From Paramoeba atlantica (Eukaryota > Protista > Discosea), in NCBI GenBank assembly GCA_977017575.1, contig CDRNVI010000234.1, positions 1 through 29,138 on the forward strand: a stretch of DNA of 29,138 bases, in the 5' to 3' direction. A program made the position numbers and the translations under genes. The notes beneath the pieces are model-generated. The model was given only the letters and a program-made list of their open reading frames with translations, had not been told where the DNA came from and did not search any database. Below, piece by piece: positions 1 to 29,138 of this stretch. Numbering within the stretch: position 1 is the stretch's first letter; each line of letters starts with the position of its first letter.

Positions 1-336
1 CCAGTTGTCTTCTCATACTTCTGGAAAGTGGGGGTCAAGAGGTTAATAGTATCAACTTTTTTCAAAAGTAGTTCAAGGTCATCCATGAAGCTAGAGAGCT
101 TCTTAAGAGGGTGATTCTTGTTAAGGCTCACCAGCAATAAATCAAAGACAATTAGAAAGAGAAGAGGGGAAATTGGGCAGCTTTGTTAAACTCCAGTTTT
201 ACTGGTAATAGAGTCAGCTGAAAAGGAGGTGAGGAATGTTCTCAACCTTGGGAATCAAACATAATTGGCTCTCTCTAAAGGAGTCAGGAAATTTCATACT
301 TTCTCCTGCTTGTTGGATCAATTCAACCCACATCTC

Positions 337-761
337 TTTTTTTTTTTTCTTTTGGAGATAAACTTTATTCAATTAGTAGTTCTTAATCTAAGCCATTTAA
401 ATTACATTAAATTATGTTTGTTTTTAACCTCTAACAAGAGGTGAAGTTTTAAACTTCAGCTTAGTTCAGTCAGTCTTTATGCTGAACTTTAGAACTTCTG
501 CAAGTTCAGGCTGAAAAATGTACATCAAAAGGGAAAATAATCCAAAGCTCCTTCCAAGGGAATTTATTCTCAACTTTTTAGCAGACAGGGCTGAGATGTA
601 ACCTGTTCTGATTTTCACACTTCTTCAAAAGCTCCTCACTCCAATCAAATCACTCTTTTGCACCAGAAAAATTTTCTATAATATTGAAAAACTGAGATTT
701 GAACTTGCCCCCCTAGGGTTGGACAGAGTCAAATTTATAACTAAACTATGGGCACCAACTC
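337..761 (-). mobile_element. SINE-A, full length, tRNA-derived head (possibly Gly-like)
   Basis: Reverse strand starts gttggtgcccaTAGTTTAGTT (A-box-like) with AGTTCAAATCT (B-box-like), ends AATAAA plus A tail. Exact 12-bp TSD caacccacatct at 324-335 and 762-773. Further copies at 7705, 23461, 25179. tRNA isotype is a low-confidence guess. Confidence 0.88.
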
Positions 762-1098
762 CAACCCACATCTTTTGATATTTCTTATAAGTTTTTCAAT
801 AGAGGGAGAAGGGAATTCCATCAGGGCCTGCACTGGTATTGTTGGCTTGAAGGAACAGCTTCTCAATTTTCAGAAGATCTACTGTATGATTTTCAGAGTC
901 TGGGAAGTGGAAGAGGTGGTTATCAAGAAGTTCATCCAGGGCTTTGAGGTTATAAGGGCATTCAGTTCCCAGGAGATCACCCTAAAAACCTTTAATAGCA
1001 TCTCTCACAGTAGATGAGTCATGAAACAAGATGCCATCAACAATCACTCCTCTCACCTTGGGGGAGGACTTCTTGTTGGAACAAGCTGGGTGGTTGTT

Positions 1099-1418
1099 TT
1101 CTTTTTAACATTGGACTTTATTAGATGATGGTCTAACCCAAAGCCACTAATTTTTTAAGGTTAAAGATAACAAAGATAGAGTTTCACCTCTTTAGGTTCA
1201 AATGGTTCAAAGACCTTTAATTTACTTAAACTCCTTCTTAAGGAATTTATTCTCTGCTTTTTAGCAAACAGGGCAGAGGATAATCTGTTCTGTTTTTCAC
1301 ATTCAAGTGAGCAGGAAGAGAAAATAATGTTTTTAATATTTTCCTCTTTGGGATTTGAACCTACAACCCTGAATTGAAGCAATAGCTGTTTTACCAACTA
1401 AACCATCATGCTACAATT
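1099..1418 (-). mobile_element. SINE-B, full length, tRNA-derived head (Lys-like)
   Basis: Head aattgtagcatgaTGGTTTAGTTGG...cagggttgtaGGTTCAAATCC has A and B boxes and resembles a CpG-decayed tRNA-Lys T-arm. Ends AATAAAgtccaatgtt plus A tail. Exact 15-bp TSD agctgggtggttgtt at 1084-1098 and 1419-1433. Confidence 0.92.
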
Positions 1419-2088
1419 AGCTGGGTGGTTGTTGAGGAAGACTTCAAGTTGTTGTTCAAGACTTGATATCCAAGAGAGACCAACTTTAATCATCTGAGGA
1501 ATAATCTTTAATCTCCATTTCTGCCCTTTTGGAGGGTTATCCCAATTCTCAGCAGCTGCTTCTCTCAGTTCAGCTTCCAGGGAGGTGAAGGAATGAGCTG
1601 GGCTATCCTTTCTAAGGATTCAAGTTGTTCTCAGCTTCTTAACTAAAGTCTGCAATTTCCAAAGTTTCTTGAAGAGATGAGCTTCCTTGTGCTTGTTCTT
1701 CCACAGAGCAGTCAATCTTCAAGCTTCAGATTTCATTTTATCAAGACAGGTCACAGTGTCACCACAGAGTAGTTTCCAACAGCTTCAGAGAGAGTAGAGA
1801 TAAATTTGAGGTCATTAATTAGGTATTCAGGAATCCTCTTCTTCTGAGAGTTGATCTCTCACTCTTTTACATTGGCTCCTCCAATCATTACAATATGATC
1901 TTTGAATCCAGATGGGATTGCATTCACAAACAAACAGTCTTCAGGAGCCTCAGAGGGGAGGAAAATGTGGTCAATATATCAACCCTGAAAATGGGTAGGT
2001 TCCAACCAGTTGAGGCAAGACAGATTCAGTTCAGAGAGGTGTTCAATTAATTTCTGGCAATTGGTTTCATTCAAATCCCAATTGAGGT

Positions 2089-2716
2089 TGTGAGGAGGGG
2101 AGCAGGATCAACAGAGAAAACAAGAGAAAAGAAAGAGAAACAGAAACTCTGGATCAAAACCTTTATGGGAAAGATCCCCAGCCAACACAAACAGAACAAG
2201 AAAACAACAACAAAGAAACAGAAAAGCAAAAAGAAGAACAACAAAAGGAATCACAACCGAGAAAAGCACAGAATCGCCGAAACTCAACTCAAATCAGAAT
2301 CCCAAGCCTACACAGCAACCAAAGAAGGAAGAAAGCAACAAAAGATGATGACAACAAAAGAAGAGAACAGAAAGCAAGCAAGGCAAGCCAAAAGATCACA
2401 AAGGGAAGCAAAGAGAGAGAGAGAGAGCGACAAGAAAGCAGAAAGAAAGCAGAAGGCGGCAAAGCAGCAAGAAAAGGGGGGCAAAAAACACGAACGTGAA
2501 AACTGAATAAAAAGAGCGCTAAAAATCTCGTGATTTTGGCTAAAATCACGATAAAATGGCGCGCGGCTGTCTGTGAGGCTCAGGGCTCTCTGAAAGGACC
2601 AAAAACTCATGATAAAAGGCATCAAGGAAGCTCAGGGAAGGCTCAGGGAGGCTCAAGGAACTGAAAAGGCACTGAAAGGCACAACTTCCGTGTTGGAAGC
2701 AGGTCTCACCCCAACA
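2089..2716 (+). repeat. Internal fragment of the LINE X inter-ORF region
   Basis: Colinear with 11845-12468 of X1. No poly(A). Flanked by aggt (2085-2088, 2717-2720), where the uninterrupted W2 has one copy of the site (~22198). Confidence 0.9.
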
Positions 2717-2899
2717 AGGTCCCCAGCCAGAATATTTCTGCTCTGGGGGAAGAAAAACCAGGAAGATTCTTCCATTAGGTGTTCTAGTTTCAGACCAGGG
2801 TGGTGATAAACATTGAGGGCTGAAAATTCCTGATTTTGGATGGAAACTTTTAATCCAAACAATTCACCTTTATTTTTCTCAAAAAAGAAGGAAGTAGGA

Positions 2900-4724
2900 T
2901 TTTTTTTTTCCACTAGATATCAGAAGATACCATTAATTTATTAAGATAAAAAACCATCATATAGATGGAAAAGTTAGTTTAGGTCTTACCAATTGGTAAC
3001 ATAAGCATAGTTAATTTTATTTAAATCAGTTAAATATTAGCATAGTTTGTTAATCTTTATCATTACTTGGAGAAAGTCTACCTTCTTTAAAGATTATATG
3101 TCTTCTTTTCTTTCTTTTTCTTTTCTTTCTATTCTTTTCATTATCCAACATACTTTCACATAACTTGTCACTTGGAATTGAAGTAGAATATACATCATGA
3201 AGATCTTTAGAGAGGGCTACAGGTGTTATCAAGGTTCCATCAGGAGAGAGAGGTTTGGGGAAGTATACCATTTAAGTTGTAATTACTAATTCTTGAAATT
3301 TCCTCAAGAATGAGGCAGAGGGAATGGAATAACTCCAATCACGTTTGAGGGGGTTGTTCAGTTTAGTCCATAAGAGAAAGTTATCAACAATCCATTCTTC
3401 TTCAGTTTTTCCAACTTGTTTAGCATGAAGGTCCCATTTGGAATTATTTAACAGCAGCCATTCCATCCATAACTGACCAACTAGCAGCAGTAGCAATAGC
3501 ATCAACATGTTTGTTAAGTTCACAGAAAACATGGATAAATTCAGCATCTTCAAATTTAGCAGCAATTGCTCTAATCTCTATCAACAGGAGGTTAAGTTCA
3601 TGGTTGCTAATATTGTGATTCTTAGGAGCTGCCTTGGTTAATATCATACAATCACCAACAATTTGGATGTGGGAACCCAAACTTCTTGCATTCTTTAATC
3701 CCAGGAGACAGCCTTTGAATTCACCAACATTATTTGTACCAAAGGGAATAGTTTCAGCACCAGCCAGGATTTCCTTTCCATTTCTGAAGATAGCATACCC
3801 AGCACCACCAAGATGAGGATCAGTAGGGCCTGAACCATCATAGAAAACTTGTAAGCCTTTAAACTTAAACTTTTCAATCTCTCTCTTCTTTTTTGCAGAG
3901 GTTGGGTCTTTACAAGGAGGTTTGGAAAGGAGTTTGTTCTTCTTTAAGACTTTGTGAAAGATATCAATAGTATACTCAGCAGATTGGGATCCTTCAACAC
4001 ACACAGTTATCCACAGTGCAAGTAAGGCATCACTCACTATTGAGGTGAAGAGGTTTGAACAATATTGAGCAGTAAGTCCACACACAAAGGAAGAGGATTC
4101 CCAAGATGGGAGTTTCAACTTGATGCAGCTATGTCCCATCTTCTCAAGATAACTTTTTGCATAAATACAGGTTTCAAGGAGGTGGGTTCAAAATTTTTTC
4201 CCTTTCTTACATAATCAACAGGTAGGAGGTTCCAAAGTAAAGTGGGAGATCTTATCCATTGTAGAAAGACTACAAATCAAGAATTTGGTAAGGTTTTGTT
4301 GGAGTTGAGGTTTAAGAGTATGAGCTAAGTTGTAGACAATGCATTTGATCTTTCCACCCTCTTGGTAGATATCTTCAAGCACAATAGGTACTTGACAAGA
4401 AAGGAAACTATAGTTTGTTTTGGTTGAACCCCCCAGAATCACTTCTTTAGAGATTTTTGAAGCAGCAAAGGAAGCATCAAGTCTCATAGCTCCAATGGTC
4501 AAGAGATTCTTGTATTCACAACTTAGAGGTTTATAAGAGATAAGAAGAGCCCAATTGAAAAGAATGAAGTGGCGAACCTGACATTTACTACCCATAAGAG
4601 GATGGCAAGTAGTTAAAATGGTGGTTTTCAGATTGACATATGCTCCCAAGGCAGCTAGAATGAGTTTCCATACTATCACAGATACAGATTGGGGGATAAG
4701 CTTAAAGTGAGCTAAGTAGCCCAA
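2900..4724 (-). mobile_element. LINE family Y, 5'-truncated (post-RT region, CCHC, RNase H, Trp-rich domain, 3' UTR, poly(A)); left arm of palindrome
   Basis: ORFs 4215-4724, 3444-4139, 3272-3565 and 3050-3271 join into one decayed frame: TC*LCKKGKNFEPHLLETC (CX2CX8HX4C), VFYDGSG..TNNVGEFKG..IVGDC..NKHVDAIA (RNase H). AATAAA and T-run at 2900-2909. Confidence 0.92.
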
Positions 4725-4729
4725 TCCTT

Positions 4730-6430
4730 CAATCTGTATCTGTGATAGTATGGAAACTCATTTGAGCTGCCTTGGGAGCATATGCCAATCTAAAAACCAC
4801 CATTCTAACTGCTTGCCATCCTCTTATGGGTAGTAAATGTCAGGTTCACCACTTTATCCTCTTCAATTGGGCTCTTCTTATCTCTTGTAAACCTCTAAGT
4901 TGTGAATACAAGAATCCCTTGACCATTGGAGCTATGAGACTTGATGCTTCCTTTGCTGCTTCAAAAATCTCTAAAGAAGTGATTTTGGGGGGTCCAACCA
5001 AAACAAACTATAGTTCCCTTTCTTGTTAAGTACCTATTGTGCTTGAAGATATCTACCAAGAGGGTGGAAAGATCAAATGCATTGTTTACAACTTAGCTCA
5101 TACTCTTAAACCTCAGCTCCAATGGAACCTTTCTTTTTAACACTAGACTTTATTAGGTGATGGCCTAACCCAAAGCCACTAATTTTTTAAGGTAACTCTA
5201 ATGGAACCTTACCAAATTCTTGATTCATGGTCTCTCTACAATGGATAAGATTTCTCACTTTACTTTGGAACCTTCTACCTGTTGATTACATAAGAAAGAA
5301 AAAGAATCTTGAACCTACCTCCTTGAAACTTATATTCATACTAAAAGTTACCTTGAGAAGATGGGATAAAGCTGAAAAAAGTTGAAACTTCCATCTTGGG
5401 AATCTTCTACCTCTGTGTGTGGATTTACTGCTTAATACTGCCAAACCTCTTCACCTCAATAGTGAGTGCTGCCTTACTTGCACTGTGGATAATTATATGT
5501 GCTGAAGAGTCCCAATCAGCTGAATATACTATTGATATCTTCCACAAAGTTTTAAAGAAGAACAAGCTCCTTCTGAAACCTCCTCATAAAGATCTAACCT
5601 CTGCAAAGAAGAAGAGAGAGATTGAAAAGTTCAAGTTTTAAAGACTTACAAGTTTTCTATGATGGCTCAAGCTGTACTGATTCTCACCTTAGTGGTGCTG
5701 GCTATACTATTTAAAAATGAAAAGGAAATCCTGGCTGGTGTTAAAACTATTCCCTTTGGTACAAATAACATTGGTGAATTCAAAGGCTATCTCTTGGGAT
5801 TAAAGAGTGCAAAAGGTTTGGGTTCCCACATCCAAATTGTTGGTAATTGTATAATATTAACTAAGGCAGCTCCTAAGAATCACAATATTAGTAACCATAA
5901 ACTTAACCTCTTGTTGATTGAGATTAGAGCAACTGCTGCTAGGTTTGAAAATACTGAATTTATCCATGTTTTTTGTAAACTTAACAAATGTATTTACTAT
6001 TGCTACAACTTCTAGTTGGTCAGTTATAGATGGAATAGCTGCTGTTAATGATCTCAAATGGAACCTTCATACTAAACAAGTTGGAAAAACTAAAGAAGAA
6101 TGGATTGTTAACAACTCTTTCTTATGGATTAAACTGAACAACCTTCTTGAGCATGATTGGAGTTATTCCATTCCTTCTTCCTCACTCTTGAGAAAATTTC
6201 AAGGTTTAGTGATTACAACTTAAGTGATATACTTTTCTAAACCTCTAACCTTTAAAGAAGGTCAACTTCCTTCAAGTGATGATAAAGATTAATTAACTAT
6301 TCTAATAATTAACTGATTTAAATGTAATTAATTATATCTATATTACCAATTGGTAAGACCTAAACTCTATATGATGGTTTTTTATTTTAATAAATTAATG
6401 GCATCTTTTGATATCTAGTAAAAAAAAAAA
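4730..6430 (+). mobile_element. LINE family Y, inverted copy; right arm of palindrome
   Basis: Reverse complement of 2900-4691 with mostly transition differences, a SINE-B fragment at 5131-5193 and a deletion near 6250. Ends AATAAA (6389-6394) plus A-run 6420-6430. Confidence 0.92.
5131..5193 (-). mobile_element. SINE-B, 5'-truncated (3' 63 bp)
   Basis: Matches the SINE-B 3' end. 16-bp TSD agctccaatggaacct (5115-5130) / aactctaatggaacct (5194-5209). Absent from the left Y arm. Confidence 0.9.
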
Positions 6431-6478
6431 CCTAAGTGTCCTTCTAAATGCATTTTCACTAGGAATACTTCTCAACCA

Positions 6479-6840
6479 TGCAATAGATGTAGTAAGAAAT
6501 AGAACCAAAGGAATTTCCAAGAATCATTTTGTATGTTGATAATACCCAAGTTAGCAGGACAATCTGAGGCAATAATCATATTCTAAATATTTTAAACAGG
6601 TTCACAAAATTTCACAGATTCTATGCAACAAAAAGAGTTTTAACCATTCTTACTGTAAACAAAACTGTTGAATTATGTTTGTACTTTCAGCTGCCCAGTG
6701 AAGATTATTTCAGATCAAGGATGTAAATTTGATGCAAAACTGACCACTAAGTTTGGAAAAATGATGGGAGTGAATTTGAAATATACAATTAATTTCAATC
6801 CAAGAGCAAATGAAGTGGTTGAAAGACCTTGAAGAACAAG
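6479..6840 (+). pseudogene. Retroviral-type (rve, DDE) integrase remnant
   Basis: With frameshifts: CNRC (zinc-finger CxxC), YVD, NNHILNILNRFTKF (cf. IIDRFTKF), SCPVKIISDQGCKFDAKLTTKFGKMMGVNLKYTINFNPRANEVVER (cf. GxPxxIxSDQGxxF...G..LxxTxxYxPxANGxVER). Confidence 0.78.
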
Positions 6841-6886
6841 TTTGCTATGGTAAAAGACCACCCTACAGGGAGTTGAGCATATTTAT

Positions 6887-7209
6887 AATTGTGATATGAT
6901 GGCTTAGTTGGTAAAACAGCTATTACTTCAATTTGGGGTTGCAGGTTCAAATCCCAAAAAGGAAAATATTAAAAATATTATATTCTCTTCCTGCTCACTT
7001 GAATGTGAAAAATAGAACAGATTATCCTTTGCTCTGTTTGCTAAAAAGCAAAGAATAAATTCCCTAAGAAGGAGTTGAAGTGAATTAAAGATCTTTGAAC
7101 CATTTGAATCTAAAGAGGTGAAACTCTATCCTTATTATCTTTAACCTTAAAAAATTAGTGGCTTTGGGTTAGACTATCATTTAATAAAGTCTAGTGTTAA
7201 AAAGAAAAA
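6887..7209 (+). mobile_element. SINE-B, full length
   Basis: A box TGGCTTAGTTGG, B box GGTTCAAATCC, AATAAA, A tail. 17-bp TSD gagttgagcatatttat (6870-6886) / gagctgagcatatctac (7210-7226). Confidence 0.92.
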
Positions 7210-7704
7210 GAGCTGAGCATATCTACTGATAGTTCTTAGCTAACTCTATTCAATTATATTCTTCAGAAGCTCTGGCTTGTCTTTCAACAGAGTTGCTGAA
7301 GGAAATGCTAATTCAATACCATTATTTTTGAAAAAAGCAGTTCCAGGTATGAACCAAACAATTGCTAAGCTTTGGAAGATGATTGATATGAAGAATGCCT
7401 CCCTCTCCACCCACCTTGCTACCAAACTTAACCCATCTCTCATTAAAGGAGCCAAAATACTCTTTCCAGTAAGAGCCTTTACCTTTTCTAACAAGATTCC
7501 TACCTTTCCCAACTTCCTGAAAGCTATTGAAAGTCAAACCAACCTTAAGGGAAGTATTAAAGTGGAGGCAAGGGCCAAGCACTATGCTATTCTTGCTCAT
7601 AAGGAGGAAGACATTCTTATAATCCAATCTATTATTAAAAAGAAAAAAAATCTAATTGCCAACTAACTTGAAAGTACTTATATCTATAGAGTCAATCATG
7701 ATGA

Positions 7705-8018
7705 AGGTTGGTGTTTGTAGTTTAGTCATAAATTTGATTATATCCAACCAAATTATATTTCAGCCTTGTTTGCTAAAAAGTTGAGAATAAAATTCCTTGA
7801 AAGGAGCTTTGAATTATTCTCCCTTCTAATATCCTTCAACCTGAACTTACAAAAGTTCTAAAGTTCAACATAAAAACTAATTGAACTAAGCTAAAGTTTA
7901 AAACTTCACTTCTTGTTAAAGGTTAAAAACAAATATAATTTAATGTAATTCAAATGGCTTAGATTAAGAACTACTAATTGAATAAAGTCTGCTTCAAAAA
8001 GAAAAAAAAAAAAAAAAA
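7705..8018 (+). mobile_element. SINE-A with internal deletion (B box lost)
   Basis: Head ggttggtgtttgtagtttagtc jumps after ccaacc (~7745) to the core. AATAAA plus A tail. 13-bp TSD gtcaatcatgatg (7691-7703) / gttaatcataata (8019-8031). Confidence 0.85.
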
Positions 8019-8390
8019 GTTAATCATAATACTTATTTGTAGGGAATCAAGATTAAACTCCCTTTCCAAGTCTCAGAAAACAAGTGGATTTACAATTTAT
8101 TTAATAGAGAGAATTACCTTCCCTCTTTCAATTTCAAAGAAGTGATATAAGTTTCTGAAGACTGCATCATCATTTTCTACAAGTCTATTTCCCTTTTTCT
8201 AGTCCACCTTATTACCAAGACCAAAGGATTTATCTGAATCAATATCTTGATTAAAGCCAAGTGTTCCATTTGGATATTAATCAAACCATATTACCTCCTT
8301 ATTGAATGTCTTCTTTGTGGGGTGAACCATTCTGTAAGTTTAACTTGCACTGCAGAGATTATCCAGAAACAAGGAGAAGATACTATCAGC

Positions 8391-8696
8391 AATTGTAACA
8401 TGATGGCTTAGTTGGTAAAACAACTATTACTTCAATTCAGGGTTGTAGGTTTTAATTCCAAAGAGGAAAATATTAAAAACATTATTTTCTCTTCCTACTC
8501 ACTTGAATGTGAAAAACAAAACAGGTTTGCTAAAAAGCAGAGAATAAATTCCCTGAGAAGGAGTTTAAATAAATTAAAGATCTTTGGACCATTTGAACCT
8601 AAAGAGGTGATACTCTATCTTTATTATCTTTAACTTTAAAAAATTCATAACTTTGGGTTCACCCATTACTTAATAAAGTCTAGTGTTAAAAAGAAA
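8391..8696 (+). mobile_element. SINE-B, near full length
   Basis: A and B boxes (B degenerate), short deletion in the core. 13-bp TSD agatactatcagc (8378-8390) / agatatcattagc (8697-8709). Confidence 0.9.
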
Positions 8697-9162
8697 AGAT
8701 ATCATTAGCAAGTTTTTTAAAAAAAAACAACTAAGCTTTAGTCTTGAGAAAGACCAAATTATAATTACAAAAGCAAAGAAGTATGAAAGAATGAAATTTA
8801 TTTACAAAAAAGAAACACCAACTGAAGAATGGGTTTTTAAGGAAAAAGAGAAAATTGCTGAAATAGAGAAGGAAGAAGAAGGAATGAGCAATGGCTTTGA
8901 AATGTAAGGTAAGAATGAATAAAAAAAAAGAAAAGAGGATGGTGATAGAGATATAATTATGATTGAAGGGGGAAAAGCTGATAGTGAAGAAGAAAGTGAG
9001 GAAAAAGAAAAGAATAATAGGTCAGTTATAGTGAAAATCCCTTTGGAAAGAATATAATTAAAACTCAAAAAAATGATTACAAATCTTGAAAATAGGAAAT
9101 ATGAATTATTGAATGTAAGCTTTGACAAGTTTTGATTGAAATGGTTAAATTTATTGTTTTCT

Positions 9163-9253
9163 AATTGTGGTATGATGGCTTAGTTGGTAAAACAGCTATT
9201 GCTTCAATTTGAGGTTGCAGGTTCAAATCCCAAAGAGGAAAATATTAAAAACA
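9163..9253 (+). mobile_element. SINE-B 5' part (tRNA head), split by LINE X1
   Basis: Intact A box TGGCTTAGTTGG and B box GGTTCAAATCC. Body resumes at 16274. Outer TSD aaatttattgttt at 9147-9159 and 16519-16531. Confidence 0.9.
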
Positions 9254-9419
9254 AAAAAAAAAAAAAATAGGAGGTTCAAGATACAATTGTCTGAATTTCC
9301 TATCTTTTTGTAGTGTGTATTCTTGTGGCTGGTTGCCACAGAAAATATTATAGAAACCTCTTCACCCAGTGTAAAGGAAGGAGAGGGATTTCCTACCAGA
9401 AACACCTGGTTAGGATGAG

Positions 9420-11621
9420 TGGATAGTGAATCATTTGCTCAAGTTGTAAAAAAAAAGTGAAAGAAAGAAAAGACCTCTTGAAACCAAGGAAGGCTTTCCA
9501 GCCTCCAAAGGTTTCAGCAATGTGTTACACAAGATCGATCAGAACAATGTTAGACTATACCAAGGTTTAATCATGTGCCTGAACTCAAAAACTGTTGTTG
9601 GAGCCAAGTCAAGACCAACAAAGTTAGTGGGATCACTGGATTTTAGACCAGGACTTCCCAACTTCAATGAGGTTATCAAAGCAATTGAAAATGTGACTTC
9701 TCTTAAAGGGAAGATTTTTGTGAACATCAAGCAGGGCCATTTTGTGATCTCAGCGCTCAAGAACATGGATGCTGCCAGTGTAGAAAAAGAGTTTTTGAGC
9801 AAAGGTGACAAATTGGTGAAAAAACTCAAGAAATCCTTTGTCTGGAGGAACAATGAGGATGCAAAATTGTGGGGGCTCAAAATCAGGGTTCCCTTTGAAG
9901 CCAAGGGTGTGGAGTGGATCCAGAATCTTTTTGCTGGCTCAAATTCTCTTCTGAGACATAACTTGAAGAAAGTAGTTCAAATAGCCCAGAATTGTATTAT
10001 TTTGGTTTACACCCAAATTCCCATTAACTTTGTCCATCTCATTGCCCACACCAAGGGGTGGTTGGGGATTAGTGATACTCAAGCTTGAGTTAGGACCCCA
10101 GCGAGGCCCTTTGATAAAGTGGTGAAATGCCCCACTTGCCAAATTAACCATCCTGCTTGTTTGGATTGTTTATTTGAAATTTTACAAAAAAAGGATCTAA
10201 GTGAAGTTGGCAATATGATGAGAACAGAAATATACTTGATCAACACCTGCGACCCCAAAGGAGTTAAGATAAGAAATCAAGCTGCTAGAGATGGTGTGCA
10301 ATTTAACTTCATCTTGCCTGAAGGAGTCCCCTCATCCTGTACCCCCCTCAGTAATACTGGTGGGTCTATGGTGGTGGGCCCTGAGAGAATAGATCAAACT
10401 TCCCCCAAGTCACAAGCTTCTAAGCCTTCTGAAGATCTCTCCCCCATTGGTGTTAAAAAAGATGGCTTAAATTTACCTGCACGTAATTCTGGTGGCCAAG
10501 GGTTGGTGTCTCATTTGCCTAATGTTATTCCTGCTGAACCTACCCCTCTGAAGGGCCCCCCTCCTGTGAAGAAGAGCCATGAAGCCATACCCAACAACTT
10601 CAAAGTACCTTCTTCCACAACTAAGGGATCAGCTGTCCAAAGGAGTTCCTCTGTGGGTCCAGTCAAGCATGATGCTGCAGCTCTGATTAAGACAAGTTCA
10701 TTTTCTCCCATCAGGACCAAACCCTTTTCTAAAATTAAAACGATAAATGGGATCAGCAAACAAGTTAGTGGATTCTCAGTGCCCCCCCTATTGCCAGCCC
10801 AGTGATCACAAGCTCAACCAAAAAAGAAGGGTACCCAGACATTGGTGAACACATGTTCCAACCCAGTAGTCTCTTCCTTTAAGTCTACTTCTTTACATCC
10901 AAAAGAGACTGTGGGCAAGTCAAGAAATTGTGCTGATTCTGTGATCCAAAAGAAGGAGAACAGAAGAAGCCAACCTGTTTCTGACCCTGCTCCTATCTTC
11001 ATCAATGAAGAAAACTTACTGTTTGAAAATGGATTGGTGGAGGAACCTAACAATAGAAGGGAGGTGAAATCAATGTTCAAGAAATTGAACCTGAACATCA
11101 AATGGACAAGTGTAACTGAGGATTTCAGAAGAGTTTATGAGGGGTTGGAGAATGGCTCAATTTTCCCAAAGGATAGGAGATTAAGGCATCAAGCTTTCTA
11201 TTTGGTTGAGTACCTTGTGAAGACAGGATGCACTAAGAGGAAGAAGGGTGGATCAGAAGAGGTGATTAATGTTAGAGTAGGGTGGGAGAAAGGAAAGAAT
11301 GAGAGTGAAGAGGAAAAAGGAAAAATATCACAAAAGAAAAGAAAAATCGCACAAGAAAAGGAGAGTGGGGAAAGAAAGTTGGTGAATTTTCCAAATGAGG
11401 AAGGGGTGGGTGTTGTTCATCCACTTATAGAAAAATCCAAGGAAAGAAGTGGTGGTGTCCAAGACAGTGTCCCCTTTTCCTTTTTGTTTGAAGGGTCAGA
11501 TATGAGAGTGGAAGGAGAAGAGGAGGAAGAGGGGGATGCTATGGAGATTGAAATAAACAAGGAGTTTGCCAGAACAACCCAAGCAAGGAGAGAGAGTGAG
11601 GGAGGGAAGTCAGTCATTTAA
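9420..11621 (+). pseudogene. LINE X ORF1 (~700 codons; start uncertain)
   Basis: Track ORFs 9522-10088, 10119-10805 and 10842-11621 are in one frame, separated by single TGA codons. SFAQVV motif near 9431 joins via a frameshift in the A-run at 9448-9456. Zinc knuckle CPTCQINHPACLDC at 10128-10169. P/S-rich then K/E-rich C-terminal half. Confidence 0.8.
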
Positions 11622-12568
11622 AAAAAAAAAAACACAAAAACATAAAAACACAAAAACATAAAAACACAAAAACACAAAAAAAAACAAAAAAAAACAAACA
11701 AACAATGCTAAACTCAGGAAGAAGAAGAATAAGAAGAGAAAGGAAAAGGGATTGGTGGATATTAGAAGTAGCTTTGGTGTGGGCCCCCAGGTAGCTCCTC
11801 CCCCAACAACAAACTTGCCTAATGTATCCCAGTCAGAGTGCCTCTGAGGAGGGGAGCAGGATCAACAGAGAAAACAAGAGAAAAGAAAGAGAAACAGAAA
11901 CTCTGGATCAAAACCTTTATGGGAAAGATCCCCAGCCAACACAAACAGAACAAGAAAACAACAACAAAGAAACAGAAAAGCAAGAAGAAGAACAACAAAA
12001 GGAATCACAACTGAGAAAAGCACAGAATCACTGAAACTCAACTCAAATCAGAATCCCAAGCCTACACAGCAACCAAAGAAGGAAGAAAGCAACAAAAGAT
12101 GATGATAACAAAAGAAGAGAACAAAAAGCAAGCAAGGCAAGCCAAAAGATCACAAAGGAAAGCAAAGAGAGAGAGAGAGAGCAACAAGAAAGCAGAAAGA
12201 AAGCAGAAGGCAGCAAAGTGGCAAGAAAAAAGGGCAAAAAACGTGAACGTGAAAACTGAATAAAAGGAGCACTAAAAATCTTGTGATTTTGGCTAAAATC
12301 ATGATAAAATGGTGCACAGCTGTCTGTGAGGCTCAGGGCTCTCCGAAAGGACCAAAACTCATGATAAAAGGCATCAAGGAAGCTCAGGGAAGGCTCAGGG
12401 AGGCTCAAGTAACTGAAAAGGCACTGAAAGGCACAACTTCCATGTTGGAAGCAGGTCTCACCCCAACACCTCCCCCCAGGTCCTCCAAGTGAGCCTGGAG
12501 TTGACCCCTGTGATAGGTCCTCAGCTAATTTAAGTGAGAGTGATGAATGTAGGTTTCCTGATGCATGT

Positions 12569-15500
12569 GTTATTTCTTGGAACATGAATGGGATTCAAAA
12601 TTTCGAAAAATTGAGAACCCTTCAGAAGATGGCTGGGAGTTGTCAGCCTCTTTTCATTTTAATTCAAGAATCTCACTCTGATTTTGAATGTGACCTCAAT
12701 CTCATCAGGAACCAATTGAGGAAGTATATCTGGTTGAGAGACAACTCCTCTGGAAAGAGGAGGGGTCTGCTCATTGGAGTTAGGTGGATGGAGGGGGTGA
12801 AAGAGATCTCTCCCTGTTTCTTTAACCAGACCATGAGTGGATTATTTGGTGTTCATGTGACTATTGGATCGACAAACTATTCTGTCCTGAATATATACCA
12901 TCACCCTGACCTCAAAGTAGCCACCATCTTGCAGGAGGCCACTTGATTCTTTGGCCAGAACCCCAGGAGCATAAATATCTTTGGGGGTGATTTCAATTGG
13001 GATGTGAAGGAAAAACAGATGGGGGAAATTGAAAAGTGTTGTGCTTCTCTCCATATGTTATGCTTGAAATGGGATGAACCCACCCATTATAAAGGAAGGT
13101 GTATTGACCATATCTTCTTCTTGTCCAAGGCTCCATTAAAACATTTGTTTATCAATGCCATCCTGTCCAGCTTTAAAGATCATGCACTGCTGATTGGAGG
13201 ATCCTCATTTAAGGAATGGAAGATTCGGGCGAATAAGAAATCCATCCCTAAGTATTTGATTAATGACCATGGGTTCATCAACACTCTTATTGAGAGGATG
13301 AGTACCTTCTTCAAGGGTGATGATTCCAATGAGTTTTTGACCAGATTTAAGACCACAGCTTGGGAATTAGTTCCCTACTGGAGAGAAAGAAACACTGAGG
13401 CAGCATTGTTCAGAGAACTGTGGAAGATCCACTCTCTTGTAAGATCCCTTCACAATTCTCACATTCTTAGGAAATCTACTGTCCAGAGGCCATACTCTTC
13501 CCTTGAAATGGGTCTGTTGGACCAGGCCTCCCTTGGTTGGAAGGGTCTGAAGGAAGGGAAGTTGTGGAGGAGAGGAATAATCCCTAGAATGATTTCTGCA
13601 GTGCTCAAGAAGATTGAATGTATTGAAGGACAGTTGGGGATCTTTATTAACAGTCACCCTGTGAGGCCTAAAGTGAGATCATCCCCAAGGGTTAAAGGAA
13701 TTGTTGTGGATGGGGTCATTTCCAGAGATAATGGTGTGGTCCAGAAAGCAATTAAAGAATTTTGAGGGAATCTTTTGGGCTCAGTGAGGTCATACAACAA
13801 GGACTCTCTCCAGAAGCTGATTGAAAACCATAAACCTCGGTTTCTTAAGGTTGATTACCATGTTGTTAATGGGGCCAAGGTTGATAAACTGCTGCAACAG
13901 TGCAATAATTCAAGTGCTGGCCCAGATGGTATCCCCTTTGCTCTCTACAGAGTGACAAGTGAACAACTGTGTGATATGTGGTGTGAACTTATCCAAAGAG
14001 CTGGGGAATCAATGGATTTCCTTGAGTCATTTGGGGAGAGTCAATACATGATGGGTTTATGGAAGCAGTGGCAGAGGGCAAGGACATGACCATCCTCCAA
14101 ACTGATTTCTGTAAGGCCTATGATTATGTTAACTGTGAAGCCCTTATGGAGTTGCTGATTGGATTGAATGCTCCACCCCAAGTCCTTGAAGTTGTATTTA
14201 AAGTTCTGCAAGAGTCAGATACATGGCTCCCAACTGTAGGATCGAATGATAAGACACAGAAGGAAGCCATCAAGAGCCGGACTGGTGTGTGACAAGGCTG
14301 CTCCATTTCACCTCTTTTGTTCATTATTCTTTTTGATGTTTTGTTGGTTAGTTTGAACAATGGGGGTGACCTTGAGAAGCTTGCTGGGTTCATGGATGAC
14401 TTAGCCCTTCTCCTTCACAGAGTCCAATCCATAAATTCCTTGACCTCAATTTTCCAAAAATATGAACAAGGAACCAAAGCCAAACTCAACTACAACAAAT
14501 GCTTTGTATTGTCAACTGAAAAATTCTCTCCTGTGGGCCCTTGGGCTGAAATGCCTTCAGCTAATTATTTGGGAGAGGAGACTGTGTACTTGGGAGTTAC
14601 AATTTCTTGAAGAATGAACCCAACTAAAGACTGGGAAGGGGTGATCAAGAAAATGCGGAAGGTTGGAACAACAATTAAGTAAAGGAAAGGCAGCTTCAAG
14701 GAGAGAGTCTGGATGATCAATACTTACCTTATTCCTTGTATGGGTTATTTGGCAAGATTTAAGCTTATCTTGAAAGTTGTCTCCTTGAAGATGTGGAAGG
14801 CCATTCATTCAGCCTTAGGCACATATGCAAATCTAAAGTCCTGTGTAATAACCTCCCTTCATCCCCCTTTCTTTGAAAAACCCCAAGTTAGACACTCTAT
14901 TCTGTTTAACTGGGCTCTGCTGATATCAAGGAAACCTCTCCAAGATCATTATAGGAATCCATTGTCTATTGGGGCCATGAGGATTGATGCTTTGGAAGCT
15001 AGTGGTGCTATCTCAGAACAAGTGAGGATGGGCTCCAAAACCAAGAGATCCTTCTCTCTCCTCTCTTAGAACATTTCTGTGGGAGTGGAGAATTTCTATG
15101 TGGGGGATGGATGCTTGAAATGTGTGATCTATAATTTGTCTCTTCCACAAAGACCCCAGATTAAGCAGAACCTTCTGAAGTTCTTTTTGAGGGGTCTTCC
15201 AACTGTGGATAAGATTGTCCATTTTACATCTGTGAGTCCACTTTGTCGGCTGTGTAGGAAAGCCAAAGAGTCAAGGGTGCATCTCCTTGAAGGATATCTG
15301 AAAGCTAAGGTGATTTTGAAAACTATTGGGAGGAAATGCTTTGTTTTAAAGATTCCTGGGTAGGAGAGTGCTGACTTTATGTGTGGATTTACGAACCAGT
15401 ATCTAAAGAAGGCTGAAGCATCTGCAGTGAGTGCAACCTTATTGAGCTTGTGGATCACTGTATGTGCAGAAGGATTGAAGTTCCCAAGCTTTGCTGTTAA

Positions 15501-16017
15501 AATTTTTGATGAAATTGCTAAGACAAACAAGATGATCCCTAAACAGACAAAAAGAAAGGCTCCCCCCAAAGGTAAAAGAGAAGTGAAACAACCAAAGTTC
15601 AAGTACCCTGCCTTGCAAGTGTTTTATGATGGCTCTGGGCATGTAGATCCCCACATCAGGGGATCTGGGTATGTGATTATTAAGGAAGGTTTGAAGGTTG
15701 GAGGTGGATTTGAAACAATCCCATTAAGCTCAAATAATTTGGGTGAGTTTTCAGGATGCTTAGCTGGTCTACAACAAGTTATTGGTTTTGGGCAACATGT
15801 AGAGATGGTGGGAGATTGTAAAATTCTGACTGAGGCAGCACCTAAGATGAAATCAATTGATAATTTTGAGCTCAATGAGATCCTATCTGAGATCAGAAAT
15901 ATTGCTGAAAGTAAATTTGCCAAAGTGGAGTACACTCATGTGTATTGCAAATTCAACAAGAGGTCAGATGCAATTGCAATAGAGAGGAGTATGAGCAAGC
16001 AAGGAACCATTGGTTGA
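12569..16017 (+). pseudogene. LINE X ORF2: APE endonuclease - reverse transcriptase - CCHC - RNase H
   Basis: APE: ISWNMNG, IQESH, LNIYH, GGDFNW, EPTH..IDHIF, KDH. RT: SAGPDGIP, TDFCKAYDYV, GV*QGCSISPLLF, FMDDL (14389-14400), YLGV. CRLCRKAKESRVHLLEGY (last Cys mutated; Cys in X2). RNase H: FYDGSG, SNNLGEF, VGDC, NKRSDAIA. Seven in-frame stops and one frameshift at an RT deletion near 14045. Confidence 0.93.
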
Positions 16018-16273
16018 AGAGAGTAATGAGACCTTCCATTGTAAGGAAGATTATTAGGCCTATTAAAGCTGTTGAGAAGAAAAGAATTTTGAAAGAGATT
16101 CAAATGAGAAATAGAAAGAAACATTAGAGCTTTTGGCTACTAAGTTGGCACTGAAGTGGGTTGATTCTACTTGATTATAATAATTTAATTTAAGTGTATT
16201 CTTAGGTGTTTAGATTACACTTCATTTCAATAAATGGCATCTCTAATGTCTAAAATTTAAAAAAAAAAAAAAA

Positions 16274-16518
16274 GAAAATATTAAAAACATTATTTTTTCT
16301 TTTTGCTCACTTGAATGTAAAAAACAAAACAGATTATTCTTTGCCCTGTCTGCTAAAAAGCAAAGAATAAATTCTCTGAAAAGGAGTTTAAGTGAATTAA
16401 AGGTCTTTGGACCATTTGAACCTAAAGAGGTGAAACTCTATCTTTGTTATTTTTAACCTTAAAAAATTAGTGGTTTTGAGTTAGGCCATCACCTAATAAA
16501 GTTCAGTGTTAAAAAGAA
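16274..16518 (+). mobile_element. SINE-B 3' part (continuation of 9163-9253)
   Basis: Starts exactly at the duplicated target and runs through core, AATAAA and A tail. Confidence 0.9.
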
Positions 16519-16531
16519 AAAATTTATTGTT

Positions 16532-19528
16532 TCAAACATAGCTAAACTTAAGAAAAAACCAAAACAATTATCAATTGTGAAGTGGTTGGAGTTTGAGGAA
16601 GAAAAGAGTAGGCAGGTGAAGGAAAGAAGGAAAGAAAAGAAAGAGAAAGAAAGAAAGAAAAAAGTTAAGGGCAAATCATGGAAAAGATTGGCAGTGTATC
16701 ACAAAGGAAACCAACTAAGTAAGTTTATTTTTTTTATCAACAAACAAAAAGAGTATTCATATGAGACAATAAATATAACAAGTGTGGAATTAACAAGAAA
16801 TAAAATAGAATGAAAGACAAAAACACATAAGAAAAAGGATGTGGTGGAGAGATTAAATCACAGATAAATGTTACAGAACATAGAATTAATTAACATAAAG
16901 ATTATATAAAATAGACAAATAAGATGGTGTGAAAATATTAAGAGAATAACTTGAATTCAGAGTGAGAACTGGGTGGGAAGAGCTCAGATGAGAGAGACAG
17001 GAATACATGCAGAATCAAAATAGTCTGTACAGTCTTACAAATATTCATCAGGGATATTCACACAACAGGGGAGCACAGTGGTGTACAAAGAGAAACAGAT
17101 TAATTTACATAACATGGAATCAGTTTACACCAGAATTCTGACACATCCTTCCAAATGAATATGTTTCATATAAATCAGAAGAAGGAATTTCACAACACAT
17201 CAGAAATCAAGAACAATTAAAGCAAAGCAGCAAAACAAATGGAATTTACATTTAGCACAGCAAATCAAGATGAGGTGAACAGACAGAGACCTATCATTGA
17301 ACCAAATATCAAGCCATTAAGGAAATCAGAATGAATCACAAAATCACAAAAACAAATATCAGTTGAATAGAATGGAAAAACATAAGGAATTGGTGCAGAA
17401 GCAATTAATAATTCAAAACATATTACTTTGAAACAAAAGAGGGATCAACATGAGAGCACAAGAGATAATCAGAGAACTTAAGGTATGGACATGGAGAACA
17501 AGACAGAAAAATTTAATTCAGAAATTCAAAAATAATATAACCCAGGAAAAGAGAAATCAATCCAACAAAAACAGCAGGAAATAGGAAGAGAGGGATTTGT
17601 GTTCACTATTGGAGACACAGGTGGTGCATTGAATCTTTAGAAATGCTATGTTCACTCATCATTGAGCAAGGATTGGAAGGAAGAAAGAATAAGTGTTCAA
17701 TAGGAATCACTATTGCATAGTTCCTCTAGATATGCTACATTTACTCATCATTAAGAAAGGAAGGTGCTGAAGATGTTGAAAAGAAGAATCTTTCAAAGAA
17801 AAGCAAAACAAGTCATCATAAGATGAACCAGTAAGATCAAAAGTAGAAAATCAAAATGTTTTCAATAGAGATAAAGAAATCAAAAGTCCAGTAGAAATTA
17901 TTAAAGTGTTATAAGCTTCAGAGATAATTGGGAATAGGTGAGAAGGACATTGGACAGAAAGCAACAGGAATGGAGCACAACAGCAACAAAAAAGATAAAA
18001 AAGATCATCTAGAATAGTGTTGAAAACATGGTTCAGAGGCAAAGCATTCCAGGTATGCATTTCCAAAATTCAGGGGATGAATTTTCAAAGATAAATCGCA
18101 TATCATATATATAGAAACAAATATATTATTATACAAAGAATAAATGCTGATCAAATCAACAAATGTTACAATTGCATTGAGATTTTGAGAAGAGAGGTGA
18201 GAAAAACATGAGCTGAAAGAAGAACATTAAAGAAAAAATATCATAGGGCTAGTGAAAATCTATTGCAAGGGTGAGAAAAACAAAAACTCAGAGAATCAGA
18301 GAAAATAAAACTCAAAACTCACTTGAAAAAACAAAAACAAGGTAATGGAGTTATAAAAGAACAAAGAGGGGACATGAGAACTCCCTTTGAAGGTAACAGG
18401 TGTTTCAAAAGCAAAGTAATGTCAAAAAGCATTGTTTAAGGAATTGCAAAGATAAAAGCAATCATCAAATTGCAGGTAGAATAGAAAAAAAATGGGATAA
18501 CAATCTCCAAAAATGATAATAACATCGAAACAGAGGAAGAAAGAACAATATTTACAATCAACCATAAAACAAAAGAGAATTGGAAAGCAAAAACCAAATC
18601 AAAAGATTAAATTGCACAACAATAATTTGACAAGAATAAACTATAGGGAATAATGAAGGAAATCAAATAATACCAAAATATTTTTAAGTGAAGCCAAGAA
18701 ATTAGTTACAAGTCACACAAACACTTCTTTCCAATTTGATATTTTGATCTCATCACAATTAAGGCATTTCAAAACAAGAGAGAGTATTAACCATCAAATC
18801 ATAAAACTAAATCAATAGAGGAAATTCAAAATCAACTTATTAAAGACTAAAAAAAGACTTAATTCCAATAAATCAACCAATAATTAGAATAAAATGTAAA
18901 TGGTGCAAGATGCTCAATGGAACTTACTGAAAATAAAACCATTACAAATCAAATTCAAGAATCAGCATCATTACCAGAGAATAAACAAAAACATAAGATT
19001 ATAACAGAAGGAAAAGCAAATCAAGATTTCTCAAAAAAAAAAGAAACTTAGAACAGAGAATATCAATGATAAGAAAGAAGCATCAGCAATTGAATCAACT
19101 TCAAAACAAACAAATCAAATTAGAGAGGTCAAAACTTGAGGGAAAGTACAGTAATTAAAATCAAAACAGCTTCAGAGGTGGTACATCTGAAATGACACAA
19201 ATACAATTTTTTCATAGAATACCCTTCCAACACCAAAATGGGTTTCAAAATTCAAGTAGGAGTATCCAAGAGAGGAATCCAAGTGAAAATAAAGTCCAGA
19301 ATCAAAATCACAAAAGGTAAGAGGAAGGTATAAATTTGATAATTTCAAAGCAAAAAAGGAAATCAGGAAAATTTCCATCATCAACTAAAAACAAAAGAAC
19401 AAGAAAAATCATCCTGAGGCATCAATTCAAGAATAACAAATTCAAAATGATATTGTTACAAGAAAAATAAGAAGATGGAATCAATTATTTCTTCAATAAA
19501 ATCAACACAGGGATAAATTCAATCAGTT
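16532..19528 (+). repeat. A-rich, decayed coding-like sequence; 18005-19528 is repeat V copy 1
   Basis: Strong A/purine skew with K/E/Q/N-rich broken frames. 18005-19528 is the reverse complement of about 27620-29138. No recognisable domain. Confidence 0.65.
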
Positions 19529-19537
19529 AAAAAAAAA

Positions 19538-21730
19538 TTTTTTTTTAATTTAAATATCAAAAATATCATTTATTGAAATGAAGTGTAATCTAGATATTTA
19601 AGAATATACTTAAATTAAATTATTATAGTCAAGTAAGATTAATTCACTTTAATACTAACTTAGTAGCCAAAAGTTCTAATGTTTCTTTCTATTTCTCATT
19701 CAAATCTCTTTTAAAATTCTTTTCTTTTCATCAACTTTAATAAATTTAATAATCTTCCTTTTTATAGAAAGTCTTATTACACTTTTCAACTAGTAGTTCC
19801 TTGCTTGTTCATACTCTTTTCTCCACTTTTGGTTTTCTTTCTCAACAAAACTTTTTAACATTTCATCAAATGCAACTCTTTTAGGAAACCACTTAATAAT
19901 ATTATTTAACTTTCTTCACAAAAAAGCTTCAATTTAAATCCAATGGTTTCATCACCCATTTTCATAATTTAGAATTCTTAATAATCCATTCCTCATTGGT
20001 TGTTGTTAGTTGCTTCAATCTTGGATCTTAGTTTTTATCAAATATAGTTTCCATTTCATCCTCTTCAAAGTGACTTGTTGCTGTTATAATCACATCTGAT
20101 CTTTTGTTAAATTTGTAATACACATGAATATACTTTATTTTGGCAAATTTACTTTTAATAATATTTCTAATCTTAGATAAGATCTCATTGAACTCAAAAT
20201 TATCAATTCATTTTAGATGCTGCCTCAATTAAAATTTTACAATTTCCCACTATTTTTACATGTTATCCAAAACCAATAACTTATTGTAAACCAGTTAAGT
20301 ATCTTGAAAACTCATTCAAGTTATTTGAGCTTAATGGAATTGTTTTAAATCTACCTCCAACTTTCAAACCTTCCTTAATAATCACACATTCAAATTCTCC
20401 AATGCAGAAATTTACATACTTAAAGCTATCATAAAACACTTGTAAGGTAGAGTATTTGAACTTTAGTTGTTTCACTTCTCTTTTACCTTTGGAGGAAGCC
20501 TTCTTTATAGTCTAAAGTTTGAGGATCATTTTGTTTGTCTTAGCAATTTCATCAAAAATTTTAATAATAAAGCTTGAGAACTTAGATTCTTCTGCACATA
20601 CAATAATCCATAAGCTCAATAGAGTTATACTCACTGCAGATGCTTTAGCCTTTTTTAAATATTAGTTTGTGAATTCACACACAAAGTTAGCACTTTTCCA
20701 CCTAGGAATCTTTAAAACAAAGCATTTCTTTTTAATAGTTTTCAAAATCATCTTAGCTTTCAAACATTCTTTGAGAAGGTGCATCTTTGACTTTTTGGCT
20801 TTTCTACACAGTTGACAAAGTAAACTCACAAATGTGAAATGGACAATCTTATCCACAGTTAGAAGGCCCCTCAAGAAGAACTTCAGAAGATTTTGCTTAA
20901 TCTGGAGTCTTTGTGGAAGAGATAAATTATAGATCATACATTTCAAGCACCCATCCTTCACATAGAAATTCTTTACTCTTACAAAAATGTTTCAAAATAG
21001 AAAAAAGAAAGATTTCTTGATTTTGGAGCTCATCTTTACTTGTTCTAAGATAACCCTATTAGCTTCTAAAGCATCAATCTTTATAGCTTCAATGAACAAT
21101 GGATTCTTATAATAATCTTGGAGAGGCTTTCTTGATACTAGTAGAGCCCAGTTAAACAAAATAGGATGTTTAACTTGGGGTTTTTCAAAAAACAAGAGAC
21201 AAAGAGAAGTCATTACATAGGACTTTAGATTTACATATGCACCTAAGGTTGAATGAATAGCTTTCCACATCTTTGAGGAGATAGCTTTTGAAATAAGCTT
21301 AAATCTTGTTAAATAATCTATACAAGGAATAAAGTAAGTATTAATCATCTAAACTCTTTCATTGAAGCTGCCTTTCTTTTGCTTAATTGCTGTTCCAACC
21401 TTTTGTATTTTCTTGATCATCCCTTCTCAATCCTTAGTTGGGTTCATTCTTCAAGAAATTATAATTTCCAAGTATACAATCTCCTCTTTCAAATAATTAG
21501 CCAAAGGCATTTCAATCCAAGGGTTTTTTTCAGTTAATAATACAAAACATTTATTATAATTGAGTTTAGCTTCAGTTCTTTGTTCATATTCTTGGAAAAT
21601 TAAGGTTAAAGAATTTATGGATTGGACCCTATGGAGGAAAAGGATTAAGTCATCCATAAACCCAATAAGCTTCTTAAAATCATCTCCATTGTTCAAACTA
21701 ACCAACAAAACATCAAAAAGGATAATAATA
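19538..21730 (-). mobile_element. LINE family X copy 2, 5'-truncated, heavily decayed
   Basis: Colinear with X1 from about 14320 (FMDDL at 21649-21660) to the 3' end. T-run 19538-19546. Keeps about 255 bp (19827-20083) that X1 has deleted. Differences from X1 are dominated by G-to-A and C-to-T. Confidence 0.92.
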
Positions 21731-21747
21731 TTAATATTAATATTAAT

Positions 21748-21917
21748 ATTCTTTGTTTTTTAGTAAACAGGGCAAAAAATAACCTGTTCTGTTTTTCATA
21801 TTCAAATGAATAGGAAGAAAAAATAATATTTTTAATATTTTCCTCTTTGAGATTTGAACCTGCAACCTTAAATTGAAGCAATAGCTGTTTTACCAATTAA
21901 GCCATCATACTACAATT
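21748..21917 (-). mobile_element. SINE-B fragment (head plus half of core, 3' end missing)
   Basis: A and B boxes present. Breaks at agaat into an (ATTAAT)n junction. No TSD found. Confidence 0.85.
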
Positions 21918-22554
21918 GTAGGGTTATTAATTAGGTATTCAGGAATTCTTTTCTTCCAAGAGTTGATCTTCCACTCTTTTACACTGGTCCCTTCAATCAT
22001 TACAATATGATCTTTAAAACCAAATAAGATTCCATTTATAAACAAATGATCTTCAGGAGCCTTCAAGAAAAGGAAAATATAATCAATACACTGCCCCTGA
22101 AAATGGATGGGTTTTGACTAGTTGAGGCAAGACAAATTCATATCAGAAAGGTGTTCAATTAATTTCTAGCAATTGGTTTTGTTTAAATCTCAATTGAGAT
22201 TCCTAACCAAAATATTTTTGCTTTAGGAGAAAAATCAGGAAGATTCTTCCATTAGGTGTTCCAGTTTCAAACCAGGGTGGTGATAAACATTGAAGATTAA
22301 GAATTTTTGATTTTGGATGAAAACTTTTAATCCAAATGATTTACCTTCATTTTTCTCAAAAAAGAAGAGAATGAGATCTTTCAATCCTTTCACATGTCTA
22401 ATTCCAATCATAAGACTACATTTCCTCTCTGAGAAGGAATCACAAAACCAAATGTACTTCCTCAAGTAGTTCTTAAGATGATTAAAATCATTTTCAGATG
22501 TTGCATAGGTTTCCTGGAGGAAGATGTATTGAGGCCAAGAGTTAACTGTTTTTT

Positions 22555-23446
22555 GGTTTTGAAACCATCCCTCTTGGGTCCAACAATATTGGTGAATTTA
22601 CAGGCTGTTTGAAAGGAATGCAATGTGCCAGATCAATGACGAATGAGATTGAAGTTGTCGGGGATTGTATGATTCTCACCAAGGCTGCACCCAAAACCCA
22701 TGCCATCAAAAACTATGCCTTGAATGAACTACTTTGTGAAATCCGTAAGTTAGCAATGTGCTTTGATGAGATAGAATTCACCCATGTACCCCAAGAGCTT
22801 AACAAGCGAGCTGATGCAATTGCAACTGCTGCAAGTTGGTCTAAAGAGGATGGAACATGTGCTGTGAATGACCATCATTGGGATCCAAGATCACAACATA
22901 TTGCAGAAACCAGTGAAGAGTGGATTATTTTGAATTCAACCCTGTGGAACTGGATCAATTCCCCCCTCACCCATGACTGGACCTTCCCCATCCCCCCAGG
23001 GAATTTTATAAGGAAATTCCAAGAAAACACGGTGACAACCCTCCATGTTTTGTTTCTGGCCCAAACTGCTCTTGAGAATGCTCTAATTCTCCCTGTAATA
23101 ATTACTAAAGATATCCAAGGATGGTTCCATCAGTCCCAAGAGAGCAATCTGGTGAGGAGCTTTATTGAGGAAGATTTTCGAAGGAATGTAATTAACTTCA
23201 TAGAAACCTCCAAACCGAATTCACTCCCTGGTTTTAGAAGGCGAACAATCAAACGCAGACCCCTTAGTGAGAACTAAAGTTGGTAAAGAAACTCCAATGC
23301 ATCCCATGCTGAAGAGATCTTTGGATCTAACTCTTAATTTATCTTCCCTCCCCCCCCCCTTTCTTCCCCCCTCTTTTCCATCCTAGAGATGGTTTTTTAA
23401 CTCTAATAAATGGCACCTAGTGTCTGAACCTTAAAAAAAAAAAAAA
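22555..23446 (+). mobile_element. LINE family Z, 5'-truncated (RNase H C-terminal part, Trp-rich domain, 3' UTR, poly(A))
   Basis: Open frame to 23277: GFETIPLGSNNIGEFTGC..VVGDC..HVPQELNKRADAIA..WDPRS..EEWII. CpGs retained. AATAAA 23405-23410, poly(A). Exact 18-bp TSD aagagttaactgtttttt (22537-22554, 23447-23464). Confidence 0.92.
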
Positions 23447-23460
23447 AAGAGTTAACTGTT

Positions 23461-23900
23461 TTTTTTTTTTTTTTTTTTTTTTTTTTCTTTTTGAAGCAAA
23501 CTTTATTCAATTAGTAGTTTTTAATTTAAACCATTTAAATTACATTAAATTATATTTGTTTTTAATCTTTAATGAGAAGTAAAGTTTTTAAACTTTAACT
23601 TAGTTTAGTTAGTCTTTATACTGAACTTTAGAACTTCTACAAGTTCAGGCTGGAGAATGTACATCAAAAGAGAGAATAATTCAAAACTCTTTTCAAAGGA
23701 ATTTATTTTCAACTTTTTAGCAAATAAGGCTGAAATGTAATCTGTTTTGATTTTCACACTTTTTCAAAAGCTTTTCACTTCAATCAAATCATTTTACAGC
23801 ACCAAAAAAATTTTCTAAAATATTAAAAAACTGGGATTTGAACTTGCCCCCCCAAGGTTGAATATAGTTGAATTTATAACTAAACTACAGGCACTAACCC
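23461..23900 (-). mobile_element. SINE-A, full length
   Basis: Head gggttagtgcctgTAGTTTAGTT..AGTTCAAATCC, long T-run tail. 14-bp TSD aagagttaactgtt (23447-23460) / aagagctagctatt (23903-23916). Confidence 0.88.
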
Positions 23901-24200
23901 TCAAGAGCTAGCTATTATTTTCTTACAGATCTTAAGTTTTTTTTCATTTTAAAGCTTATTTATGTTCCAGGAGAGGACTTTCAAGTTAAGAAAATAAAAA
24001 AAATATTGAATTTAGGATAAATTGGAAGGATTGAATTCCAGCACATGAGGGTGGGCTCAAGCTGCACTTACAGTCAAGGCAATTTGTGGATTTGAATTGG
24101 ACTGTTGGAGAGGTTTCAATACCCTGAAAGTTAGCTAATGTTATTGCTCACCTCAGCTCACAAACAGCCTCAACTTGACTTTCTTTCATTGTTCAAACTT

Positions 24201-24341
24201 TTGACCATTGAAAAAAAACCAAAAAAAACATTAATTGTTGAAAAAATAACTTTGATGGTTGAAAAAAAATAACAAAAATTTTAACCATTGAAAAAATAAT
24301 TTCAACAGTCAAAAAAAAACAAAAAAAAAATTGATTGTTGA
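24201..24341. repeat. Array of six degenerate palindromic motifs separated by A-tracts
   Basis: ttgaccattg 24201, ttaattgttg 24231, ttgatggttg 24252, ttaaccattg 24281, tcaacagtca 24302, ttgattgttg 24331. All derivable from TCGAC(C/G)GTCG by C-to-T/G-to-A only. Confidence 0.6.
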
Positions 24342-25178
24342 AAAAAAAGTGCTTTTTTTTGCATTTTTTTTTCAACTACCAAAAAACAAAGCTATCACCA
24401 GTTTTTTGTTTTGTTTTTTCTCTTCAAAACTGAAAGAAAGGTTGAAAAGAGTGTTTGAGAGTGAGTTTTGAGGTGTTTTTTGAAGAAAAAAAAAAATTTG
24501 TTTCTCTTTTCACTTTTTTATCATCAAATGAATTTACAATAAGAAATTTCTTTTTGTTTGAATTAATCAACAAAACAAGTTCTTTTTTTTCCTTCCACAA
24601 TATCATCATCTTCAACTTCAATATACAACCTTTTCTTTCAAATCAAACAATTCAATCATCAAAAGAATAACAAATACACACTTTTTTTCTTTTTTCTTTT
24701 TCTTTTTTATTTTATTTTTTCAACTTTCACCATTCTTATTCAACCAAAAAACAAACAAATCAAAAGAGAGACCATAAAAGTGAACATATGGATATAATAT
24801 CAGATTTTTTTTTTGAAGGCTCAAAAGAAATATCTGAAGTTACTTTAACCCTAAAAAATATCATGATTGTAAGTGCAGCTTGAGCTCACCCCTATGTGAG
24901 AGGAGATTTGGAAATCACAAAGTCTCTCTTGGGGGAAAAGAGAGTTGAGGGGGGTGGGAGGAGTGGGAAGTTGAGAAATTAGTTGGAACTTGTTGATAAC
25001 TGTTGAAGAAAGGGGTTGAAGTTGAGCATCAAATCTCAGGGAGGAGAATTGAAAGAGCTCATATTTTCTAATATTATTTTGATTATTTTTTTTTCCTTTT
25101 TTTTTCCTTTTGTTTACCATCTTCTGTTCTATTTTTTAGTATTTCTTTCCTTTTTTTTAATTAACTTCCAACTTAGAA

Positions 25179-25601
25179 GGGTTGGCACCTGTAGTTTAGT
25201 TATAAATTTGACTATGTTCCACCCTAGGGGGGTGAGTTCAAATCCCAGTTTTTTGATATAAAAGAAAATTTTTCTGGTGCTATAAAGTGATTTGATTGGA
25301 GTGAGAAGTTTTTGAAGAAGTATGAAAATTGGAACAGATTACATCTCAGCCCTGTTTGCTAAAAAGTTAAGGATAAATTCCCTTGAAAGGAGTTTTGGAT
25401 TATTCTTTCTTCTGATGTGCATTCTCTAGCTTGAATTTACAGAAGTTCTAAAGTTCAACATAAAAACCAACTGAACTAAGCTAAAGTTTAAAACTTCATC
25501 TCTTGTTAAAAGTTAAAAACAAATATAATTTAATGTAATTCAAATGGTTTAGATTAAGAACTATTAATTGAATAAAGTTTGCCTTAAAAAGAAAAAAAAA
25601 A
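25179..25601 (+). mobile_element. SINE-A, full length
   Basis: gggttggcacctgTAGTTTAGTT..GAGTTCAAATCC, core, AATAAA, A tail. 16-bp TSD aacttccaacttagaa (25163-25178) / aacttttaatttagaa (25602-25617). Confidence 0.9.
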
Positions 25602-26035
25602 AACTTTTAATTTAGAACTTTCTTTTAATTTTTTTTCTTTTTTTCTAATTTTTTTTTTTTCTTTAAACTTTTCCTCTTTTTCTTTTAAACAATAGAAAAG
25701 CTTCCTTGAAGGTCATTTGAAGATAATTTTGAATTTCCATCAAGATTAGTATTTTAAAGATAAGAGGGAAAGAGGGAATTAACAATTTTTTAACTATTGT
25801 TAGAATGAAAATCAAATGAAAAAGATGAAAATTCATGTTTATTTGAATTACTAAAAGAGATAGTGTTTTTCTGGTTTTACAAACTAATGGTGATGTTCTT
25901 TTTCTTGATTACTTTTTTGGCTTGTGATCTAGGGACTCTATAGGAAACACCTTCAGAGGAGAGGAACACTTTGGACACCAGTGGAGGAAAGAGGGAAAGA
26001 AACATTAGTGGAGGAAGAAGGGGAAGGGACATTTC

Positions 26036-26358
26036 TTTTTTTTTTTTAATATTGGACTTTATTAGATGATGGTCTAACCCAAAGCCACTAATTTTTTAAG
26101 GTTAAAAATAACAAGGATAGAATTTCACTTCTTTAAGTTCAAATGGTTTAAAGACCTTTAATTCACTCAAACTCCTTCTTAAGGAATTTATTCTCTGCTT
26201 TTTAGCAGACAGAACAAAGAATAATCTATTCTGTAATTCACATTCAAGTGAGTAGGAAGAGAAAATAATGTTTTAATATTTTCCTTTTTGGGATTTGAAT
26301 CTACAACCTTGAATTGAAGCAATAGTTATTTTACCAACTAAGCTATTATGCTACAATT
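26036..26358 (-). mobile_element. SINE-B, full length
   Basis: Head, core and tail present. 16-bp TSD gggaagggacatttct (26020-26035) / gggaaaggacacctct (26359-26374). Confidence 0.9.
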
Positions 26359-26374
26359 GGGAAAGGACACCTCT

Positions 26375-29138
26375 AGAATTTCTCACTTTATTACTTTTTT
26401 CCTTCTTTGCAAGAATGGTTTTGAAAATTGTGTTTGATTTTTTAACTTCCAATATTTTGTTTGTGTTGCCTTTCAATTTCTTTTTACTTTGCCTCACTTT
26501 TTCCCTATCTTTATTGATTATTTTTCTTGTTTTTTCAGCTTACAATTTTATACTGGTGTGCACTATTTTGAATTATATTTCTGGCAGCCATTTTTGACTT
26601 AGCACATGGTTTTTCAATAAACACAGTTCTGATCACATCTATTTTTGTTTTTCTCCTTATGTTATAGAAGATTCATGTTATTTTTCTTGTTTCTTGGAGA
26701 TTATTTTTGTATTTGTCAATGTTTTTTTTTGCCTGTTATGACACTCTGTTTTAACTTTGTTCTTTGTTTTGCCCAACTGTTCTTTTGATTTTATTTCTGT
26801 TTTATAGATTTTCTCTGCCTTTGATTTGCTTAAGATGATTTCTTGTTGATTTCCATGTTTCATTTTTATTGGTGAATCAATTCAGTCCTCTTGCTCATTG
26901 TTTGTTTTGGTTATTTGTCTTTGGTTATGCTTTTAGAACAACATATTGTTTGGAATTAACATTCTGAACAACTTCAGCTTACACAACACTGTTTCCTTGT
27001 ATAATCTTGACTTGAGTTTTGTTTGTCAACATTTCTCAAAGCTTCTTCATGTTCCTCAATCTCTTCTTTGTGTTGGATATTGTGATTGTTGGTTCTATTT
27101 GAAAATTTTTGTAATTCCTTCTGTTATTTCAATTGGTCTTTGTTGATGTTTGCCTCATGCTTACAAATTGCATTTTGATGATTATTTTATTGTTGATTTT
27201 GAGTTGAGCCCTAATCAAACTTTTTCTCTTGATTCAATGAATATTTGTGATCATTTGTATTGATTGAATGATGGTTGTGTAGTTTTAATACTCATTTCTA
27301 TCTCATTTTGGATTCATGGATTTGTATTTTCAGATTTTTGTTCTTCAACTGCCATTTCTGATTGTGAATTTGTGATTGTGGATTTGCTTGACTGGATTTA
27401 TTCTTATGTTTGACAATTTCTCATTTTGTTTTGTTTCCTCAAAGCTTGATTGAATTTTTCCCTCTGTCTTGATGATATTCTTAAAAATTCCTGATATTTT
27501 CAAAGTAATTCTAGATTGAATTTGTACTTTTTGAATCTGAATGTACTTTATTATTAATCTCTTTGGATTTTTCATCTTGTTATCTCAAATTCCCTACCTG
27601 TGAATTTGAACTCTTATTTCTAATTGAATTCATCCCTGTGTTGATTTTATTGAAGAAATAATTGATTCCATCTTCTTGTTTTTCTTGTAACAATATTATT
27701 TTGAATTTATCATTCTTGGATTGATGCCTCAGGATGATTCTTCTTATTCTTTTGTTTTTGGTTGATAATGGAAATTCTTCTAATTTCCTTTTTTGCTTTG
27801 AAATTGTTGAATTTATACCTTCCTTTTACCTTTTGTGATTTTGATTCTAGACTTTATTTTCACTTGGATTCCTCTCTCAGATATTCCTACTTGAATTTTG
27901 AAATCCATTTTGGTGTTAAAAGGATATTTCATTAAAAAATTGTGTTTGTGTCATTTCAGATGTACCACCCCCAAAGCTGTTTTGATTTTGGTTACTGCAC
28001 TTTCCCTCAAGTTATAACCTTTCTAATTTGATTTGTTTGTTTTGAAGTTGATTCAATTGCTGATGCTTCTTTTTTGTCCTCAATACTCTTTATTCTAAAT
28101 TTCTTTTTTTTTTGAAAAACCTCAATTTGCTTTTCCTTCTATCATAGTCTCATGTTTTTGTTTATTCTTTGGTAATGATGCTGATTCTTGAATTTAATTT
28201 GTAATGGCTTTATTTTCAGCAAGTTCTATTGAGCATCTTGTACCATTTACATCCTATTCTAATTATTGGTTGATTTATTGGAATTAAGTTTTTTCTTGGT
28301 TTTTGATAAGTTGATTTTGGATTTCCTCTATTGATTCAGTTTTGTGATTTGATGGTTAATACTTTCTCTTGTTTTGAAATGCCTTTATTGTGATGAAATC
28401 AAAATATCAAATTGAAAGGGAGTGTTTGTGTGACTTGTAACTAATTTCTTGGCTTCACCTAAAATATTTTGGTATTATTTGATTTCCTTTGTTATTCCCC
28501 ATAGTTTATTCTTATCAAATTATTGTTGTGCAATTTAATCTTTTGATCTGGTTTTCACTTTTCAATTCTCTCTTGTTTTATGGTTGATTGTGAATATTGT
28601 TTCTTCTTCCTCTGTTTCAATGTTATCATCATTTTTAAAGATTGTTATCTCATTTCTTTCTGTTTTGCCTGCAATTTAATAATTGCTTTTGTCTTTGCAA
28701 TCCCTTAAACAATGCCCTCCAACATTACTTTGCTTTTGAGACACCTGTTACCTTTGAAGGGAGTTCTCATGTCCCCTTTTTGTTCTTTTGTAACTCCATT
28801 GCCTCATTTTTGTTCTTTCAAGGGAGTTCTGAGTTTTATTTTCTCTAACTCTCTGAGTCTTTGTTTTTCTCACCTTTGCAATGGATTTTCACTGGCCTCA
28901 TAACATTTTTTCTTTGATGTTCTTCTTTCAGCTTGTGTTTTTCTCACCTCTCTTCTCAAATCTCAATGCAATTGTAACATTTGTTGGTTTGATCAACATT
29001 TATCTTTTGTGTAACAATATATTTGTTTTTACATATATGATGTGTGATTTATCTTTGAAAATTCATTCCCTAAATTTTGAAAATGTGTACCTGAAATGCT
29101 TTGCCTCTGAACCATGTTTTCAACACTATTCTGAATGA
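26375..29138 (-). repeat. Repeat V copy 2 (A-rich on minus strand, decayed coding-like)
   Basis: 27620-29138 is the inverted copy of 18005-19528. Similar composition continues for about 1.2 kb past the point where copy 1 is cut by X2. Runs off the window end. Confidence 0.65.

Follow-up and report, generated by a model that had tools for sequence, protein, structure and literature searches.

The stretch of about 150 amino acids that follows the RNase H in the LINE families X, Y and Z is, in our view, very probably a real domain of ORF2, maintained by selection and not carrying any name so far. We have analyzed it in the window (the whole stretch of DNA under study, 29,138 nucleotides) and in its relatives, using throughout natural sequences and not consensus or repaired ones. 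The original prediction had described a Trp-rich block of 36 residues as the conserved unit. The block is real. It has been shown to open a genuine protein module, of which it is the N-terminal part and with which ORF2 ends; the full conserved region is larger, about 115 residues plus a basic end.

The module begins with a conserved linker, to which is joined an acidic core of about 115 residues, rich in Trp and predicted to mix helix and strand; next come a charged helix and, about 25 residues past this helix, the short basic motif P..R[RK]II. The Trp block reads WDPR ... TSEEWI ... LW.W ... P ... DWSFP, and the second half of the tail continues with F.RKF...VITT..V.FP.Q ... DI..WFPE, after which comes the acidic-to-charged helix. 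The core has a pI of 4.4–5.3 and 5–9 Trp per 115 residues, and the basic ends have a pI of 10–12 in all six lineages measured. The alignment of the tails contains no conserved Cys or His column (there are 0–2 Cys per core, at varying positions), indicating that the tail is neither a zinc knuckle nor a zinc finger. In Z, the RNase H was recognized by Pfam RVT_3 (E 2.5e-09) at residues 3–74 of the ORF located at 22609–23277, corresponding to positions 51–122 of the 123 of the profile; its N-terminal half sits upstream, behind a stop or a frameshift as judged from the translation. The stop codon, a 3' UTR, an AATAAA and a poly(A) come directly after the Z tail, which shows that ORF2 truly ends with this tail. 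About 12 bases past this poly(A) there is a run of about 30 T (window 23433–23495), which has the look of a second element's tail in the opposite orientation, or else of a T-rich site into which an insertion took place. The coordinates of all these features are collected in Table 1.

Table 1. Features of the C-terminal module, of its copies in the window and of the 3' ends (positions refer to the window unless another sequence is given).
Feature	Position	Strand	Basis
Z RNase H (archaeal-type), C-terminal half	22615..22833	+	Pfam RVT_3
Z linker SWS.EDG..AV.D, from RNase H to Trp block	22834..22878	+	conservation
Z Trp block, 36 aa	22879-22986	+	translation
Z Trp-rich acidic core, pI ~5, 7 Trp	22879..23175	+	alignment, profile matches, pN/pS
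Z charged helix and basic end (P.FRRRTIKRRP), pI 12.0; ORF2 stop 23275-23277	23176..23277	+	
Z 3' UTR with AATAAA (23405-23410), short hairpin and poly(A) (23433-23448)	23278..23448	+	
Y block	3436-3329	-	translation
Y tail in two pieces (3448-3275; 3271-3053), in-frame stop 3274-3272	3053..3448	-	translation
Y', N-terminal half of the tail, in an inverted duplicate of Y	6014..6220	+	translation
X2 block	20030-19923	-	translation
X2 decayed tail, stops at three Trp codons	19908..20030	-	translation and comparison with intact X
X1 junction of the 364-bp deletion (= L004 8201-8564)	15980..15981	+	blastn of L004 7600-9100 vs window
AATAAA-hairpin ends	23405-23432, 16228-16262, 2930-2970 (-); L002 2644-2663; L005 1308-1345		
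ALLSLW.TVCAEG.KS stretch	15400-15470 and aligned parts of P0001, P0021, P0065		

Our translations of the block in Z, Y and X2 reproduced exactly, and at the same coordinates, the peptides quoted in the original prediction, and a recount gave the same 13 invariant positions out of 36 when the three stops of X2 are taken as Trp. These stops (codons TAA, TGA and TGA) sit at Trp positions and can be read as Trp because of the codons themselves and because 320 of the 368 differences (87%) between X2 and the intact X copy L004 are G>A or C>T. The distance from RNase H had to be corrected: the block had been placed about 15 residues past the last RNase H Asp, and its actual distance from that catalytic Asp is 22 residues. 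The similarity of Y and Z beyond the block and their basic ends were both borne out by the translations. The Y tail is frameshifted against its RNase H ORF near 3445. X2, compared with the intact X copy, has a deletion of 106 bp in the C-terminal half of the tail. The claim that X1 lacks the domain was also correct, and the cause is a clean deletion that shifts the frame and takes out the tail core, with the 3' UTR left in place. The window also holds a fourth copy, Y', which had not been listed. On the other hand, the description of three LINE families carrying the block holds for X, Y and Z alike, but overstates their independence. They are related families of a single clade (57% mean identity in RNase H over seven lineages that include these three, and the same 3' end), which means one inherited domain and not three independent occurrences.

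Comparing X2 with L004 (window 19500–22000, minus strand), about 35% of all C positions have changed, equally in the CA, CC and CT contexts, with 50% in the few CG sites, and the GC content is about 0.29 in X2 vs. 0.42 in X1. This pattern would correspond either to a strong AT-directed mutation pressure or to a context-free deamination of old copies.

Relatives were gathered by word searches, first using the Z ORF as query and afterwards the alignment of RNase H plus tail. Open copies were recovered for all three families and for further lineages. Intact tails were found for X in P0016, P0061 and P0062 and for the Y family in P0159 and P0065, and P0161 is a single ORF of 946 aa with RT, zf-RVT, RVT_3 and the tail in frame. 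At least eight diverged lineages (counting P0011, P0021, P0044, P0052 and P0049) carry the tail, with 35–54% identity in it. Profile matches reach E 1e-50, and the similarity is far beyond chance. One of these lineages, P0052 (L006 1730–2986), has kept the Trp block; its RNase H no longer has the last helix and the catalytic Asp located there, and its C-terminus bears a long extra extension, basic and of low complexity. P0052 could represent a decayed copy or else a subfamily of its own.

The mean pairwise identity between lineages was 57% for RNase H, 55% for the linker, 42% for the N-terminal half of the tail, 28% for its C-terminal half and 20% for the end, with 33% for the segment that precedes RNase H. 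In the core, a Nei-Gojobori count gave pN values of 0.28–0.45 vs. pS values of 0.64–0.80, with dN/dS of 0.18–0.42 and synonymous sites that were saturated. Since pN is well below pS between lineages, the protein sequence of the tail is under purifying selection. It is thus extremely improbable that the tail is non-functional, that is, a chance frame or a read-through into the 3' UTR that is conserved only through the youth of the copies. Most of the copies in the window are certainly decayed, as such a view would expect, but lineages with saturated synonymous divergence retain the protein sequence, and the ORF is open in several lineages that come from different data sets. The pN/pS result appears to refute this explanation.

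A known domain, or simply the normal C-terminal helices of this type of RNase H, is also a very improbable identity for the tail. The candidates were the CCHC found after RNase H in the I, Tad1, R1 and ingi groups, the C2H2 chaperone of L1Tc, the RNase H1 hybrid-binding domain, a chromodomain and the integrase HHCC. The tail proved distinct from the RNase H fold, as had been suggested: the RVT_3 profile ends (position 122 of 123) before the tail begins, and Foldseek aligned only the RNase H part of the model. This part matched nearly whole chains of solved RNases H (4e19, 3hst, 3u3g and 2ehg) over about 125–140 columns, with TM scores by target of 0.64–0.74 and E values of 1e-7 to 1e-5, leaving the tail uncovered. 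Nor did the tail match any described family in Pfam, in the PDB sequences or among 1.84 billion proteins. Nine tail members were run through hmmscan against Pfam with E up to 10. None had a match above threshold; the four matches below it were scattered, each limited to one or two members, and neither the RNase H1 hybrid-binding domain nor the chromodomain nor the integrase HHCC was among those listed. The profile search of the PDB sequences, also with E up to 10, had no match. What speaks for a known domain is that integrase H2C2 clusters were the top named matches in a protein-atlas feature search, being the best named for two tails (0.83–0.86). However, the best scores of that search (0.83–0.88) were at the level of shuffled sequences and those of H2C2 fell within that chance range, so this lead, which has neither the His and Cys ligands nor an hmmscan match, was dropped. 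A chromodomain-like reading of the W-F-P-E segment found no support in Pfam or in fold searches either. Together with the missing conserved Cys or His, and with an RNase H profile and solved structures that stop before the tail, these results leave the identity with a known domain largely refuted at the sequence level. Scans of the window with Rfam and for tRNAs found nothing.

The structure predictions were of low quality. AlphaFold2 gave a mean pLDDT of 55.7 for RNase H plus tail, with 40–60 in the tail part, and a pLDDT of 61.5 with a pTM of 0.27 for the tail alone. The two low-confidence models agree in secondary structure only: in both, the linker is a hairpin, EEWI...LW.W a helix and DI..WF a short one, and there are two to four short strands as well as a long helix of charged residues. 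Searches with the low-confidence tail model gave a best E of 2.0 with Foldseek against the PDB, a best Z of 3.8 with VIA wide (on the long helix only) and a TM of at most 0.32 in the ESM Atlas. Given that the models are poor, the absence of fold matches does not show a new fold.

To look for the motif outside LINEs we searched 1.84 billion representative proteins with the profile. There were 24 matches at E <= 0.001, all of them short (<= 418 aa), and those read or traced were linked to RNase H or were tail fragments of LINEs. Stand-alone or cellular proteins or fusions carrying the motif, the search for which had been proposed originally, were not found among these proteins. Seven representative matches (five among the 24) were traced to their source together with P0159, a member of the P0065 cluster, and the traced sequences came from four data sets: ENA ERZ24900291, ENA ERZ27284154, one JGI metagenome and one NCBI contig of 435 bp. 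Scans of JGI metagenome contigs with the alignment and with P0011 gave no matches. In the source organism, public contigs placed on the region indicate that the Z family is very abundant, with a coverage that climbs steeply from about 22,560, as expected of 5'-truncated LINE copies. Many of the differences of the window copy are common to nearly all other copies, and therefore the Z of the window is slightly decayed. One contig of 677 nt covers 22558–23234; the run it comes from may be RNA, which is not proof of expression. A run bearing the label of another organism (B) contains a contig of 232 nt identical to 23167–23397 except for one inserted base, and the source organism may be present in the sample of that run.

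The elements that carry the tail can be placed by their architecture. The near-intact X copy L004 has an ORF1 followed by an ORF2 with the order APE, RT, zf-RVT (CCHC), RVT_3 and tail. Pfam recognized in it Exo_endo_phos (a weak E of 0.024) and RVT_1 (E 1.4e-08), and the relative P0160 has both PF03372 and PF00078. Matches to zf-RVT ahead of RVT_3 had E values of 2.3e-04 and 1.5e-03, both below the Pfam cut-off, and the C..C...H....C pattern is visible in the translations. RVT_3 was above the cut-off in all lineages, and the conserved RNase H columns D, E, D and D, assigned by eye and not against a structure, are found in the alignment. A phmmer search of the RT piece against the PDB gave human L1 ORF2p as the best match (E 2.5e-10), with R2 at 3.8e-06, an indirect hint of a place in the L1 clade. 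By their order of domains the elements are L1-like (APE-RT-CCHC-archaeal-type RNase H). Two other regions of these elements lacked a Pfam match. One is the ORF1 of X (window 9522–11621, plus strand; L004 1977–4252), of about 750 aa when intact. The other is located in the approximately 100 residues between CCHC and RNase H, that hold the strongly conserved ALLSLW.TVCAEG.KS, another unnamed conserved segment of ORF2.

The 3' ends are also shared. An end made of AATAAA, a short hairpin and poly(A) was found in Z, X, Y and P0044, the last being a distant lineage from another data set. The contig of P0021 breaks off within the hairpin, and P0052 ends in AATAAA and poly(A) with a doubtful hairpin. 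The stems vary in a compensating way (TGGCAC/GTGTC, TGGCATC/GATGTC and TGACACC/GGTGCC).

As for the role of the tail, the original prediction had named three possibilities: a substrate-binding handle for RNase H, binding of the 3' hairpin and tethering to the target site. Our preferred reading, which we hold only tentatively, is that of an accessory to RNase H, with a basic arm that extends to the hybrid or to the 3' hairpin of the template. In E. coli-type and human RNase H1 a basic protrusion holds the hybrid, and archaeal-type RNase H lacks it; the low-confidence model likewise predicts no helix at the site where it would be. A tail providing a basic arm to an RNase H without protrusion is what leads us to this reading, and the linker, as conserved as RNase H itself, suggests that the core probably packs on RNase H as one unit. 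The tail would assist the protrusion-less RNase H during target-primed reverse transcription. Its folded acidic core would bring the basic arm at the C-terminus onto the RNA:DNA hybrid or, alternatively, onto the conserved template end with its AATAAA, hairpin and poly(A); the arm could also serve nuclear import. Against this reading stands the low confidence of both structure models. The acidity of the core (unusual for a nucleic-acid binder) argues against direct binding of nucleic acids by the core itself, and in plants and oomycetes L1 elements that have this type of RNase H are described as tail-less, so that this RNase H needs no tail (PMC5348765). It is because of the acidic core and of related L1 elements that work without a tail that we rate the mechanism low. 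That the hairpin is shared is due to common ancestry and does not tie it to the tail. The 3' UTR of X1 is 96% identical to that of the intact copy despite the loss of the core, which weighs on neither side, since the deletion may have happened before or after the insertion. In a further reading, which seems to us unlikely, the tail has a new fold and lets an L1-like LINE recognize its own 3' end in a "stringent" manner. Here the tail, tethered to RNase H, would read the AATAAA-hairpin before the poly(A) and pick its own RNA for target-primed reverse transcription; if true, it would be a template-recognition module undescribed for L1-type elements.

Among the other roles, the tail could conceivably be a module for protein-protein tethering, a suggestion that we regard with some doubt. 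The acidic Trp-rich core would bind the own ORF1 protein or a host factor (chromatin, replication or import machinery), steering the RNP to its target or assembling it, and the basic end would be a nuclear localisation signal. The aromatic-rich acidic core without conserved Cys or His is consistent with it, as are the K/R clusters at the very end and an acidic helix that weakly resembles an acidic transactivation motif (Pfam TAD2, E 0.016–0.06, below threshold); against these points, no interaction domain was matched in Pfam or in the fold searches with the low-confidence tail model, and there is no known partner. A purely structural cap, stabilising RNase H or the folded ORF2 without a separate activity, is a rather unlikely role. 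Conservation is best in the linker and the N-terminal half of the tail and falls toward the C-terminus, as a cap would have it, and a comparison is offered by the RNase HI of S. tokodaii, the C-terminal anchor of which stabilises the enzyme (PDB 3aly is this protein with a C-terminal deletion). But a tail of about 150 residues, which has a predicted secondary structure of its own as well as a conserved basic motif, goes far beyond a cap, and related RNase H domains fold without a tail.

Why some LINEs encode their own RNase H has been stated as an open question (PMC5348765). A clade that pairs RNase H with a conserved and selected partner domain is a way into this question. The tail also adds an unnamed protein family to the modules of LINE ORF2 and serves as the hallmark of a distinctive clade of L1-like elements in a protist lineage that is poorly sampled, with a value limited for now by the restriction of the domain to few data sets.

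Known systems resemble these elements only in part. The RNase H is like the archaeal-type RNases HI of Halobacterium (4e19), the N-domain of M. tuberculosis Rv2228c (3hst), LC11 (3u3g) and S. tokodaii (2ehg), and all of these chains lack the tail. The hybrid-binding domain of RNase H1 (Pfam Cauli_VI), of about 45 aa, is also a small separate module with conserved aromatics joined to RNase H, and it provides the model for the idea of a substrate handle, but it is N-terminal and basic, and our tail has no Pfam match. In L1Tc/ingi of Trypanosoma cruzi the C-terminal domain has C2H2 zinc fingers, basic stretches and nucleic-acid chaperone activity. It follows RNase H as the last part of a LINE protein and has basic stretches, which makes it a possible functional analogue; however, the tail described here has no zinc-finger Cys or His, an acidic Trp-rich core, no sequence similarity to it and a different LINE architecture around it. 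It also differs from the CCHC of the I, Tad1, LOA, R1 and ingi clades in the absence of zinc ligands after RNase H. The closest arrangement is that of plant Ta11-type and oomycete L1 elements, which have the same order of APE, RT, CCHC and archaeal-type RNase H and match zf-RVT and RVT_3, with the CCHC upstream of RNase H (PMC5348765). There, the archaeal-type RNase H is described as the C-terminal end of ORF2 (PMC5348765), whereas here about 150 conserved residues lie beyond it and the host belongs to a protist data set and is neither plant nor oomycete. By published descriptions, the tail is apparently what sets these elements apart from the known L1 with archaeal-type RNase H.
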